Shown here piece after piece: positions 1 to 64,000 of a stretch of DNA of 64,000 bases. Position numbers and translations under genes: made by a program. The stretch's first letter is position 1, and each line of letters starts with the position of its first letter. The stretch comes from a virus (lineage: Duplodnaviria; Caudoviricetes), in the IMG/VR virus record IMGVR_UViG_2911420635_000004, positions 21,348 through 85,347 of that record. One strand, given 5' to 3'. A model generated the notes under the pieces. It was not told the origin of the DNA. It was given only the letters and a program-made list of their open reading frames with translations, and searched no databases.

Positions 1-207
1 ATGGAAGATGTCATTCACTGGGTTACAGAACACAAAGAGGAGAACCCTCCGAACAGGAAAGTCAGCCACAGCCACCCGGACCCGACTGCAGATGAAGCCA
101 TCAGTAATGTGATCCGGGAAGAAGGCAAGAAAAAACACAAGAAAAGAAAACGCCCGCGGATCGGTGTTTGGAGAGCGAAGGAGGCAAAGCCGGATGAGGG
201 AAAGTGA
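1..207 (+). CDS. Hypothetical phage protein, probably the 3' part of a gene starting before the window
   Basis: ORF at the window edge overlapping the VRR-NUC start; basic C-terminus. Confidence 0.5.
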   Translation: MEDVIHWVTEHKEENPPNRKVSHSHPDPTADEAISNVIREEGKKKHKKRKRPRIGVWRAKEAKPDEGK

Positions 208-613
208 AGTAGAAAAGCAGCTTGTAGCTGCGGTGAGGGCTGTCGGAGGACAGGCCCTCAAATTTACCAGTCAGAGCATGAATGGTGTGCCGGATCGTCT
301 GGTTCTGCTGCTCGGCGGCAAGTGTGCGTTTGTGGAGCTGAAAGCCCCTGGAAAGCAGATGCGCATCCTTCAGCGAAAGCGCAGACTGCAGCTGGAGACA
401 CTGGGCTTTCCGGTGTTCTGTGTTGACCGTTTGGAGCAGATCCGGCCTGCGGTGGACGCACTCCTGCACTGGACGCCGGGTGAGCCTATCCCACAGGGGA
501 TCGGGGCGAAAATCCCGGAGATGCCGGAAGTTACGCTGCCGCAGGGAGATACACAAAGCGAGGAGCCGGAAACACAGGCACAGGATGCCGGGGAGGAGGT
601 GATGCCGCTATGA
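194..613 (+). CDS. VRR-NUC domain nuclease
   Basis: MRESEVEK..GVPDRLVLL..FVELKAPG (PD-D/ExK VRR-NUC signature); ATG at 194 after GAGG. Confidence 0.9.
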   Translation: MRESEVEKQLVAAVRAVGGQALKFTSQSMNGVPDRLVLLLGGKCAFVELKAPGKQMRILQRKRRLQLETLGFPVFCVDRLEQIRPAVDALLHWTPGEPIPQGIGAKIPEMPEVTLPQGDTQSEEPETQAQDAGEEVMPL

Positions 614-1992
614 AGTTCATTCCACACGATTATCAGAGTTACTGCACCGAGTATATTAAAACGCACCCGACTGCAGCCCTTTTTCTGGATATGGGCTTGG
701 GTTAAGGAAAGACCGTCATAACCCTTTCTGCAATCAAAGACCTTATGCTTGAGACTTTCGAGGTTAACAAGGTTCTCATCATTGCACCGCTGCGTGTTGC
801 CCGTGACACATGGCCGGCAGAGATTGAAAAGTGGGATCACTTAAAAGGGCTGGACATTTCCATCATCGTTGGAGATGTCAAGACCCGGATCGCAGCAGTC
901 CACCACCCGGCGATGATCTACATCGTCAATCGGGAGAACATCAAGTGGCTGGTGGAGTATTACGAGAAAAATGGAATGCGCTGGGATTTTGGCATGGTTG
1001 TGATCGATGAGCTGTCATCGTTCAAGAACTATCAGTCCCAGCGTTTTAAGTTCCTGCGAAAAGTCCGCCCGTTTGTGAAGCGGTGGGTTGGTCTGACCGG
1101 CACACCTTCTTCCAACGGCCTTATGGATTTGTGGGCAGAGATTGGGATTCTGGATGGCGGGGAGCGCCTTGGAAAGTTTATCGGCCGCTACCGGGAAGCC
1201 TACTTTAAGGCTGGGTCGATGAACCCGGCAACAGGAATCGTGTTCCAGTATGTACCAAGACAGGGAGCAGAGGAGATGATCTACCAGCGGATCTCTGACA
1301 TCACGATTTCTATGAAGGCTCTGGATTATCTCAATATGCCGGATTGTGTACCTACAAGGTGCGAAGTCGAGATGAACACGCAGGAAAGGGAACTCTACGA
1401 TATGCTTCGGCAGGATCTTTTGATTCCGCTGAAAGACGGTGACATAGACGCTGCCAATGCTGCATCACTGACAGGGAAGCTGTTGCAGATGAGCAATGGC
1501 GCGGTCTATGACGAGAACGGCAAGGCGAGAGTCATTCACGACCACAAGCTGGAAGCTCTCGAAGACCTGATCGAAGCCGCCAACGGACAGCCGGTGATGG
1601 TAGCTTACTGGTTTAAGCATGACAGGGAGCGTATCATCAACCATCTGTCGAAGCTGAAGATCAAAGTCCGGGATATCAAGAGCAGTACCGACATCAAGGA
1701 TTGGAATGCTGGAAACATCCCGGTCGCCCTGATCCATCCTGCATCGGCCGGACATGGCCTGAACATCCAGCAGGGCGGACACATCCTGATCTGGTTTGGG
1801 CTGACCTGGTCTTTGGAGTTGTATCAGCAGACCAATGCCCGGCTTTGGCGGCAGGGACAGACCCATGTGGTGACCATTCACCACATCATCACGAAGAATA
1901 CCGTGGACGAGGATGTCATGGCGGCATTGGAGCAGAAGGACATGACACAGGAAAAGCTGATATCTGCCGTTAGAGCACGGCTGGAGGAATAG
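610..1992 (+). CDS. SNF2-family helicase with an in-frame TAA at 703-705 (recoded gene or pseudogene)
   Basis: ATG 610 overlaps the upstream stop. Reads MKFIPHDYQ..LFLDMGLG*GKTV, in frame with 745..1992, which carries IDELS, LTGTP and the helicase-C motif QQTNARLWRQGQ. Confidence 0.85.
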
Positions 1993-2001
1993 GAGAAAAT
2001 T

Positions 2002-2769
2002 ATGGAAAAGAATACGACCAATTACAAGTTTCTGAATGCAAAGGATCGTGCCTCTGAGAGAAAGAACTCTCACGGCATTCTGGATACCGACCGATATCAC
2101 TACAAGACTGCACCGCATGTGCAGACCGGCAAGCGGAAGCGCGACAATGATGGATTTTTCACACCGTATGCGATGTTTCGTCCGTACAGTGGCACCGGCC
2201 TGCTGTGTGCGATTTTTGGGGAAACGCCTGCCCGTAAGAACTCTGATCTGCGAGTTACACAGGATATGCTGGCAAAGGAAGCCTATGAGCATGAAATCGA
2301 ACTGCTCATGTGTCAGGCAAAAGCCTACGAGCTTCAGTTTCACAAGCGTTTCTGTGCGGAAGACCGTGCGGAGGAATGCTATGCGAAAGCAGTGGCGGCA
2401 GGCAAACACCCGGATGCACCGAAGCTGACGGCGGAGGATACCAGACAGACGATTCTGGATGCGGTTACCTGGCGTTTCGATTGGATTCAGCAGAACAAGA
2501 GAAAGTGCTATCGCTTTGCCGAGATCCTGATCGATGCAAAGGAGCACCATCTGGTGACAGACAGGGAAGAAAAAGAAAACTTTGTTGACCTGTTTGTGCG
2601 GAATGCAGCTCTGATGCCGGAGCCGAACCGCAAGCTGATCGACTGCATGTACGAGGCAGCATGGTATTCCATCTATATGTTCAAGTATGGATTGGATGGA
2701 CAGAAGGTGCCGGCACCGTGGTACGACACAAAAGAGAATGATTCAGGAAAGGGCAGGGTGAACGACTGA
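2002..2769 (+). CDS. Hypothetical protein
   Basis: 255 aa ORF with AGGAG RBS, in operon context. Confidence 0.7.
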   Translation: MEKNTTNYKFLNAKDRASERKNSHGILDTDRYHYKTAPHVQTGKRKRDNDGFFTPYAMFRPYSGTGLLCAIFGETPARKNSDLRVTQDMLAKEAYEHEIELLMCQAKAYELQFHKRFCAEDRAEECYAKAVAAGKHPDAPKLTAEDTRQTILDAVTWRFDWIQQNKRKCYRFAEILIDAKEHHLVTDREEKENFVDLFVRNAALMPEPNRKLIDCMYEAAWYSIYMFKYGLDGQKVPAPWYDTKENDSGKGRVND

Positions 2770-3149
2770 TGGGAATGGCAGCGGACAATTTGGAATGCTA
2801 CGAGAATCTGGCGAATGCAATCATCCTGCAGGCTGTCAAGGATTATAAAACTGTACTGTTCCGTCTGGAGGACCATCCGAACAACCGGGATGCGCAATTT
2901 GAGAAAAAGAGGCTGGAAGGTTTCTTTCACTCCAACTGGTACAACACGCTGACGGATCTGGATGCCTGCACACTCATTTCAGGTGTGCAGGCAAGAGTGA
3001 AGGTTGAAGCCATGGAGCGTAGAAGGAGGAGGGCAGAAAACCTGCGCCGGAAAGCGGAGCGCGAGATGAAAAAGCTCGTGAAGCTGCTCACGGAAGCCGG
3101 TGCTGCTCTGACTCCAGAGAACATCCGGGCATTAGGTGATATTGCGTGA
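2769..3149 (+). CDS. Conserved phage hypothetical protein
   Basis: YENLANAIILQAVKDY motif typical of Bacillota prophage proteins; coupled to the upstream stop. Confidence 0.75.
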   Translation: MGMAADNLECYENLANAIILQAVKDYKTVLFRLEDHPNNRDAQFEKKRLEGFFHSNWYNTLTDLDACTLISGVQARVKVEAMERRRRRAENLRRKAEREMKKLVKLLTEAGAALTPENIRALGDIA

Positions 3150-3182
3150 TAAAAATAAACAGACCAGAACAGGAGGAGCAGT

Positions 3183-3725
3183 ATGGCAGACGAGATGGAT
3201 TATATGGAACAGGCAAAGGAACTGGCTGATTCCTATAGGCTGCTGGTACACAGGCGGGATATGCTCCGGCAGCAGTACGAGGATTCCCGGTCCTGGTTTT
3301 ACACTAAGGACGAGATCATCTACAAGTTGTCGCAGGGCGCACATGAGGAATCCGAGCGTGTCCAGACCAGCGGTACATCAAATCCGGTGGAACGCACCGT
3401 GCTGAACTGTGACAAGGTGCTGGCATCCATGAACCGGGAAGTACAGACCCAGCGCACCGAGCAGTTTCTGGAACCCTATTACAAGGTCTGTGAAGATATC
3501 GAGTTGTTCGAGGTTGGACTGCACAGTCTTCGGGGGTGTACGCGGATCGTGGCAGAGCAGCTCTTTGTGGACGGCAGAAAGCAGTCGGAGATCACTGGTT
3601 TGGATGGGAGAACTTTAAGCCGCCGGGTGGTGGAGCGAGAGAAAGAAACTGCATTGCAGGGGATTGCGGATGTGATCCGTTTGCATGACAGACACAGGAG
3701 GGGAGAATGTGGGAAGACCGATTAA
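3183..3725 (+). CDS. Hypothetical protein, possible RinA/ArpU-like transcription regulator
   Basis: AGGAGGAG RBS; C-terminal helix-turn-helix-like segment (IVAEQLFVDGRKQSEI..TLSRRVV). Confidence 0.55.
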   Translation: MADEMDYMEQAKELADSYRLLVHRRDMLRQQYEDSRSWFYTKDEIIYKLSQGAHEESERVQTSGTSNPVERTVLNCDKVLASMNREVQTQRTEQFLEPYYKVCEDIELFEVGLHSLRGCTRIVAEQLFVDGRKQSEITGLDGRTLSRRVVEREKETALQGIADVIRLHDRHRRGECGKTD

Positions 3726-4155
3726 GTGGAGTTTTCAGCCGGATAAACGGCATGAAGCCATAGCAAAAGATGCCTGCGGCGGTTATGAAAAACTCAAGGC
3801 AGACATTGCGGAAAAGGAGAAAATGCTGGCCGAGATCAAACAGGAACAGGCAGCGGCTATCTCCGATTTGGAGCGCGGCATCAAGGAAGAGATGTATACG
3901 GAGTGCAAAAGGGAGTACGATAAGCAGAGCACACGGCTTCGTATTATGGAACTGGCTCTGAGCCGGGTGTCTGATTCTGATGCGAGGGCAGCAGTCAGAC
4001 AGTTCTATTTTGAGCGTATTCCGTTGAAGTCGATGAAGGATTCCAATGGCTGTTCTTTTGGAAAAAGCAGGGCAGATTATTACAAGGGAAAAGGCTTCAA
4101 AGAATTTGTAGTAAATTTGGAAAAAGAGGGCTTTTTCAGGAAAAACAGCAGTTAA
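3709..4155 (+). CDS. Hypothetical protein, possible sigma-region-4/RinA-like regulator
   Basis: GTG after AGGAGGGGAG; ARAAVRQFYFERIPLK..SRADYYKGKG HTH-like end. Confidence 0.5.
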   Translation: MGRPIKWSFQPDKRHEAIAKDACGGYEKLKADIAEKEKMLAEIKQEQAAAISDLERGIKEEMYTECKREYDKQSTRLRIMELALSRVSDSDARAAVRQFYFERIPLKSMKDSNGCSFGKSRADYYKGKGFKEFVVNLEKEGFFRKNSS

Positions 4156-4229
4156 TTAGGAAAACTGCTTCTTATGCGTACATCGGCTTTTTGCTATACT
4201 TTATACTAGGAAAATAAGATAAAACCGGG

Positions 4230-4319
4230 AGCGGATAAGAGTGCTGGGAGCGAAAGCTGCCCGGTATTTTTATCCGCTTTTTACATGTTATGCCGTCACG
4301 GATTCGGATTCCGGACGGC
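4230..4319 (+). promoter_or_regulatory. Structured leader: 22-bp hairpin with GAAA loop plus U-tract, then a second hairpin
   Basis: AGCGGATAAGAGTGCTGGGAGC-GAAA-GCT(G)CCCGGTATTTTTATCCGCT pairs fully using five G-U pairs; GCCGTC..GACGGC hairpin at 4292-4319; TGCTATACT extended -10 at 4192-4200. Confidence 0.6.
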
Positions 4320-4355
4320 TGTTTTTGTATCAGGAGAGAAGAGGTGAAACCCAGA

Positions 4356-5006
4356 ATGGGGAGAAAGAAAAGCAACGCACGGATTCTGCCGCGTGGCAGG
4401 AAGATCCATGTGAACAAGTACATCAACAAGCGTGGCTGCACCAAGCATAAAAGCGCCGCCACGCATAACCACAGCACCGAAAAGCAGCAGGAAAGCAGCC
4501 ACACAACTTATGACAGCTTCCCCGCTTACAACTGGCCGACGACCAGAATCCCGAAGCAGTATGAGATCTGGTTTGCAGAGCTTGGTAACCATTATGGCAC
4601 CTGTGTGCAGAGTGGGAACCGTCCGGTGCTGATCCTGACAAACGATATTGCGAACCGTTATTCGCAGACCTTCACAGTTATTCCGCTTACGAGCAAGATG
4701 AAAAAGCTCGACCTGCCAACACATATCGTGCTGACAGAAGCACATTGTGAGATGCTCAGAGCGGAACGACTGGAGGATTCCATTTTGCTGGTCGAGCAGA
4801 TCACAACGATCGACCAGTCGGCACTGTTTGGACGCCTTTGCAGGGTGATCTCTGCTGAGAAAAAGCAGGAGATTGAACAGGCTGTGGCAAGGCAATTTGA
4901 TATGCACAGTACTAAGAAAAACAAACAAAATACAGACGAAAATGCTGCGCGCGGCAGCAATGCCAATTACGGCAGCAACTCTGTACACAGCAGGAAGGAG
5001 GTCTAA
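4356..5006 (+). CDS. PemK/MazF-family endoribonuclease (no adjacent antitoxin)
   Basis: YEIWFAELG..VQSGNRPVLILTND..TVIPLTSK..LPTHIVL..VEQITTID motifs. Confidence 0.88.
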   Translation: MGRKKSNARILPRGRKIHVNKYINKRGCTKHKSAATHNHSTEKQQESSHTTYDSFPAYNWPTTRIPKQYEIWFAELGNHYGTCVQSGNRPVLILTNDIANRYSQTFTVIPLTSKMKKLDLPTHIVLTEAHCEMLRAERLEDSILLVEQITTIDQSALFGRLCRVISAEKKQEIEQAVARQFDMHSTKKNKQNTDENAARGSNANYGSNSVHSRKEV

Positions 5007-5011
5007 CCGCT

Positions 5012-7423
5012 ATGGTGGATATCAAAAATATCCCGGCAGAGCTGAAGACCTCCTGCCGGTTTTGTGTCTGGAAATTTGAAAAGCGAAACGGTCAGAAGAC
5101 CAAGATGCCGTATAACCCGGCGAACGGTGACAGAGCAAAGATCAATGACCTCCGAACCTTTGCGGATTTCAAGACCACGCTTGTTACCTACGCGATGGGC
5201 GGCTATGATGGCATTGGCATTGCGGTTGGCAGTGGTATCGGAGCTTTCGACATCGACCACTGCATCCGGGAGGATGGTACGCTGAACGATACTGCGGACA
5301 CTGTACTTTCGATCTTCCCTACAGCGTATGTAGAGAAGTCACCGTCCGGCAAAGGACTACGTGGATTCTTCCATGTGCCTGAAGACTACGTCTATGACAA
5401 GACGGTTTATTACATCAACAACCGCAGCAAAGGGCTGGAAGTGTATATGCCCGGTGCGACTAACCGCTTCGTTACCGTGACGGGAGATGTTTACCGCACA
5501 GGTGAGATCCCAAACGATGAAACGGCAATGACCACTCTGCTGGACTCGCTGATGAAGCGAAATAAGCAGGTGCAGCAGACCCATTTCCAGCACCATTCAT
5601 ATCTGGATGACGAGGCTGTTATTGCACATGCCAATGAAGCCAGCAACAGTGAGAAGTTCAAAAGGCTGTTTGCCGGTGAGTGGGAAGACCTCTACGGCAG
5701 TCAGTCGGATGCAGATATGGCGTTCCTGTCTATTCTGGCATTCTGGTGCGGCTGTGATGAGGAGCAGATGGACCGCATCTTCCGCACATCTGGTCTGATG
5801 CGCCCGAAGTGGGATCGCAAACAGGCTGGTTCAACCTACGGTGCCATCTCTATCCGCAACACAGTCAATACCTGCGCTTCCGTTTACATTCCTGTCAACG
5901 CGCAGGACATTGTGGATGAGGAGTTTGCAAATCTTGACTCTGATGATAAAGAGGCGGAGCGGCCACCGGACATCAGCAAGCTCACGCTGTCGCTGGAAGA
6001 AATGGCTCCGCACACGAATCCGCGCTACGGCAGGGATGAGATTGGTTTGGGCAACATGTTCGCCGATTTTTTCAAGCCTATCGCACGGTACAACAGTGAA
6101 CGCGGCATCTGGTTTGTCTATGATGGAGTTGTCTGGCAACCGGACATGGAGAACCTTAAGGTGGCAGAGCTTGCGAAATATCTGGCAGATAAGCTGTATC
6201 TGTTTGCATTGAAGATTACAGAAGAAGATGTTAGAAAGCGGTTCATCGACCGCGTCCGGAAGCTCCAGCTCCGCAAGCACCGTGACACGATGCTGAAAGA
6301 CGCGAAGTCCGTATTCCCACTGTCCATGAAGCAGTACGATCAGGATATCTATCTTTTCAACTGTAAAAATGGAACACTGGATCTGCGGACGATGGAATTC
6401 CGGGAACACCGCCCGGAGGATTTTCTCACAAAAGTGTCCCCTGTGATATATGACCCGGATGCCGACTGCCCTCGCTGGCGGACGTTCATCACGGAGATCA
6501 TGCAGGGGGATAAGGCCAGAGCAGACTATCTTCAGAAGGCTATCGGATACTCGTTGACTGGTGACACACGCATGGAGTGCTTGTTTATTCTGTACGGTCC
6601 GACATCCAGAAACGGTAAGGGTACCACAATGGAGAGCATCCTGCGTATTATGGGCGAGTACGGTAAAAATGCAGATCCGACCATGCTGCAGGCGAAGTTT
6701 AACAGCCAGAGCGGAGGACCGTCTGAGGAAATCGCCCGGCTTGCCGGCTCCCGTTTTGTAAACATCTCCGAGCCGGAGAAAAAGATCACTCTGGATGCAG
6801 CTCTTACCAAACGACTGACCGGTAACGATACGATCACAGCCCGGTATCTGCATGAGAACAGTTTTGAGTTCCGACCGAACTTCAAAATTTTCATCAACAC
6901 GAACCATCGTCCGAATATCACAGACCTTACGCTGTTTGAGTCTGGCCGAATCAAAATCATTCCGTTTGACCGGCATTTTGAAGAAAATGAACAGGATAAG
7001 GATCTAAAGTCCACTTTTGCTAAACCGGAAAATATGTCCGGCATTCTGAACTGGATGCTCGAAGGCTATAAGCTGTTCCGCAGTCAGGGACTTGCCATGC
7101 CGGATTCTGTCGTTCAGGCAACAACGGACTATCAGATATTCTCAGATAAGATGGGTCAGTTTTTTGATGAATGCATTGAAGAAAAGGAAGGGTGTGAGCT
7201 TCGGCGCGGTGCAGTTTACACACGCTACAAAGAGTGGTGTGGAGAGAATGGCTACCGGGCAGAGGCAGCCAAGAATCTAAACCAGGAGATTGAAAAGCGG
7301 TACAAGACTGCAAGAAAGCGTCCGAATGACGGTGCCTCCAGCAGTACGACTCCGATGGTCCTGGATGTGGCGTTCACGGCAAGTGAAGAGTCAAAAGAGG
7401 ACTTTGCACCATTGACATCATGA
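5012..7423 (+). CDS. P4-family phage primase-helicase (AEP-type primase, D5-N, SF3 helicase)
   Basis: FDIDHC, EKSPSGKGLR, SQSDADMAF; Walker A GPTSRNGKGT; FINTNHRP. Confidence 0.92.
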   Translation: MVDIKNIPAELKTSCRFCVWKFEKRNGQKTKMPYNPANGDRAKINDLRTFADFKTTLVTYAMGGYDGIGIAVGSGIGAFDIDHCIREDGTLNDTADTVLSIFPTAYVEKSPSGKGLRGFFHVPEDYVYDKTVYYINNRSKGLEVYMPGATNRFVTVTGDVYRTGEIPNDETAMTTLLDSLMKRNKQVQQTHFQHHSYLDDEAVIAHANEASNSEKFKRLFAGEWEDLYGSQSDADMAFLSILAFWCGCDEEQMDRIFRTSGLMRPKWDRKQAGSTYGAISIRNTVNTCASVYIPVNAQDIVDEEFANLDSDDKEAERPPDISKLTLSLEEMAPHTNPRYGRDEIGLGNMFADFFKPIARYNSERGIWFVYDGVVWQPDMENLKVAELAKYLADKLYLFALKITEEDVRKRFIDRVRKLQLRKHRDTMLKDAKSVFPLSMKQYDQDIYLFNCKNGTLDLRTMEFREHRPEDFLTKVSPVIYDPDADCPRWRTFITEIMQGDKARADYLQKAIGYSLTGDTRMECLFILYGPTSRNGKGTTMESILRIMGEYGKNADPTMLQAKFNSQSGGPSEEIARLAGSRFVNISEPEKKITLDAALTKRLTGNDTITARYLHENSFEFRPNFKIFINTNHRPNITDLTLFESGRIKIIPFDRHFEENEQDKDLKSTFAKPENMSGILNWMLEGYKLFRSQGLAMPDSVVQATTDYQIFSDKMGQFFDECIEEKEGCELRRGAVYTRYKEWCGENGYRAEAAKNLNQEIEKRYKTARKRPNDGASSSTTPMVLDVAFTASEESKEDFAPLTS

Positions 7424-7450
7424 GCTTGAAATTCAAGGTACGGACGGATT

Positions 7451-7810
7451 TGTTGCGGCTGTTGCTGGAAGAACACAGTGAAATCTATTGTTTTTGATTT
7501 TCATAAGTTCCCATCAAAATACCAGCAACACACGACTTCGGAGTCGCGTTACCAGCAACAGCAGCAACGCCTCAGCAACAGAAAAACGTAGGAAAATCAA
7601 GGGTTTTCGGTGCTGTTGCGAGTGTTGCGAGTGAAAACCCTATTTTATTTATATTATTTTCTTTTATATACTATTTACTTTTTACTAGCAACAATAGCAA
7701 CAAAAGAAAAAATATAGATCTTAACACCCCTGAAAAGTGCGTAAAATCAATATTTTTGGGGACTGGACACCTCGCTTTGTGAGGAAAGCGCCAGCAACAC
7801 ACCAGCAACA
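7451..7810. repeat. Cluster of about 12 (A)GCAAC(A)/TGTTGC repeats around an AT-rich tract; putative replication origin
   Basis: Copies at 7451, 7460, 7521, 7551, 7561, 7573, 7614, 7623, 7686, 7695, 7791 and 7801; AT-rich 7640-7720; directly after the primase. Confidence 0.6.
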
Positions 7811-7929
7811 GATTCAGAGGACACATTGAAACTACACAATGGAACATCGCAGGCCGCTTTTGTGGGAGCCTATTTGTGGGCAAGGGCAAAGGCGGCCTGC
7901 TTTGTGATACATGAAAGAGAGGACAGAAC

Positions 7930-8997
7930 ATGAGTAAGATTATCACCTGTGAACAGGTCAGCAATGGCCATCCTGATAAGATCTGTGACCAGATCGCAGA
8001 TGCTATTGTGACCGACATTCTTCAGCATGACAGGCACGCCCGTGTGGCGATCGAGTGTCTGCTGAAAAAGAGCCAGCTCTTTATTGCCGGCGAGGTCACC
8101 ACCGACTACCGGCCAAACTACAACCAGATCGTCCATGATGTGTTCAATCGCATCGGCGCCGAAAAGCTGGGGTGGAACCTGACCGAGCTTCTTCGCATCG
8201 GCATTCTGGTGGACAAGCAGTCCCCGGATATTGCAATGGGTGTGGATAAGGGCGGTGCCGGTGACCAGGGTATCATGTACGGTTACGCCACCAACGAGAC
8301 GGCAGAGCAGATGCCGATCCCTTACATGGTCGCCACCAAGTTTCTGCAGCTGCTGAAGAACCATCCGTCCAAGATGTTCCGTGCAGATGCCAAGGCACAG
8401 GTCAGCTACGACTACGACACCGGACGCATCACTACCTTCCTCTGCTCCGTGCAGCACAGCCCGGATGTGGAGGTCAGCGACTTCCGGCACATCATCGAAT
8501 CCATGATGGTACTGGCCGCCTGCGAATACGGTCTGGACGGTGACTTCACGAAGCTCGTCAATCCGACCGGTCGTTTCGTGCTGGGCGGCAGCTACGCCGA
8601 TTGTGGTGTGACTGGCCGGAAGCTGGCGTGCGATACCTACGGTGGCATCGGTCGCATGGGTGGTGGCGCTCTGAGCGGTAAAGATCCCACCAAGGTAGAT
8701 CGCTCCGCAGCTTACATGGCACGGAAGATTGCAAAGGACATCGTGCAGGCGGGCTACGCTGACAAGTGTGAAGTCCAGCTGGCCTACGCCATTGGTGTGG
8801 TACAGCCGGTGGGTGTGTCGGTGGAGTGCTTCGGTACGGAGCACCAGTCCCTTGACTTCATCGAAGCCTACGTTCATGACAGCTACGACCTGACCCCGCA
8901 GGGTATCATCAAGCGGCTGCGACTGCTGGATGTAGATTACAACAAGGTCAGTGCTTACGGTCACTTCGGCAAGGTTGGTCTTCCGTGGGAGGACTGA
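7930..8997 (+). CDS. metK: Methionine adenosyltransferase (SAM synthetase)
   Basis: GHPDKICDQIADA, GAGDQG, GGSYADCGVTGRK, GKDPTKVDRS signatures. Confidence 0.96.
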   Translation: MSKIITCEQVSNGHPDKICDQIADAIVTDILQHDRHARVAIECLLKKSQLFIAGEVTTDYRPNYNQIVHDVFNRIGAEKLGWNLTELLRIGILVDKQSPDIAMGVDKGGAGDQGIMYGYATNETAEQMPIPYMVATKFLQLLKNHPSKMFRADAKAQVSYDYDTGRITTFLCSVQHSPDVEVSDFRHIIESMMVLAACEYGLDGDFTKLVNPTGRFVLGGSYADCGVTGRKLACDTYGGIGRMGGGALSGKDPTKVDRSAAYMARKIAKDIVQAGYADKCEVQLAYAIGVVQPVGVSVECFGTEHQSLDFIEAYVHDSYDLTPQGIIKRLRLLDVDYNKVSAYGHFGKVGLPWED

Positions 8998-9000
8998 CCC

Positions 9001-9360
9001 ATGCCGTACAGACCAAAGACACCGTGCCATCATCCCGGCTGCCCGGAGCTGGTGGAAGCCGGCCGGCTCTACTGTGAGAAGCACCTGCTTCTCCACCCGG
9101 AAGTAACCCGCCCGGCGGCGAAGCGTGGATACAACAGGCGGTGGCAGAAAGCCCGAAAGTCATATCTCGAAGCTCATCCGCTCTGTGTGCAGTGCGCCAA
9201 GCAGGGTAAGTACGTCCGGGCAACGGTAGTGGATCACATCATTCCGCACCGTGGTGACCAGAAACTTTTCTGGGACCAGAACAACTGGCAGGCTCTCTGC
9301 AAGAGCTGCCACGATAAGAAGACGCTGACCGAGGACATCAACCCGACCTACACCTACTGA
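9001..9360 (+). CDS. HNH endonuclease (packaging-associated type)
   Basis: C-x2-C, VDHIIPHRG, NWQALCKSCHDKKT. Confidence 0.92.
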   Translation: MPYRPKTPCHHPGCPELVEAGRLYCEKHLLLHPEVTRPAAKRGYNRRWQKARKSYLEAHPLCVQCAKQGKYVRATVVDHIIPHRGDQKLFWDQNNWQALCKSCHDKKTLTEDINPTYTY

Positions 9361-9465
9361 CACCCCCACCGGGGCCGGGGTCACTTCTCTACAGTGAAGT
9401 CACACGGAGACCGGTGGCCCCTTTTGCGTGAAAAACCGCAAAATTCATAGGCCGGGGGTCAGAGG
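9361..9465. other. Putative cos/packaging-initiation region
   Basis: GC-rich CCCCC..GGGGCCGGGG..CTTCTCT..GACCGGTGGCCCC..GCGTGAAAAACCGCAAAATT directly after HNH. It resembles the post-HNH cos motif of Bacillota cos phages (recognised from memory). Confidence 0.45.
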
Positions 9466-9499
9466 AATAACGACGCAAAATGAAACAGGAAAATGTACA

Positions 9500-9534
9500 G
9501 GCATCGGAGCTTCGGTTCCGGTGCCATTCTTTTT
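9500..9534 (+). terminator. Intrinsic terminator
   Basis: GGCATCGGAGC-TTCG-GTTCCGGTGCC followed by ATTCTTTTT. Confidence 0.75.
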
Positions 9535-9760
9535 CCCCGAAATGAACCAAAGTGTGTGAAACCTCTCGTAAACAGGGAGCTTTCGCACATTTTAGCTTGT
9601 TCCGGGAGGAGCAGGGGCGAGCGGGAATCGGCCGCCGCAACAACGATCCAACCTGGCGGGGCAGTGCCGATTTCAACTTCGCTGCTTTTCGTATGTATTT
9701 TGAAATTTTTCTAAGAAACCGCCGAAGAAACGGCGAAAAATGAGAGTGAGGTGAGGGCAG

Positions 9761-10081
9761 ATGGAAGATTACACGGCTGAGATGATCAGGGACATGGCTT
9801 TTTCCTTCTGCCCTCAGTGCGGTACGGCAATCGTACCAAACCATAAAGGCAGACCACGGAAGTTCTGCTCACCGGAATGCCGGTCACGGTGGAACAACAC
9901 CCATCCAAAGCCGGAGAACTGGAAGACCGTGCGGTCGAAGATCTGCCCGGTGTGCGGCAGGGAGTTTTCCTACCGGCGCCAGTATGGTCTGGAACGGAAA
10001 TATTGCAGCCGTGCCTGTGCAAATAAAGGACGCTGGAAGGAGGGCGATGCAAATGGAAGAACCGCTGAACATAGAACGTGA
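9761..10081 (+). CDS. Cys-rich Zn-ribbon repeat protein
   Basis: Two CPxCG...RK(F/Y)CSxxC units. Confidence 0.75.
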   Translation: MEDYTAEMIRDMAFSFCPQCGTAIVPNHKGRPRKFCSPECRSRWNNTHPKPENWKTVRSKICPVCGREFSYRRQYGLERKYCSRACANKGRWKEGDANGRTAEHRT

Positions 10082-10547
10082 TGTGGTAAAGAACGGTGTC
10101 CGGCTGGACTGTGTGTTTGAGGGCTATGAGTACCGCTCGGAGAGAGAAGAAGTCCGAAGCCAGCGGCTTGCAGGGTTTGAATGTGTGGAGATCGCAGAAA
10201 ACACAGGGCTTTCTTTGGAACAGGTCACAGATTACTGCCGGGAACTGGGTCTGCCGGAAACGGGGAGCTGCCAGTTACAGCCACCGGATGGGTCGGGGGA
10301 ACGGCGCTGTCCGGTTTGCGGACGCATTCTCGTACAGAGAGGGAACAGTGGTCGGAGACGGTTCTGTTCTCCGGCTTGCCGGGAGGAATATTACAGGCAG
10401 CATAAGCCTTTTCGGATCGCGGTCTGTAAAAACTGTGGAAGGGAGTTCCATGCCGTAGATGAAGGAAAACGGCAGCGGAAGTTCTGCAGTCTGAATTGTT
10501 ACTGGGATTATCGATACGGGATGAAGGGAGTGGATGAGGGTGAGTAA
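10053..10547 (+). CDS. HTH-like plus Zn-ribbon repeat protein
   Basis: AAGGAGGG RBS; VEIAENTGLSLEQV HTH-like segment; two CxxCG...R(R/K)FCSxxC units. Confidence 0.7.
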   Translation: MEEPLNIERDVVKNGVRLDCVFEGYEYRSEREEVRSQRLAGFECVEIAENTGLSLEQVTDYCRELGLPETGSCQLQPPDGSGERRCPVCGRILVQRGNSGRRRFCSPACREEYYRQHKPFRIAVCKNCGREFHAVDEGKRQRKFCSLNCYWDYRYGMKGVDEGE

Positions 10548-10758
10548 GATTATCGGTGTGTTTCCGATGTTCAACACCGGGGGTATCTGTGTACATGCGA
10601 TTGACGATGCGGAAGATAAGGTCCTGGCATCCGTGAACGGGGAAAACCCGGAATGGTGCGAGATGGCTGAACAGCCGCAGGAAGATGGAGATGAGATGGA
10701 GTCGGGCTTTTTGTTCGGCTCCTTTTTCGTGCCGTTCTCCGGGGTCATGCGCATGTGA
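10534..10758 (+). CDS. Hypothetical protein
   Basis: 74 aa ORF in operon. Confidence 0.55.
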   Translation: MRVSKIIGVFPMFNTGGICVHAIDDAEDKVLASVNGENPEWCEMAEQPQEDGDEMESGFLFGSFFVPFSGVMRM

Positions 10759-10779
10759 ATCTGAATTAGGAGGGCTTAC

Positions 10780-12048
10780 ATGAAAGCGACTGCTGAACTG
10801 AAGATGCTGCCGGTGTCCGTACTCAAGCCGGCCGCATACAATCCCCGGAAAAAGCTGAAGCCGGGGGATAAAGAGTACGAGAAGATCAAGAACTCCATCA
10901 CGGAGTTCGGGTTCGCAGATCCTTTGGTGGTCAATGCCGATATGACAATCATCGGCGGCCACCAGAGATTGACCGTAGCGATGGAGCTGGGCTACACCGA
11001 AGTGCCTTGTGCGGTGGTGGACATCGACAAGACCAGGGAGAAAGCCCTGAACATTGCGCTCAATAAGATTACGGGTGCGTGGGATGATTCTCTGCTGGCT
11101 GATCTTTTGAAGGACATCGAGGATTCCAACTTCGACCTTGGTAAGACCGGCTTTGAGCCGCCGGAGATTGAGACGCTGTTCAACAAAGTCCACAGCAAAG
11201 AGGTCAAGGAAGATGACTTCGATGTGGAATCCGAGCTGAAGCAGCCATGCTTCTCCAAAGATGGTGACCTCTGGCATCTGGGAAAGCACATCGTTCTGTG
11301 CGGTGATTCCACCAAAGCAGAATGCTACGACACCCTGATGGACGGAACCAAGGCAAATCTGGTCCTTTCCGATCCCCCTTATAACGTGGATGTGGAAGAG
11401 ACTGCCGGTAAGATCATGAATGACAACATGGGCGATTCGGAATTCTACCATTTCCTTCTGGCAGCGTTCCAGCAGATGCACGGCCATCTTGCAGACGACG
11501 GTTCCATCTACATCTTCCATGCAGATACGGAAGGGCTGAACTTTAGAAAGGCATTCAAGGATGCCGGGTTCTACCTGTCCGGGTGCTGTATCTGGAAGAA
11601 GAATGCGCTGGTGCTGGGCCGTAGTCCTTACCAGTGGCAGCACGAACCGTGTCTCTACGGCTGGAAGCAGAAGGGAAAGCACCAGTGGTATTCCGACCGG
11701 AAGCAGACGACCATATGGGAGTATGACCGGCCGAAGTCCAACAAGGACCACCCGACCATGAAGCCCATCGGTCTGATGAGCTATCCGATCCGCAATTCCA
11801 CTATGACCAACGGCATCGTGCTTGATCCGTTCCTCGGCAGTGGCTCGACACTGATCGCCTGCGAAGAGACCGACCGTGTGTGCCGGGGTATCGAGCTAGA
11901 CCCGAAGTTCGTGGATGTGATTGTGAAGCGGTACATCGAACACAGCGATGGTCACTACGATGATGTGTTTGTTGTCCGTGACGGCCAGAAGCTGAAGTTC
12001 GAGGAAGTGGCGACCTTCGAGCCGGAAAGCGAGGATGCCGATGCCTGA
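10780..12048 (+). CDS. ParB-N-domain DNA amino-methyltransferase (N6A/N4C)
   Basis: N-terminal YNPRK..IIGGHQRL; DPPY; HPTMKP; VLDPFLGSGST. Confidence 0.93.
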   Translation: MKATAELKMLPVSVLKPAAYNPRKKLKPGDKEYEKIKNSITEFGFADPLVVNADMTIIGGHQRLTVAMELGYTEVPCAVVDIDKTREKALNIALNKITGAWDDSLLADLLKDIEDSNFDLGKTGFEPPEIETLFNKVHSKEVKEDDFDVESELKQPCFSKDGDLWHLGKHIVLCGDSTKAECYDTLMDGTKANLVLSDPPYNVDVEETAGKIMNDNMGDSEFYHFLLAAFQQMHGHLADDGSIYIFHADTEGLNFRKAFKDAGFYLSGCCIWKKNALVLGRSPYQWQHEPCLYGWKQKGKHQWYSDRKQTTIWEYDRPKSNKDHPTMKPIGLMSYPIRNSTMTNGIVLDPFLGSGSTLIACEETDRVCRGIELDPKFVDVIVKRYIEHSDGHYDDVFVVRDGQKLKFEEVATFEPESEDADA

Positions 12049-12814
12049 TGTAAAATGCGTCCTCATCCATGACAACTTCCAGAATTTCAAGTCCTATAAC
12101 ATCCCCAAGGCGCAGCTGGTGATTGCAGATATTCCGTACAACATCGGTACAGATTTCTATGCCAGCCGGCCGGACTGGTATGTGGATGGCGACAATAAAA
12201 ACGGGGAGAGCAGCAAGGCGAGGAAGGCGGCGTTCAATACCGACTTCACCTTCAACATTGCAGAGTATTTCCACTTCTGCAACCGCCTGCTGAAGAAAGA
12301 ACCCGGCACGGGCGAGAAGGATGCGCCGTGCATGATCGTGTTCTGTGCGTTCCAGCAGATCCCGAAGGTAATCACCGAAGCGGAAAAATACGGCTTCAAA
12401 AATTATATCCCGCTGGTGTTCTGCAAGAACTACAGTCCGCAGGTCTTAAAGGCCAACATGAAGATCGTAGGTGCAACGGAGTATGCATTGGTGCTGTATC
12501 GGGGCAAGCTCCCGAAGTTCCGCAATCTCGGTGAGGATGGAAAGCCCCACATGATCTTCAACTGGTTTGACTGGAAGCGGGATGGCAGGGAATATCCGAA
12601 GATCCATCCCTCCCAGAAACCGATCTCTGTGCTGAAACGACTGATCGAGACCTTTACAGATGAGGGCGATGTGGTCATTGACCCCTGCGCCGGCAGCGGC
12701 TCGACTCTTCGTGCTGCACGGGAACTGGGGCGCAACAGTTACGGATTTGAAGTATCCAGAGATTTTTACCGGAAAGCGAATGAGCAGATGCTCGGAGAGG
12801 AGGCTTCCGCATGA
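12041..12814 (+). CDS. DNA amino-methyltransferase (N6A/N4C)
   Basis: DIPY; HPSQKP; IDPCAGSGST. Confidence 0.9.
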   Translation: MPDVKCVLIHDNFQNFKSYNIPKAQLVIADIPYNIGTDFYASRPDWYVDGDNKNGESSKARKAAFNTDFTFNIAEYFHFCNRLLKKEPGTGEKDAPCMIVFCAFQQIPKVITEAEKYGFKNYIPLVFCKNYSPQVLKANMKIVGATEYALVLYRGKLPKFRNLGEDGKPHMIFNWFDWKRDGREYPKIHPSQKPISVLKRLIETFTDEGDVVIDPCAGSGSTLRAARELGRNSYGFEVSRDFYRKANEQMLGEEASA

Positions 12815-15069
12815 GCACAGAACAGAATAAGACTTTGACCCTCGGCAGCCTCTTTGATGGCTCCGGGGGTTTTCCGTTAGGCGGGCTTTTGACCGGGCAG
12901 ATCACTCCGGTGTGGAGCAGTGAGATCGAGCCGTTTGCCATCCGGGTCACGTCGAAGCGTCTGCCGCAGGTGAAGCACTACGGGGATGTGTCTGCCATCA
13001 GCGGAGCAGACCTGCCGCCCGTGGACATCATCACCTTTGGCAGTCCCTGTCAGGATATGTCCATCGCCGGTAAGAGAGATGGTCTGGATGGATCACGGTC
13101 CAGTCTGTTTTACGAAGCAATCCGAATCGTGAAAGAAATGAGGTGTAAGACCAATGGAGAAAAACCAAGATTTATCGTGTGGGAGAATGTGCCAGGGGCC
13201 TTCTCCTCAAACAAAGGGCAGGATTTCAAAGCAGTCCTCGAAGCAGTCATCGGTGTTAAAGAACCGTCCGCCTCGGTGCCTGCACCTGAGAAGAAAGGAT
13301 GGCCCGACGCTGACTACTACGTGGGAGACGGATGGAGCGTCGCGTATCGAGTTCTTGATGCACAATGGTGGGGCGTTCCCCAAAGAAGAAAACGTATCTA
13401 CCTTGTCGCAGATTTTGCAGACCAGAGTGCCCCAAAGGTACTATTTGAGTCCGAAGGCGTGTCTCGGTATTCTGCGGAGGGCTTCCATGCGTGGCAAAGA
13501 GCTGCCGCCGGTGCTGAAAGCGGCACTGGAGAGGCAGGCTTCAGCGGAGCAGGAGGGCGGATCTGTCTGAACGACCAGGGCGGTAAGCAGATGGATGTTT
13601 CCCAGGATGTGACCGGTACCCTCCGGGCAGAGGAGCATGGACATCAGCCGTGTGTTCTGGAAGCTGCCGGTTTCTGTACCGAGCATTCGGCAGATGCCAG
13701 AAGCATCGGATACGAGGAGGAACGCTCACCGACCCTCCGGGCTGGTGTTGTGCCTGCCGCCATCGCACTGGAAAATCATCCTGCTGACAGCCGGGTGAAG
13801 ATTTCCGAGGATGGTAAGGTGCAGACACTGACAAGCCGGTGCGGTACAGGTGGCGGTAATGTCCCGATGGTCATGGACGCTGTTGAAAATTCAGTGGAAA
13901 GTCCGGTGAAAGAAGTTGAAAACTCCCCGGCAGTCACGCTGAAGATCCGTTCCGGTTGCGAGGGTGGCGGCAAGGGAGCCATCTGGCAGGAAGAAAAATC
14001 TGCCACACTCGGCTGCAATAACGACCAGACACTGTTCGTTCCGAAATGCTATGGTGTCTGCTCCAAAGCCAGCCACTCCATGATGTCCGACAATCCGCAT
14101 AGCGGTTTCTATGAAGCGGAGACCTCCCGGACACTGGACCGCAGCGGTGGTGACCCGACCTGCAATCAGGGCGGCATCTGTGTGGTAGAGCCGGTCGCCT
14201 TTACCCAGAATCAGAGGGATGAAGTCAGGGATCTGGGAGAGAAGTCAGCGGCACTGGCAGCAGAGCCGGGGATGAAGCAGCAGACCTTTGTGGCACAGCC
14301 GGAAGAGATGACTGCGTTCCATGTGAACCAGCGCAATGAGCTGATCAATCTGCATGGCAAATCCGGCGCTTTGATGGCGACCCGGAGTGACCAGATGCAG
14401 ACCTTCGTCCTGCAGGGCAACATGATCGGCCGCAAGGATGAGAACGGTCCGCAGGGGGATGGCGTCAATGAGGGTGTCTGCTTTACACTGGATGCCACTG
14501 ACCGCCATGCAGTCTGCGCACCGGAGGATGTGTATGCCATGACCACCGGCTCCTATATGCAGGTGGCAAAAGAAGTCGCACCGACCCTGATGGCACGGGA
14601 TTACAAAGACCCGACCACCATCGCACCGGTACCGCATTTGAACGAGGGTGTCATGGGAACGGTGGCAACCGGGGCACATCCCAGCGGCTTCAACGGGCAG
14701 GATGCTTTCAATGACCGTCTGGTCATCGACAATCCGGAAGCACAGCCCGCACCTGTGACCTATACAGTTCGCCGTTTGACACCGACCGAGTGTGCCAGAC
14801 TGCAGGGATTCCCTGACTGGTGGTGCAGAGATCTCGGAACGGAAAACCCAACCGAGGAAGATCTGGCGTTCTGGGCGGATGTGTTTGAAACACACCGTAA
14901 GATCGTGACCCATGCCAAGAAGCCGAAGACGGAGAAGCAGATCCGGAAATGGCTGGCTGACCCGTATACGGATTCGGCAGAGTACCGTATCTGGGGCAAC
15001 GGCATTTGCTTAGCCAACGCATTCTTTGTTCTGGCCGGCATCGCGTGGTGTGCAGGTCTGGAAGAATAA
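12811..15069 (+). CDS. C5-cytosine DNA methyltransferase with a long variable region
   Basis: SLFDGSGG, GSPCQD, ENVPG, QRRKRIY, RLTPTECARLQGFPD, IWGNG. Confidence 0.93.
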   Translation: MSTEQNKTLTLGSLFDGSGGFPLGGLLTGQITPVWSSEIEPFAIRVTSKRLPQVKHYGDVSAISGADLPPVDIITFGSPCQDMSIAGKRDGLDGSRSSLFYEAIRIVKEMRCKTNGEKPRFIVWENVPGAFSSNKGQDFKAVLEAVIGVKEPSASVPAPEKKGWPDADYYVGDGWSVAYRVLDAQWWGVPQRRKRIYLVADFADQSAPKVLFESEGVSRYSAEGFHAWQRAAAGAESGTGEAGFSGAGGRICLNDQGGKQMDVSQDVTGTLRAEEHGHQPCVLEAAGFCTEHSADARSIGYEEERSPTLRAGVVPAAIALENHPADSRVKISEDGKVQTLTSRCGTGGGNVPMVMDAVENSVESPVKEVENSPAVTLKIRSGCEGGGKGAIWQEEKSATLGCNNDQTLFVPKCYGVCSKASHSMMSDNPHSGFYEAETSRTLDRSGGDPTCNQGGICVVEPVAFTQNQRDEVRDLGEKSAALAAEPGMKQQTFVAQPEEMTAFHVNQRNELINLHGKSGALMATRSDQMQTFVLQGNMIGRKDENGPQGDGVNEGVCFTLDATDRHAVCAPEDVYAMTTGSYMQVAKEVAPTLMARDYKDPTTIAPVPHLNEGVMGTVATGAHPSGFNGQDAFNDRLVIDNPEAQPAPVTYTVRRLTPTECARLQGFPDWWCRDLGTENPTEEDLAFWADVFETHRKIVTHAKKPKTEKQIRKWLADPYTDSAEYRIWGNGICLANAFFVLAGIAWCAGLEE
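13154..13570 (+). CDS. Nested +1-frame ORF, putative small (beta-like) subunit of the C5 methyltransferase
   Basis: GAGGTG 8 nt before the ATG; product ends LSQILQTRVPQRYYLSPKACLGILRRASMRGKELPPVLKAAL. Confidence 0.7.
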   Translation: MEKNQDLSCGRMCQGPSPQTKGRISKQSSKQSSVLKNRPPRCLHLRRKDGPTLTTTWETDGASRIEFLMHNGGAFPKEENVSTLSQILQTRVPQRYYLSPKACLGILRRASMRGKELPPVLKAALERQASAEQEGGSV

Positions 15070-15137
15070 ACTGGCCCGCTATATTACTAGGTAGAAAGCG
15101 ACCTGGTGATATGGTGGGCTTACATATTGGTCCTATT

Positions 15138-15229
15138 TACACAACAGGTTTTGCAGTCCCTTGTGTAAATGGTCGAACATGAAGAATATCGGGAAATGGC
15201 CTTGCTATTCATCCGTTTTAGAGTGATAT
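15138..15229 (+). promoter_or_regulatory. Cassette promoter (variant) with a perfect operator palindrome
   Basis: TACACA-N18-TGTGTA at 15138-15167; TTGCTA(15202)-N16-TGATAT. Confidence 0.6.
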
Positions 15230-15292
15230 ATGTGCTACCGAAAAGAACATCGGGATGCACAAAAACAAATGAACGAAAAGGAGCGATGAATT

Positions 15293-16477
15293 ATGTTGAA
15301 ATTTAAACTGAACGTAGCCGAGAGAAAGACCCTCGCAAAACGCATGGAGGAGCTGACCGGCATCCACCCTTACTATACCAAAGCACCTCTGTATTCTTAC
15401 GACATCGGGAGCTACACCATCGACCGGAATGGCAACCTTCTGGTCGAGCCGGAGAATGCAGATGCCGAGCTGCTGACGACCCTGCTGAATGAGGGACTGA
15501 TCCGCGGCGGCGAGAGTATTGAGAGCACGGATGACCAGCCGGAGGACACAGAGCTGACAGCGGATATGGATGAGGAGCCTGTGACCGAAGCGGAAACTGA
15601 GCAGATGCCCGAAGCAGAGCTGGAGGTTCTGGACGAGCAGGAATCCGAAGATGCAGATACCGCAGAAGATGAACCTGCGGAAGCAGGAGCCGAGGATGCA
15701 TTGGAGCCGGACAATACGGCTGAGGATGATACCATAGAGGATGAGCCGGATGCAGAATCGCAGGAGACAGAAGATCAGCCGGAAGAGGTGCCGCTGGACT
15801 TGGAACTTGCATTCCCGGTCAGCCAGCACAACGGTGTGACTCTCCGCAACCTGGTCAACCTTCTTTACAGCCGCGGCAAGCTCATCGGCAAGGCGACTGG
15901 AGGACACTTCCATGTGGAAGAGGGGCTGGTCGAGAAGCTGAAGGACGATAGCTGCACCTTTGCCATCATGAACTTCATCAATGCGGTCAGCGACTATGAG
16001 ACTGAACATGGTGCTGCACTGGAAGGCCTGAAGATCACCACCGAGAAGGTCACCTTTACCGGCTTCCCGACTGCACCGGACCACGAACATCTGACGGCTT
16101 TTGCACAGCTGGCGGTGCTGATGAACCAGCAGGCTATCAGCCAGAAGCGCATCCAGGCAAAGGATGTCAACGATGAGAATGAGAAATACGCACTCCGCAC
16201 ATGGCTCCTGCGGCTGGGGATGAACGGTCCGGATTTCAAAGAGACACGCAAGATCCTCATGGAGAACCTTTCCGGTCATGCGGCTTTCCGCACGGATGAG
16301 GAAGCACAGAAGTTCCTTGCAAGGGAAAAGGCAAAACGGGATGCCCTGAAAGCCGCGAAACTGGCGGCACAGAACGGCGATCCTGCCACAGGGGAAACGG
16401 TCGCACCGGATACGACCCAGCCGACACAGCCCGACTGTGGGGCAGACACGGCGCAGATGCTGGAGGCGGGAGCGTAA
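15293..16477 (+). CDS. Hypothetical protein with a long acidic linker and a C-terminal domain shared with the amidoligase
   Basis: AAGGAG RBS; D/E-rich segment around aa 75-165; NEKYALRTWLLRLG motif. Confidence 0.8.
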   Translation: MLKFKLNVAERKTLAKRMEELTGIHPYYTKAPLYSYDIGSYTIDRNGNLLVEPENADAELLTTLLNEGLIRGGESIESTDDQPEDTELTADMDEEPVTEAETEQMPEAELEVLDEQESEDADTAEDEPAEAGAEDALEPDNTAEDDTIEDEPDAESQETEDQPEEVPLDLELAFPVSQHNGVTLRNLVNLLYSRGKLIGKATGGHFHVEEGLVEKLKDDSCTFAIMNFINAVSDYETEHGAALEGLKITTEKVTFTGFPTAPDHEHLTAFAQLAVLMNQQAISQKRIQAKDVNDENEKYALRTWLLRLGMNGPDFKETRKILMENLSGHAAFRTDEEAQKFLAREKAKRDALKAAKLAAQNGDPATGETVAPDTTQPTQPDCGADTAQMLEAGA

Positions 16478-16492
16478 GCTCCCAATCCCCCC

Positions 16493-16527
16493 AATGGGGG
16501 CCGGAAAATATGCGAGACCCTCTTCCA
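16493..16527 (-). ncRNA. Candidate short antisense RNA 1 (no RBS-led ORF)
   Basis: Follows the minus-strand promoter TTGATA-17-TAATAT; 25/35 identical to 20179-20213. Confidence 0.4.
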
Positions 16528-16535
16528 TTGTACCG

Positions 16536-16663
16536 ATATTAGCTCTGAAAATGTACATTATCAAGCGGATAAACTGCAGAAATGTACACGATCAATCTGC
16601 CTTATATTTGTCGAATATATGTTCTTTTATATCCTTGCTATTATCCGCACCTGACGGTAATAT
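16536..16663. promoter_or_regulatory. Divergent cassette promoter pair with a central operator
   Basis: Minus TTGATA(16564)-17-TAATAT; plus TTGCTA(16635)-17-TAATAT; TACACG-N18-TGTCGA centred exactly between them. Confidence 0.75.
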
Positions 16664-16710
16664 GCACATACCGAAAGGGAAAACAAGGAAAAAACAAAGG
16701 AGAACATACC

Positions 16711-17649
16711 ATGAACGATAAAATAAGAGAGCAGATTGAAACCATGAAGAACCAGACCATCGGGGTTGAGATCGAGATGAACAACATCACCAGAGAAAAA
16801 GCGGCAAGAAAGGTCGCTGAGTACTTCGGAACCAGAGCATGGAACGCGGCCAGCGAGTACGGATATTACAGCTGGGCTTGCAAGGACCAGCAGGGCAGGG
16901 TTTGGAAATTCCAGAGGGATGTGAGCATCTACGGACCGGACGCAGAAAAATGCGAACTGGTCACCCCAATCCTCACCTACGACGACATCGAAACCCTGCA
17001 GGAGATTATCCGACTGCTCCGAAAGGCAGGCGCAAAGAGCGGCCCAAGCCGCGGATGCGGGGTTCACATCCACATTGGCAAAGGCGACCACACCGCAAAG
17101 ACCATCCGCAACCTTGTGAATATCATGGCGGCGCACGAACAGCAGATCGGCAGAGCCATCCGAATCGATGCAGGGCGCACCGGACAATATTGCCAGGTGG
17201 TCAACCATCGCTTCCTCGACCGGCTGAACCGCGAGAAGCCGACCACCATGCGCAAGCTGGAAGACATTTGGTACGAAGGCAACGGTTCCAGCTGGGAAAA
17301 CCGAAATGCCCACTACAATTCAAGCCGGTACCATATGCTGAACCTCCATGCCACCTTCACAAAGGGAACCATTGAATTCCGCCTTTTCCAATTCGCAGAC
17401 CCAGCGGACGGAAAGCGCAATGGACTGCATGCCGGTGAGATGAAAGCCTACATCCAGCTTTGCCTCGCAATGAGCCAGCTTGCCAAGATGGTCAGAACGG
17501 CAAGCCCGAAGCCCCAGCAGACCGACAACGAAAAGTACGCGATGCGGTGCTGGATGCTGAGGCTGGGATTCATCGGGGATGAATTTGCAACGGCAAGGGA
17601 GATCCTTCTGCGGAACATGGAGGGCAACGCATCCTGGCGGAACAAATAA
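16711..17649 (+). CDS. Amidoligase-family (COOH-NH2 ligase) protein
   Basis: IGVEIEM, ELVTPIL, CGVHIHIG, RYHMLNL, TIEFRLF. Confidence 0.88.
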   Translation: MNDKIREQIETMKNQTIGVEIEMNNITREKAARKVAEYFGTRAWNAASEYGYYSWACKDQQGRVWKFQRDVSIYGPDAEKCELVTPILTYDDIETLQEIIRLLRKAGAKSGPSRGCGVHIHIGKGDHTAKTIRNLVNIMAAHEQQIGRAIRIDAGRTGQYCQVVNHRFLDRLNREKPTTMRKLEDIWYEGNGSSWENRNAHYNSSRYHMLNLHATFTKGTIEFRLFQFADPADGKRNGLHAGEMKAYIQLCLAMSQLAKMVRTASPKPQQTDNEKYAMRCWMLRLGFIGDEFATAREILLRNMEGNASWRNK

Positions 17650-17716
17650 GCCGGGATGCACGGGCACCTTTTGGGCGGGCAACCGCCCTTGAGGTGGTAG
17701 AAGGAGGTGCAGGTTT

Positions 17717-17953
17717 ATGAAAAGCACGTTAAAAAATGAAAACACACCGAGTGGCAGAACCTTTAAGGTGACCATCACCGAGACCTACCAGAGAACGGTG
17801 ACCATTTATGAATCCGAGATGAAAGAGCCGACCGTGGAGGAAGCACAGCGTGTGGCAGAGGACTGGTGGCAGGACAGCCAGATCGAGCTTGGGACAGAGG
17901 ATTTCCAGGGCGTGGAATTCACTGGCAGGGAGGACGGTGAGGCAGATGTTTGA
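17717..17953 (+). CDS. Hypothetical protein
   Basis: AAGGAGGTG RBS, 78 aa. Confidence 0.7.
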   Translation: MKSTLKNENTPSGRTFKVTITETYQRTVTIYESEMKEPTVEEAQRVAEDWWQDSQIELGTEDFQGVEFTGREDGEADV

Positions 17954-18467
17954 GTTGATCAGCCGAGTCCCATCCAGATATTATCTTGCCTACGGAAGCA
18001 ACCTCGACATGGAGCGGATGGGAAAGAGATGCCCCTACGCTGTGGTGGTCGGCACGACCGAGATCAAGGGCTACCGGCTTCTGTTCAAAAAGAGCAAGAC
18101 CGGCTGCTATGCCACCATCGAGCAGGATGCCAATGAAAGCGTACCTGCGGTGGTCTGGAAACTCTCGGAATACGATGAACTCCTGCTGGACCGGTACGAG
18201 GGCTGCCCACGATACTACTACAAGAAGCAGTTCCAGCTTCCGGTCTGGAACCTGAACGGGAACCGCATGAAAAAGGCAAAGCCCTGCATCGCTTATGTGA
18301 TGCACGAGGACCGGCGGCTTGGCTGCCCGGATGCCGAGTATTTTGAACTGCTGCAGGGCGGATACAGCGACTGGAAGTTTCCGCTGGATACACTGAAGCG
18401 TGGACTGGCAGCCAGTATCGGAAGGGCGGAAGCCATCCGGTATCTGAAGAAGCGGCAGATGATGTAA
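17946..18467 (+). CDS. Gamma-glutamylcyclotransferase-family protein 1
   Basis: YLAYGSNL..LLDRYEG. Confidence 0.88.
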   Translation: MFELISRVPSRYYLAYGSNLDMERMGKRCPYAVVVGTTEIKGYRLLFKKSKTGCYATIEQDANESVPAVVWKLSEYDELLLDRYEGCPRYYYKKQFQLPVWNLNGNRMKKAKPCIAYVMHEDRRLGCPDAEYFELLQGGYSDWKFPLDTLKRGLAASIGRAEAIRYLKKRQMM

Positions 18468-18470
18468 GAG

Positions 18471-18548
18471 TACACGATCAAAAGCAAATAACATTGTGCA
18501 GTATATGATGCTCATCGGCCTTGATAAATCAGGGCAGAAGAGTGATAT
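18471..18548 (+). promoter_or_regulatory. Cassette promoter (variant) with operator
   Basis: TACACG-N18-TGTGCA; TTGATA(18521)-N16-TGATAT. Confidence 0.6.
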
Positions 18549-18597
18549 ATACCATACCGCCAGACAAGAGCGGAGAAAACCGAAGGGAGAGATTCAA

Positions 18598-19077
18598 ATG
18601 AAGAACAAGAAATATTACATCGCCTACGGCAGCAACCTGTCGGTGGAGCAGATGGCATACCGGTGTCCGGATGCAAAAATTGCAGGACAGGCGGTGCTGG
18701 CAGGCTGGGAGCTTTTGTTCCGAGGCTGCGCTACCATCGCACCGAACCCGAAGAAGAATACGCCGGTTCTGGTGTGGGAGATCTCGGAAAGGGACGAAGG
18801 AAACCTCGACCTCTATGAGGGCTACCCGAACTACTACCGCAAGGAAGACCTGAACATTGAACTGCTCCGGGAAGAGGCAGAGCCGGAGATGGTGACCGCA
18901 ATGGTCTACATCATGGAGAACGACTTCGGACGCCGCTCACCGAGCCGGTATTACTACAAAGTCCTGCATGACGGCTACAAGGCATTCCACTTCCCGATGC
19001 ACATCCTCGAAGGTGCGCTGAAGGAATGCATGGATAAGGATGCCGCCCAGCGGATGATCGAGGAGGTGCAGGCATGA
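18598..19077 (+). CDS. Gamma-glutamylcyclotransferase-family protein 2
   Basis: YIAYGSNL..NLDLYEGYP. Confidence 0.88.
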   Translation: MKNKKYYIAYGSNLSVEQMAYRCPDAKIAGQAVLAGWELLFRGCATIAPNPKKNTPVLVWEISERDEGNLDLYEGYPNYYRKEDLNIELLREEAEPEMVTAMVYIMENDFGRRSPSRYYYKVLHDGYKAFHFPMHILEGALKECMDKDAAQRMIEEVQA

Positions 19078-19541
19078 ATTTCGCAGATCAGAAAATGGTC
19101 AAGAAGTTGAGAAAAGAGTTCCCGGTCGGATGCCGGATCGTCCTCGATGAGATGGATGACAGGCAGGCACCACCCATCGGAACGCAGGGAACCTGCAACG
19201 GGGTCGATGATGCCGGAAACATCTTAGTGAGCTGGGACACCGGAAGCCATCTGAACGTTGCCTACGGCGCGGACAGTTGCCACCGTGTGGCAACGGATGC
19301 CGAGGTCAAGGTGTCGCTTGACCGCCTTGGTAAAACGCGACAGACCGGCCCACGTTGCCCCAGGTGCGGAGCAAAGCCTGACTGTTACGACCATCAGCAG
19401 CAGGCACTCAGCCGAAGGGCGGACATCCAGATCTGCAACCGCTGCGGAACGGAGGAAGCATTAGAGGACATTGCATGGGGCGGACAGCAGAAGATGCATC
19501 TTGCAGACTGGGCAATCGTGAAAGGGGGCTGGGTCGAATGA
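19074..19541 (+). CDS. DUF4314-like protein with a C-terminal Zn motif
   Basis: FPVGCRIVL..MDDRQAPPIGTQG..VDDAG..VSWDTGS; CPRC..ICNRCG. Confidence 0.75.
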   Translation: MNFADQKMVKKLRKEFPVGCRIVLDEMDDRQAPPIGTQGTCNGVDDAGNILVSWDTGSHLNVAYGADSCHRVATDAEVKVSLDRLGKTRQTGPRCPRCGAKPDCYDHQQQALSRRADIQICNRCGTEEALEDIAWGGQQKMHLADWAIVKGGWVE

Positions 19542-19909
19542 AAGTTCTTCTGATCAAACCGATGGAGCATCCGCAGGTGGTTGACATTGAAAACTCCCTG
19601 AAAGAGTTCTACCGCATCCTCGACTGCGACTGCATCACAGCCACCTACCCGTGGAAAGAACGCGCCGCCCTGGTCACCGATGACAACGGTCTGTTCACCG
19701 AGAAGTCATTCAGCAGATACATCCCGGAGCTGGAGCAGCCCATCAAGGGAAACTTCTTCATCTGCGGACTGGGAGAGGAGGATTTCGCAGAACTGCCCCA
19801 GGACCTGATCCGGAAATTCAAGGAACGCTTCTGGGTGCCGGAGGCATTCGTCAGCATGTTCGGGCAGATGGCAGTCATCCAGATGGATGACGGAACGAAG
19901 CCGGAATAA
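19538..19909 (+). CDS. DUF3846-like protein
   Basis: MKVLLIKPMEHP..NSLKEF..PIKGNFFICG. Confidence 0.7.
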   Translation: MKVLLIKPMEHPQVVDIENSLKEFYRILDCDCITATYPWKERAALVTDDNGLFTEKSFSRYIPELEQPIKGNFFICGLGEEDFAELPQDLIRKFKERFWVPEAFVSMFGQMAVIQMDDGTKPE

Positions 19910-19980
19910 GATACCGCAATCAGAAAAATACCCTCTCGGCCAGAAAAGACCGGGAGGGCTTGGTTTAACAGGAGGAGCCT

Positions 19981-20172
19981 ATGGGACACAGAAAGATGCC
20001 TGCTTATGGCGAGAGGGAACACGGCGGCAGATACGTTCTGGATGAATACGAATGGTCGAGAAACCACTGCAAGGCGGTGACCATCCGCAGATGGAAAAGG
20101 GATCTGAAAAAGAAAGCCAGAGCGCATAACCGCAGGGTGATGCATCAGGCAATACAGGGCGAAGCTGATTAG
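19981..20172 (+). CDS. Small basic hypothetical protein
   Basis: AGGAGGAG RBS, 63 aa, K/R-rich. Confidence 0.6.
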   Translation: MGHRKMPAYGEREHGGRYVLDEYEWSRNHCKAVTIRRWKRDLKKKARAHNRRVMHQAIQGEAD

Positions 20173-20178
20173 ACGGAA

Positions 20179-20213
20179 AATGGGGGCCTCAAAAGAATGA
20201 GAACCCCCTTCCA
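20179..20213 (-). ncRNA. Candidate short antisense RNA 2
   Basis: Follows the minus promoter; hairpin GGGGGT..GCCCCC; homologous to 16493-16527. Confidence 0.4.
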
Positions 20214-20222
20214 GTTTACTGT

Positions 20223-20301
20223 ATATTACCTCTGGAAAGCAACGATAGCAAGGAAAACCGCCGCCATAATGTACACAAACATCTGGCAGCGGTTTTGTGT
20301 A
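20223..20301 (-). promoter_or_regulatory. Cassette promoter with operator
   Basis: TTGCTA(20251)-17-TAATAT on the minus strand; perfect TACACA-N18-TGTGTA at 20272-20301. Confidence 0.7.
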
Positions 20302-20372
20302 TCATACCAGACCAAAACGGAGGATACGAGGCAGAGTCCCAGCTTCTGCTGGGGGGAGCCTTTTGGGATTCC

Positions 20373-20624
20373 TTAGAAGAAATCCCTCATGCTCATGCCG
20401 ACCTCGTTCAGTCGTTCTTCCATGCTGTGGTAGTGCCAATCCTCTTCCTCTTCTTCGGCTTCTTCCTCAAGCTCCTCTGGGAAAGGGTCGTGCCGCCATC
20501 CGGCTTTCTGGTATTCTTCTTCCCGAATGTCGTTGCGGTCGTAAATGTCCAGCTCGTATTCTTCTTCAAGCTCTGTGATGCGGTTTTCGATTGCGGTTTC
20601 AACTTCTGTAATGGTCTTTTTCAT
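20373..20624 (-). CDS. Highly acidic small protein
   Basis: ACGGAGG RBS; EELEEEAEEEEEDW; own promoter. Confidence 0.75.
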   Translation of the reverse strand: MKKTITEVETAIENRITELEEEYELDIYDRNDIREEEYQKAGWRHDPFPEELEEEAEEEEEDWHYHSMEERLNEVGMSMRDFF

Positions 20625-20674
20625 GGTTTTTGTCCTCCGTTTTTGGTTTGGTTTTCTTTGCTTTCGTTGTGTGT

Positions 20675-20802
20675 ATAATGCCGCAGAAACACATATATAG
20701 CAAGTCAATCAGGGGTCATATATGTACCAAACATGAGGGACGAAGATCGTTGATAATATGACGTTTTATGGCCTTGCTATCACAGGGCGGTGACGGTAAT
20801 AT
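20675..20802. promoter_or_regulatory. Divergent cassette promoter pair with a central operator
   Basis: Minus TTGCTA(20703)-17-CATTAT; plus TTGCTA(20774)-17-TAATAT; same 70-bp gap between -35 boxes as at 16536-16663. Confidence 0.72.
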
Positions 20803-20833
20803 ACAGCTACAAAAAGCAAAGGAGGACAACAAA

Positions 20834-21010
20834 ATGGCTGATTGGAGAACATGGAAAAAGGGAAGAAAGACAACATGGCACTGGAACGAATTTGATGGAA
20901 GCGGAAGCCGGGAAGGAATCATCACCGAGGTTCATGAAGACCACGCGATCATGGAAGCAGACGGCATGCACCTCTGGATCGACGATGACACGGCAGAGAT
21001 GTTCAGCTAA
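20834..21010 (+). CDS. Small hypothetical protein
   Basis: AAAGGAGG RBS after a cassette promoter. Confidence 0.75.
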   Translation: MADWRTWKKGRKTTWHWNEFDGSGSREGIITEVHEDHAIMEADGMHLWIDDDTAEMFS

Positions 21011-21051
21011 GAAAAACGGGGAGGGAAACTTCCCCGGATAAACACATAAAT

Positions 21052-21120
21052 CCACCAGTTCAGGGCGCAGATGATTGTGTACTTTAGCCGCTTGATAGTA
21101 TCCGGCAGTGACGGTAATAT
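21052..21120 (+). promoter_or_regulatory. Cassette promoter
   Basis: TGTGTA..TAGCCGC-TTGATA(21092)-N12-GACGG-TAATAT. Confidence 0.75.
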
Positions 21121-21150
21121 ACAGCTACCAAAACGAAAGGGGCAAAGAAC

Positions 21151-21357
21151 ATGGAACGCTACACTTACGAGGTCACCTTTACACGGCTGGATGGACAGCC
21201 GGATGAAATCCAGCAGCACACTAGCGAGGAGCTGGCAAGAGAATGCTTCCGGCTTTTTGATGAGCCGGACAGCGCAGAGATGTACAGCAAAATCGAACTT
21301 AGCCGCCATGACTGGGAGACAGGCATGGATGAAATTCTGGAAACGATGACATTCTGA
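21151..21357 (+). CDS. Small acidic hypothetical protein
   Basis: AAAGGGG RBS after a cassette promoter. Confidence 0.7.
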   Translation: MERYTYEVTFTRLDGQPDEIQQHTSEELARECFRLFDEPDSAEMYSKIELSRHDWETGMDEILETMTF

Positions 21358-21372
21358 GAGGAGAACAAAAAC

Positions 21373-21633
21373 ATGACCTACACAAAAATCAACCTTTACC
21401 TTGCAAACGGAATTCCGGAGGCACTCAGCAACCTCTGGTACGGAAGCGACAGCTCGGTGGTCGAGATCAGGGATGCCGTTGAGGATGCGAAGAACGGCAA
21501 GGACCTTCTGAACCGTATCCAAAAGATGAAGCTCCTTCGGAAATTCACCCTCGACAGGGAGAACGACAAGCGCATCCGCTTCAAGGGAACGGACTGCTGG
21601 GGCAACGTAAGCTACCTTAAAATCATCCGCTAA
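21373..21633 (+). CDS. Small hypothetical protein
   Basis: GAGAGGAG RBS; hairpin follows. Confidence 0.7.
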   Translation: MTYTKINLYLANGIPEALSNLWYGSDSSVVEIRDAVEDAKNGKDLLNRIQKMKLLRKFTLDRENDKRIRFKGTDCWGNVSYLKIIR

Positions 21634-21722
21634 AGGCAAGGCCGACAGGCGCAAGGGGCTGGAAATGACCAGCCTTTTGCTCGTGTCTGTCTTCCGAAAG
21701 CTGGCATGAAAAGCACATGAAT

Positions 21723-21791
21723 ATGACAATTACAGGGCCGAATGATTGTGTAGTTTAGCCGCTTGATAGTGCTCCGAGGTGACGGTAATAT
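21723..21791 (+). promoter_or_regulatory. Cassette promoter
   Basis: ATGACA-N18-TGTGTA; TTGATA(21763)-N12-GACGG-TAATAT. Confidence 0.75.
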
Positions 21792-21835
21792 ACAGTCACC
21801 GAAAGGGGAAAACAACAAAAACGGAGGATACGACA

Positions 21836-22285
21836 ATGACGAAGAATGAAGACCGCATCAATAAACTTTTCAAGGAACTGGTACCGGATACGGGCAAGGC
21901 AGACAGCCTCGCAGGGGAGCTGGTAAGGGCAATGAGCCGCATCGGATACCGCTTTTACAACGACGGCGACCAGCTGGGCATCGGCTACGGCAAGGAAACC
22001 TGCAACCCTGCAGGGCGGTTCCTTGGAGCCAAGGGCAACGACAAAATCGCAAAGCTGACTGCAGATGCCTGGGCAGTCTACAGTGAGGAAGCCTACGAAA
22101 AGGTTCTGGACATCCTTTGCGGAGCGGTTGCCGACTATGTTGAGCAGAACCCAGACCTTAGAAACCAGCCGACCGAAGATATGTGGGATTTCAAGGATGA
22201 GGAAGAAGACCAGGATGACAGCTGGGATGAAGAGGAAGATGACTGGGGCGAAGAGGAAGATTACGAGGACGAAGAAGACTACTAA
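21836..22285 (+). CDS. Hypothetical protein with a very acidic C-terminal tail
   Basis: ACGGAGG RBS; GELVRAMSRIGYRFYNDGD; D/E tail. Confidence 0.78.
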   Translation: MTKNEDRINKLFKELVPDTGKADSLAGELVRAMSRIGYRFYNDGDQLGIGYGKETCNPAGRFLGAKGNDKIAKLTADAWAVYSEEAYEKVLDILCGAVADYVEQNPDLRNQPTEDMWDFKDEEEDQDDSWDEEEDDWGEEEDYEDEEDY

Positions 22286-22342
22286 GCCAGAGAAACACAT
22301 GGGGCTTGCCGGTAACGGTAGCCCTTTTCTTCTGCCGTAATA

Positions 22343-22411
22343 CGCACAGTTCCGGGGGAACATATTTGTGTAGTATAGCCGCTTGATAGTGTGTGACATA
22401 GACGGTAATAT
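22343..22411 (+). promoter_or_regulatory. Cassette promoter
   Basis: CGCACA-N18-TGTGTA; TTGATA(22383)-N12-GACGG-TAATAT. Confidence 0.75.
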
Positions 22412-22455
22412 GCACATACCGAAACGGAAAACCAAGAAAAACGGAGGAAAGCACC

Positions 22456-22647
22456 ATGAAGAAGAACATCACCAAGGAAGAGGAAAAAACCCTGCTGGAG
22501 ATCGCCAAGCGCCTGATGGCAGCGGTGGACAGCCGGGGCGACCTCGAAGCCCGCGACAATGACAGCGAGGACTTCATTGAGGTTCCGGTCTGGGGCATCC
22601 AGAAAGCAATGGAGGAAGCCTACCTGCTGGGACGGATGACCAGATAA
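22456..22647 (+). CDS. DUF6900-like small protein
   Basis: DLEARDNDSEDFIEVPVWGIQKAMEEAY. Confidence 0.7.
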   Translation: MKKNITKEEEKTLLEIAKRLMAAVDSRGDLEARDNDSEDFIEVPVWGIQKAMEEAYLLGRMTR

Positions 22648-22775
22648 ACCGGCAGCCCCCGACACAGCCCCACACAGGGGCTTGTGCCACGGGTGGCAAA
22701 ACGATCCGAAGGAACTGACAACGCCCCACACAGGGGCAGATGTGGCGGCGTGGATGCGCCGGGAAGGAGAAGCAC

Positions 22776-22982
22776 ATGGAAGAACGGATGATGGATACCA
22801 TCGTGGAAATCTACAACCACATGGATGACAGCGATAAGGATGCCTTCACGTTGGAAGATGCCGAGGATATGGTGGAAGACCAGATCAGGATGGATAAGGA
22901 AGCCGGACGGGAATCGCTGGCATATGACCCGCAGTTCTTCTACGATACCATTGTGGAACTCATGGAGCAGGACGAAGAGTGA
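22776..22982 (+). CDS. Small acidic hypothetical protein
   Basis: AAGGAG RBS; D/E-rich. Confidence 0.65.
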   Translation: MEERMMDTIVEIYNHMDDSDKDAFTLEDAEDMVEDQIRMDKEAGRESLAYDPQFFYDTIVELMEQDEE

Positions 22983-23015
22983 TGTACATTCTGCTTGGTA
23001 TTCCGGGCAGAAGAT

Positions 23016-23060
23016 CGTGTACTTTAGCCGCTTGCTATCCTTTGCACCTGACGGTAATAT
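23016..23060 (+). promoter_or_regulatory. Cassette promoter
   Basis: CGTGTA..TAGCCGC-TTGCTA(23032)-N12-GACGG-TAATAT; 33 bp identical to the 16635 copy. Confidence 0.75.
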
Positions 23061-23116
23061 GCACATACCGAAAGGGGAAAGCCCCAAGGAATAACGAAAA
23101 CACGGAGGATTTTACC

Positions 23117-23401
23117 ATGAAAATGCATTTGATTGACTTTCCAGAGGACAACATCAGCATCGAGAGCTTCTACGACCGACTCAGACCTTGCTACGACAGC
23201 ATCATGCAGTTCGGTGACAGGGTTCTGGTTGCCCAGATGAACTGGAACGGCATGCTGGAGGGAGCGGTATACGGCTTTGTGGAAGACCCGGAGGAAGGCT
23301 GGTCACCGATTGAGTGCCGATTGGAGCTTCTGAAGATTTCCGATGAGACCTACACGGATGCCGGTCACGCAATCGAGTGGTGCATCAAGAACGCACACTG
23401 A
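23117..23401 (+). CDS. Small acidic hypothetical protein
   Basis: ACGGAGG RBS. Confidence 0.72.
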   Translation: MKMHLIDFPEDNISIESFYDRLRPCYDSIMQFGDRVLVAQMNWNGMLEGAVYGFVEDPEEGWSPIECRLELLKISDETYTDAGHAIEWCIKNAH

Positions 23402-23407
23402 AAAAGG

Positions 23408-23432
23408 GCAGAGCTCCTTCGGGGGCTTTTGC
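23408..23432 (+). terminator. Hairpin terminator between cassettes
   Basis: GCAGAGCTCC-TTCG-GGGGCTTTTGC. Confidence 0.6.
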
Positions 23433-23473
23433 TCGTAGTGGCGGATTTCTCCGGCGTGTAAATACACATAAAT

Positions 23474-23542
23474 CCGACAAAAAGAGGTGTGTATGATCGT
23501 GCAGCATAGCCGCTTGCTATGTCCGGGCAGTGACGGTAATAT
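23474..23542 (+). promoter_or_regulatory. Cassette promoter
   Basis: CCGACA-N18-CGTGCA; TTGCTA(23514)-N12-GACGG-TAATAT. Confidence 0.75.
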
Positions 23543-23600
23543 ACAGTCACAACGAAGGGAAAAGCCCTACGGAAAACAAAACACACGGAGGATACAGACC

Positions 23601-23978
23601 ATGACGAACAAAGCAAAAATCTACCTCAAGAACATTCAGGAAGCCGACACCGAGAAGAAGCTGATCGGCATCGAGATCGCCTTCAAGCAGGACATGACCC
23701 TCAGCTGCAACGACCTCGGAAGCCTTTGCAGGGCGGCAGAAGACAAGCGGTACAGCCTGCGGAACAACGAGGAAACGTTGAAGCTGAAGCAGATCCTTTT
23801 CTTCCGGACGAAAGCGGAGATGGATGCCTACCACGACATGAGCCGCAAGCCGGAAGACTGGACAGAAGCGGAGATCGAGCAGCAGAGAAGCCGCTTCTGC
23901 AGCGTCTGGCAGGTCATCGAGGAAGCGGAGCTGGTCGATGAGTACGAGGCTTGGAAGGAAGCCAACCCCAACGCATAA
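23601..23978 (+). CDS. Hypothetical protein
   Basis: ACGGAGG RBS; hairpin follows. Confidence 0.72.
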   Translation: MTNKAKIYLKNIQEADTEKKLIGIEIAFKQDMTLSCNDLGSLCRAAEDKRYSLRNNEETLKLKQILFFRTKAEMDAYHDMSRKPEDWTEAEIEQQRSRFCSVWQVIEEAELVDEYEAWKEANPNA

Positions 23979-24169
23979 CAGCACCCAAAAGGTACACGCC
24001 CCGAAAAGGGGCTGTGCCTCGTATCCGATGTGTTTTATATAAAGTTGTCAAAATGGGAAACTATTTACTATTCATACGAAAAAGTTTCTCGTTTGGGAAA
24101 ATGATATTTTAAGGACTTCTTCGGAGGTCCTTTTTCTTTACCCATTTTTACAGAAGGGAGGGGAAGCCA

Positions 24170-24649
24170 ATGGCTACCAGAGGCAGAAAACCAAAGCCGA
24201 CCGCCATGAAGGAGCTGGAAGGCAATCCGGGCAAGCATCCGCTGAACACCAGCGAACCGAAGCCCAACAAGAAAGCACCGGCCTGTCCGAAGTGGCTGGA
24301 GCCGGAAGCAAAGAAAGAGTGGCGTAGACTTGCCAAACAGATGGAAGCCATCGGCATCCTGACCGAAGTGGACATGGCGGCCTTTGCCGGTTACTGTCAG
24401 GCGTATGCCCGATGGAAGGAGGCAGAGGAGTTCATCACCCAGCACGGCACTATCGTCAAGACCCCGTCCGGGTACTGGCAGCAGGTGCCGCAGGTGTCCA
24501 TCGCCCAGACCTATCTGAAGATCATGAACAAGTTTGCAGAGCAGTTCGGTCTGACCCCGTCCTCCCGAAGCCGGATCATTGCTTCGGACGGCGGTCCTGC
24601 GGATGCAGCTGATGAGATGGAGAATCTGCTGGGAGGAGGTGGAAGCTGA
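24170..24649 (+). CDS. Terminase small subunit (P27 family)
   Basis: RGRKPKPTAMKELEGNPGK..FGLTPSSRSRI. Confidence 0.93.
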   Translation: MATRGRKPKPTAMKELEGNPGKHPLNTSEPKPNKKAPACPKWLEPEAKKEWRRLAKQMEAIGILTEVDMAAFAGYCQAYARWKEAEEFITQHGTIVKTPSGYWQQVPQVSIAQTYLKIMNKFAEQFGLTPSSRSRIIASDGGPADAADEMENLLGGGGS

Positions 24650-26274
24650 TGGCAGAGTGCAGACCCCAAAACTATCCGAAACTGAAGGACTACAAACCCA
24701 GCCGGTTCATGCTTCCGACCTGCCATTACGATGCCGCAAAAGCAGACCGGGCAGTGACTTTTATCGAAAACCTGCGTCATACCAAAGGCAAGTGGGCGGG
24801 CAAGCGGTTCTGGCTGCTTCCTTGGCAGGAGCAGATCATCCGGGATGTGTTCGGCATCGTGGATGAAAAGGGAAACCGTCAGTTTCGCACGGCTTATGTC
24901 GAAATAGGTAAGAAGAACGGCAAGTCCGAACTTGCCGCTGCGGTGGCTCTGTATCTGCTTTTTGCCGATAATGAGCCATCTGCCGAAGTCTATGGTGCGG
25001 CGGCTGACCGCCAGCAGGCATCCATTGTTTTTGATGTTGCCCACCAAATGGTGCAGATGACCCCGGCACTTTTGAAACGGTGCAAGATCATGGCAGCCAC
25101 CAAGCGCATCGTGAACTACGGGAACGCAGGATTTTATCAGGTTCTGTCTGCCGAAGTTGGTACGAAGCACGGTCTGAACGTGTCAGGTCTGGTGCTGGAT
25201 GAGGTTCATGCCCAGCCAAACCGAAAACTCTACGATGTCCTTACCAAAGGTTCCGGTGATGCCCGTGAGCAGCCGTTGTTCTTCCTGATCACCACGGCCG
25301 GCACGGACAAGGAGAGCATCTGCTACGAGCTCCACATGAAAGCCCTTGACCTGCTGGCTGGACGTAAGATCGACCACACCTTTTATCCTGTGGTCTATGG
25401 ACTGACAGATGAGGATGACTGGCATGATGAAGCCAACTGGTATAAGGCAAATCCCTCATTGGGGCAGACCATTCAGATCCAGCGTGTCCGGGATGCATAT
25501 CAGGAAGCACTGGATAACCCGGCAGAGGAGAATGTGTTCAAGCAACTTCGTCTGAACATGTGGGTGTCCTCGCTGACCCGGTTTATCCCGGAACACATCT
25601 ATGACCTCGGCAATCAGCCAATCGATATGGAAGCACTTAAAGGCCGTGACTGTTATGGAGGACTGGACTTGTCCAGCACTGGAGACATCACGGCTTTTGT
25701 GCTGATGTTCCCGCCCAGAGTTCCAGAGGAGAAGTACATCATGCTTCCGTTTTTCTGGATACCGGAGGATACGATCCCCCAGCGGGTGCGCAGGGCATCC
25801 GTTCCGTATGATGTCTGGTATCAGCAGGGCTACCTGATGGCGACAGAAGGCAATGTCATCCACTACGGATTTATTGAAAAGGTCATCGAGGAACTAGGCA
25901 AGACCTACCATATTTTAGAGATTGCCTTTGACCGATGGGGAGCCGTGCAGATGACCCAGAACCTTGAGGGGATGGGATTCACAGTCGTTCCTTTCGGTCA
26001 GGGCTTTAAAGATATGAGCCCGCCTACCAAGGAGTTCTACAAGCTCCTGATGGAAGGCAGGATCATCCACGGCGGCAATCCGGTTATGGCATGGATGGCG
26101 GGGAATGTGGTCGTGGATACCGACCCGGCTGGCAACATCAAGCCGACCAAGGCGAAGTCGCCGGAGAAAATCGATGGTATCGTCGCTGCGATCATGGCAC
26201 TGGACCGCTGCATCCGAAATGAAGGTCAGCAGCAGGGAAGCGTCTACGACGAACGTGACATGATCGTTTTTTGA
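24649..26274 (+). CDS. Terminase large subunit
   Basis: EIGKKNGKS Walker A, VLDEVH, GGLDLSS, KIDGIVAAIMA. Confidence 0.95.
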   Translation: MAECRPQNYPKLKDYKPSRFMLPTCHYDAAKADRAVTFIENLRHTKGKWAGKRFWLLPWQEQIIRDVFGIVDEKGNRQFRTAYVEIGKKNGKSELAAAVALYLLFADNEPSAEVYGAAADRQQASIVFDVAHQMVQMTPALLKRCKIMAATKRIVNYGNAGFYQVLSAEVGTKHGLNVSGLVLDEVHAQPNRKLYDVLTKGSGDAREQPLFFLITTAGTDKESICYELHMKALDLLAGRKIDHTFYPVVYGLTDEDDWHDEANWYKANPSLGQTIQIQRVRDAYQEALDNPAEENVFKQLRLNMWVSSLTRFIPEHIYDLGNQPIDMEALKGRDCYGGLDLSSTGDITAFVLMFPPRVPEEKYIMLPFFWIPEDTIPQRVRRASVPYDVWYQQGYLMATEGNVIHYGFIEKVIEELGKTYHILEIAFDRWGAVQMTQNLEGMGFTVVPFGQGFKDMSPPTKEFYKLLMEGRIIHGGNPVMAWMAGNVVVDTDPAGNIKPTKAKSPEKIDGIVAAIMALDRCIRNEGQQQGSVYDERDMIVF

Positions 26275-26298
26275 TATGAAGATTTGGAGGAAAACACA

Positions 26299-26505
26299 AT
26301 GAAGTATCTGATGAGTGCAGAATGGTGGAAGGCAGCCGGCATCCGTGCTGCAAAGACGATGTTCCAGACTGGTGCGGCTCTGGTCGTGACACAGATGCCC
26401 GGCGGCACTGTGGACTGGGTTGCAGTTGGCAGCGCGGCTATTGTGGCAGGTGTTGCGTCCTTTGGTACCAGCCTTGCCGGTCTGCCAGAACTGGAGAAAC
26501 AGTAA
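26299..26505 (+). CDS. Small holin (r1t-like)
   Basis: WWKAAGIRAAKTMFQT, two hydrophobic helices, SLAGLPE end. Confidence 0.75.
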   Translation: MKYLMSAEWWKAAGIRAAKTMFQTGAALVVTQMPGGTVDWVAVGSAAIVAGVASFGTSLAGLPELEKQ

Positions 26506-26517
26506 AAAAGACAAAAG

Positions 26518-26582
26518 AAAAAAGAGCCCGACGCATCAGGCTCTTTCAAGGTGTTGTCCGAAGACGACCACCGCAATTCATA
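26518..26582 (-). ncRNA. Candidate ~65-nt RNA antitoxin downstream of the Abi gene
   Basis: Own promoter; GGTG-GTC-GTC-TTCG-GAC-AA-CACC hairpin followed by terminator AAAGAGCC..GGGCTCTTT-T-tract. Confidence 0.6.
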
Positions 26583-26587
26583 GCTAT

Positions 26588-26616
26588 AATATACCACATG
26601 GGGAGAAATTATGCAA
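26588..26616 (-). promoter_or_regulatory. SigA-like promoter for the small RNA
   Basis: TTGCAT-17-TATATT with TG extension, starting 7 nt after the Abi stop. Confidence 0.7.
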
Positions 26617-26622
26617 GAGGTT

Positions 26623-27594
26623 TTAAGAATTGCTGATGAAATTTTGAAGCTGGTTTAAGTGTGCGCGCTGCTGAGTTCCCAAAATCTGATTGCAAATGTT
26701 GGGCGAAATCTGAGTTCTTAATAAGTCTGTGCAATCAATAAAGGAACTCACAAATTGCTTACAGGCCGTTTTGGTTTCTCCCATCTTTCGTAATATGTAA
26801 GTAATCAGGATTATGTAGGCGTCAATGTATTTGAAGTCAAGACCTGTAATGCCTACTTCTGTTTCAAGAAGCGAAATAAGGCGTTTGTTTATTGTACTTG
26901 TCTGAAAACGAGTATCAAAGATGGTGTTGTTATGTGCAACAGCGTTTCGTAAATCTTTGACAGCGTAAATCATGTATTCGGTGATTTTTCCATCTGAATC
27001 CAGATTGCTTGGCAAGTGAAGTATGCTCGAAGTCTTCAATTTGACATTTGCATTTGAGCAGGCGAAAAAAGTACCAAACTCTCCCAACGTCAGTGATTCA
27101 AAAACAGCCCAAATAGGAATTGGGCGGTCAGTATCAAAGAAATGGTTGACAGTTTGCTTCTGATTTGAGTAATCACGCAAAAGTGCATTATTGATTTTTC
27201 CCTTGAGGGTCATCCGCTTTGCATATTGCTTGTGGTACTGTTGGCTTCCAGGAGCGTAGGACTGATAAGCAGTAATGGATTTATTGAAAACGACATCGAG
27301 ATTTTCTGATTTGCTATCTTGAAGCACGGCTTCAATCACATAACTTTTCAGTGCGTTTTCAATGAACATTACTTTTGGATAAATCAAAGTCTTCAACTGC
27401 ATATCAAATTTATTTAACGCTATGACTTCATCAAGCGATGAAAAAGGAATACGTTGGTTTGGCGTGCGGATGAAGCGGTATCCTTTGTATCCATGATAGT
27501 AGCCAATGTTTCGTAGTGATTGAGCCTGATTGCTTTTAACAGAAATCTGGTGATGATTTCTCAAATATTTCATAAGCTGATTGATTGACAGCAT
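26623..27594 (-). CDS. Abi_2 (AbiD/AbiF-like) HEPN abortive-infection protein
   Basis: LRNIGYY, FDMQLK..IENALK, PIWAVFESLTLG, HEPN RNAVAH; AT-rich; own TTCCAT-17-TATAAT promoter at 27626-27654. Confidence 0.87.
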   Translation of the reverse strand: MLSINQLMKYLRNHHQISVKSNQAQSLRNIGYYHGYKGYRFIRTPNQRIPFSSLDEVIALNKFDMQLKTLIYPKVMFIENALKSYVIEAVLQDSKSENLDVVFNKSITAYQSYAPGSQQYHKQYAKRMTLKGKINNALLRDYSNQKQTVNHFFDTDRPIPIWAVFESLTLGEFGTFFACSNANVKLKTSSILHLPSNLDSDGKITEYMIYAVKDLRNAVAHNNTIFDTRFQTSTINKRLISLLETEVGITGLDFKYIDAYIILITYILRKMGETKTACKQFVSSFIDCTDLLRTQISPNICNQILGTQQRAHLNQLQNFISNS

Positions 27595-27686
27595 ATTTTG
27601 TCCTCCTGGGTAAAAATATGTCTATATTATAGCACTGTTGAGAAATATATGGAAGATACGAAAAAACAGAAAGGGGAATAAATATT

Positions 27687-29084
27687 ATGGGATTCTGGGA
27701 ATGGATGGGATTTGAGAACCCAAGGGATTCTCCCAAAACAGAACAGCCAAAAGAAGGTCTGCCGCAGGTCACGGATAATGTCCGCGATTCCGGGCAGACC
27801 TTTGTGTTTGGCCGTTCCAATGCCGGGGAGCAGGTGGATGAGAAAGCCGCTATGCAGATCCCGACTGTGTATGCCTGTGTCCGTCTGCTGGCGGAGTCCA
27901 TTGCGGCACTGCCGCTGCATCTCTACCGGGTGACAGACGATAATGGAAACAAGGAAAAGGCGCGGAATCATCCGCTGTACAAGATTTTATATCGCCAGCC
28001 AAACCCGGAGATGACATCCTTTGTTTTCTGGGAAACGCTGATGACTCACTTGCTTCTCTGGGGCAACGCCTACGCACAGATCGTCCGGGATGGCAAGAAC
28101 ACGGTGCTTGGTCTTTATCCGCTTTTGCCGGAAAATGTCGAAGTCGACCGAGATGAGAGTGGCGAGCTCTACTATATCTACCACGCATACACGGATGAAG
28201 TTCCGGGAGAGCAGAATAAGGATATCTACTTTCGCCGGGACGAGATCTTCCATGTGCCGGGTCTGGGCTTCAATGGTCTGATTGGTTTCTCACCGATTGC
28301 CATGATGAAGAACAGTCTCGGTACTTCCATTGCGGTAGATAAATACGGTTCCTCTTTCTTCAAGAACGGCGCGCAGCCCAGTGGTGTACTGGAACATCCC
28401 GGCGTTGTGAAAGATCCGAACCGTATCCGGGATAGCTGGGAAGCGGCTTACGGTGGTGCAGCCAATGCCCATCGTGTGGCTGTGCTGGAAGAGGGCATGG
28501 CCTACAAACCAATCTCCCTGCCACCGGAGGACAGCCAATTCCTCGAAACAAAGCAGTTCTCGGTCACAGAGATCTGCCGTATCTTCCGTGTGCCTCCGCA
28601 TCTGGTAGCCGATCTGTCCAGGGCAACCTTCTCCAACATTGAATACCAGTCGCTGAACTTCGTGATGCACTCCCTGACCCCGTGGCTTGTCCGCATCGAG
28701 CAGGGCATCATCAAGGATCTGCTGCTGGAAGAGGAGCAGGATACCTACTTCCCGAAATTCAATGTGGACGGTCTGCTCCGTGGCGACTACCAGAGCCGGA
28801 TGAACGGCTATGCGACCGGCATCAGCAACGGCTTCCTCTCTCCGAATGATGTGCATCGTCTGGAGAACATGGATCTCATCCCAGCAGAGGAGGGCGGTGA
28901 CGACTACTACCTGAACGGCGGCTATGTGAAGCTGAAAGATGCAGGAGTGGCACAGCAGAATAAAGCTGCCGCAGTCCAGCAGAATCAGCCGAAACAGACA
29001 CAGCCCGACCCGGAAGAAGAACCTGACAGCGATAACCGGCTGAGTGAGAGTAAGCCACGGAAAAATGGAAGGAGAACCCGATGA
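27687..29084 (+). CDS. Portal protein (HK97 family)
   Basis: VYACVRLLAESIAALP, GFNGLIGFSPI, EICRIFRVPP. Confidence 0.95.
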   Translation: MGFWEWMGFENPRDSPKTEQPKEGLPQVTDNVRDSGQTFVFGRSNAGEQVDEKAAMQIPTVYACVRLLAESIAALPLHLYRVTDDNGNKEKARNHPLYKILYRQPNPEMTSFVFWETLMTHLLLWGNAYAQIVRDGKNTVLGLYPLLPENVEVDRDESGELYYIYHAYTDEVPGEQNKDIYFRRDEIFHVPGLGFNGLIGFSPIAMMKNSLGTSIAVDKYGSSFFKNGAQPSGVLEHPGVVKDPNRIRDSWEAAYGGAANAHRVAVLEEGMAYKPISLPPEDSQFLETKQFSVTEICRIFRVPPHLVADLSRATFSNIEYQSLNFVMHSLTPWLVRIEQGIIKDLLLEEEQDTYFPKFNVDGLLRGDYQSRMNGYATGISNGFLSPNDVHRLENMDLIPAEEGGDDYYLNGGYVKLKDAGVAQQNKAAAVQQNQPKQTQPDPEEEPDSDNRLSESKPRKNGRRTR

Positions 29085-29980
29085 AGAAATTCTGGAACTG
29101 GATCAAAAACAGTGACGATACCAGAATCCTCCGGCTGGAAGGCCCCATCGATGAGGAATCATTCTGGGGCGATGAAATCACGCCGCAGATGTTCCGGGAT
29201 GAGCTGGAATCCGGTGTGGGGGATGTGACCGTCTGGATCAACTCTCCGGGCGGCAATGTGTTCGCCGCTGCTGAGATCTATACCATGCTTAAGGACTACA
29301 AGGGCAGCATCACGGTCAAGATCGATGCGATTGCGGCATCTGCTGCATCCGTTGTGGCGATGGCCGGTGATACTGTTCAGATGAGTCCCGTTGCCATGCT
29401 GATGATCCATGACCCCAGCACCGTTGCAATGGGCAATACCAAGGATATGGAAAAGGCCATCGAGGTGCTGACTGAAGTCAAGGAGAGCATCATCAATGCC
29501 TACGCAGCGAAGAGCGGACTCAGCCACGCCCGTATTGCCAACCTCATGAGCAATGAGACCTGGATGAATGCGAAGAAGGCGGTGGAGCTGGGCTTCGCAG
29601 ACGAGATCCTCTTTGCAAAGAAAGAGGAAGAGCCGGACAGTGATCCAGCAGATCCGGAGAATCCGGAAGAAGACCCCGACAGTGAACCGGGCGAGGGCGA
29701 AGAAAAGAAGCCGTTCCAGAAGGATACGGCAGGGCACCTTTTCTCCAGCCGTCAGATGGATCTAATCGTCCTGAACCGTCTGGGTGTGAAACCGGAAGAT
29801 GTGGGTCAGAAACACACTGAGCCGAAGGCACCGCCTGCTGCCCCGAAACCGTCCGCAGAGCCGACCCCTCCGGCAGAGCCGTCCGCTAATCCGGGACCTG
29901 TCCTTGACATGGACGGCAAGACCGAGGATGGCAGTATCCCCTACAATATCCTGATGAAGCAGCTTGAGTGTATGAAGTGA
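29081..29980 (+). CDS. ClpP-like head maturation protease with an acidic/Pro-rich tail
   Basis: INSPGGNVF, AASAAS, MIHDP, ETWMNA. Confidence 0.93.
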   Translation: MKKFWNWIKNSDDTRILRLEGPIDEESFWGDEITPQMFRDELESGVGDVTVWINSPGGNVFAAAEIYTMLKDYKGSITVKIDAIAASAASVVAMAGDTVQMSPVAMLMIHDPSTVAMGNTKDMEKAIEVLTEVKESIINAYAAKSGLSHARIANLMSNETWMNAKKAVELGFADEILFAKKEEEPDSDPADPENPEEDPDSEPGEGEEKKPFQKDTAGHLFSSRQMDLIVLNRLGVKPEDVGQKHTEPKAPPAAPKPSAEPTPPAEPSANPGPVLDMDGKTEDGSIPYNILMKQLECMK

Positions 29981-30037
29981 TGTGCATTCAGGCTGTTTTT
30001 CATATCACCACAAATCAATCTATGGAGGAAAAACACT

Positions 30038-31243
30038 ATGAGTAAGATTCTGGAACTGCGCACCAAGCGCAACACTCTCTGGGAGCAGACCAAGGACTTT
30101 CTGGAGAAGAACCGCGGCGAGAACGGTCTGGTAAAGGCTGAGGCCGTGGAGCAGTATAACAAGATGGCACAGGAGGTCAAGGATCTGGGTGCTGAGATCG
30201 AGCGTCTGGAGCAGCAGGCACAGATCGAGGCACAGCTGTCCGCACCGACTTCCAGTCCTGTCCACGCTGACCCGAAGAACGGTGCCAAGAAGGATGTCAA
30301 GCCGACTGCCACTGCCGAGTATGCCGAGAACTTCTGGAACATGATCCGCAACCGCGGCCATTACGGCGAGGTCCGCAATGCCCTGTCTGTGGGTGAGGAC
30401 ACCGAGGGTGGCTTTACCGTTCCCGATGAGTTCGAGAAGAAGCTGGTGGAGGCACTGGAGGAGAATAACATCTTCCGTGGTCTGGCGACCGTCATCCGCA
30501 CCAGCTCCGGCACCCGTAAGATTCCCATCGCGGAGGATACCGGTGAGGCAAGCTGGATCGATGAGGGTGAGGAGATCCCGGAGAGCGATACCACCTTCGG
30601 TCAGACCATGCTGTCTGCGTACAAGCTGGGCACTATGATCAAGATCTCCAATGAGCTGCTGAACGATTCCGCATTCGACCTTGCCACCTATATTGCCCGC
30701 CGTTTCGGTGTGCGTATGGGCAACGCAGAGGAGCGCGCCTTTATCACCGGTGACGGTGTGGGCAAGCCTCTGGGTCTGCTGGCTGAGACCGGCGGTGCCA
30801 AGGTCGGTGTGACCGCTGCCCAGAAGGACGCCGTTACCTTCGATGAGATCTTCAAGCTCTACTACGCACTGAAGGCTCCGTACCGCAAGAAGGCACAGTT
30901 CCTCTGCAACGAAGCCCTGGTGCTGCAGCTGATGACCATCAAGGACAACAACGGCAACTATATCTGGAAGCCGGGTCTGGAGATCGGCAAGCCTGATACC
31001 CTGCTGAACCGTCCGCTGAAGACTTCTGCCTTCATGCCGGAGATCAAGGGTGGCAGCAAGGTCATGGCTTTCGGTGATTACAGCTACTACTGGGTGGCTG
31101 ACCGCCAGAACCGCACCTTCCGCCGTCTGAACGAGCTGTATGCCCGTACTGATCAGGTCGGCTTCCTGACCACCCAGCGTGTGGATGGCAAGCTGATTCT
31201 GCCCGAAGCCGTACAGCTTCTGCAGATGGCACCGCAAGGCTAA
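30038..31243 (+). CDS. Major capsid protein (HK97 fold)
   Basis: N-terminal coiled-coil delta domain; GGFTVPDEF; GDGVGKPLG. Confidence 0.95.
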   Translation: MSKILELRTKRNTLWEQTKDFLEKNRGENGLVKAEAVEQYNKMAQEVKDLGAEIERLEQQAQIEAQLSAPTSSPVHADPKNGAKKDVKPTATAEYAENFWNMIRNRGHYGEVRNALSVGEDTEGGFTVPDEFEKKLVEALEENNIFRGLATVIRTSSGTRKIPIAEDTGEASWIDEGEEIPESDTTFGQTMLSAYKLGTMIKISNELLNDSAFDLATYIARRFGVRMGNAEERAFITGDGVGKPLGLLAETGGAKVGVTAAQKDAVTFDEIFKLYYALKAPYRKKAQFLCNEALVLQLMTIKDNNGNYIWKPGLEIGKPDTLLNRPLKTSAFMPEIKGGSKVMAFGDYSYYWVADRQNRTFRRLNELYARTDQVGFLTTQRVDGKLILPEAVQLLQMAPQG

Positions 31244-31269
31244 GAAAGCCAGGAAAGGAGGAGCCGGTT

Positions 31270-31608
31270 ATGGCACTGATCCCGCTTTACGAAGCGAAGA
31301 CCTATCTCCGCGTGGACAGCAGCGATGAGGATGCCCTGATCGGCATCCTTTTATCTTCTGCGGAGCAGATGTGTAAGGATGTGGGCCGTTTATCGGAAGA
31401 CCAGTGGGAGGCAGTCAATGCCGCTGACCGGGATGTCGAGAACGGAGTACAGCCTACAAGGGAACTGGAAGCCCTGCGCAGCACCTGCCGTGTGGCGATT
31501 CTGTATGCGCTGGGGTATCTCTATGAGCACCGGGACGAAGCTGACCATAAACAGCTGATGCTGACGCTTCGTTCCATTCTGTTTGCTGTGAGGGAGGGGG
31601 TGTTCTGA
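31270..31608 (+). CDS. Head-tail connector (gp6-like)
   Basis: EAKTYLRVD..AILYALGYLYEHR. Confidence 0.9.
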   Translation: MALIPLYEAKTYLRVDSSDEDALIGILLSSAEQMCKDVGRLSEDQWEAVNAADRDVENGVQPTRELEALRSTCRVAILYALGYLYEHRDEADHKQLMLTLRSILFAVREGVF

Positions 31609-31964
31609 TGATCGAGAAACTGAATGAGCGGATCACGATCGAGAAAAGCACGGTCGTGACCGATAAGGTCGGAAACCATCGGAACACATGGGAGGAATAT
31701 TTCACCTGTTTTGCCTACGCTTCGACCTATCAGGCGCAGGAAGAAGAAGGTGAGGTCACAGCCGAACAGAAGAGCGTGGTGTTTACGGTTCGGTGGTGCA
31801 GTGAGACCGGAAATCTCACATCAACAGGTTACCGCATCCGTTTCCGGGAGCAGCTCTACAATATCGAATCCGTTGACCCGATGAACTACCAGAAGAAGAT
31901 CCTGAAAATTCATTGCAGACTGGAGAGGAGGCAGCCGGATGAGCAGAACCGTCAGCATCGATGA
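31608..31964 (+). CDS. Head closure protein
   Basis: LNERITIE..RIRFREQLYNIESVD. Confidence 0.88.
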   Translation: MIEKLNERITIEKSTVVTDKVGNHRNTWEEYFTCFAYASTYQAQEEEGEVTAEQKSVVFTVRWCSETGNLTSTGYRIRFREQLYNIESVDPMNYQKKILKIHCRLERRQPDEQNRQHR

Positions 31965-32316
31965 GATGGCAGATGCCATCAATGAGGGCTTAAAAGAATA
32001 CGCGACCCTTGCTTCCACGCAGGTGAAGAGTGCCGTTCGTAAGTCTGCCAAAACGGTCAAAGACCAGATCTCGGCCAATGCACCGTCCCGGACGGGCGCG
32101 TACAAGGGAAGCTGGGTGGCGACCAAACAGTCCGAATCCAGTCAGAGCCTTCAGATGGTGGTGCATTCCAAGAACCGCTACCAGCTGGCACATTTGCTGG
32201 AAAAAGGTCATGCCAAACGCGGCGGCGGTCGTGTGGCAGGAAGACCCCATATTGCTCCGGCTGAACAGGCCGGCATCGAGCAGCTCCAGTCCCTCATCGA
32301 AAAGGCACTAAAGTAA
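31939..32316 (+). CDS. HK97 gp10-like neck/tail protein
   Basis: APSRTGAY..AHLLEKGH..RPHIAPA. Confidence 0.88.
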   Translation: MSRTVSIDEMADAINEGLKEYATLASTQVKSAVRKSAKTVKDQISANAPSRTGAYKGSWVATKQSESSQSLQMVVHSKNRYQLAHLLEKGHAKRGGGRVAGRPHIAPAEQAGIEQLQSLIEKALK

Positions 32317-32326
32317 GGAGGAACCA

Positions 32327-32644
32327 ATGACCCACGAAGAGGTAAAAGCTCTGGTGGAAGAGATGGGACTTCCTTATGCGTATGACCATTTCGCAGAAGG
32401 GGAGAGCCCTGATCCACCGTTTATCTGCTTCCTGTATCCGAAAGCTGAGAACTTTGGCGCGGATAATCTTGTGTACCACCATTTCAACCGGCTGGACATA
32501 GAGGTGTACACCGATTACAAAGACCCGGATATGGAAGCAAATATTGAAGAAGTCCTGACCGCACACGAACTCTACTATGAGAAAAGTGAGGTCTGGATCG
32601 AAACCGAAAAGATGTATGAAGTCCTGTATGAGCTGACCGTGTGA
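32327..32644 (+). CDS. Tail terminator-like protein
   Basis: Position; PPFICF..DIEVYTD. Confidence 0.75.
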   Translation: MTHEEVKALVEEMGLPYAYDHFAEGESPDPPFICFLYPKAENFGADNLVYHHFNRLDIEVYTDYKDPDMEANIEEVLTAHELYYEKSEVWIETEKMYEVLYELTV

Positions 32645-32678
32645 TGCTCATGCGGGATATTTTTATGGGAGGAACACT

Positions 32679-33293
32679 ATGTCGAAGAAAAGCAATAAGG
32701 TCAAATTTGGCCTGAAAAACTGCCATTATGCCAAGGCAACCTTTGACGAAGATGGCAGTGTCACCTATGCAAAGCCGGTCCGCATCCCCGGTGCAGTCAG
32801 TCTTTCTATGGATGCTAACGGTGAGATCGAGCCGTTCTATGCGGACAATATCGCCTATTATGTCGTGAATAACAACTCCGGCTACGAGGGTGATCTGGAG
32901 ATCGCGCTGATCCCGGAGAGTTTCCTCACGGACATCATGCACGAGGAACTGGATGGCAACGGCGTGCTTGCTGAGAACGCCAATGTGGAATTGGAGCATT
33001 TCGCATTCCTGTTCGAGTTCGATGGCGACCAGCGTCACATCCGTCATGTGCTGTACAACTGCGTGGCAAGCCGTCCTTCCATCGAGGGTGAGACCAATGA
33101 GGACAGCAAGGAAGTCAAGACGGACACCCTGAACCTGCAGGCAACCCCTCTGGCAAACGGTTATGTCAAGGCAAAGACCGGTACCAACACCACCGATGAT
33201 GTCTATAACAAGTGGTACGATGCGGTCTACGAGCCGCAGGCGGAAGCTGTGGACACCGAAGACACCAGTCACACCGAGGAGCCGCAGGGCTAA
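32679..33293 (+). CDS. Major tail protein (phi13 family)
   Basis: KVKFGLKN..FYADN..GYEGDLEIA. Confidence 0.9.
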   Translation: MSKKSNKVKFGLKNCHYAKATFDEDGSVTYAKPVRIPGAVSLSMDANGEIEPFYADNIAYYVVNNNSGYEGDLEIALIPESFLTDIMHEELDGNGVLAENANVELEHFAFLFEFDGDQRHIRHVLYNCVASRPSIEGETNEDSKEVKTDTLNLQATPLANGYVKAKTGTNTTDDVYNKWYDAVYEPQAEAVDTEDTSHTEEPQG

Positions 33294-33309
33294 GTGACCG
33301 ACACACACC

Positions 33310-34216
33310 GCAGGGCTTCGGCTCTGCTTACATTATTATAAAGAGGTATATGATTATGAAGAAGATTTTTCCTTTGTTCGCAGTGATTATCGTTCTGGTG
33401 CTGGCTGTCTGCTCGTTCCACATTATCCCCACCGGCTACACGGGCGTGAAGACCAGCTTCGGCCAGATCCAGGAGACCACCATTCAGAGCGGTAAGCTCA
33501 ACTTCTGCATTCCCTTTGTGCAGAGCATCCACAAGGTCAACAACAAGCAGCAGGATAAGCACATCGAAGCGCAGGTCTGGGGCGAAGCCTCCGACAAGAC
33601 CCCTGTGTATGCCGCTGATGTCATTGTGACTTATCAGGTGCTTCCTGAGAAGAGTGCATGGCTGTATGCGAATGTGTCCGACATCAAGAATCTGGTCGGT
33701 GACGAGCTGGTGGCATCTGCCATTAAGTCTGCGATGGCTGAACTTGGTCCCAATGAGGTAACCAACCGCACCAAGATCGAGCCTCTGGCACAGCAGAAGC
33801 TGGCAGAATCCCTTGTGCAGAAATATGGTGAGGACGTTGTGTTTGTGAACAAGGTCGTCATCAATGACATGAATTTCGAGGATGCCTATAACGAAGCCAT
33901 CCAGCAGAAGTCCATTGCACAGCAGAACGCAGATAAGCAGAAGATCGAGAATGAAGCCGCCATTGCCAAGGCAGAAGCGGATAAGCAGGTGGCAATCACC
34001 AATGCAGAGGCGGAAGCCCAGAAGACTTCCATTGCCGCAGAAGCTCAGGCAGAGGCAAACCGCAAACTGGCAGAAAGCCTGTCCGATACGCTGATCGAGT
34101 ACCAGAAGATCCAGAAGTGGGATGGAAAGCTGCCGACTGTGAGCGGCGGTAATGCACTGGTGAGCATTGACCCGGCAGAGTAAGAAACACGATATATGGC
34201 AGGGCTTCGGCTCTGC
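33310..34216 (+). repeat. 18-bp direct repeat GCAGGGCTTCGGCTCTGC (UUCG hairpin) flanking the SPFH gene
   Basis: Identical copies at 33310-33327 and 34199-34216. Confidence 0.85.
33356..34183 (+). CDS. SPFH/prohibitin-domain membrane protein (moron)
   Basis: N-terminal TM; IPTGYTGVKTSFG; coiled coil AEAEA; KWDGKLP. Confidence 0.88.
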   Translation: MKKIFPLFAVIIVLVLAVCSFHIIPTGYTGVKTSFGQIQETTIQSGKLNFCIPFVQSIHKVNNKQQDKHIEAQVWGEASDKTPVYAADVIVTYQVLPEKSAWLYANVSDIKNLVGDELVASAIKSAMAELGPNEVTNRTKIEPLAQQKLAESLVQKYGEDVVFVNKVVINDMNFEDAYNEAIQQKSIAQQNADKQKIENEAAIAKAEADKQVAITNAEAEAQKTSIAAEAQAEANRKLAESLSDTLIEYQKIQKWDGKLPTVSGGNALVSIDPAE

Positions 34217-34250
34217 CAATTTTACATGAAATTTATGGAGGATTACGATT

Positions 34251-34631
34251 ATGGCAGTTACAAAGAAAATCGAGATCGATGGCAAGGAAGTCACCTTTAA
34301 GGCAAGTGCGGCTGTGCCTCGCCTGTACCGCATCAAGTTCGGCCGTGACATTTACAAAGACCTGCGCCAGCTGGAAAAGAGCGTAGGGGAGAATGATGAG
34401 GACAATTCCAACCTCGACCTGTTCAGTCTGGAAATGTTCGAGGACCTGGCATGGCTGATGGCCCGTCATGCAGACCCCGCGAATGTGCCGGACAGCCCGG
34501 AGGAGTTCCTGGACCAGTTCAACACCTTTTCCATCTACCAGATCCTGCCCCAGCTGATCGAACTGTGGGGCCTGAATGTGCAGACGGAGGTGGAATCCAG
34601 AAAAAACCTCGAAAGAGTGAGCGGGAAATGA
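34251..34631 (+). CDS. Tail assembly chaperone (G-like)
   Basis: Position between the major tail protein and TMP; slippery A-AAA-AAC at 34601-34607. Confidence 0.82.
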   Translation: MAVTKKIEIDGKEVTFKASAAVPRLYRIKFGRDIYKDLRQLEKSVGENDEDNSNLDLFSLEMFEDLAWLMARHADPANVPDSPEEFLDQFNTFSIYQILPQLIELWGLNVQTEVESRKNLERVSGK

Positions 34632-34792
34632 CCACCCCGCTCTTTCTGCTGCGTTGTGTACAGCTCGGTATCAGCATCGCCGACCTAGACCTGCTGACCA
34701 TCGGGTTGGTCAATGATATGTTCACGGAACGGCAGAACGACGATTATCCGTACAAAGAGCTGGCCTCGCAGGAGGATTTCGACCGGTTCTAA
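34601..34792 (+). CDS. -1 frame extension (T part of the G-T chaperone) or small ORF from ATG 34628
   Basis: The -1 frame is open across the slippery site: KKPRKSEREMTTPLFLLRC..EDFDRF. Confidence 0.7.
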   Translation, partial: KKPRKSEREMTTPLFLLRCVQLGISIADLDLLTIGLVNDMFTERQNDDYPYKELASQEDFDRF

Positions 34793-34903
34793 AGCAAAAA
34801 ACAGACGACCGTGCTTATATTGTGAACGAAATAAGCACAATCGTCTGGTGATGGTATAAAAAATCCCACTCAGCCATGTGACTGGGTGGGATATATGCTG
34901 TCA

Positions 34904-35242
34904 CTATTCGATTTCCACGTCTTCAAAACCGACAAGGTCAGCTTCAGTGATGCCAAGGCGACGAAGCATTTCCTCTTCAGAGATCAAGTAAGATTCAGTC
35001 TGTTTTAGAGAGGTGTTTGTTTGCATGGTATCTTCAAAGATGTTGCGGAGATAATCGGGTCCTTCCATCCAGAGTCCGGTGGAATAGTCAAATAGCATTT
35101 TGTATGCGGGAGAGGTTACAAAGCGAAAAAATACGTCGTTGAAGGAAACACCGGTATCATCACAGTAGTCTGTGAGCATAGTGCGCATAACGAGTACGGC
35201 GCACATTTCGCGTTGTGAATCATCGATGACAACCTCGTTCAT
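34904..35242 (-). CDS. DUF3791-like small helical protein
   Basis: GGAGGTG RBS; paralogous to its neighbour (DSQ.E.CAV..MR..F..S.AY..LFD..T..W.EG.DYL). Confidence 0.7.
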   Translation of the reverse strand: MNEVVIDDSQREMCAVLVMRTMLTDYCDDTGVSFNDVFFRFVTSPAYKMLFDYSTGLWMEGPDYLRNIFEDTMQTNTSLKQTESYLISEEEMLRRLGITEADLVGFEDVEIE

Positions 35243-35267
35243 AAAACCACCTCCTAGCAATTATTTT

Positions 35268-35528
35268 TTATGCAGTCTTTTTGGAAGTGCAGTAGTCATA
35301 AAGACTCAGCAGATAATCAGAGCCTTCTTTCCAAATCTCTGTGTCAAAATCAAAGAGGGCTTCATACGCACGAGAACTTGTGAAACGAAGAAGAGCTTCC
35401 TCGTATGAAATATTTTCTCGTGCTGCAAGGGTTTCTACAGCTTCGCGCATCGCAATTACTGCGCAGCATTCCTTTTGGGAATCTGTAGATTTATAGTTTA
35501 TAGCATTATCACAATTTGATGTCACCAT
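35268..35528 (-). CDS. DUF3791-like small helical protein
   Basis: AAGGAG RBS; FTSSRAYEALFDFDTEIWKEGSDYL. Confidence 0.7.
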   Translation of the reverse strand: MVTSNCDNAINYKSTDSQKECCAVIAMREAVETLAARENISYEEALLRFTSSRAYEALFDFDTEIWKEGSDYLLSLYDYCTSKKTA

Positions 35529-36090
35529 AGCGGTCACTCCTTATAAATTCAAGATGCTCGACGGCATCCTGAGTTCTGAAACAAAACTGATCCTTGAGAC
35601 GGTTCGGTAAAAGTTTTTCAATCGTTTCTTTGTCTGCTTTTGGAGTTCCAGGCTCACCAGCACCTTCACCGCTGATATAAATCTGAAGGGTACGGGCTGT
35701 CTGATCGTCGGCAATCTTTCCACCGATGATATCAATTACGTTGTATTTTTTCAGAAGCTGAGGAAAGAGGTCTTTCTTTCGATTGGCCGCTACAAAATGC
35801 AGCCATTCGATACTGGGTTCTTGAAAAAAGTAAGCGAGAATGTTTGGGTCATAGTGAAATTTGTAGACGGATATTTGTCCGTCAGCTGGATCAAAGTTTT
35901 TTGGAACAGCACCGAGGTGTTTTGCTTTGCGAACAGAAAGCTGGACATAGTTATATGCTTGTTCATAAGATGAGGTTAAGTAGAAACCACGACCAAAATC
36001 GAGACCACCCATACAGCGGCTTAAGTCGATGTCAGGAATACTGACATAACTTCCGTGGTAGAGCAGCATTCCATCTTCAAGTCCTATCAT
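35509..36090 (-). CDS. DUF3990-family protein (ART-like)
   Basis: LYHGS..DFGRGFYLT..WLHFV..DIIGGKIADD..QFCF. Confidence 0.82.
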   Translation of the reverse strand: MIGLEDGMLLYHGSYVSIPDIDLSRCMGGLDFGRGFYLTSSYEQAYNYVQLSVRKAKHLGAVPKNFDPADGQISVYKFHYDPNILAYFFQEPSIEWLHFVAANRKKDLFPQLLKKYNVIDIIGGKIADDQTARTLQIYISGEGAGEPGTPKADKETIEKLLPNRLKDQFCFRTQDAVEHLEFIRSDRYGDIKL

Positions 36091-36308
36091 ACGGTAACAC
36101 CTCGATTCTTGAGCAGGGTTTCAACATCATGCAAAGCGCATTCGTAGCTATTCAAATGAAGAATGTCATAGCAGTCAGCGATAAATCCGAGAATGTCGTA
36201 TTTCTTAAACAGTTCTGCGCAGTCGCTGGGAGACATTTTCCATTTGGATTGAGCCATCCGAAAGACCCAGCACTGCATATCGGCAATGTCAATATTATAT
36301 CCACTCAT
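36087..36308 (-). CDS. DUF3791-family protein
   Basis: AAAGGAGG RBS; LFKKYDILGFIADCYDILH. Confidence 0.75.
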   Translation of the reverse strand: MSGYNIDIADMQCWVFRMAQSKWKMSPSDCAELFKKYDILGFIADCYDILHLNSYECALHDVETLLKNRGVTV

Positions 36309-36344
36309 AGAGCATACCTCCTTTGAGTACAATTTCTCAATTTA

Positions 36345-36373
36345 AGTATAGCTCTTTTTCTGCCGCTTAGCAA
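36345..36373 (-). promoter_or_regulatory. SigA-like promoter of the DUF3990 cassette
   Basis: TTGCTA-17-TATACT; operon terminator at 34863-34892 on the minus strand. Confidence 0.7.
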
Positions 36374-36462
36374 CGACAGAATTGTAAATTTCAGATTATT
36401 TTCCGCCTGTCTGCTTCGTGCAGATGGGCTTTTCTTATGCCCAAAAGGAGGTGGTCATCCAC

Positions 36463-39400
36463 ATGGCATCCAGAATCCAGGGCATCACCGTTGAGATCGG
36501 CGGCGATACCACAAAGCTCTCCAAAGCACTGGAAAGTGTAAACAAGTCAATCAAGGGGACGCAGTCCGGACTGAAGGATGTCAACAAACTCCTGAAGCTG
36601 GACCCCTCCAATACAGAACTGGTTGTCCAGAAGCAGAAGATGCTCAAGGATGCCATCGAAGCCACCAAGGAAAAGCTGGCAACTCTGAAAACTGCTGCAC
36701 AGCAGGCCAATGAGCAGCTTGCCAACGGTGAGATCACCCAGCAGCAGTACGATGCCCTCCAGCGTGAGATCGTGGAGACCGAACAGAATCTGCGGTCTTT
36801 ACAAGACCAGGCGGCGACCACGAATGCGACCCTTGCCAAGATCGATGAAGCCGGAGAAAAGCTCCAGAACATTGGATCTTCTGTGGAGAATGTCGGTAAG
36901 AAGTTCCTGCCGGTGACTGCCGCTGTAACGGGTCTTGGCACTGTCGCAGTGAAGACCGCAGCCGACTTCGATTCCGAGATGAGTAAGGTTTCTGCCATTT
37001 CCGGTGCGACTGGGGATGACTTCGACCAGCTTCGTGCAAAAGCCCGTGAAATGGGTGCTAAGACCAAGTTCTCCGCATCAGAGGCTGCTTCGGCGATGGA
37101 GTACATGGCCATGGCCGGATGGAAGATTTCTGACATGCTGAACGGCATCGAGGGCGTCATGAATCTCGCGGCCGCTTCGGGTGAAGACCTCGCTACGACT
37201 TCAGATATTGTCACGGATGCCCTCACCGCTTTCGGTTTGTCTGCGGCGGATTCCGGGCATTTTGCAGATATCCTTGCAGCCGCTTCATCCAATGCGAATA
37301 CCAACGTCAGCTTGATGGGCGAGACGTTCAAGTACTGTGCACCTATCGCCGGTGCGCTTGGGTTCTCGGCAGAGGATACCGCAGAAGCCATCGGACTTAT
37401 GGCAAACAGTGGTATCAAGGCTTCACAGGCGGGTACTTCCCTTCGTACCATCATGAACAACCTTTCCGGTGAAGTGACCTTTGTCGGTAAAAACATCGGT
37501 GAAGTTACGATTGCCACCAGCAATGCAGATGGCAGCATGAGGAGCCTGAATGATATCCTCGCAGACTGCCGTGTAGCATTCTCTGGCTTGACCGAATCTG
37601 AAAAAGCATCCAATGCAGAGGCACTGGTCGGCAAGAATGCGATGTCTGGTTTCCTTGCCCTGATGAATTCCAGCGAGACGGACATCAACAAACTGCGTGG
37701 TGCCATTGAAAACTGTGACGGCGCATCCGAGAGCATGGCAGAAACCATGCAGGACAACTTAAATGGTCAGCTCACCATCCTGAAATCTCAGCTGGAGGAG
37801 CTGGCTATTTCTTTTGGCGATATCCTGATGCCCACCATCCGCAAGATCGTATCTGCCGTGCAGCAGTTCGTGGACAAGCTCAACAGCATGGATGAGGGTA
37901 CCAGGGAAACGATCATCAAGATCGGACTCCTGGCGGCATCCATCGGTCCGCTGCTCATTGTGCTGGGCAAGACCATATCGACCGTCGGCACAGCGATGCG
38001 GGGGTTCAGTTCTCTTGCAAAGGGTGTCCGGCTTCTCATCACCCATGTGGGCAGTGCCAGTGGTGTGTTCAGCAAGCTGGGTGTGGTTCTGGGTGGTCTG
38101 TCCGGCCCGGTTGTAGCAGTAGTGGCGGTCATCGGTACACTGGTGGCGGCCTTCATGAACCTCTGGAACACCAACGAGGAGTTTCGTACTGCCATTACCG
38201 GCATCTGGAACGACATTGTTTCCAAAGTGAAAGGCTTCTGCGACCAGCTGACACAGCGGATCAACGGACTGGGCTTTGACTTTAAGGATGTCACAGAGGT
38301 ACTGAAGGCAGTATGGGATGGTTTCTGTCAGGTGCTTGCACCGCTGTTTGAGGGAGCGTTCCAGAATATTGCCACCATCCTTGGCGTCGTTCTGGATACC
38401 TTACTGGGTCTTTTCGATGTCTTTTCCAATGTGTTCTCCGGCAACTGGAGTGGCGCATGGGAAGCGGCAAAGGGCATCTTCTCCAGTATCTGGGATGGCG
38501 TGAAGTCTGTATTCTCTACGACTCTTACCGCATTAAAGAGCGCACTGGATGTGTTTCTTGGGCTGTTCGGTACGGACTGGCAGACGGTCTGGGGCAGTAT
38601 CAAGAGCTTCTTTGAGACCGTGTGGAGCGGAATCAGCAGCTTCTTTTCAAACACAGTTTCTGCTATCCAGAGTGTGGCAACGACTGTGTTCACTGCAGTT
38701 TCGAGCTTCTTTACGACTGTCCTTACGAGTATCCAGACGACCTTCAGCACCATCTGGACTGCCATTTCCACAGCCGTTTCTTCTGTGTTGAATACGATCC
38801 ATACCACGGTGACAACTGTGTGGACGGCGATCTCGACTGCGATTTCTACGGTCATGAACACCATCAGCACGACGATCACTTCGGTGTGGAATGGCATCTA
38901 CAACACCATGAAACCTCTGTTGGATGCGTTCAAATATCTGTTTGAAACCATCTGGCAGGCAATTCAGATCCTGATCGGCGCAGCACTGACTGCGATCCAG
39001 ACGAAGATCACTTCCATCTGGAACGCCATCGTCGCCTTTGTGACTCCGATCCTGACTGGATTGCAGACGACTTTCTCTACGGTTTGGTCCGCGATCCAGA
39101 TAGCCATATCTACGGTGCTGACTGCAATCCAGACCGCGGTGACAACTGTATGGAACGCTATTGTATCGTTCCTGTCTCCGCTGCTGACTGGCATTCAGAC
39201 CCGGATGAGTACGGCATGGAATGCAATCAAGACGGTCATTTCGACTGTCCTTTCAGCAATCCAGTCCACGGTTTCTTCCATCTGGAGCGCCATCAGCAGC
39301 AAAATCTCCGGTGTGGTAAATGGTATCAAATCGGTGGTTTCTTCCGGCTGGAATGCCATGAAGTCTACGGTTTCGTCCCTCAGTAACAGCATCAAGAGCG

Positions 39401-42372
39401 CGGCGACCACAGCTTTTAACTCGATGAAATCCGGGATTTCCTCTACCATTTCCGGTATTAAGTCCACCATCACGAACGGCTTTAACAGTGCAGTTTCCTT
39501 TATCAAGGGTCTGGCTGGACAGGCATTCTCGTGGGGCTCTGACATGATCGGCAACATTGTGTCCGGTATCCAGTCGAGGATTCAGGATGTGGCAAGCGCC
39601 GTATCGGGAGTGGCGGACCGTATCCGCTCTTTCCTGCACTTCTCTGTGCCGGATGAGGGGCCTCTGGCAGATATGGAAAGCTGGATGCCGGACTTCATGC
39701 AGGGACTGGCAAACGGCATCACGACCAACACCAGCCTTGTAACTGCGGCGGCAGAGAATCTGTCCACCACGCTGTCTACTTCCATCACCAACTCCATGAG
39801 GGGAGTGGAGCAGGCATACAGTAAGAGCTGGGCGGCCATCAGCCAGACGGTGAAGACCGGAACGGCAGGTGTGAGTGCCGCGATGAGATCCGCATGGAGT
39901 TCCATTACAACCAGTACCACGAGCACATGGAACAGCATCAAGACCACCATCCAGACCAGCTTTGCGGCGGTGAAGACCAATGTGACCTCTGCGACAGCAG
40001 CAGTGAAAACGTCCATGACCAGTGCATGGAATGCAGTGAAGTCGCTGACAACGACCAGCTGGAACGGCATTAAAACGGTCATTACCACAGCGTGGAACGG
40101 GATCAAGTCCCTTACTACTTCTGCGACTGCTTCTGTAAAATCCTCCATGACAAGCGCATGGAATGCGGTGAAAACTCTGACGAACACCAGCTGGAATGGT
40201 ATCAAGACGGTGATTACGACAGCGTGGAACAGTATCAAGTCTCTTACAACTTCCTCTGTATCCACAGTTCGCAGTACGGTCACAAGCAGCTGGAACACAC
40301 TGAAATCCACCACGACCTCTGCTTTCAATAGCATCAAGTCCACGGTGTCTTCGGCAATGTCCAGTCTACGCAGCACGGTTTCCTCCGGTGTTGCAAATAT
40401 CAGGAGCAGCTTTAACTCGCTCGGTTCGATTGCTTCTTCGGCATACCGCTGGGGTGCAGATATCTGTTCCCAGATGGCGGCAGGTGTCCGGGCAGCGGCC
40501 GGTTCCGTGATCGCGGCGGCAGAAAATGTCGCAAGCAGGGTCAGAAGTCTGCTGCATTTCTCTGTGCCGGACGAAGGACCTCTGTCCGATGCAGACACCT
40601 ATATGCCTGACTTCATGAAGCTGCTGGCGACCGGCATTAAGAAAAATGTCAAGTCGGTAGTGAAGGCTGTGCAGGGGCTTGCCGGGTCTATGAGCAGTAA
40701 CCTCACGACTCCGGTGGATTCTCTGGGCGACTGGATGGATTCTGTGGTCGGCAGTTTTGCCACTACGATCAAGAGAAGCCAGAGCGGTGTCGGCAGTGCT
40801 GCAAGGGATGTGGGCAGCGGTATCCAGTCCCAGCTGATGGCCGGGCTTTCCGGGCTGAAAACACAGTTCCAGCAGCTCTGGACTGACCTGCAGGGTATCA
40901 CCAAAACAGCAGTCGGCAGTATGAGCGATGAAGTGAAGCAGGGCTTTACGGACATAAAGGATTCCATTGGAGAGCTGAGTTCTCAGACCGGTTCCCTTGG
41001 AAATGCGATCCGCAGCCTTGGCGATACCTTCAACTCGGATTTCCTAAAGAGCCTGGGCAATGGCATCAGCAAAGTCGGTGATACGGTCAATACGGTCACC
41101 GGTCTTGTGGACAAGCTCGGCTCTATGAAGAACACCATCGGAAACCTCGGAAGTACGTTGCAGAACCTCGGCAATGTTCTTGGCTCCGAAAACGGAGGCG
41201 GTCTGCTGTCCAACATCGGCAGTTTCCTGTCGAAGATCGGCAGCGCAGATGGCGGTCAGATCGTGTCGAACTTTGGCAACCTGATCTCCGGGCTGACCTC
41301 CAAAATGGGCGGTCTGGGAGAGGGAATCTCCGGTATCATCTCGAAGCTGGGAAGCCTTGGCTCCAGCGGTGGGGGAATCCTGTCGAATCTGGGCGGGCTG
41401 CTTTCCGGTGTAGTGACGAAGATCGGCGGCTTAGGCGGCAGTCTTTCTGGGCTTCTGTCTGGTGTGGGTTCCACATTGGGCGGAATTGCTGGTTCTGCCG
41501 GCTCCGCAATCGCAGGACTGTTCGGCTCGGTTGGCACGGCCGTATCTGGTCTGGCGGCAGGTGCGGGTACGGCTCTTGCAGGCGTAGCAAGCTCCGCAGG
41601 TGGTTTCCTCGCATCCGCAGGCACAGCACTTGCTGGTCTGGCGGGTCCTGCAGGTATCGCAGTGGCGGCCGTTGGCGGCATCGGTCTTGGACTGACCGCT
41701 CTCTGGAAAAACTGCGATGGCTTCCGGGAAGGAGTCACGAATATCTGGAACAAGGTCACTTCGGTATTCTCGAATGGAGTAAATGCCATCAAGAACGGTA
41801 TCTCCAATGCGGCTTCTGCCATCGGCAACGTGGCATCGTCCATCTGGGGCGGTATCAAGAACGTGGCTTCCTCGGCAGTCAGCTGGGGCAAGGATATCGT
41901 TGGCGGTATTGCAGGAGGCATCAAGAAGGGTGTGAGCTGGGTCGGCAGTGCGGTCAAGAGTGTGGCAAGCGGTATCCGTTCGTTCCTGCACTTCTCTGTG
42001 CCGGATGAAGGACCTCTGGCAGATGCGGACACCTATATGCCAGACTTTATGAAGCTGCTTTCCGGCGGCATCAAGAAAGGCGAGGGCGGACTAATCAGCC
42101 AGATCAAGTCGATGGCAGCAAAGGTGCAGCAGGGTATGGAGGGCATCAGTTCCTTCAGTCTGCCGGAACTGACCCTGCCGCACTTCGATGGCTCTGGCTG
42201 GAACTTCCCGCAGGCGGCTCTGGCCGGAGGCGGTACCACCCGGACGACCAACCTTGGTGGCGTATATATCACGGTCAACGGCTACAATGCCCGGAACGAT
42301 GATGAACTCGCACAGACCGTTGCCGATAAGATCAACGGCATGATCCACGAGGATGATTCGGTCTTCAAGTAA
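36463..42372 (+). CDS. Tail tape measure protein
   Basis: About 1970 aa; TP901-type core (TKFSASEAA..MAMAGW), W-spaced 11-aa repeats, three HFSVPDEGPL motifs. Confidence 0.95.
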   Translation: MASRIQGITVEIGGDTTKLSKALESVNKSIKGTQSGLKDVNKLLKLDPSNTELVVQKQKMLKDAIEATKEKLATLKTAAQQANEQLANGEITQQQYDALQREIVETEQNLRSLQDQAATTNATLAKIDEAGEKLQNIGSSVENVGKKFLPVTAAVTGLGTVAVKTAADFDSEMSKVSAISGATGDDFDQLRAKAREMGAKTKFSASEAASAMEYMAMAGWKISDMLNGIEGVMNLAAASGEDLATTSDIVTDALTAFGLSAADSGHFADILAAASSNANTNVSLMGETFKYCAPIAGALGFSAEDTAEAIGLMANSGIKASQAGTSLRTIMNNLSGEVTFVGKNIGEVTIATSNADGSMRSLNDILADCRVAFSGLTESEKASNAEALVGKNAMSGFLALMNSSETDINKLRGAIENCDGASESMAETMQDNLNGQLTILKSQLEELAISFGDILMPTIRKIVSAVQQFVDKLNSMDEGTRETIIKIGLLAASIGPLLIVLGKTISTVGTAMRGFSSLAKGVRLLITHVGSASGVFSKLGVVLGGLSGPVVAVVAVIGTLVAAFMNLWNTNEEFRTAITGIWNDIVSKVKGFCDQLTQRINGLGFDFKDVTEVLKAVWDGFCQVLAPLFEGAFQNIATILGVVLDTLLGLFDVFSNVFSGNWSGAWEAAKGIFSSIWDGVKSVFSTTLTALKSALDVFLGLFGTDWQTVWGSIKSFFETVWSGISSFFSNTVSAIQSVATTVFTAVSSFFTTVLTSIQTTFSTIWTAISTAVSSVLNTIHTTVTTVWTAISTAISTVMNTISTTITSVWNGIYNTMKPLLDAFKYLFETIWQAIQILIGAALTAIQTKITSIWNAIVAFVTPILTGLQTTFSTVWSAIQIAISTVLTAIQTAVTTVWNAIVSFLSPLLTGIQTRMSTAWNAIKTVISTVLSAIQSTVSSIWSAISSKISGVVNGIKSVVSSGWNAMKSTVSSLSNSIKSAATTAFNSMKSGISSTISGIKSTITNGFNSAVSFIKGLAGQAFSWGSDMIGNIVSGIQSRIQDVASAVSGVADRIRSFLHFSVPDEGPLADMESWMPDFMQGLANGITTNTSLVTAAAENLSTTLSTSITNSMRGVEQAYSKSWAAISQTVKTGTAGVSAAMRSAWSSITTSTTSTWNSIKTTIQTSFAAVKTNVTSATAAVKTSMTSAWNAVKSLTTTSWNGIKTVITTAWNGIKSLTTSATASVKSSMTSAWNAVKTLTNTSWNGIKTVITTAWNSIKSLTTSSVSTVRSTVTSSWNTLKSTTTSAFNSIKSTVSSAMSSLRSTVSSGVANIRSSFNSLGSIASSAYRWGADICSQMAAGVRAAAGSVIAAAENVASRVRSLLHFSVPDEGPLSDADTYMPDFMKLLATGIKKNVKSVVKAVQGLAGSMSSNLTTPVDSLGDWMDSVVGSFATTIKRSQSGVGSAARDVGSGIQSQLMAGLSGLKTQFQQLWTDLQGITKTAVGSMSDEVKQGFTDIKDSIGELSSQTGSLGNAIRSLGDTFNSDFLKSLGNGISKVGDTVNTVTGLVDKLGSMKNTIGNLGSTLQNLGNVLGSENGGGLLSNIGSFLSKIGSADGGQIVSNFGNLISGLTSKMGGLGEGISGIISKLGSLGSSGGGILSNLGGLLSGVVTKIGGLGGSLSGLLSGVGSTLGGIAGSAGSAIAGLFGSVGTAVSGLAAGAGTALAGVASSAGGFLASAGTALAGLAGPAGIAVAAVGGIGLGLTALWKNCDGFREGVTNIWNKVTSVFSNGVNAIKNGISNAASAIGNVASSIWGGIKNVASSAVSWGKDIVGGIAGGIKKGVSWVGSAVKSVASGIRSFLHFSVPDEGPLADADTYMPDFMKLLSGGIKKGEGGLISQIKSMAAKVQQGMEGISSFSLPELTLPHFDGSGWNFPQAALAGGGTTRTTNLGGVYITVNGYNARNDDELAQTVADKINGMIHEDDSVFK

Positions 42373-42386
42373 AGGAGGAGATGCGT

Positions 42387-43163
42387 ATGGGCTATAACAC
42401 CCCAAAGCAGACAGTATCACAGTTTCAGCTCAAAGGCAGATATGCCAGACAGTATCTGTCCTTTGCCGGGAAGTCCAGCAAGGACTTCCTTTTATATTTG
42501 TCTGGTCCCGGTGTGTATGATTCCCCGGCTGCGGATGTGGAGAGCACCTCCGTACCCGGCAGGAACGGGGACATCATCACCGAGAATGCAAGGACAGGCA
42601 GGCGCAGATATCAGAACGTGGATATCAAGTATAAGGCATTTTTCTTCAACGGTCTGCCTGCCAAGACCGCAGCGGTCAAGGCATGGCTGTTATCTCCGAT
42701 CGGGTATCAGAAATTGCAGGACACCTACGACCCGGATTTCTTCCGGATGGCAGTCTGCAAGGATGCTCTGGAATTTGATGTGACAGCCCAGAAAGCCGCT
42801 GAGATGGAGCTGACATTCAACTGTAAGCCCCAGCGTTGGAGCGTGGATGGGCAGAGGGTGATCCGGTTGGATGGCAGATCAACTTTGAAGAACCCATTTG
42901 CATTTCCGGCGCAGCCTATCTTCAAGGTCTACGGAGATTCTGGCGGTGAGCTGTATGTGGGTGAGGAGAAGATCACCATCCACAGTATTAAGGACTACGT
43001 GTTGCTCAACTGTGAGACGCACAACGCCTACAATGCTTCCGGCTTCTGCAATGAGACCATTCTTTCGGATGACTTCCCGGAATTGCCGGAGGGAAAGACA
43101 CAGATCACATGGACAGGCGGTATCACAGCGGTGGAGGTGACTCCACGCTGGTGGACGCTGTAA
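42387..43163 (+). CDS. Distal tail protein (Dit-like)
   Basis: After TMP; SVPGRNGD..YQKLQDTYDP..FNCKPQ..ITPRWWTL-type end. Confidence 0.82.
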   Translation: MGYNTPKQTVSQFQLKGRYARQYLSFAGKSSKDFLLYLSGPGVYDSPAADVESTSVPGRNGDIITENARTGRRRYQNVDIKYKAFFFNGLPAKTAAVKAWLLSPIGYQKLQDTYDPDFFRMAVCKDALEFDVTAQKAAEMELTFNCKPQRWSVDGQRVIRLDGRSTLKNPFAFPAQPIFKVYGDSGGELYVGEEKITIHSIKDYVLLNCETHNAYNASGFCNETILSDDFPELPEGKTQITWTGGITAVEVTPRWWTL

Positions 43164-43179
43164 GAGGGAGGTGCAGCCA

Positions 43180-45135
43180 GTGATCCCATGTTTATATGAT
43201 TCCAGAGAAATGAAATTTGACCATAACGGCATCGGAAAGCTGGCAGATGCACAGTCTTGTACCGTAACGGAAAAGAGAAACGGAAGCTATGAACTGAAGC
43301 TGGTCTGTCCGGCAGATGGCATCCATGCAGAGATGCTGGAGGAGGGGAATATCATCCTTGCCAAGCCATCCGATACCATGCAGTCTCAGCCGTTCCGCAT
43401 CTACAAGATCACGACCCCTATTGATGGCAAGCTGGAAGTGCAGGCACGGCATATTTCCTACCAGCTCAACTTTATCACGGTATCACCATTTTCAGTGACC
43501 GGATGTGGCGGGGCAATGCAGGGGCTGAAAAGCCATGCGGCTTCCGACTGTCCGTTTAATGTCTGGACGGATGTGGAATCCAGTGCAACCTTTACGCTGG
43601 GAGTTCCATCCTCCTTCCGAAACTGCCTTGGAGGTATGGCCGGGTCAGTTCTGGATGTTTTTGGCGGTGAATTCGAGTGGGACCGGTATACAGTCAAGTT
43701 CCATAAGGCAAGAGGTGCCGACCATAACGTCCACATTATCTACGGTAAGAACCTGACGGATTTCAAGATGGAAAGATCCATCGAGAACACGATCACTGGT
43801 GTGCATCCGTACTGGGTGGATAATGAAACCCAGGCGGTCATGGAACTGCCGGAGAAGGTGGTGCTGCAAAGCAAACGGTCGATCCCCTACCAGAAGGTCA
43901 CCGTGCTGGACTGTACCAGCAATTTTCAGGAAAAGCCGAGTGAGACGGCACTCCGGGAATACGCACAGAACTATATCGACACCACGGACTTAACAGAGCC
44001 GGAGATCGATATCAAGATCGACTTTTTACAGCTCTGGAATACACCGGGGTATGAGGACATCGTGGAAGCAGAGCGTGTTTCCCTTTGCGATACGGTCCAT
44101 GTGTTTATCTCAAAGCTGGGAATTGAAGTCAGTTCCAAAGTCACCGAAACCGAGTATGATGCGCTACTGGAACGCTATAACAGCATCACGCTGTCAAACT
44201 CCACGGTCAGCAGCCGAAATTCTTCTCTGACAGGTTCGCTCAACAGCATCCGGAATACAGCGACGATTGCCTATGATACGGCAGTCCGTGCGGAAACGGC
44301 AGTGGGAGAGCAGGTCGGTGGGATCACAGCATCTATCATTTATGACGGTGCGCTTTTTGCTGCGCTGTTTGGCCTTCATTATAAAAATGAAACTGACAAT
44401 AAGGGAAATACGACCCGGTATGCATTCAATGCGGCGACTTTGAAACAGTCAACGGTCGCATGGAAGAACAGCTCTGCCGGGTTGTTTGTATCCACGGATG
44501 GCGGTAAGACGTGGGGCTATGGCTGGGAGGAGGATGACACTGCAGTCAGGACAGCGATCCTGCTGGAACAGACCCTCAAAGAACTGGATGACCGCTATAA
44601 GAAAGCCACGGAGCTTTCCGAGGAGCTGCTGAAGGAACTGGATGAGCGGTACAAAACAGCGACCGCCATTTCTGCCGAGCTTCAGAAAACGCTCGATCAG
44701 CGGTACGAAACAGCAAAAAAGCTGTCCAAGGATTTATATGAGGAACTGGATAAGCGGTATGGCACTCTTACGGAAATCTCGGAAGATCTGCAAAAGGAGT
44801 TGGACGAGAGATACAGTGTGGCGAAGAAGCTGTCGGAAGAGGTCGAAAAAGAACTGGATGAAAAGTACCAGCCGAGTGTCCCGGTATCGGAAACCGCACC
44901 GGAAGCCCCGGTAGCAGATACGCTCTGGGTCGATAAGAAGAACCTGCAGTTAATGCTCTGGGATGGAGAACAGTGGCAGACCATCGGCTATGAGCCGGAA
45001 CAGCCAACGGAACCGACCACACCGACGGAACCGGAAAAGCCGGAGCCGGAGAACCCGGACACCGAAGGAAAAGATAATGGGAACAAAGAAGAAACAGATG
45101 ATAAGAAGACCGATCAGGAAGGAGGGGGCGCGTAA
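43180..45135 (+). CDS. Tail hub/endopeptidase-like (Tal) protein
   Basis: NGIGKLADA..EKRNGSYEL; IIYGKNLTD; internal 18-aa coiled-coil repeats. Confidence 0.85.
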   Translation: MIPCLYDSREMKFDHNGIGKLADAQSCTVTEKRNGSYELKLVCPADGIHAEMLEEGNIILAKPSDTMQSQPFRIYKITTPIDGKLEVQARHISYQLNFITVSPFSVTGCGGAMQGLKSHAASDCPFNVWTDVESSATFTLGVPSSFRNCLGGMAGSVLDVFGGEFEWDRYTVKFHKARGADHNVHIIYGKNLTDFKMERSIENTITGVHPYWVDNETQAVMELPEKVVLQSKRSIPYQKVTVLDCTSNFQEKPSETALREYAQNYIDTTDLTEPEIDIKIDFLQLWNTPGYEDIVEAERVSLCDTVHVFISKLGIEVSSKVTETEYDALLERYNSITLSNSTVSSRNSSLTGSLNSIRNTATIAYDTAVRAETAVGEQVGGITASIIYDGALFAALFGLHYKNETDNKGNTTRYAFNAATLKQSTVAWKNSSAGLFVSTDGGKTWGYGWEEDDTAVRTAILLEQTLKELDDRYKKATELSEELLKELDERYKTATAISAELQKTLDQRYETAKKLSKDLYEELDKRYGTLTEISEDLQKELDERYSVAKKLSEEVEKELDEKYQPSVPVSETAPEAPVADTLWVDKKNLQLMLWDGEQWQTIGYEPEQPTEPTTPTEPEKPEPENPDTEGKDNGNKEETDDKKTDQEGGGA

Positions 45136-45803
45136 TGGTCACAAGCATTTATCAGGAAGTGGAGCTGTCGCTGACGGAGAACCTGATCCCGGTGACAGTT
45201 CCGGTTAAGCAGTATGACAACAAAGCACGGAAAGTTCGCTGTGTTTTGTATAACAACTCGGTGCAGTATTTCGTGCCACAGGACTGCATCGTTGCCTGTT
45301 CCGGTACCAGACCGGACGGTACGATCTTTCACTACACCAGCGAAACAGCATCCGACCTTGTGTTTGTTGAAAATGGGGCGGTCGTCTTTACGATCACGAC
45401 CTTCATGACCGCACAGGCCGGGCGGTTTCCGCTGGATGTTGTTATGCTCAGCACAGCGGGGGATGTCCTTGGTTCGTTCTCCCTCACATTGAAGGTGGAG
45501 CGGGCGGCCATCAACAACGGCAAGATCGCCACCTATACCTACGCGGGTGTGGTGGAAGCTATCCGTAAAGGTCTGCTGGAAGTGTATATCACGGATGATG
45601 GCTATTTTGCCGTTGTGTCGGAGGATGGACTCGGCTTCAGTGACAAGTCGGAATCCAGCACCATCCAGAAATTCATTGAAAATCTTTTGAACTGTACGGT
45701 TACGGATGACGGCTATCTTGCTTTCACCACTGAAGACGGTCTGAAGCTCATCTTTTCAATGGACGGTGACGGACGGCTGATCGTAGAGTTTGCAAACGGC
45801 TGA
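45135..45803 (+). CDS. BppU-N-like baseplate protein
   Basis: VKQYDNKARKVRCVL..GTRPDG. Confidence 0.7.
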   Translation: MVTSIYQEVELSLTENLIPVTVPVKQYDNKARKVRCVLYNNSVQYFVPQDCIVACSGTRPDGTIFHYTSETASDLVFVENGAVVFTITTFMTAQAGRFPLDVVMLSTAGDVLGSFSLTLKVERAAINNGKIATYTYAGVVEAIRKGLLEVYITDDGYFAVVSEDGLGFSDKSESSTIQKFIENLLNCTVTDDGYLAFTTEDGLKLIFSMDGDGRLIVEFANG

Positions 45804-45825
45804 TAGAGCCGGGAAAGGGGAAAAT

Positions 45826-48800
45826 ATGTCGGAATATATCGGCAACCGAATCGTCCCTCGCCATGATGGTGTCTGGGACAAAGCAAAAGAATATGAACCT
45901 CTTACCATTGTGTATGAGGAATCCACAGGCGACAGCTATATGAGCCGGAAACCTGTGCCGGCCGGAACGCTTCTATCACAGGAGGAATACTGGGCGATGT
46001 GTTCCCGGTTCTCGGAGCAGATGGCTCTGTACCGTCAGAATACGGCAGAAGAAGTGGAGCAGTTCCGCAAGGATACTGCGGCAGATGTAGAGCAGCTTCG
46101 TACAGATACTGCATCAGATGTGGCGGTCCTGCGCAAGATGACCGCGCAGGATGTGGCGGATATCACCCAGAAGGTCGATGCCGCAAATAGTGCGGTTGCG
46201 GCCAGTAAGTCCGAGATGGATAAGACTGCGGAAATGCTGAAAGCCCAGATCAATGCCAATGTCAAGGCATCTACGGACAAGAATGCCAACTATGCACAGG
46301 AGCTGGTAGATGCCCGTGTGGATGATGAGGGGAAGACTTATCCCACAGCCGGTGACAATATCCGTGCGGTCGGCAGGGTGCGTTCCATGCAGAATATCAT
46401 GAAGAACTGGGTGATCAAAAATGGTTACGCAAACCAGAACGGCAACCTTGTAGCTTCGGAAAGCTGGCGCGTGGCGCACATGGTCCCGGTCAGCGGTGAT
46501 GCGATTCTGGTGGACGGTCAGTTCGGCTATATGAGCGGCCGGAATGACTATAACAACGTGGTCTGCTATGACATGGACCGTAAGTTCCTCGGTGGCTGTT
46601 TCCGGGCAGAGAGCGGCAAGGTCTATGACAACTATGTGATCACACTGCTTCCGAATACCCGTTTCATCTCTGTCACCACCAATGAAAAGCTGTTCTCGAA
46701 GCTCTCGGTGTACCTCTATGACAACATGCTCCCGATGAGATTGCTGTCAAATTACGCAACAGGCTGGCAGTGGATGAACGGCAGCGTGGATATCAGGTTC
46801 ACGGGCAGCAAGGTGACAGTCACATTCCCGGAGGGAAAGAGTGTGTATGTCTGCCGCCGTACAAATGGTATACAGTACGAGCAGACGAAACTGGTGGCGG
46901 AAAACAGTACCTCGTTTGACTTTGCAGTAGTGGGAAAATGGTGGGCGATCTACTATGATGGTGCGGAAGCATCCGCAAACGAGACGGGAGAAAAGACAGA
47001 AGTCCCTGTCATTAAGGTGGAAAATACAAGCGGCGATAGCTGGGGCGATCTATTCACAAAGGGCCGCTTTGTGTTTGCGGTCTTTTTTGACTGGAATGTG
47101 GTATACGCAGCTCCTTCGAGCAGCGGTACAGTCATCAATGGGATCGATTATGGCAATCCAGCCAAGATTGCGAATACTGCGATGACCTGGCACAAGTACC
47201 GTTCAGCAAAGATGTTCCTCGCTACAGGCCAGTTTGCGATCGATACGGTCAACCGCACCATTCAGGTCACGAAACGTATCCTGGCGGTTGTCGATAACGG
47301 TGCTTACTACTGGATCAGTGCTAGTGAGGAGCCGGTACCGATGTTGGATAGCACGGAAGCAGAAAAGCATCACATGCTGATCCTTGCCTATGACTCGTCC
47401 ATAGATCAGATCAATCTTTACAACACTGCACAGTTCCGAGCATTGGGAGTAAACGGCTACTATATCGCTGCATGGTATGAAAACCATTTCTGGTATCCGC
47501 ACATGAGCTCATCTTTCAGCATTGTACTGGATGGCACAACTTATAAGGCTGGTGAGCTTTTCGATGAAGAACGGCGTGATTCCTATATCGAAAAGAAGTA
47601 TGAGGACCGCTTTCAGCAGCTCCGCACGGATCTTGCCGGTAAGGATTCCCGCCATATGTATCTGGCAAGCGGCGGTATTACCATTGACCAGGATGCCGGT
47701 ACGATCCAGGTCAGTACCAAGTGTCTGGGTGTTCCGGATACGTTCCACTATGAGTGGATCATGGCAGGCGATCCGGTAGAGATGGCATTTAACACACCCA
47801 GCTCGACATTTGGTATGCCGATGCGCATCCTCGCTTATGATGCCGGTACGAAAACCATCAATCTGTACGACACCAGCCTGTTCCGAAAGCTGGGTACGAA
47901 TGGTTTCTATATTGCATCCTGGTATCAGAGCAAGCTGTATAATCCGCACATTCACCCGGATGTGAAGTTCATTGTGGGCGGTAAGGAATACAAAGCGGGT
48001 GATCTCTTCGCAGATAACGCGGCATCTTTCATCCCGAAGCGTATCACGGATTATGTGCAGAAAGCCATTACTCCGGCTGTAGAGGATGACATCGTGACCC
48101 CGTCCCACTGGGACTGCATGGAGGGACGCCAGCTTTCCATCTTCTTTGACTGTCTTTCCCGCCACGATGGCAAGGAAAATCTGTATGTGCTCGCCAGAGG
48201 CACGAATGCACCGAGCCTGACCCGGAACGAGTACTGCATGAACTACACGCCGACGAAGGACAGTACGGATTTTGCACTGACCGTCCGCCGTCTGGATGAA
48301 GATGACTGCCATACGGTATCGTCCAAACCTGTCCAGGTCAGGGTCCACCATAAGCTGAAGGACAAGCTCACGAAGAATATCTGCATCTGTGGAGACTCTC
48401 TCGTGGACAATGGTTCTGTGGCAACGGAAGTGTACCGTCTGCTGGCAGAGGATAATGACTGCGTGATCCACCAGCTGGGAACGAGAGGACCGTCTGGCGG
48501 CAAGCACGAAGGACGCGGCAGCTGGACCTTTGCCCGGTATCTGGCAGATACGGATTACGCCGGCAAAACGAATGCGTTCTGGGACAAGATCAAAGGCCGT
48601 CTGGATTTCCAGAAATACTGCGAGACCAACGGCTATGAGGGCATCGATTACTTCCTGATCGCACTTGGCACCAATGATGTGTCACAGGGCACTACACTGT
48701 ACCGCACGGAAGCAGAGGTGCAGAAGTTCGTGGATCAAGCGAAGCAGTTCATCGATGCGCTGCTGGATAAGGAAACGGGCTTCCCGAACTGCAAGATCGG

Positions 48801-49131
48801 TATCGGTCTTTGTGGTCCCGGCTCGGATTATTCTTATCAGTGCGGTTCCAGCATGGGTATCTTCCATATGAGTATCAACACGCTGAACCTTGCACTGATC
48901 AAGGCATTTGATGCTGGCAAGTATCGCAAAAACGTGACCTGTTTTGCCCACGGTCTTCGCACGGACCGCCGTCTGGCATTTCCGTATTCGGATAAGCCGG
49001 TGACGAACCGATTCACGGAAACCAGCCGGACGCTGACCAACAGCATCCACCCGTCCGGAAGAGGCTATCAGGCATGGGCAGACGGCTATTACTGCCAGAT
49101 CCGTGCATGGCTGACAGAAGACAGCAAATAA
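45826..49131 (+). CDS. Large tail/receptor-binding protein with a C-terminal SGNH hydrolase
   Basis: YIGNRIVP N-terminus; GDSL, LGTND, SIHP blocks. Confidence 0.78.
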   Translation: MSEYIGNRIVPRHDGVWDKAKEYEPLTIVYEESTGDSYMSRKPVPAGTLLSQEEYWAMCSRFSEQMALYRQNTAEEVEQFRKDTAADVEQLRTDTASDVAVLRKMTAQDVADITQKVDAANSAVAASKSEMDKTAEMLKAQINANVKASTDKNANYAQELVDARVDDEGKTYPTAGDNIRAVGRVRSMQNIMKNWVIKNGYANQNGNLVASESWRVAHMVPVSGDAILVDGQFGYMSGRNDYNNVVCYDMDRKFLGGCFRAESGKVYDNYVITLLPNTRFISVTTNEKLFSKLSVYLYDNMLPMRLLSNYATGWQWMNGSVDIRFTGSKVTVTFPEGKSVYVCRRTNGIQYEQTKLVAENSTSFDFAVVGKWWAIYYDGAEASANETGEKTEVPVIKVENTSGDSWGDLFTKGRFVFAVFFDWNVVYAAPSSSGTVINGIDYGNPAKIANTAMTWHKYRSAKMFLATGQFAIDTVNRTIQVTKRILAVVDNGAYYWISASEEPVPMLDSTEAEKHHMLILAYDSSIDQINLYNTAQFRALGVNGYYIAAWYENHFWYPHMSSSFSIVLDGTTYKAGELFDEERRDSYIEKKYEDRFQQLRTDLAGKDSRHMYLASGGITIDQDAGTIQVSTKCLGVPDTFHYEWIMAGDPVEMAFNTPSSTFGMPMRILAYDAGTKTINLYDTSLFRKLGTNGFYIASWYQSKLYNPHIHPDVKFIVGGKEYKAGDLFADNAASFIPKRITDYVQKAITPAVEDDIVTPSHWDCMEGRQLSIFFDCLSRHDGKENLYVLARGTNAPSLTRNEYCMNYTPTKDSTDFALTVRRLDEDDCHTVSSKPVQVRVHHKLKDKLTKNICICGDSLVDNGSVATEVYRLLAEDNDCVIHQLGTRGPSGGKHEGRGSWTFARYLADTDYAGKTNAFWDKIKGRLDFQKYCETNGYEGIDYFLIALGTNDVSQGTTLYRTEAEVQKFVDQAKQFIDALLDKETGFPNCKIGIGLCGPGSDYSYQCGSSMGIFHMSINTLNLALIKAFDAGKYRKNVTCFAHGLRTDRRLAFPYSDKPVTNRFTETSRTLTNSIHPSGRGYQAWADGYYCQIRAWLTEDSK

Positions 49132-49259
49132 ATTTCCACTGTCCCTGACAGACATACCTCCCAAATGCCTGTGAAACGGTGTTCATTATAGAAGGAGTAT
49201 ACACAAGGCGGCATTGACCGTCTATTTTTATGCCCAAATGGGCAGGAAAGGACAAGATT

Positions 49260-49673
49260 ATGCAGAATGTGATCGACAAGATTGAATGGATGTTCGCAGG
49301 TCTGGGTGGTTTCCTGGGCTGGTTCTTTGGCGGGTTTGACGGCTTCCTGTATGCACTGGTGGTGTTCGTGGTCTGTGACTACTTCACCGGGGTGCTGGCG
49401 GCAGCCATCAAGCATGAGCTTTCTTCTGAAGTTGGCTTTAAGGGCATCGCCAAAAAGGTGTGCATCTTTGTGCTGGTTGGAATCGCCAACATCATTGACA
49501 CACAGATCATCCAGAATGGAGCCGCCATCCGTACAGCAGTGGTGTTCTTTTATTTGGCGAATGAAGGCCTGAGCTGCCTCGAAAACGCAGCAGTCATCGG
49601 TCTTCCTGTGCCGGAGAAGCTCAAGGAGATGCTGGCACAGCTGAAGGCAGAAAAAGAGAATAAGGACGATTGA
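49260..49673 (+). CDS. Holin (toxin secretion/phage lysis family)
   Basis: FFGGFDGFL..DYFTGV..SSEVGFKGIAKK..NEGLSCLEN. Confidence 0.9.
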   Translation: MQNVIDKIEWMFAGLGGFLGWFFGGFDGFLYALVVFVVCDYFTGVLAAAIKHELSSEVGFKGIAKKVCIFVLVGIANIIDTQIIQNGAAIRTAVVFFYLANEGLSCLENAAVIGLPVPEKLKEMLAQLKAEKENKDD

Positions 49674-49726
49674 TCGATGGGGAGAGGTGTAACAGCCTCT
49701 CCCTCAAATTTTAGGAGGAATGAACC

Positions 49727-50455
49727 ATGAGTAAGAAAGAGTATCCCGCAAAACTGACGACCGGTTATTACCGTGTGCGAGAAGTCTGGGAAGATGAGGC
49801 ATCCCAGTTTGGCGCGTACCGTCTGCTGGCGAATGCAAAAGCCAAGTGCGATGAGAACCCCGGCAGCCGAGTGTTCGACAATGACGGCAACGTGATCTAT
49901 CCGGAAGAGGCTGTCCCGGATACCGGCGCAGATGAGAGTGAGGAGAAAGCAGTCGTGGACGATATCCCGGAAGATAAGCCGGAAACCACAACCCCTGTGG
50001 AAGATACCCCGGCGGAAAAGGAAGCAGAGGATGAAGTTGATAAGAATGAGGAGTCCGCTGTGGATGAGAATGAGTTCCCGACTGCGGAGGAGCTTCCGGC
50101 GACCATTGCCTACGGCAAGCTCAAGACCCTTATGAACATCCGCAAAAAGCCGAGTCTGGATGCAGAGGTCGTAGCGGTCTACAAGAAGAATGCCCTTGTG
50201 GAAGTCGTGCAGTTCTGTGATGGCTGGCTGAAGATCAAATGTGCCGAAGCAGAGGACGGTGTGGCATATGTCCTGAACAGTGCGGATACCTATGCGTTCA
50301 CAGCTGGCAGGATCTATACCGTTGTTCCCGGTGATAATCTCTGGAAGATCGCAGATAAGGAACTGGGAAGCGGCAGCCGCTGTGCAGATATCCGTGTGCT
50401 GAATGGGCTGACTTCCAACGCCATCCGGGTCGGCATGAAACTGCTGATCCCGTAA
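49727..50455 (+). CDS. SH3b plus LysM cell-wall-binding protein with no evident catalytic domain
   Basis: MNIRKKPSLDA..GWLKI; YTVVPGDNLWKIA..IRVGMKLLIP. Confidence 0.82.
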   Translation: MSKKEYPAKLTTGYYRVREVWEDEASQFGAYRLLANAKAKCDENPGSRVFDNDGNVIYPEEAVPDTGADESEEKAVVDDIPEDKPETTTPVEDTPAEKEAEDEVDKNEESAVDENEFPTAEELPATIAYGKLKTLMNIRKKPSLDAEVVAVYKKNALVEVVQFCDGWLKIKCAEAEDGVAYVLNSADTYAFTAGRIYTVVPGDNLWKIADKELGSGSRCADIRVLNGLTSNAIRVGMKLLIP

Positions 50456-50524
50456 CAACAGAATAACCACAGCACGAGGTTCAGAGTGATCTGGGCCTCA
50501 ACTTTTTAGCAGGAGGAAATCATT

Positions 50525-51988
50525 ATGGGATATACCAATAGTCCACTCGTTGTTTACACCAAGCTCTCCCCGAACCATTCCGGGCAGAGGACACACAGTA
50601 TCGACCGCATCACACCGCATTGTGTGGTCGGTCAGCTTTCTGCGGAGAGCATCTGCGGCTGCTTTACCAGCACGAGACGTCAGGCAAGCTGCAACTACGG
50701 CATCGGTACGGATGGGCGGGTGTCACTTTGTGTCGAGGAAAAGAACCGCAGCTGGTGTTCGTCCAGCAATGCCAATGACCAGAGGGCTGTCACCATCGAG
50801 TGCGCCAGCGACATGAATGAGCCGTATGCCATGAACAGTGCCGTATATGACTCTCTCGTCAAGCTCTGCATCGATATCTGCAAGCGTAACGGGAAGAAGA
50901 AGCTCCTGTGGCTGGGTGATAAAAATAAGACACTCAACTATGTTCCGGCGGCAGATGAAATGGTGCTGACTGTTCACCGCTGGTTTGCCAACAAAAGCTG
51001 CCCTGGAAACTGGCTGTATGCCCGCCTGGGTGATCTGGCCGCAAGGGTAACTGTAGCACTGGGCGGTTTATCCTCATCCGGCATGCAGGCTTCTTCGCTC
51101 AAGAATCTCTCGGAAGCAGAAGCCGTGGCAAAGATCGGTCCGCTGTTTACTGCGAACCAGAAAACCACGGGCATCCTTGCCTGCGTGTCGATGGCACAGT
51201 TCATTCTGGAATCCGGCTACGGCAAATCTGAGCTGGCACAGAATGCCAATAACTGCTTCGGCATGAAGACTTCGCTTTCCGGGAACAGCTGGAGCGGCAG
51301 CAGTTGGGATGGCAAGTCCGTCTATACCAAGAAAACGCAGGAGCAGAACGATGACGGTTCGATGGTCACGATCACCGCTGACTTCCGTAAGTACGCCTGT
51401 GTGGAAGACTCCATTGCCGACCATGCGGCATATCTGCTCGGTGCGATGAACGGCAGCAGGAAACGCTACGAGGGTCTGGCAGGCTGCACTGATTACAAGA
51501 AAGCGGCACAGATCATCAAGGATGGTGGCTATGCTACCAGTCACACCTATGTGCAGGATCTCTGCAATATCATCGAGCGTTGGAACCTGACGCAGTACAA
51601 TGCGGCTGCTGGAAGCACCACCATTTCCGGCTGGTACCGTGTCCGTAAGAGCTGGCAGAATGCCGCTTCCCAGAAAGGTGCGTTCCACGACCTCACCTAT
51701 GCAAAGCAGTGCGCGGATAAGAATCCGGGCTATTATGTTTTTGACCCGGCGGGTAAGGCCGTCTACCCGGAACCGAAGTCTTCAGTCCCGTACACTGTGC
51801 GTGTATCCATTAAAGACCTCAACATCCGCAAGGGACCGGGCACGAATTACGGTAAGACCGGTTATTACACCGGAAAGGGCGTGTTTACCATCGTGGCAGA
51901 AGCTGCCGGTGCTGGTTCTGCAAAGGGCTGGGGCAAGCTGAAATCCGGTGCAGGCTGGATCGCACTTGACTTTGCATCCCGTATCTAA
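50525..51988 (+). CDS. Endolysin: amidase_2 plus glucosaminidase plus SH3
   Basis: ITPHCVVG..NYGIG..TIEC..HRWF..CPG; AQFILESGYG..NNCFGMK..GYAT; LNIRKGPGT..GWI. Confidence 0.92.
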   Translation: MGYTNSPLVVYTKLSPNHSGQRTHSIDRITPHCVVGQLSAESICGCFTSTRRQASCNYGIGTDGRVSLCVEEKNRSWCSSSNANDQRAVTIECASDMNEPYAMNSAVYDSLVKLCIDICKRNGKKKLLWLGDKNKTLNYVPAADEMVLTVHRWFANKSCPGNWLYARLGDLAARVTVALGGLSSSGMQASSLKNLSEAEAVAKIGPLFTANQKTTGILACVSMAQFILESGYGKSELAQNANNCFGMKTSLSGNSWSGSSWDGKSVYTKKTQEQNDDGSMVTITADFRKYACVEDSIADHAAYLLGAMNGSRKRYEGLAGCTDYKKAAQIIKDGGYATSHTYVQDLCNIIERWNLTQYNAAAGSTTISGWYRVRKSWQNAASQKGAFHDLTYAKQCADKNPGYYVFDPAGKAVYPEPKSSVPYTVRVSIKDLNIRKGPGTNYGKTGYYTGKGVFTIVAEAAGAGSAKGWGKLKSGAGWIALDFASRI

Positions 51989-52111
51989 AAACAGTCCCCG
52001 TCCTTACAGGGCGGGGCGTACATAAACATTATTGCGAGGTGAATTAGCTGAATGTTAAAGAATATGAAAAAAGACACAGAACCAGGTGTGGGCTGTGCCT
52101 TTCAAAATGGG

Positions 52112-52717
52112 CTATTCCTGTCCGGTTAGCCGATCATATAAGATAACAGTTTCAGATGTTGAAACGCAAATCCGTTCTTTTTTCAGGATTGTTCGTGGGC
52201 GCTGGTTCTCACGGTAATCTCGGTCTGTTTGTGTAAAAGCAGAGCAGCAAACAAAATCACAAACGGAAATGTCACCTGATGAAGTTGATCGGATGATAAA
52301 GATAAAATCAATTGGCGGTGTAGCTTTAGAAATCAGGTAATCAGCTTGTATTTGGGTGCTGAAGGAATAAAAACGCGGCATGTAGGAATGGAGGATAAAG
52401 TCCTGTTCAATTGTTTGCTTTAAGCGAACCAATGCTTCCAGGCGGGGCTTTACACTTTCCTGATATTGAGAGCCTTTTTCGATCTGAGAAAGCATGATTT
52501 TTTTACGCAGGATCATGTCAAGCGTTTTTGACCGGTTGAATCGTGGCAGACTGACATCAGTCAAATATTGAAAACCTGCAAGATGCGGAAATCGCTCAGG
52601 TGGGAAAGCGAGAGTGATGGTATGAAGCTGCTTTTTGTAGCCATATGTAAAAACGTAATTGAACTGCATTAGTTCTTTCCACGTTAATGCCGCTTCATAT
52701 AGTATATCGGTACTCAT
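52112..52717 (-). CDS. PBECR4-like nuclease (Barnase/EndoU/ColE5/RelE fold)
   Basis: ITLAFPPERFPHLAG.QYL.D motif; AAAGGAG RBS; AT-rich, antisense to the phage late genes. Confidence 0.72.
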   Translation of the reverse strand: MSTDILYEAALTWKELMQFNYVFTYGYKKQLHTITLAFPPERFPHLAGFQYLTDVSLPRFNRSKTLDMILRKKIMLSQIEKGSQYQESVKPRLEALVRLKQTIEQDFILHSYMPRFYSFSTQIQADYLISKATPPIDFIFIIRSTSSGDISVCDFVCCSAFTQTDRDYRENQRPRTILKKERICVSTSETVILYDRLTGQE

Positions 52718-52735
52718 GCCATCATCTCCTTTGCC

Positions 52736-52908
52736 AAAAAATAAGAGCCCTGCCGTAGCAAGGCTCTCATTAAGCGTTTTTGTTCGATTCAAAGAATCTA
52801 TTCGGCTTGTGGTTGTCGCATAACCCACGGGCAGGCTCCACAATCGGCTGAAACCGAACCAGTCCACTGCTTCAACGCCACGATAGCTGGTCAATGCCGC
52901 TATCCTCT
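52736..52908 (-). ncRNA. Candidate ~170-nt structured RNA upstream of PBECR4, ending in a terminator
   Basis: TTGTGT-16-TGT-extended TATAAT at 52915-52942; nested stems; GAGAGCCTTGC-TACG-GCAGGGCTCTT terminator before the RBS. Confidence 0.62.
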
Positions 52909-53180
52909 AAGTTCATTATAACACAAAATAACCAGAACACAAGTACTCTGGAATAATTTGTGGCGTGTGAACTATCACGCTCAGTATTAGTATATGCGGA
53001 ATCGGAAAAATCGCAACTGGAAAAAGAAACAAAATAAAAATAAAAATCGTGCAGATAAGACAATAATCTCCCAGATTATTCTCCGTCTTTCTGCGCCGAA
53101 ATTACTTGATAATATCACGAAACAGAGGGAATATGTGACTGCCCAAAGAGAAGAAAACGGGCAGGAAAGGAGCGAAAACT

Positions 53181-55541
53181 ATGAGTACTGGTACGGATTT
53201 CCTTGCAAATCTGCAGAAAAAGACTGTGAAGAATACAGTACAGCAGAAACAGCAGAAGAGAGTAAATGCATCTGCTGTGGATGTCTCGGTTTTACTGGAA
53301 GCCGCTCTTGGGAAAAAGAAACCTGTGGAAGCTGTGGCAGATGTTCGTCAAAGTACGGATGCTGCCACAGCTTCTTTTTTACCACTGGCTGATACGCACC
53401 AGGGCAGGTCTACTCAACAAAAACCCAAAAACGCATCAGATAAAAAACAGACACCCCAAAAATCAAAAGACATCGTGGACGCCGGTATCACAGCTCTTAT
53501 CCAGAAAGCTCTGGATGCCAAAAAGGTCATGGCAGAGCCGGACATTGTAGAACGGCTGCAGAGCAGTATGGAGAGTGAGTTTACGAAGCTCTTCACACCG
53601 GAAGAACCGCAGGATAACAAGTTCGTTTCGACGGCGACCTTCCGGGCTACCAAAAAGAAAGCCGGAACCCTTAATGTGGCAGCTTACATCCGCGTTTCTA
53701 CGGACATGAGCGACCAGGAGAACTCCTATGAAACGCAGGAAAAATACTTTAACCAGCTGATTGAAAATAATCCGGCATGGAATGCAGTCGGTGTGTACTC
53801 CGATTACGGCATCTCCGGCACTTCCAAGGAAAAGAGAACCGGATTCCGCCGACTGATGCGCCATTGTAAGGACGGGAAGATCGACCGCATTGTGTGCAAG
53901 TCCATATCACGATTTGCCCGAAACACGGCTGACTTTATGAGTGCACTGGATGTCCTGCATGACTGCGGGGTAACGATTCTGTTCGAGAAAGAAAATCTGG
54001 ATACGGCAGACCCGACCAGCGACTTCATCCTTACGACACTGGCAGCCATTGCACAGGAAGAAAGCCGCAGCATTTCCAGCAACATCCGGCTGGGGCAGAA
54101 GATGCGCTTTCCGAAGGGGGATGTTCCAAACAAGATCATGTACGGATACCGCTACAATGGGAAGATGGTTACCTCCGAGAGCGGATATGAGTATAAAGAT
54201 ATTGAGATCGTTGAGGAAGAAGCCAGGGTCGTCCGGCGCATTTTCCATGAAGTCGTGGAAGGGAAAGCCTATACGGAGATTGCAAGGGGACTGAACATGG
54301 ACAAGATTCCGGCTCCTGTCACCGACGCAGTGAGAGTAAGAAAGAAAAAATCCAAGAAAGGGCAGTTAAACAGTGATCTGCTGGATGGATGGACAGGCGG
54401 AAATATCACGCGGATCGTCCGTGCCGAGCGGTACATGGGTGCAGTCCTTATCCAGAAGAAGTTCACATCGGATTACCTGACACATGAAGTCCGGGACAAC
54501 AAAGGCGAAGTCCCTCAGTATTTTGTCCGGAACCATCATCCGGCAATCGTTGACGAGGACCTGTTTGAAAAGGCACAGGAAGTCGTAAAAGTAAACAGCG
54601 ATTTATATAACAGGACAAGATCCGGCAAGAAGCCGAGAGCGTTTTCCCAAAGACTAATCTGCGGGGAGTGCGGCCGCTTTTTCCATGTGACAAACGGAAA
54701 TGGGAACTATCCCATCTGGCGGTGCCCGACGAGCAGCCGGACGACAGGAAACCGTATCTGCCATGCAGAAAAAGTATACGAGGAACAGGTTGTCCGAGCC
54801 TTCCGTAAAGCAGTTCTGGAGCGGTTCCGGCTGACGCTTAAGCCCATCCATGACAACGTGGCTGTGGCAGACATCATGAGCGGCCGGTTCAAAGAGCAGT
54901 ATGACAACTTCACCCCGGAAGCAGATTCTTTTGTAAGCCAGATGCTTGCACGGCTGGAGAGCATTCAGAAGCTGGATTTTATGGAACGCGACCGTGCTTT
55001 TTATAAAAAGCAGATAGCGGCCGCACACACCAGTGTGGAAAGCACCAGTAAGAAGATCCGGCTCCTGAAAAGTCAGGTGGATGTGATGCAGACCCGTCTG
55101 GAACTTCTCGGTGACGAGATGATCGACCCTGCTTCTATTGAGGAGAAGAAAAAGCTCATTGAGAAACTGGAGTGTGATATTCAGAAGGACACGGACACTG
55201 AGCAGAAACTGACCGAACAGCTCGACTATATGGAAGACTACTGGGAAGAACTGGAGGGCGATTATGAACGAAGGGAAAAGGCAATCGGGTGGATGAAGAG
55301 CCTCCCGGCGGGGCGGGATGGTACGGTGGCCTTTCTGAATGAAGTGACCGAAGAACACTGCAAGGCATTCCTCCTCTCCATCACGATCCATTCACCGCTG
55401 AAGTTTACGGTCCACTGGTTCGATGACACCAAGACCGAGGTAGAGATGGATTCCAATATTGAAGATTACCGCAATACCGCAAGCTATTATGACGGGCATA
55501 CGATGCGCGACGGCAGCCAGCGGAAGAGGCATGTAAGATAA
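53181..55541 (+). CDS. Large serine recombinase 1
   Basis: AAYIRVST, YSDYGISGT, KSISRFARN, HHPAIV, Zn ribbon CGECG. Confidence 0.93.
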   Translation: MSTGTDFLANLQKKTVKNTVQQKQQKRVNASAVDVSVLLEAALGKKKPVEAVADVRQSTDAATASFLPLADTHQGRSTQQKPKNASDKKQTPQKSKDIVDAGITALIQKALDAKKVMAEPDIVERLQSSMESEFTKLFTPEEPQDNKFVSTATFRATKKKAGTLNVAAYIRVSTDMSDQENSYETQEKYFNQLIENNPAWNAVGVYSDYGISGTSKEKRTGFRRLMRHCKDGKIDRIVCKSISRFARNTADFMSALDVLHDCGVTILFEKENLDTADPTSDFILTTLAAIAQEESRSISSNIRLGQKMRFPKGDVPNKIMYGYRYNGKMVTSESGYEYKDIEIVEEEARVVRRIFHEVVEGKAYTEIARGLNMDKIPAPVTDAVRVRKKKSKKGQLNSDLLDGWTGGNITRIVRAERYMGAVLIQKKFTSDYLTHEVRDNKGEVPQYFVRNHHPAIVDEDLFEKAQEVVKVNSDLYNRTRSGKKPRAFSQRLICGECGRFFHVTNGNGNYPIWRCPTSSRTTGNRICHAEKVYEEQVVRAFRKAVLERFRLTLKPIHDNVAVADIMSGRFKEQYDNFTPEADSFVSQMLARLESIQKLDFMERDRAFYKKQIAAAHTSVESTSKKIRLLKSQVDVMQTRLELLGDEMIDPASIEEKKKLIEKLECDIQKDTDTEQKLTEQLDYMEDYWEELEGDYERREKAIGWMKSLPAGRDGTVAFLNEVTEEHCKAFLLSITIHSPLKFTVHWFDDTKTEVEMDSNIEDYRNTASYYDGHTMRDGSQRKRHVR

Positions 55542-55575
55542 GACCAGTTGCAAGGCTGGAAGAAAGGAGCAGATT

Positions 55576-57876
55576 ATGACAAGACAAAAAGTGGATGTGA
55601 TCCCCGCCAGTGTGCGCTCGGTACAGAACGGCGGGCAGCTGAAAAGCCAGACCAACATCCGTGTGGCGGCTTACTGCCGTGTTTCCACCGGCGATGAGAG
55701 CCAGCAGACTTCCTACACGACACAGAAAGCATTCTACAAAGACCTCATCACCCGGAAGCCCGGCTGGATCTTTGCCGGCATCTACGCGGATGAAGCAAAA
55801 TCTGGTACCAACCGGGAGCATCGAGAGGAATTCAACCGCATGATAAAAGATGCGATGGATGGAAAGCTGGACTACATCGTTACAAAGTCCATTTCCCGAT
55901 TCGCACGAAACACCATCGACTCCCTGACCTGTACCCGTGAGCTTCGGCAGCTGAAGCCGCCCGTGGGTATCTATTTCGAGAAAGAGAATATCGACACGCT
56001 GGATGCCAAAGGTGAGCTGATCCTGACGATCCTTTCTGCACTGGCACAAGATGAGAGCCGTTCCATTTCCGATAACATCCGCTGGAGCATTCAGAAGAAG
56101 TTCCAGTCTGGTGTCCCGCATATCAATCTGAAACGGATGCTGGGGTATGAGCTTGGGGCAAATAAGCAGTGGGTCATCGCGCCGGAGCAGGCAGAGATCA
56201 TCCGGTACATTTTTGACCGCTTCGTGAAAGGCCAGACGGCGAATAAGATCGCTCAGGAGCTGAACCAGATGGAAAAGTTCACGGTCAATGGAAAGAAGTG
56301 GAGTGCCAGCTCGATCCTGATCGTCCTGCGGAATGAGAAGTATGTGGGCGATATCGAGATGCAGAAGACCATCACCAAAGACTTCCTTACCCACCGTTCA
56401 AGCATTAACAAGGGCGAAGCACCCCGCTACTATGTGAAGAACCATCATGTGGGTATCATCGACCGTGTGACTTGGGACAAAGTGCAGACCATGCTGTTCG
56501 AGAAGCCGAGGGCAGACATGACGAAAGGCCCCGGCAAGAAAAAGGTAAAGAGCATTAAGGGTTCTCCGTTTGGAAACCTGCGCTGCGGTGCGATCCTGGA
56601 GAATGGGCCGGATGCCGGAAAACCCTGCGGGGAAGGATTCTTCCGTACAACCTACACGGGTGTGGCAAATGGTTACAGCGATGAGCGGAGTCTTAAGGCG
56701 ACTGGTGAGGATACCGGAGAGTATCTGGAAAAATACACTTATTCGTATCCCGTTTGGCGGTGCAAGCGTAAGGTCGGGGAGCGGGACGGTGAGCCGCCGA
56801 AGAACGGTTCTCCCGACCAGAAAGCGTATTGCCGGAGCAAGAAAGGCTGCATGTCGGATGAGGAAAAGGAAGCTGCAAACAAGCGCTGCCCCTCAGAACG
56901 CTACCATGAGTGTGCGCTGGAGCAGAGTTTCATGGAACTGCTCTACAGCATGAAGCGTGATTTTGAACAACACGGAGATGCCTCCATGATCGTGACGATG
57001 TTTGACAATGCCTATGAGCAGGCTGTCCGGCTGGCGAATAACAACAGCATCTCGGTGCAGAGGATGGCAACGGTGGAAAATCAGATCAAGGAGATGGAAG
57101 AACGCCTGCAGGATGCCATCAGTCATCAGGTGGCGGCGCTTCGGGAAGCTGCACTGGAACAGAATGTGGAACTGAATGAAGCCCTTTCCAACGGGGAGGT
57201 GACTATTGACGACATCGACCTGGACATCCGAAGCGGACTGACACCAGGAAGCATCGGAGTGAGCTTCTATGGGACAGAAACGGAGGAAGGCTCGGAAGCC
57301 CAGATTTATACAGAGCTTGTGAACGACCTGCAGGAACGGCTGAAAACACTCCAACAGGAACGGCAGACGATAGAGGAAGAACAGGGCGTGCTGGCGATCA
57401 TGAAAAAGAACTTTGAATATTTCCTTGCCTGCCTGAAAGAACTGCCGGATACCAATGCAGGCGGAATGCCGTTAAGAGTCAACGGCCTGGATGTACAGGG
57501 AAGTCTTCTGAGAGATGTAGACGGCAAGCCCATCGAGGGCCGGGTGTCTGCCGTGACAAGGGGCAGGCTCAAGCTGACTCCTGAGCGGATCGCAGAAGCA
57601 CCAGATATGCTCCACTTTGAAAAAGGCATCTACTGTGCTTTTGTTGAGAGCGGAGTACTGCAGGGGGATGTGGCAACCTATAAGACAAACTTCGGTGTGA
57701 CACTGACCTCAAAGGGCAACCGCAGAACGCTTGACAGCTTCATGGGCTATAAGCGGAGTGACATGGACGGCAATGTGGTCTATGTGGACGCTCCTTATAA
57801 GGTGTACGGATTCAGCATTCAGTACCGCAGATACCTGACAACTGCAGCGAAGCGCGAGAGGGAAGAAGCGGTGTGA
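55576..57876 (+). CDS. Large serine recombinase 2
   Basis: AAYCRVST, KSISRFARN, LRNEKYVGD. Confidence 0.93.
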   Translation: MTRQKVDVIPASVRSVQNGGQLKSQTNIRVAAYCRVSTGDESQQTSYTTQKAFYKDLITRKPGWIFAGIYADEAKSGTNREHREEFNRMIKDAMDGKLDYIVTKSISRFARNTIDSLTCTRELRQLKPPVGIYFEKENIDTLDAKGELILTILSALAQDESRSISDNIRWSIQKKFQSGVPHINLKRMLGYELGANKQWVIAPEQAEIIRYIFDRFVKGQTANKIAQELNQMEKFTVNGKKWSASSILIVLRNEKYVGDIEMQKTITKDFLTHRSSINKGEAPRYYVKNHHVGIIDRVTWDKVQTMLFEKPRADMTKGPGKKKVKSIKGSPFGNLRCGAILENGPDAGKPCGEGFFRTTYTGVANGYSDERSLKATGEDTGEYLEKYTYSYPVWRCKRKVGERDGEPPKNGSPDQKAYCRSKKGCMSDEEKEAANKRCPSERYHECALEQSFMELLYSMKRDFEQHGDASMIVTMFDNAYEQAVRLANNNSISVQRMATVENQIKEMEERLQDAISHQVAALREAALEQNVELNEALSNGEVTIDDIDLDIRSGLTPGSIGVSFYGTETEEGSEAQIYTELVNDLQERLKTLQQERQTIEEEQGVLAIMKKNFEYFLACLKELPDTNAGGMPLRVNGLDVQGSLLRDVDGKPIEGRVSAVTRGRLKLTPERIAEAPDMLHFEKGIYCAFVESGVLQGDVATYKTNFGVTLTSKGNRRTLDSFMGYKRSDMDGNVVYVDAPYKVYGFSIQYRRYLTTAAKREREEAV

Positions 57877-57891
57877 TAGAAGGAGATAGGA

Positions 57892-57938
57892 CCCTGCCAG
57901 GTATGGCTTTTGTGGCTGCATCTGGCAGGGCTTTTTTT
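57892..57938 (+). terminator. Long-stem intrinsic terminator
   Basis: CCCTGCCAG..CTGGCAGGG followed by a T8 tract. Confidence 0.8.
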
Positions 57939-58092
57939 TGTTTTTTAGGTTTTATTGTGCTGCTATTTTGCCTGCTTTTTTGTCTTGTCTTTTTTACCCG
58001 TAAGGATTGCTATGTGCAGAGTCCTGTTATATGTTGTGGGTGGCGAGAAATACACATACGACAGAAAATACACATAGCGAGGAGTGTTTGAA

Positions 58093-58488
58093 ATGAAAGA
58101 TGTAGCTGGGATGCTGGCAGAGAAATATGGTGCAACAGCTGAGGAGATTGTGGCGGCCGGTGCTATGAAATTATATCTCCAGAGCATGGAGCCGGCAGAG
58201 GCACTGAGAAAGGTGAGGGCTGTGTATGAGCCAAAAGTGATCCGGCTTGACAGTGGCGAAGGCGTGCCGGTACAAAGCAATATTGATGGTGCAAAGTACG
58301 CTGCGTTCATCGATGAGTCTGCGGTGTTTGCGGATCAGAAGATGAGAGAGCGTGGGGATGCACTGGCAGACATGGTTATGGAAAAGTTGAAAGCCGTGGA
58401 TGGAAAATGCCTGATCGAGTGTGCCAGCGTGGAGTTCATGAGTTTTATCGAGGATGTATATAGGAGTTTGCATCGGCGTGAATATTAA
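58093..58488 (+). CDS. Hypothetical protein
   Basis: GAGGAG RBS. Confidence 0.65.
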   Translation: MKDVAGMLAEKYGATAEEIVAAGAMKLYLQSMEPAEALRKVRAVYEPKVIRLDSGEGVPVQSNIDGAKYAAFIDESAVFADQKMRERGDALADMVMEKLKAVDGKCLIECASVEFMSFIEDVYRSLHRREY

Positions 58489-58637
58489 TGAAAAAATTTA
58501 CAGGTGATCATTTCCAAGGCGTTGATGGGGTTGATTATTTTTTTAGAAGAGCATGACCGCTTGAAATAAGCGTGCTTTGATGGTAAGATATTGATGGGGA
58601 GATTTATTCTTCACAACCTGAAAGAGGGTGATATCCG

Positions 58638-59444
58638 ATGAATAAGTGTAGAGATTTGGATTTCGAGCGAAAGCATGAAGAAGATCTTCAAAGATTGCGA
58701 GGTTTTAGGCTTTTGGATGATGATTTCATGAGCAAAGTCTTTGAAGATATAAAGTGTGCAGAATTTTTGTTGCAGATTATTCTGAATCGAGACGATCTGA
58801 AAGTGAAAAAATCCAATAGCCAGTATAGCGTTAAAAATTTACAGGGAAAATCTGTGCGGTTGGATATTCTTGCAGTGGATAGGGAAAACCGTGTATACAA
58901 TATTGAAATTCAGCGAAATGATAAAGGTGCTGGTGTTAAGCGAGCTAGGTATAACAGCGGTATAATCGATGCGAATGTTACTGAACCAGGCGAGCAGTAT
59001 GAATACCTGAATGAAACTTATGTGATTTTCATCACAGAGAATGATGTTCTTAAAAGAGGACTTCCGATATATCATATTGACCGTATGATTAAAGAAACAG
59101 GAGAATCATTTGGTGACGAATCGCATATTATATATGTGAACTCTCAAATCAAAAATGAAACGGCACTTGGAAAACTGATGCATGACTTTTCTTGTACAAG
59201 TGCAAAAGATATGTATTATGAAGTATTAGCTAATCGAGTACAGTACTTCAAAGAAGATGAGAAAGGAGTGGCGGTTATGTGCAAGGTTATGGAAGACATG
59301 AGAAATGAAGCTGCAAGAGAAAACTCTCTGGAAACAGCCCGTAGCTTGCTGTTGATTGGAAAGCTAACTTATGAGGAAATAGCGCAAGCTACGAAACTCA
59401 CAGTTGATGAGGTAAAAGAACTAGATGAGAGAAGAAGTGCATAA
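58638..59444 (+). CDS. Rpn/PD-(D/E)XK_2 family nuclease
   Basis: LLDDDFMSKVF, VRLDILA, NIEIQ, RARYNS, YVIFITE. Confidence 0.9.
   Translation: MNKCRDLDFERKHEEDLQRLRGFRLLDDDFMSKVFEDIKCAEFLLQIILNRDDLKVKKSNSQYSVKNLQGKSVRLDILAVDRENRVYNIEIQRNDKGAGVKRARYNSGIIDANVTEPGEQYEYLNETYVIFITENDVLKRGLPIYHIDRMIKETGESFGDESHIIYVNSQIKNETALGKLMHDFSCTSAKDMYYEVLANRVQYFKEDEKGVAVMCKVMEDMRNEAARENSLETARSLLLIGKLTYEEIAQATKLTVDEVKELDERRSA
59277..59444 (+). CDS. Internal in-frame small protein (RpnS-like antitoxin)
   Basis: AAAGGAG 8 nt before the in-frame ATG (MCKVMEDMRN..). Confidence 0.62.
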   Translation: MCKVMEDMRNEAARENSLETARSLLLIGKLTYEEIAQATKLTVDEVKELDERRSA

Positions 59445-59546
59445 TTGAAACTCATCGCCTACCGGTGCAGTGTGTAACTATTGATATGCTTTTTCCATTG
59501 ATGGCAGAGAAAACCAGATGTCTAAAAAACTGAAGGAGTGAGCGAA

Positions 59547-59735
59547 ATGTGCAAGCAGATGGAAGATTTAAGAAATGAGAGTATTCTTGAGGGCATCGAC
59601 ATTGGCGACCTTAGAACGACAGTAAAGTATTATAAAAAGGGCAAGATTACCCTTGAAGAAGCTGCTGAGGACTTGAACATGACTGTGGAAGAATTTAAAG
59701 AGAAGATGAACCAAATTCCAGCAGAAGCAGTATAA
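59547..59735 (+). CDS. Orphan RpnS-like small protein
   Basis: AAGGAG RBS; MCKQMEDLRNE..GKITLEEAA, homologous to the Rpn C-terminus. Confidence 0.72.
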   Translation: MCKQMEDLRNESILEGIDIGDLRTTVKYYKKGKITLEEAAEDLNMTVEEFKEKMNQIPAEAV

Positions 59736-59900
59736 AACATACCAGCCCACTGGCGCACTGTGTAGATTCCTACATGGTCCGCTGGTGGGCTTCTTTTTTT
59801 GTCCTTACCCGCATAAACCACAGACAGCACTTCGGTGTGTTCCAAAGTGCAGTTGTGGCTTATGCGGGCTTTTTTGTTATATGATCAACAAGTTATAAAA

Positions 59901-60242
59901 TCAAACTCCTAAGCCGTATAAAATTGCTTTCATCTCCTTTACCATCCGGGTGAGAATCTCCTGTTCAATTGCATTACAGTCTAAAAGCAGACGGTGGATC
60001 TCGGAATCGGCAGTGGACGCGGAGTGCGCCAAACTGTCTACAAGAAGATCATCTGCTGAGATGTTAAGAATATTAGCAATGTCGACCAGAGTTTCAAGGC
60101 TGGGGCGGCTAATTGCCGCTTCAATCTGACTGATGTGTTTGCGAGATACATTCAATTTTTCGCAAAATTGTTCCTGAGTTAATCCGGATGCGTTACGGAA
60201 AGTGCTGATACGCTTTCCAAGTGCAGTATAATCTAATGCCAT
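59901..60242 (-). CDS. XRE-family HTH regulator
   Basis: LGKRISTFR..LTQEQF..SRKHISQIE..PSLETL. Confidence 0.92.
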   Translation of the reverse strand: MALDYTALGKRISTFRNASGLTQEQFCEKLNVSRKHISQIEAAISRPSLETLVDIANILNISADDLLVDSLAHSASTADSEIHRLLLDCNAIEQEILTRMVKEMKAILYGLGV

Positions 60243-60380
60243 GTATGTTCCTCCTTATGTGTACCCGCATAAGGCTGTTACGATTATCCCGCAGAGAAAA
60301 ATACATAGCAACTTGATTACAGGAATTCTAAGGCCGCAAAGGTCTACACCTCTATCTGTTATGTGGTCTAAGGCTGTTTT

Positions 60381-60428
60381 GCCACCTGTTGGGTGGCAAA
60401 AACGATGATGCGCCACCTGATGGGTGGC
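60381..60428. promoter_or_regulatory. Two 17-bp palindromes GCCACC-TG(T/A)TG-GGTGGC, 31 bp apart
   Basis: At 60381-60397 and 60412-60428, just upstream of TATAAT at 60451. Confidence 0.7.
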
Positions 60429-60491
60429 AGTCAAAACACCACACATACTCTATAATATAAATGTAGAAAAGACTGCACACAGAAAGGGACG

Positions 60492-61472
60492 ATGATGACG
60501 AACAAAGAAGAAAAAGGGATTCTTACATTATACAGTGATGTACAGGCGACTTCTGTTCGTTGGCTGTGGTATCCATTCATAGCAGTTGGAAAGATCACAT
60601 TGCTGCAAGGTGACCCCGGTGATGGCAAATCCACAATGATGATGCACCTGATAGCCGAGTTGTCTAAGGGAGGAGCCTTGCCAGATGGTAAAACCATCGG
60701 AATGCCGCAAAGGGCTATTTACCAGTGCTCAGAAGATGGCATTTCAGATACCATTAAGCCCCGGCTTGAAAAATGTGGGGCAGATTGCAGGAATGTGGCC
60801 TTCATAAATGAAGAAACATACAGTGGCCTGACACTGGATGATGAGCGCATCCGGCAGGCTATTATAGAATTCCGGCCGCGGCTGGTAGTTATCGATCCGA
60901 TCCAGGCATATCTTGGAAGTGATTCCGACCTCCAGATTGCAGGAAGAGCCAGAAGGCTGATGCAGCGTCTTGGCATGTGGGCATCTATGTATGACTGTGC
61001 CATTGTGCTGATCGGACACCTTAATAAAAAAGAGGGAACAAAGGGTCTTTACCGGAGCCTTGGCAGCATCGATGTTGTTGCGGCTGCCCGGAGCGTTCTA
61101 CAAGTAGAACGGGATGCGGAAAAGTCAGATATCCGCATTGTGCGGCAGATAAAAAACAGTCTGGCTCCGTCAGATGGTGAAATCAAATTCTCGATAACAG
61201 CGGAGCAGGGCTTCAAATGGCTGGAGTGTGAAATTAAGCCAGATCCATCAGCGGAGCCGGAAACACCAGTTTTTGAGTCAAAATCTGAGAAGGCGGCGTA
61301 TCTGATCAAGAAGCTGCTTTCCGGGGGTGACATGAGATCCAGAGAAATCTATATGCGGATGAGCGATGAAGGTATCAGCCGCAGGACAGCAGAAAATACA
61401 AAGAAAGAACTCGGCATCCGGAGTTATCGGAAGATGCGACAGTGGTACTGGAGCATGAAGCCGGAGGAATGA
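60492..61472 (+). CDS. AAA-family ATPase (AAA_25/RepA-like) with a C-terminal HTH
   Basis: GDPGDGKST, LVVIDP, GHLNK, GSIDVVAAAR. Confidence 0.9.
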   Translation: MMTNKEEKGILTLYSDVQATSVRWLWYPFIAVGKITLLQGDPGDGKSTMMMHLIAELSKGGALPDGKTIGMPQRAIYQCSEDGISDTIKPRLEKCGADCRNVAFINEETYSGLTLDDERIRQAIIEFRPRLVVIDPIQAYLGSDSDLQIAGRARRLMQRLGMWASMYDCAIVLIGHLNKKEGTKGLYRSLGSIDVVAAARSVLQVERDAEKSDIRIVRQIKNSLAPSDGEIKFSITAEQGFKWLECEIKPDPSAEPETPVFESKSEKAAYLIKKLLSGGDMRSREIYMRMSDEGISRRTAENTKKELGIRSYRKMRQWYWSMKPEE

Positions 61473-61482
61473 GAGGAAGCAA

Positions 61483-63315
61483 ATGATAAGCAGTGGAGCA
61501 GAGGCGGCAGACCGCAAGCAGAGAATCAGAGACAGATATAAAGGCGTGGATACTTCTGAGTTGGAAGTTATCCCGGCAAAAACTGTGGAGGGGCTTGGAG
61601 AAAGCACCTCTATCCGTCGTGTTGCCGCATATGTCCGTGTTTCCACTGATAATGATGAACAGACTTCTTCGTATGAACTTCAGAAAAATTATTACACGGA
61701 TTATATCAAGGCACAGCCGGGATGGGAATTCGTTGGAATCTATGATGATGAAGGCATCAGCGGTACATCGTTGGAGCATCGCAAAGGAATGCAGCAGCTG
61801 ATCGAGGACTGTAAGGCCGGAAAGATTGACCTGATCCTCACAAAGTCCATCGCCCGTTTCGCCAGAAACATTGTGGACTGTCTTTCCGTCATTGAAACAC
61901 TGAAAAATCTTGACCCGCCCGTGGGTGTAAAATTTGAAGCGGACAACATCTACACACTGGACAGTAACGGCCGCATGATCCTGACGATTTTGGCATCCGT
62001 GGCAGAGGAAGAATCTCATTCCAAGTCTATCATTATGAACTGGTCCATTGACCGCAGGTTCAGCCGTGGACTGTTCCTTACGCCGGCCCTGCTCGGATAT
62101 GACCAGGACGAGGATGGCAGCCTTGTGGTGAATCAGGACGAAGCACAGACGGTGAAGGTGATTTACTATTTGTACCTGAACGGATTTTCCTTCACCGAGA
62201 TTGCAGAGCTACTGACAGATTATGGCCGGAAGACAAAACTGGGGAACACGGAGTGGAATCCCGGCACTCTTGCAGGAGTCATTGCTAATGAACGCCATTG
62301 TGGGGATGTATTGGCGAGGAAGACCTTCACACCGAATTTCCTGACGCATAAATCAAAGAAAAACAATAACGACCGGACGCAGTACCGGCAGAGAGATCAT
62401 CATGAGGCAATCGTGTCCAGGGAAGTCTATAATGCGGCAAATCATCTGCGGGCATCCCGGAGTTATACAAAGAAAAATCGCCCACTGCCAGTCCTGAGTG
62501 TGGTGAATGATGGAATCTTACGCGGATATGTGCCTTTTGATAAGGACTGGACCGGCTTTTCGGCAGAAGAATACCGGGAAGCATCTGAAAGCGTTATGCG
62601 GGAAAAACAGCAGGATACGGTAGAAGTCATGAACCGTTTAGACCTCAGCGGATATGAAGTTGTGCGGGCACAGTATTTTGCTACTTTACAGAATCCGGCT
62701 ATGACGATCTCCAATGGCAAGCTGCGCTTTAATACAGCCTGCCTGAAAAAGTTTGAAGATGTGGAGTATGTAGAACTGCTCCTGAATTCGGTTGACCGCT
62801 GTATTGCCATTCGCCCATGCGAAAAGGATAATCCGAACGCGATCCGCTGGGGCAGGCTGAAAGAGGGACGCTGGTGCGCCAGTACACTCGGATGCCGCGG
62901 TCTGGCAAAAGCCCTTTTTGACATGATGGAATGGGAAGAAGGTTTGAAATACCGTTTCCGTGGGCAGCTCGTGGGACAGGACGATGACAAGCTGATGCTG
63001 TTTGAACTGGATGAGCCGGAAATGGTTAAAGTAGAAGAAATTATCCTGCCATCCAAGGAACAGGATGAAGAAGGAAAAACCGTCAAGCAGACGATCTATA
63101 TCTTCCCACCAGAATGGGCAGGTACTTTTGGAAAGCCGATCACAAGTATTGCACAGGTCGGGATTTTACAGCAGGAGCATTACTCTGGAAACTGGGATGT
63201 ACTTCGGCCGGCAGCAGAGATAGAAGAAATGAACACTTTTACCGCAGATGGCCTGAATGCTCTGCTCCATGAAGCGGAAAAAATAATGGAAGGATGGACT
63301 GACACAGATGAATGA
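61483..63315 (+). CDS. Large serine recombinase 3
   Basis: AAYVRVST, YDDEGISGT, KSIARFARN, NERHCGD. Confidence 0.92.
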   Translation: MISSGAEAADRKQRIRDRYKGVDTSELEVIPAKTVEGLGESTSIRRVAAYVRVSTDNDEQTSSYELQKNYYTDYIKAQPGWEFVGIYDDEGISGTSLEHRKGMQQLIEDCKAGKIDLILTKSIARFARNIVDCLSVIETLKNLDPPVGVKFEADNIYTLDSNGRMILTILASVAEEESHSKSIIMNWSIDRRFSRGLFLTPALLGYDQDEDGSLVVNQDEAQTVKVIYYLYLNGFSFTEIAELLTDYGRKTKLGNTEWNPGTLAGVIANERHCGDVLARKTFTPNFLTHKSKKNNNDRTQYRQRDHHEAIVSREVYNAANHLRASRSYTKKNRPLPVLSVVNDGILRGYVPFDKDWTGFSAEEYREASESVMREKQQDTVEVMNRLDLSGYEVVRAQYFATLQNPAMTISNGKLRFNTACLKKFEDVEYVELLLNSVDRCIAIRPCEKDNPNAIRWGRLKEGRWCASTLGCRGLAKALFDMMEWEEGLKYRFRGQLVGQDDDKLMLFELDEPEMVKVEEIILPSKEQDEEGKTVKQTIYIFPPEWAGTFGKPITSIAQVGILQQEHYSGNWDVLRPAAEIEEMNTFTADGLNALLHEAEKIMEGWTDTDE

Positions 63316-64000
63316 AAATACGAACACCATGCCACCGGAAGAGCAGGCAGAAAATGATAGAGACGCAAGAGCGGAAGAATTAGAAAGTACATTTTCCTAT
63401 GATGGATACCAGGTCGTGCGGAAGGAGCTGTTTGCACATCTTCGTGACCCTGCAATTGTGATCCGCAAGGACAGCATCACATTTAACACAGCCTGCATCA
63501 CTGGGCTGGAAGATGTGGTTTATGTACATGTCATGTTCAACAGTGATTTGAAGCGCATTGTTGTACGCGGTTGTGATGAAAATGACAAGGATGCCCTGCG
63601 CTGGTGCATCGCCAAGCCGGATAAACGTAAAAGCCGGAAGATGACCTGCAAACCGTTTTCAGAACTGGTGTATAAGGAAATGGGCTGGGATACCGAATGC
63701 CGATATAAGATGCTTGGGTACAGAATTTCATTTGAAGGGGAAACTCTGTATGTTTTTGACCTGCTTGTGCCGGAAATCTTCCATGAAGGCCAGAAACGAA
63801 AAAATGGAACAGATCAGAAAAATGCACAAGAGACAAAGCCTGCAAATACCAGAAAGGGATTTTACCCAGATGATATTGCGGGTACTTTTGGCGTACCTGT
63901 AGAAGAACATCTGAAAGAATCCGAAGTTCAGCAAATGGATGGCTATGTATCGGTGGGGATGCTGACGGGTAAGACCATCCCCGATACCGGGCTTGATTAA
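63308..64000 (+). CDS. Conserved hypothetical protein downstream of the recombinase
   Basis: 230 aa; shares DGYQVVR..FNTAC with the C-terminal part of recombinase 3. Confidence 0.75.
   Translation: MNENTNTMPPEEQAENDRDARAEELESTFSYDGYQVVRKELFAHLRDPAIVIRKDSITFNTACITGLEDVVYVHVMFNSDLKRIVVRGCDENDKDALRWCIAKPDKRKSRKMTCKPFSELVYKEMGWDTECRYKMLGYRISFEGETLYVFDLLVPEIFHEGQKRKNGTDQKNAQETKPANTRKGFYPDDIAGTFGVPVEEHLKESEVQQMDGYVSVGMLTGKTIPDTGLD

Follow-up and report, generated by a model that had tools for sequence, protein, structure and literature searches.

Translational bypassing in phage T4 gene 60 is said to have been described by Huang et al. in 1988. Mitochondria of Magnusiomyces capitatus reportedly carry 'byp' elements, a finding attributed to Lang et al. 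in 2014 and Nosek et al. in 2015. To our knowledge, bypassing is known essentially from T4 gene 60 and this one yeast mitochondrial lineage, and short stop-hops are known only as engineered events. Synthetic stop-hops in E. coli go back to Weiss, Dunn, Atkins and Gesteland in 1987 (reviewed in PMC5009743). Although such synthetic events are established, a natural in-frame stop-hop was unknown as of the 2016 review (PMC5009743), and the literature that we searched contained no report of a stop-hop in phage helicases.

Here we analyse a phage helicase gene that appears to contain one. The window, by which we mean the whole stretch of DNA under analysis (64,000 nucleotides, positions 21,348 to 85,347 of IMG/VR record IMGVR_UViG_2911420635_000004), lies within an 85-kb provirus record, and that record was the source analysed. 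Its SNF2 helicase gene is interrupted by a stop codon and a glycine triplet, TAAGGA, in the heart of the Walker A motif. We consider it likely that full-length helicase is produced by a short stop-hop over these six bases and that the gap is the relic of a homing cassette. The locus would then exemplify something new: bypassing of the gene 60 type, but over a short gap and linked to a homing cassette of the HNH kind. Comparison of alleles makes the bypass reading well supported.

How does this locus compare with the described systems? T4 gene 60 with MobA resembles it in several ways. A Gly take-off codon is followed immediately by a stop, the candidate landing triplet also encodes Gly, and the gap interrupts a conserved motif in a gene for phage DNA metabolism. 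Moreover, in relatives of the window the gap ends a stretch that came in together with the gene of a free-standing nuclease of the HNH type, and the gap outlasts that nuclease. The differences are also clear. The gap is 50 nt in T4, whereas it is 6 nt here and 1–9 nt in relatives; there is no conserved take-off stem-loop; and the codons are synonymous where those of T4 are identical. The target in our case is an SNF2 helicase and the nuclease is of the HNH_3 type, and the phage helicase system is described from sequence.

The synthetic stop-hops are like the window site in that nine nucleotides yield one amino acid, the stop lies between codons that match or are synonymous, and no elaborate signal is needed; hops of +5 and +6 have been described. 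They are engineered and of low efficiency, however, whereas the window site is natural, conserved and under selection. The byps, too, are many short, frame-breaking mobile inserts that are skipped in translation, with codon pairs that often match at two of three positions. In contrast to the phage helicase gap, which occupies one site in one gene family of many phages and has a true stop codon, byps are 27–55 nt long, are spread over 81 sites across numerous genes of a single organelle genome and depend on an unassigned codon in the A site. Finally, the +1 frameshift of prfB (RF2), CUU UGA C, shares a shifty stop: the stop is slow in the A site and the P-site tRNA re-pairs downstream. Indeed, a relative with a 1-nt gap (GGG T AAR) is formally of the prfB type. 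In prfB, however, the re-pairing codon overlaps the original one and an upstream Shine-Dalgarno sequence is essential, whereas the window site would require a move of 6 nt that returns to the same frame.

If our reading is correct, these would be the first natural stop-hops, and a ribosome would be able to bypass a few bases without an elaborate signal and efficiently enough for phage replication. Such a natural site would be abundant, evolutionarily stable and available in dozens of variants, and it is present in cultured gut bacteria. It would bear on the features that permit the slide, on its efficiency and on spread driven by homing nucleases. The features of the window locus are as follows.

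164..613, plus strand: upstream endonuclease gene, 149 aa, VRR-NUC-like (ORF list; PHROG phrog_93 'endonuclease', E=2.8e-22)
596..627, plus strand: putative cassette 5′ signature, GAGGTGATGCC-NN-ATG AAG TTC ATT CCA CAC, giving the N-terminus MKFIPH (allele comparison)
610..702, plus strand: helicase 5′ segment, 31 codons to DMGLG (sequence; dN/dS)
699..724, plus strand: 6-bp stem, GGGTTA 699–704 with TAACCC 719–724 (present in the window, not conserved)
700..702, plus strand: candidate take-off codon GGT (Gly) (allele comparison)
703..708, plus strand: 6-nt coding gap, stop TAA 703–705 plus candidate landing triplet GGA 706–708 (sequence; relatives)
709..1992, plus strand: helicase 3′ segment, KTVITL..., with SNF2 and Helicase_C domains (Pfam)

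The upstream endonuclease ORF has no Pfam match. The end of this ORF (..EEVMPL*) and the start of the helicase share an ATGA at 610–613, and endonuclease homologues sit 5′ of the helicase in 186 of 207 loci. From ATG 610, the first 31 helicase codons close with GAT ATG GGC TTG GGT. After GGA 706–708 the sequence continues AAG ACC GTC in a frame that stays open to TAG 1990–1992 (428 codons from GGA). Both Pfam domains of the 3′ part score past their cut-offs (SNF2-rel_dom PF00176, E=4.8e-15; Helicase_C PF00271, E=1.8e-5), and against PHROG the helicase matches phrog_62, 'DNA helicase' (E=6e-157). The interrupted helicase is the sole SNF2 gene of the 85-kb record.

In the window DNA the Walker A motif (motif I, G-L-G-K-T) is split by TAA GGA and is contiguous only if 703–708 are skipped. 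The nearest continuous homologue (P0001, 96% identical) is uninterrupted, reading ...ALFLDMGLGKTVITL, with the motif stretch ...LFLDMGLGKTVITL...; its DMGLGKT aligns to the DDMGLGKT of the nearest solved structure, 1z63 (the Sulfolobus SNF2/Rad54 core). Because P0001 is uninterrupted across the motif, the lesion amounts to exactly 6 extra nt. A preliminary description of this locus had argued as much, against a point nonsense mutation, and the gene start at ATG 610, the overlap with the upstream stop and the coordinates of GGT, TAA and GGA that it gave are all confirmed in the sequence. Among GenBank phages, megablast found nothing that matches this region, and a scan of the window for further genes broken in the same way returned ordinary gene junctions only.

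The interruption is real and occurs far beyond chance. Dozens of contigs from IMG/VR, ENA and Logan, assembled independently, have the same GGT-TAA-GGA junction, as do isolate genomes, and these many independent assemblies speak against an artefact. Among the 49 closest viral loci (L011–L059, at least 91% identical), 41 are interrupted and 5 are continuous; two others have unrelated DNA to the left of the stop (an E-type junction) and one is truncated. Prophage loci in species-representative bacterial genomes are interrupted in 26 of 80 cases, and an unbiased allele set comprises 55 interrupted and 89 continuous alleles (n=144). Pooling all fetched loci gives 108 interrupted alleles out of 207 distinct ones, though the alleles counted are not phylogenetically independent. 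The preliminary description had proposed searching homologous helicase genes for a conserved GGN-stop-GGN at this position. Such junctions are widespread; the insertion is not unique, and the homologues are not all continuous.

Cultured bacteria carry the interruption as well. Faecalibacterium intestinale CLA-AA-H281 has a 99% identical locus (L291) with the identical GGT TAA GGA, and interrupted loci occur in further cultured strains (Clostridium fessum SNUG30386, Ruminococcus sp. 5_1_39BFAA, Succiniclasticum ruminis, Heliorestis acidaminivorans, Anaerobacillus alkalilacustris and Phosphitispora). PV036419.1, a phage in GenBank from the proposed order Heliusvirales, reads GGT TGA GC AAG at this position, and its helicase is annotated as two coding sequences. 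Gene callers split or mis-start such helicases, giving a 31-aa and a 415-aa ORF or chimeric N-termini. Surveys that use marker genes are affected by this mis-annotation for a phage group that is very common in the human gut. The helicase is one of the nine marker genes of the Heliusvirales lineage of gut phages (PMC11283538). Judging from these alleles, we think it rather more probable than otherwise that natural hops of 1–9 nt are common in phages, spread by HNH cassettes and present in about one-third of alleles in prophages of Clostridia, Negativicutes and Bacilli.

The gaps vary in length and sequence. The 108 interrupted loci have gaps of 1, 4, 5, 6, 7, 8 or 9 nt and fall into 41 junction types. 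The take-off codon is immediately followed by a stop in 100 of the 108 loci, where the expectation for a random triplet is 3/64; the other eight loci have CGG, AGG, CCA or TGG there instead. When the gap is excised in silico, DMGLGK(T/S) is restored in every type. Most types end the gap with a GGN triplet, the rest with AGC, AGT or GAC. A wide DNA pattern scan added to the catalogue of types only and gives no frequencies, as 67 of its 118 listed matches were chance and its helicase matches served solely to extend that catalogue.

The codons on either side of the gap are restricted. All 53 alleles of the unbiased set that have the gap after the second Gly of the motif show GGT or GGC as the take-off codon, and two more alleles have the gap after the first Gly. 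In this set the interrupted take-off codon is never GGA or GGG, whereas these codons occupy the position in 36 of 89 continuous alleles. Gaps after the first Gly of G-L-G come in two types, ATG GGT TAG GT TTG GGA and ATG GGT TAG GA CTC GGA, and in one locus (L221) the gap follows the Leu codon and is flanked by identical codons (CTA TGA A CTA GGG AAA). The take-off and landing codons of the window, GGT and GGA, are synonymous but not identical; pairs in relatives include GGC/GGC, GGT/GGT and CTA/CTA and also GGY/AGC and GGY/GAC. Inside the gap, TAA, TGA and TAG interchange, and the flanking Gly codons vary at their third positions. Taken as sequence changes, these look like those of a constrained signal.

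This variation bears directly on readthrough, which the preliminary description had listed as an alternative. A near-cognate tRNA would read TAA, and the helicase would gain two residues to become DMGLG-X-GKT. The gap in the window is in frame, and a readthrough product would still end in G-X-G-K-T. Close relatives, however, have gaps of 4, 5, 7 and 8 nt that are out of frame, as is the 1-nt gap, and a 5-nt and a 6-nt allele (L038 and L036) differ in the C-terminal part by a dS of only 0.08. Moreover, alleles with 6-nt gaps never exchange the stop for a sense codon, although under readthrough the same protein would be made without loss. Each of the three stop codons occurs at the gap, and a search of the window for tRNA genes found none, so that it offers no suppressor either. 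We therefore regard readthrough as unlikely.

Both halves of the gene are under strong purifying selection, with dN/dS of about 0.03–0.06 at dS of about 1 in comparisons of coding sequence. Between interrupted alleles the C-terminal part of the helicase shows dS of 0.9–1.3 and dN/dS of 0.03–0.05, and the N-terminal part (the 29 codons before the motif) shows dS of 0.5–1.45 and dN of 0.03–0.06. From these values of dS and dN/dS it follows that the two halves have diverged together, for a long time and under strong constraint, while the gap persisted. A comparison of dN with dS in the upstream codons had been suggested in the preliminary description, and against interrupted alleles the N-terminal part does prove constrained, at about 0.03–0.06.

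Could the gene simply be dead or dying? The insert would then be an inactivating scar, left by a duplication or by a mobile element, and helicase would not be made. A stop inside Walker A does abolish the standard product, and the gap resembles a diverged Leu-Gly duplicate (TTG GGT / TAA GGA). The selection on both halves, measured between interrupted alleles across dS of about 1, speaks strongly against decay, as does the fact that more than 100 interrupted alleles have acquired no secondary stops or frameshifts. Furthermore, the provirus has no other SNF2 gene, and the helicase is a Heliusvirales marker gene (PMC11283538). A dead gene, another of the alternatives raised at the outset, is thus extremely improbable. 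A tandem Leu-Gly duplication as the source of the gap was considered separately and rejected: it fits some alleles (in L161 a single change would suffice) but leaves the HNH linkage and the 5′ signature described below unexplained.

In some alleles the alternatives predict a different protein. For the gap types TAGC, TGAC, TGAGC, CCAGC and TGAGAGC, frameshifting or readthrough would yield SKT or DKT rather than GKT. The C-terminal parts of these types, where recovered to the end, are open for 416–436 codons, and dN/dS is 0.05–0.25 in TGAGC, CCAGC and TGAC, the three types with unsaturated pairs, and in a TGGC pair. A precise hop alone gives a functional Walker A motif in all types, and this is our chief reason for preferring bypass to readthrough, frameshifting and decay.

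How might the hop proceed? In the mechanism that we propose, GGU 700–702 occupies the P site while UAA stands in the A site, where decoding would be slow. The peptidyl-tRNA-Gly, probably with a GCC anticodon reading GGU by a wobble pair, would detach from GGU. The mRNA would then slide by 6 nt and the tRNA would re-pair with GGA 706–708 through the first two codon positions. The next codon decoded would be AAG 709–711, giving DMGLGKT, and ribosomes that terminate at TAA would release a 31-residue peptide. A tRNA-Gly(GCC) pairs with GGA at two of three positions only, and the landing triplets of some relatives are AGC, AGT and GAC. The preliminary description had proposed just such a hop from GGT to GGA restoring DMGLGKT, and comparison of alleles, with gaps in all three frames and selection on both sides, now strongly supports it. 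Re-initiation after the stop was rejected as a route to the downstream protein: the first start codon after the gap is Met46, and translation from there would leave out the Walker A lysine.

A gene-60-like stem around the take-off site had also been proposed. Both arms are indeed present in the window, but the 3′ arm varies among relatives without compensation, reading TTACAC or TCACAT in the close relatives L020, L017, L022 and L031. Alifold applied to 18 diverse 6-nt alleles found no consensus structure (energy −4.7, with the site unpaired). Because no stimulatory RNA structure is conserved, the efficiency of the hop may be low.

Alternatively, the six bases might be removed before translation, by excision or editing of the RNA or by rearrangement of the DNA in replicating phage. 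The site is a DNA recombination junction in four loci (L004, L015, L039 and L297), which would suit such a process. No known self-splicing intron, however, is as short as these gaps of 1–9 nt, a search with Rfam shows no RNA family at the gap site, and no homopolymer is present that could support transcriptional slippage. Moreover, a near-universal stop and a Gly-like last triplet are features to be expected of the ribosome rather than of RNA processing. We judge removal before translation to be very unlikely. A self-splicing intron or an intein as such was rejected, since the insert is 6 nt long without an Rfam match and the in-frame stop excludes an intein.

Where, then, did the gap come from? 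A gene encoding an HNH_3 nuclease lies directly 5′ of the helicase in 10 interrupted loci (L161, L333, L335, L215, L233, L369, L178, L209, L261 and L280) and in none of about 99 continuous loci. The assignment to HNH_3 has Pfam E-values from 2e-10 to 3e-12 (1.9e-10 for the 170-aa ORF of L161) and was confirmed for L333, L215 and L369. The nine other loci encode homologues of the L161 protein, 55–64% identical and in the same position. In the unbiased subset the nuclease gene is found in 4 of 55 interrupted versus 0 of 89 continuous alleles (p about 0.02).

L161 (GGT TGA GGT) is an interrupted allele nested among continuous sisters. Its HNH ORF follows the upstream endonuclease gene and precedes the helicase; neither of the sisters L158 and L160 has an HNH gene. 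When L161 is aligned with these sisters, the flanks on both sides are about 95% identical. The inserted block consists of the HNH gene, a markedly diverged helicase 5′ segment and, at its end, the 6-nt gap, after which near-identity resumes. This one sister comparison shows the HNH gene, the recoded 5′ segment and the gap as having arrived together, to judge by the alignment.

The same 5′ segment marks interrupted alleles at large. The N-terminus MKFIPH occurs in 83 of 107 interrupted versus 3 of 99 continuous alleles, counts that are not phylogenetically independent. Together with an upstream ..GGTGATGCC.. it characterises interrupted alleles even in lineages that share no more than 50–60% identity between their helicases. 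In the HNH-bearing loci this signature stretch encodes the C-terminus of the nuclease, ..MPNEVHST*, which overlaps the helicase start. The MKFIPH/..GGTGATGCC.. marker is thus explained, because the start of the helicase overlaps the last codons of the nuclease.

The window itself has the signature (596–627) and the gap, while the upstream endonuclease ORF runs straight into ..EEVMPL*, and a search of the whole provirus for an HNH_3 gene found none. The simplest reading is that the window represents a cassette that has since lost its nuclease gene by deletion, a reading that for the window depends on the shared 5′ signature and on its relatives. Indeed, single lineages contain 7-nt alleles with and without the HNH gene (L333 versus L332), and 98 of the 108 interrupted loci are without the nuclease gene. 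We propose that an HNH_3 cassette enters at the junction of the upstream endonuclease gene with the helicase and in doing so rewrites the first 31 helicase codons, the gap most likely being the right-hand end of the cassette. On this account the suggestion of an intron scar, made in the preliminary description, came close in that the gap appears to be the scar of a mobile element, the HNH cassette, but a scar that would be decoded through.

By analogy with MobA and gene 60 of T4, the gap would break the DNA target of the nuclease within the P-loop codons and leave the protein unchanged. The bypass insert of T4 keeps MobA from cleaving its own phage's gene (Manning and Atkins, bioRxiv 10.1101/2022.08.31.505936), and we infer a similar protective role for the gap against the HNH enzyme. 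Alternatively, the hop may be real but the gap kept mainly for a low or regulated dose of helicase rather than for protection from the nuclease. In favour of this view, the gap has outlived the nuclease gene in those 98 loci and persists over dS of about 1. No regulatory signal is tied to the gap, however, nor is any structure conserved, and the HNH link and the cassette-like co-transfer explain its origin without regulation. A dosage role as the main reason for retention is therefore possible but doubtful, and the dosage and protection roles are not mutually exclusive.

The gap also marks a place where DNA has recombined. L004, L015, L039 and L297 have unrelated DNA directly to the left of the gap, as does a second partial copy within the L039 record, in the pattern ...CTAAC-N9-TRA GGN AAR. 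A search of these records found the helicase 5′ segment absent. Because foreign DNA abuts the gap and the 5′ segment is missing, the gap is also a DNA recombination junction, and recombination at this point would fit a site of nuclease-induced breaks. Two explanations of the junction were rejected. If the gap were where a large serine recombinase attaches, a reciprocal junction would be expected, but it was seen in 0 of the 73 loci fetched through the upstream gene, and there is no Rfam support for the conserved 190 nt of foreign DNA as the 3′ end of a group II intron.

The foreign DNA has features of its own. Some 190 nt of it are conserved and include a good promoter as well as hairpins and a terminator (fold z = −4.35). 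Defence genes are found further upstream of this stretch (HEPN, Thoeris, PARG and an AbiE-like ATPase), and a large serine recombinase gene lies 13–18 kb upstream in these loci.

Not every interrupted allele of the helicase gene has a stop after the take-off codon, the last codon decoded before the gap. In eight alleles from related loci this position is occupied instead by TGG, CCA, CGG or AGG:

L215 and L233: GGT TGGC AAR, no stop after the take-off codon
L253, L219, L235 and L271: GGY CCAGC AAR, no stop after the take-off codon
L369: GGT CGGGC, no stop after the take-off codon
L245: GGC AGGGC, no stop after the take-off codon

All eight helicase genes are intact, and selection acts on the measured pairs of the TGGC and CCAGC types. 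The upstream HNH gene is still present in L215, L233 and L369. In one relative (L221, minus strand, about 1887-1919) the gap follows the Leu codon rather than the Gly codon, and the take-off and landing codons are identical (CTA TGA A CTA GGG AAA).

The lineage with a 7-nt gap (TGAGAGC; loci L005-L007, proteins P0039-P0120) is very abundant. Gene callers have assigned it a false N-terminus (MSISNLIQSQDYFWIWASAESKTV...), which is a +1-frame reading over the true 5' segment and masks the Walker A motif of this lineage in protein databases.

At five places, the helicase is fused to unrelated DNA exactly at the gap:

L004, 545-640: junction of unrelated DNA and helicase
L015, 2290-2510: junction
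L039, 2290-2510: junction
L297: junction
L168, 9400-9660 (-): junction

The junctions read ...CTAAC-N9-TRA GGN AAR, and the helicase 5' segment is absent from the records that carry them; one copy retains just 75 nt of helicase. Adjoining the junctions is a conserved stretch of about 190 nt that resembles a small RNA gene; its parts are a promoter (TTGCAA-17-TATAAT), hairpins and a terminator. On the upstream side are defence genes (HEPN_LA2681, Thoeris ThsA/ThsB, PARG and an AbiE-like ATPase) and, 13-18 kb away, a large serine recombinase. The record of L015 (L093/L094) is a mosaic. After the helicase, which lacks its 5' end, come a serine recombinase that is likewise 5'-truncated, then a second PARG gene and a TIR gene; DNA polymerase A appears only beyond these, 17 kb downstream.

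The window itself has further features:

4290-5006 (+): PemK/MazF-like toxin domain (E=1.3e-20), preceded by an N-terminal extension of ~88 residues
52769-52880 (-): drum RNA match (Rfam RF02958, 91.9 bits, E=3e-16)
about 53139-55538: large serine recombinase gene, Resolvase domain, open frame of 800 aa
55537-57873: the same, 779 aa
about 61621-62046: the same, 618 aa

The three recombinase genes form a group at the provirus's right end, and the drum RNA match sits in the lysis/lysogeny end. The toxin-domain gene lies within the replication module, immediately before a D5-type primase, and is kept at the same position in relatives.

Follow-up and report, generated by a model that had tools for sequence, protein, structure and literature searches.

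A conserved promoter-like unit heads small-gene cassettes in a Ca. Heliusvirales-like temperate phage, with natural recombinants between its copies

Why should a single promoter-like unit stand, copy after copy, ahead of small genes that are mostly unrelated, and does it take part in their exchange? This question is raised by the window, i.e., the whole stretch of 64,000 nucleotides analysed here, which belongs to a Ca. Heliusvirales-like temperate siphovirus of Lachnospiraceae. The phage is of the HK97 type, and its TerL and capsid proteins are 65% and 57% identical, respectively, to those of a Ca. Heliusvirales phage. Phages of this order were carried by more than 90% of people in one cohort (PMC9226167). 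In the window, the array takes up the accessory ('hyperplastic') module of the phage, with three DNA methylases on one side and terS on the other. All 12 array copies lie at 15.1-23.6 kb and one extra copy precedes a recombinase gene, while motif scans of the window found no copy in the replication or structural modules.

The earlier note on this DNA had listed seven plus-strand copies, three minus-strand copies and two variants of the motif, and all of them were recovered. TTGMTA-N12-GACGGTAATAT occurs with 0 mismatches at 16635, 20774, 21092, 21763, 22383, 23032 and 23514; these are the only 7 matches in the window, all on the plus strand, versus 0.00 in 100 shuffles. When up to one mismatch was allowed, TTGMTA-N17-TAATAT yielded 10 matches in the window versus 0.17 expected, adding the minus-strand copies at 16564 and 20251 (both exact) and a copy at 53106 before a serine recombinase gene. 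The third minus-strand copy, at 20703, employs CATTAT as its -10, and the TTGMTA-N16-TGATAT variants are present at 15202 and 18521 (0.02 expected). TAGCCGC does precede five copies, and reading the sequences confirmed 33 identical bases common to the copies at 16635 and 23032. Two classes can be distinguished, i.e., GACGG+TAATAT (class 1) and AGAG(C/G/T)+(T/G)AATAT (class 2). All copies have a predicted -35, 17-bp spacer and -10, with each hexamer matching the sigma-70 consensus at only 4 of 6 positions; a generic sigma-70 scan revealed no enrichment in the region (8 found versus 6.5 expected). The hexamers are weaker still in distant relatives (TGGATA and GAATAT).

The array opens on the plus strand with a class-2 unit (15138-15292) in which TACACA (15138) and TGTGTA (15162), separated by N18, are followed by a -35 (TTGCTA, 15202), TGATAT, a leader and a Shine-Dalgarno (SD) sequence. 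It heads a plus-strand gene (15293-16477) for a 394-aa acidic protein (pI 4.3, phrog_2443), which shares homology with the C-terminus of the amidoligase over its last ~67 aa. On the minus strand, the candidate promoter TTGATA-N17-TAATAT (16493-16564, -35 at 16564) leads into a hairpin element and no ORF. The plus-strand class-1 unit U0 (16583-16710, -35 at 16635) precedes a three-gene cassette (16711-18467) encoding Amidoligase_2 (16711-17649), DpnD/PcfM-like (17717-17953) and GGACT/AIG2 (17946-18467) proteins. A further plus-strand class-2 unit (18470-18597; -35 TTGATA at 18521, TGATAT) heads a four-gene cassette (18598-20172) with GGACT at 18598, DUF4314 at 19074, DUF3846 at 19538 and a 63-aa basic protein at 19981. 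Two minus-strand elements follow: a second ORF-less candidate promoter with a hairpin (20179-20251; TTGCTA-N17-TAATAT, -35 at 20251), 71% identical to 16493-16533, and a cassette (20373-20703; TTGCTA-N17-CATTAT, -35 at 20703) with a leader and an 83-aa acidic ORF (20373-20624).

From there the array runs on the plus strand. U1 (-35 at 20774) with a 58-aa ORF (20834-21010) occupies 20740-21010, and 21011-21633 comprises a GC hairpin, U2 (-35 at 21092) and ORFs at 21151-21357 and 21373-21633. A predicted terminator hairpin, U3 (-35 at 21763) and a 149-aa acidic ORF (21836-22285) make up 21634-22285; a hairpin, U4 (-35 at 22383), a DUF6900 ORF (22456-22647), two hairpins and an ORF at 22776-22982 make up 22286-22982. 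U5 (-35 at 23032) with an Nmad4 ORF (23117-23401) spans 22983-23401, and the last cassette before terS (23402-23978) consists of a hairpin, U6 (inverted repeat from 23463, -35 at 23514) and an ORF at 23601-23978. Small gene cassettes were thus rightly recognised earlier, but they hold one to four genes rather than one or two. An ORF generally follows a copy, the minus-strand copies at 16564 and 20251 being the exceptions, and the cassette genes mostly lack homology to each other, except that two pairs of cassette proteins are homologous. The cassette ORFs are mostly small and acidic; judging from this acidity and from family names, their products may serve in host takeover or anti-defence. The names in question are Amidoligase_2, GGACT, DpnD/PcfM, DUF4314, DUF3846, DUF6900 and Nmad4.

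To describe the unit beyond this phage, a consensus was built from at least 249 distinct units in IMG/VR, which head at least about 59 gene families among the matches listed; the sample was chosen with the class-1 pattern, and both counts are lower bounds. Each unit shows the same order of parts, i.e., the previous cassette's GC hairpin, an inverted repeat, the promoter, a leader, an SD sequence and the ORFs, with a conserved cassette length of ~100-130 bp. The inverted repeat, TACACA...TGTGTA, sits at helically phased positions: its right half lies ~16 or ~26 bp before the -35, one helical turn apart (at -16±1 in 139 units and at -26±1 in 49, among the units listed), and its spacers cluster at 18-20 and 29-31. 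A left half was found in 112 of the units listed, versus 23 for the control. The promoter consensus is TKGMTA, a 17-bp spacer with conserved last bases, and KAATAT, i.e., sigma-A-like but non-consensus. The A-rich leader, strong ribosome-binding site (RBS) and ORF reported after the copies hold up: the conserved purine-rich leader reads ACCGAAAGGGAAAAC, a strong SD follows it, and an RBS-led start codon was identified in 454 of at least 536 units at all loci listed. This start lies 30-59 nt after the -10 in 401 of the 454 RBS-led cases among the units listed. Hairpins, likewise reported before, are apparent: compared with shuffled sequences, folding is stronger in 8 of the 9 segments between cassettes (z -2.2 to -5.7). 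The hairpins are GC-rich, several are followed by a U run, and they are predicted to act as terminators. Promoter activity, timing and termination are all read here from such sequence features.

The unit is conserved in hundreds of related phages, on independent contigs and in prophages of isolate genomes from Blautia and others, where one unit type again heads unrelated first genes of many families. Four GenBank Heliusvirales phages carry class-2 units of full architecture ~48 nt upstream of genes. Since the word 'promoter' is absent from the Heliusvirales literature searched, the unit indeed appears undescribed for these phages. A check suggested earlier, namely whether cassette content and order vary with breakpoints inside the repeat, was run on related phages and revealed both the variation and such breakpoints. 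In L051, the 21836 cassette stands ahead of the 20834 cassette, and the homology blocks begin exactly at the unit. L070 carries a hybrid of U1 (left) and U2 (right) and lacks cassette 20834, the crossover lying inside the common GTGACGGTAATATACAGCTAC; 4 contigs, drawn from at least 3 metagenomes, share this junction, versus 32 contigs with the parental U1. L121 is a U4-left/U5-right hybrid missing two genes, L022 joins a U1/U2-type unit directly to gene 21373, and L046 shows a unit-to-unit allele swap, its divergent block extending from the leader of U3 to the core of U4. Hybrid units may reflect either deletion or insertion. The reciprocal U2-left/U1-right junction was absent from the assembled contigs scanned, which says little on mini-circles.

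We consider it probable, from these data, that a conserved regulatory cassette splits the accessory module into ~10 independent transcription units and that its copies recombine homologously as in the promoter-early stem-loops (PeSLs) of T4-type phages. The units might instead be a shared regulatory signal only, i.e., co-regulated promoters with an operator, with turnover arising from illegitimate recombination, selection for intact gene boundaries and general homologous exchange between related phages; on balance we find this unlikely. It accords with the position of most allelic block boundaries inside genes or other intergenic DNA (10 of 59 lie inside units, which cover 11.7% of the array sequence), with several indels that have no end in a unit, and with ORF 21151, missing in L122, L107 and L093 through an indel that joins two SD sequences by their microhomology rather than two units. 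Units are not general recombination hot spots. Yet at least three independent presence/absence events cross over within a stretch common to two units, one of these crossovers recurs in the 4 contigs described above, and the permuted cassettes of L051 have homology blocks whose start coincides exactly with the unit. The term 'recombination-driven library' used earlier is overstated, as close relatives are mostly collinear and boundaries and indels fall largely or repeatedly outside units.

Could the units be phage-specific middle promoters of a temporal cascade, read not by host sigma-A but via a phage sigma-like factor, the sigma-70 region 4 protein encoded at G000:C1:13140-13961? The immunity-region promoters are canonical (TTGACA) while the units deviate consistently, the bases just upstream of the unit -10 are conserved, and the sigma-like gene, which passes TIGR02937, occurs in 9 of 11 near-complete unit-bearing IMG/VR records. 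However, region 4 alone is detectable in the protein, whose AlphaFold model contains a beta-rich middle part and no confident sigma-2 domain (mean pLDDT 51). Moreover, the four complete Heliusvirales genomes in GenBank that carry class-2 units yielded no homologue at E≤0.01, the gene is missing from two near-complete single-unit records, and co-occurrence of gene and units is confounded by shared ancestry. We thus regard this explanation as improbable.

Integron-like capture, also considered in the earlier note, would demand a dedicated recombinase, e.g., one of the two large serine recombinases, acting at a defined site in the unit, and we judge it very improbable. A class-2-like unit (TTGATA-N17-GAATAT, 53096-53180, plus strand) does lie directly 5' of the large serine recombinase gene at 53181-55541, and an exact class-1 core lies just upstream of ~430-aa serine recombinase genes at no fewer than 18 other loci. 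But a Pfam scan of large ORFs detected no IntI tyrosine recombinase, only serine recombinases, which lie ~30 kb off at the prophage end, the expected place for integrases, and no attC-like structured site was found. Furthermore, the crossover lies in the spacer/-10 in L070, between the -10 and the leader in L121 and at the SD for 21151, and such variation between events fits homology-driven rather than site-specific exchange. In integrons, attC sites bound promoterless cassettes, whereas here each cassette has its own candidate promoter and the repeat is the promoter unit itself. Finally, a chance pattern or assembly artefact, for which only the metagenomic origin of the related assemblies speaks, has a negligible probability given the 7 matches versus 0 expected, the hundreds of independent contigs, the isolate prophages and the hybrid junction recurring across several samples.

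Homologous recombination between repeated regulatory cassettes has its closest counterpart in the PeSLs (Arbiol et al. 2010, PMC2839356; Comeau et al. 2014, PMC4122927), and the earlier PeSL-like reading stands: one unit heads many unrelated families, content and order vary, and hybrids cross over inside the repeat. In both systems, stem-loops combined with sigma-70-like promoters (here candidate promoters) recur across a hyperplastic region with many small ORFans, cassettes are transcriptionally insulated (here as predicted), and crossovers between copies account for indels that separate close relatives; in PeSLs these crossovers fall between the -10 and the ATG/SD (PMC2839356). The stem-loops, GGGG...CCCC in PeSLs (PMC2839356), are also alike. 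Unlike the PeSL phages, which are virulent myoviruses of Proteobacteria, the present phage is a temperate siphovirus of Gram-positive Clostridia; the units bear no sequence relationship to PeSLs and add the phased upstream inverted repeat and the conserved leader. As the phage is HK97-type and Ca. Heliusvirales-like, the system is no member of the T4 PeSL group but its analogue in function, found in an order of gut phages that is widespread. Nor is it an integron.

Other systems resemble it in part. Morons of lambdoid and other temperate phages, also sited between phage modules, likewise combine a promoter and terminator (here predicted) with one or a few genes, but classical morons are single and unrelated, each with its own promoter, in contrast to about a dozen cassettes sharing one homologous unit. 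The SPO1 host-takeover module has many strong early promoters and strong RBSs for its genes; we know of no described role of these promoters in cassette shuffling. This module, a cluster of ~26 early genes (PMC6873191), likewise gathers many small genes of a Firmicutes phage in one block, but SPO1 is virulent and carries the module within its terminal redundancy. Stoperators of Cluster A mycobacteriophages, which are immunity-repressor binding sites (PMC9283540, PMC6550527), also place one short regulatory site in many intergenic regions with a fixed orientation relative to transcription, but the unit here contains the promoter itself. In the immunity switch (G000:C1:10212-10300), the boxes present are three GAAC-N4-GTTC sites, and the TGTGTA/TACACA repeat is absent; the operators being unlike the unit's repeat, we rejected a stoperator-type repressor site. 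Repeated intergenic sequence families acting as promoters are also described for halovirus HF2 (PMC8707807), there in an archaeal virus with archaeal promoters.

In the mechanism we propose for the recombining regulatory cassette, the units would be promoters read by host RNA polymerase, probably assisted by a putative upstream-binding factor, and each small gene would receive strong, insulated expression from its unit. Because unit copies have 22-33 identical bases in common and 70-85% identity over ~100 bp, homologous recombination between them could delete, insert or swap promoter-plus-gene modules while keeping regulation intact. More tentatively, and with some doubt, the unit may constitute an order-wide platform for expression and gene capture in Ca. 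Heliusvirales, whose phages rank with the most prevalent of the human gut: an activator-dependent promoter-operator-leader cassette whose unit-to-unit recombination carries small genes between phages, possibly via excised circles, with a cargo of largely acidic anti-defence or host-takeover proteins. It would then be a second, independent PeSL-type invention with its own regulator binding TACACA...TGTGTA on one helix face. Shuffling of the PeSL type relies on repeated promoter cassettes as portable homology, and all cases documented to date come from virulent T4-like phages. If it holds true in a temperate order, it would explain the turnover of small accessory genes in these prophages, and the unit would provide a simple sequence handle by which gut metagenomes could be mined for hundreds of candidate early or anti-defence genes. 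It would, moreover, establish a conserved promoter-operator, and Blautia-type lysogens would allow direct tests of its regulator and timing.

The motif TTGMTA-N12-GACGGTAATAT occurs in seven exact copies in the 64-kb window, all on the plus strand between 16635 and 23514, where shuffling leads to an expectation of 0.00. We refer to these copies as U0 to U6 (-35 at 16635, 20774, 21092, 21763, 22383, 23032 and 23514). Relaxing the pattern to TTGMTA-N17-TAATAT with at most one mismatch gave 10 matches in the window against 0.17 expected and recovered the minus-strand copies at 16564 and 20251 proposed in the earlier note, together with a copy at 53106 that was absent from its list and lies directly upstream of a large serine recombinase gene. 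The third proposed minus-strand copy (20703) is present, with CATTAT as its -10, and both TGATAT variants, the one at 15202 and the one at 18521, match exactly (0.02 expected). When the copies were read in register, TAGCCGC was indeed found in front of five of them, U0 and U5 share the 33 identical bases described, and the copies are followed by a purine-rich leader, a strong Shine-Dalgarno (SD) sequence and an RBS-led ORF. The hairpins said to close the cassettes are also supported: 8 of the 9 segments downstream of cassette stop codons form GC-rich hairpins, folding better than shuffled sequences (z from -2.2 to -5.7). Two details had to be amended, as cassettes hold one to four genes rather than one or two, and two of the minus-strand copies head no ORF at all.

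As a third amendment, the copies fall into two classes, GACGG+TAATAT (class 1) and AGAG(C/G/T)+(T/G)AATAT (class 2); the latter comprises those at 15202, 18521, 16564 (minus), 20251 (minus) and 53106. A one-mismatch class-1 unit upstream of a DUF6809 gene stands outside the main array, on the left side of the immunity module (5819-5847 in L244, G000:C1, the coordinates used left of the window). A generic promoter scan showed no enrichment (8 promoter-like sites, 6.5 expected), TTGCTA combined with TAATAT falling below its 9/12 threshold. The generic terminator scan yielded 10 terminator-like sites against 10.4 expected, and Rfam and tRNA scans returned nothing within the array. The two ORF-less minus-strand promoters (TTGMTA-N17-TAATAT followed by a hairpin; 16493-16564 and 20179-20251) both point at the 3' ends of plus-strand operons, and the ~40-nt hairpin elements behind them are homologous (71% identical). 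Their products could be short antisense or regulatory RNAs; another possible role is that of bidirectional insulators.

To describe the anatomy of the unit, we scanned IMG/VR and obtained units on at least 115 contigs; among the matches listed, 5 carried seven copies and 7 carried six. From these loci, 249 distinct units were taken, a sample picked with the class-1 pattern. Three blocks in columns not used in selection are conserved: AT.AT.GTG at -21 to -13 from the -35, tTA.cc.C at -8 to -1, and ACC.aAA.GGAAAA downstream of the -10. Furthermore, the units carry an upstream inverted repeat, TACACA...TGTGTA, whose right half (at most one mismatch) is found in 172 of the 249, with 139 occurrences at -16±1 and 49 at -26±1, positions one helical turn apart. 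The left half is present in 112 units versus 23 for a reversed control, and the repeat spacers cluster at 18-20 and 29-31. 6-mers of the kind ATGTAC, TACACA or TGTACA are found upstream in 62-77 units versus 0-4 in a coding control. Half-sites that are conserved in sequence and keep to one helical face, in front of a suboptimal promoter, resemble a putative upstream activator site.

The window comes from an IMG/VR provirus record of 85 kb. Left of it lie an ImmA/HTH immunity pair, a sigma-70 region-4 protein, a PD-(D/E)XK nuclease and a family A polymerase. Its early side encodes an SNF2 helicase, a D5-type primase, a SAM synthetase and three DNA methylases, followed by the array; a PemK/MazF-like toxin gene and the phage SAM synthetase (4290-5006, 7930-8997) precede the methylases. 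Downstream of the array follow terS, terL, an antisense Abi_2 gene (26623-27594, minus, between terL and portal), portal, ClpP protease, HK97-type capsid, tail genes, lysin and two large serine recombinases, with a full-length drum RNA (RF02958; 52769-52880, minus; 91.9 bits, gathering score 43) between lysin and recombinases. For the segment before terS (24042-24169), phages that are ~95% identical elsewhere carry one of two highly dissimilar alleles. The segment closes with a strong hairpin of terminator type and its T run (24111-24132), directly before the terS RBS. This suggests that the late genes depend on antitermination or a separate activator.

TerL and capsid are 65% and 57% identical, respectively, to those of a GenBank phage classified as Ca. 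Heliusvirales. Among the matches listed, multi-copy arrays were found in genomes named Blautia, Wujia, Acetatifactor, Hominilimicola and Lawsonibacter; single matches in Bacteroidota, Paenibacillus and other taxa occur at about the chance level estimated for 596 Gb. Four GenBank Heliusvirales phages (hosts annotated as Lachnospiraceae, Dorea and Evtepia, one unknown) each carry one to three class-2 units of full architecture, in which the ACACA...TTGTGTAC repeat is followed by a -35 of TGGATA, TGGCTA or TTGMTA, then by TTAGAGC and GAATAT, by GTRMCTACCGAAAGGGAAAAC and AACGGAGGA, and by an ATG ~48 nt after the -10. The unit is older than the phage group of the window, and class 1 seems to be a derived subfamily whose expansion took place in the subgroup of the window.

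Hexamers spaced 17 bp apart suggest that the host primary sigma factor reads the unit, and an additional specific factor is suggested by the upstream repeat and the conserved bases next to the -10. Alternatively, the units might be read by a phage-encoded sigma-like protein of the early operon (L244 13140-13961, G000:C1), one that 9 of the 11 near-complete records with units encode and that passes TIGR02937. Its sigma-70 region 4 is clear, but this is the sole recognisable part; the N-terminal portion is partly beta-rich, and an AlphaFold model (mean pLDDT 51) lacks a confident sigma-2 domain. As, moreover, no homolog was found in the four complete GenBank genomes with units, we keep this protein as a rival only. 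A search gave 372 homologs at E≤1e-5, most of the 120 listed being 245-300 aa long. Binding of the immunity repressor to the upstream repeat was rejected, since the operators of the immunity switch (L244 10212-10300, G000:C1, between the ImmA/HTH pair and the early operon) are three GAAC-N4-GTTC boxes overlapping canonical TTGACA promoters and are unlike TACACA...TGTGTA. These boxes have the shape of the Firmicutes LexA box; a host SOS repressor or a mimic may control prophage induction directly. Recognition of class-2 units by sigma-H (GGATAT ... GAAT) is improbable, given a spacing off by one and a poor fit of most -35 variants (TGGCTA, TTGMTA). CCGCT in TAGCCGCTTG resembles the reverse complement of the Bacillus Chi 5-mer, probably by chance, as it is confined to one unit subfamily.

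Across all loci obtained, the unit precedes ~59 first-gene families, cassette strings vary among phage subgroups, and a given gene family can have different neighbors. In the related locus L051, the 21836 cassette comes before the 20834 cassette, and both homology blocks start at units (21736 and 20773). Clean recombinants occur among close relatives. One phage (L070) carries a hybrid unit identical to U1 on its left and to U2 on its right, with the switch point within the shared GTGACGGTAATATACAGCTAC and cassette 20834 missing. This junction was found in 4 contigs from at least three metagenomes, versus 32 contigs with the parental U1, which argues for a circulating allele and not an assembly error. 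The reciprocal U2/U1 junction was not found when assembled contigs were scanned. A second hybrid (L121), with U4 on the left and U5 on the right, has its switch point within the GACGGTAATATGCACATACCGAAA common to both. This phage lacks ORFs 22456 and 22776, and from codon four onwards its Nmad4 ORF gives way to another gene. The same replacement gene stands behind a U4-type leader in L022, where a U1/U2-type unit is also fused directly to ORF 21373. In L046, where the background identity is ~95%, an 18%-divergent block begins in the U3 leader (21847) and ends in the U4 core (22400). Close relatives are mostly collinear, and the units are not general recombination hot spots: 10 of the 59 divergent-block boundaries among close relatives fall in units, which cover 11.7% of the array sequence. 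Several indels have no end in a unit, and at the presence/absence polymorphism of 21151, the GGGG SD-like block of the unit is fused to the ORF 21373 SD.

Units also accompany serine recombinases. Besides the unit-like promoter in front of such a gene in the window (53096-53180), an exact class-1 core lies directly upstream of ~430-aa serine recombinase genes in 18 other loci (L018, L035, L043, L059, L064, L068, L069, L086, L097, L098, L103 and others). There, a small ORF (...DGNM/I stop) has the core at its 3' end, and a GTGTAG motif lies ~27 bp before the -35. Integrase genes of other Clostridia elements thus have the same type of promoter.

The named cassette families are Amidoligase_2, DpnD/PcfM, two GGACT, DUF4314, DUF3846, DUF6900 and Nmad4, the remainder having no family, and 12 of 17 cassette proteins have a pI below 5.3. 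That the genes share no homology is largely true, except for two pairs: the two GGACT proteins, and the C-terminal ~67 aa of ORF 15293 with the amidoligase (40% identity over 67 aa, E 2e-13; window 16178-17640). Most of ORF 15293 is also covered by a match to the PHROG family 'amidoligase enzyme'. PHROGs and NCBIfam searches gave no function for the small array ORFs, and an Atlas look-up of ORF 21836 only unnamed viral clusters. The cassettes may be lysogenic, early or middle transcription units, and their cargo may serve in anti-defence.

The word 'promoter' is never mentioned in the Heliusvirales papers examined, and literature searches gave no description of the unit, in agreement with the earlier note. 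Of its two suggested parallels, the integron-like array finds no support: no tyrosine integrase or attC was seen, every cassette comes with a putative promoter of its own, and the crossovers lie at varying points. In anatomy, single cassettes correspond to morons, but classical morons lack a shared homologous regulatory unit. The other parallel, the promoter-early stem-loops (PeSLs) of T4-type phages, is supported by the hybrid units and order changes. Both systems combine cassettes of a stem-loop and a promoter (here a putative one), a hyperplastic region and crossovers between copies, and the crossovers in the units (spacer/-10 to leader/SD) agree with those of PeSL mini-circles, reported between the -10 and the ATG or SD (PMC2839356). 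In contrast, phage order and host phylum differ, a sequence relationship is absent, and the units here add to the scheme a conserved leader and a phased repeat upstream. By this comparison, the array would work like the PeSLs of T4-type phages while not being a member of that family.
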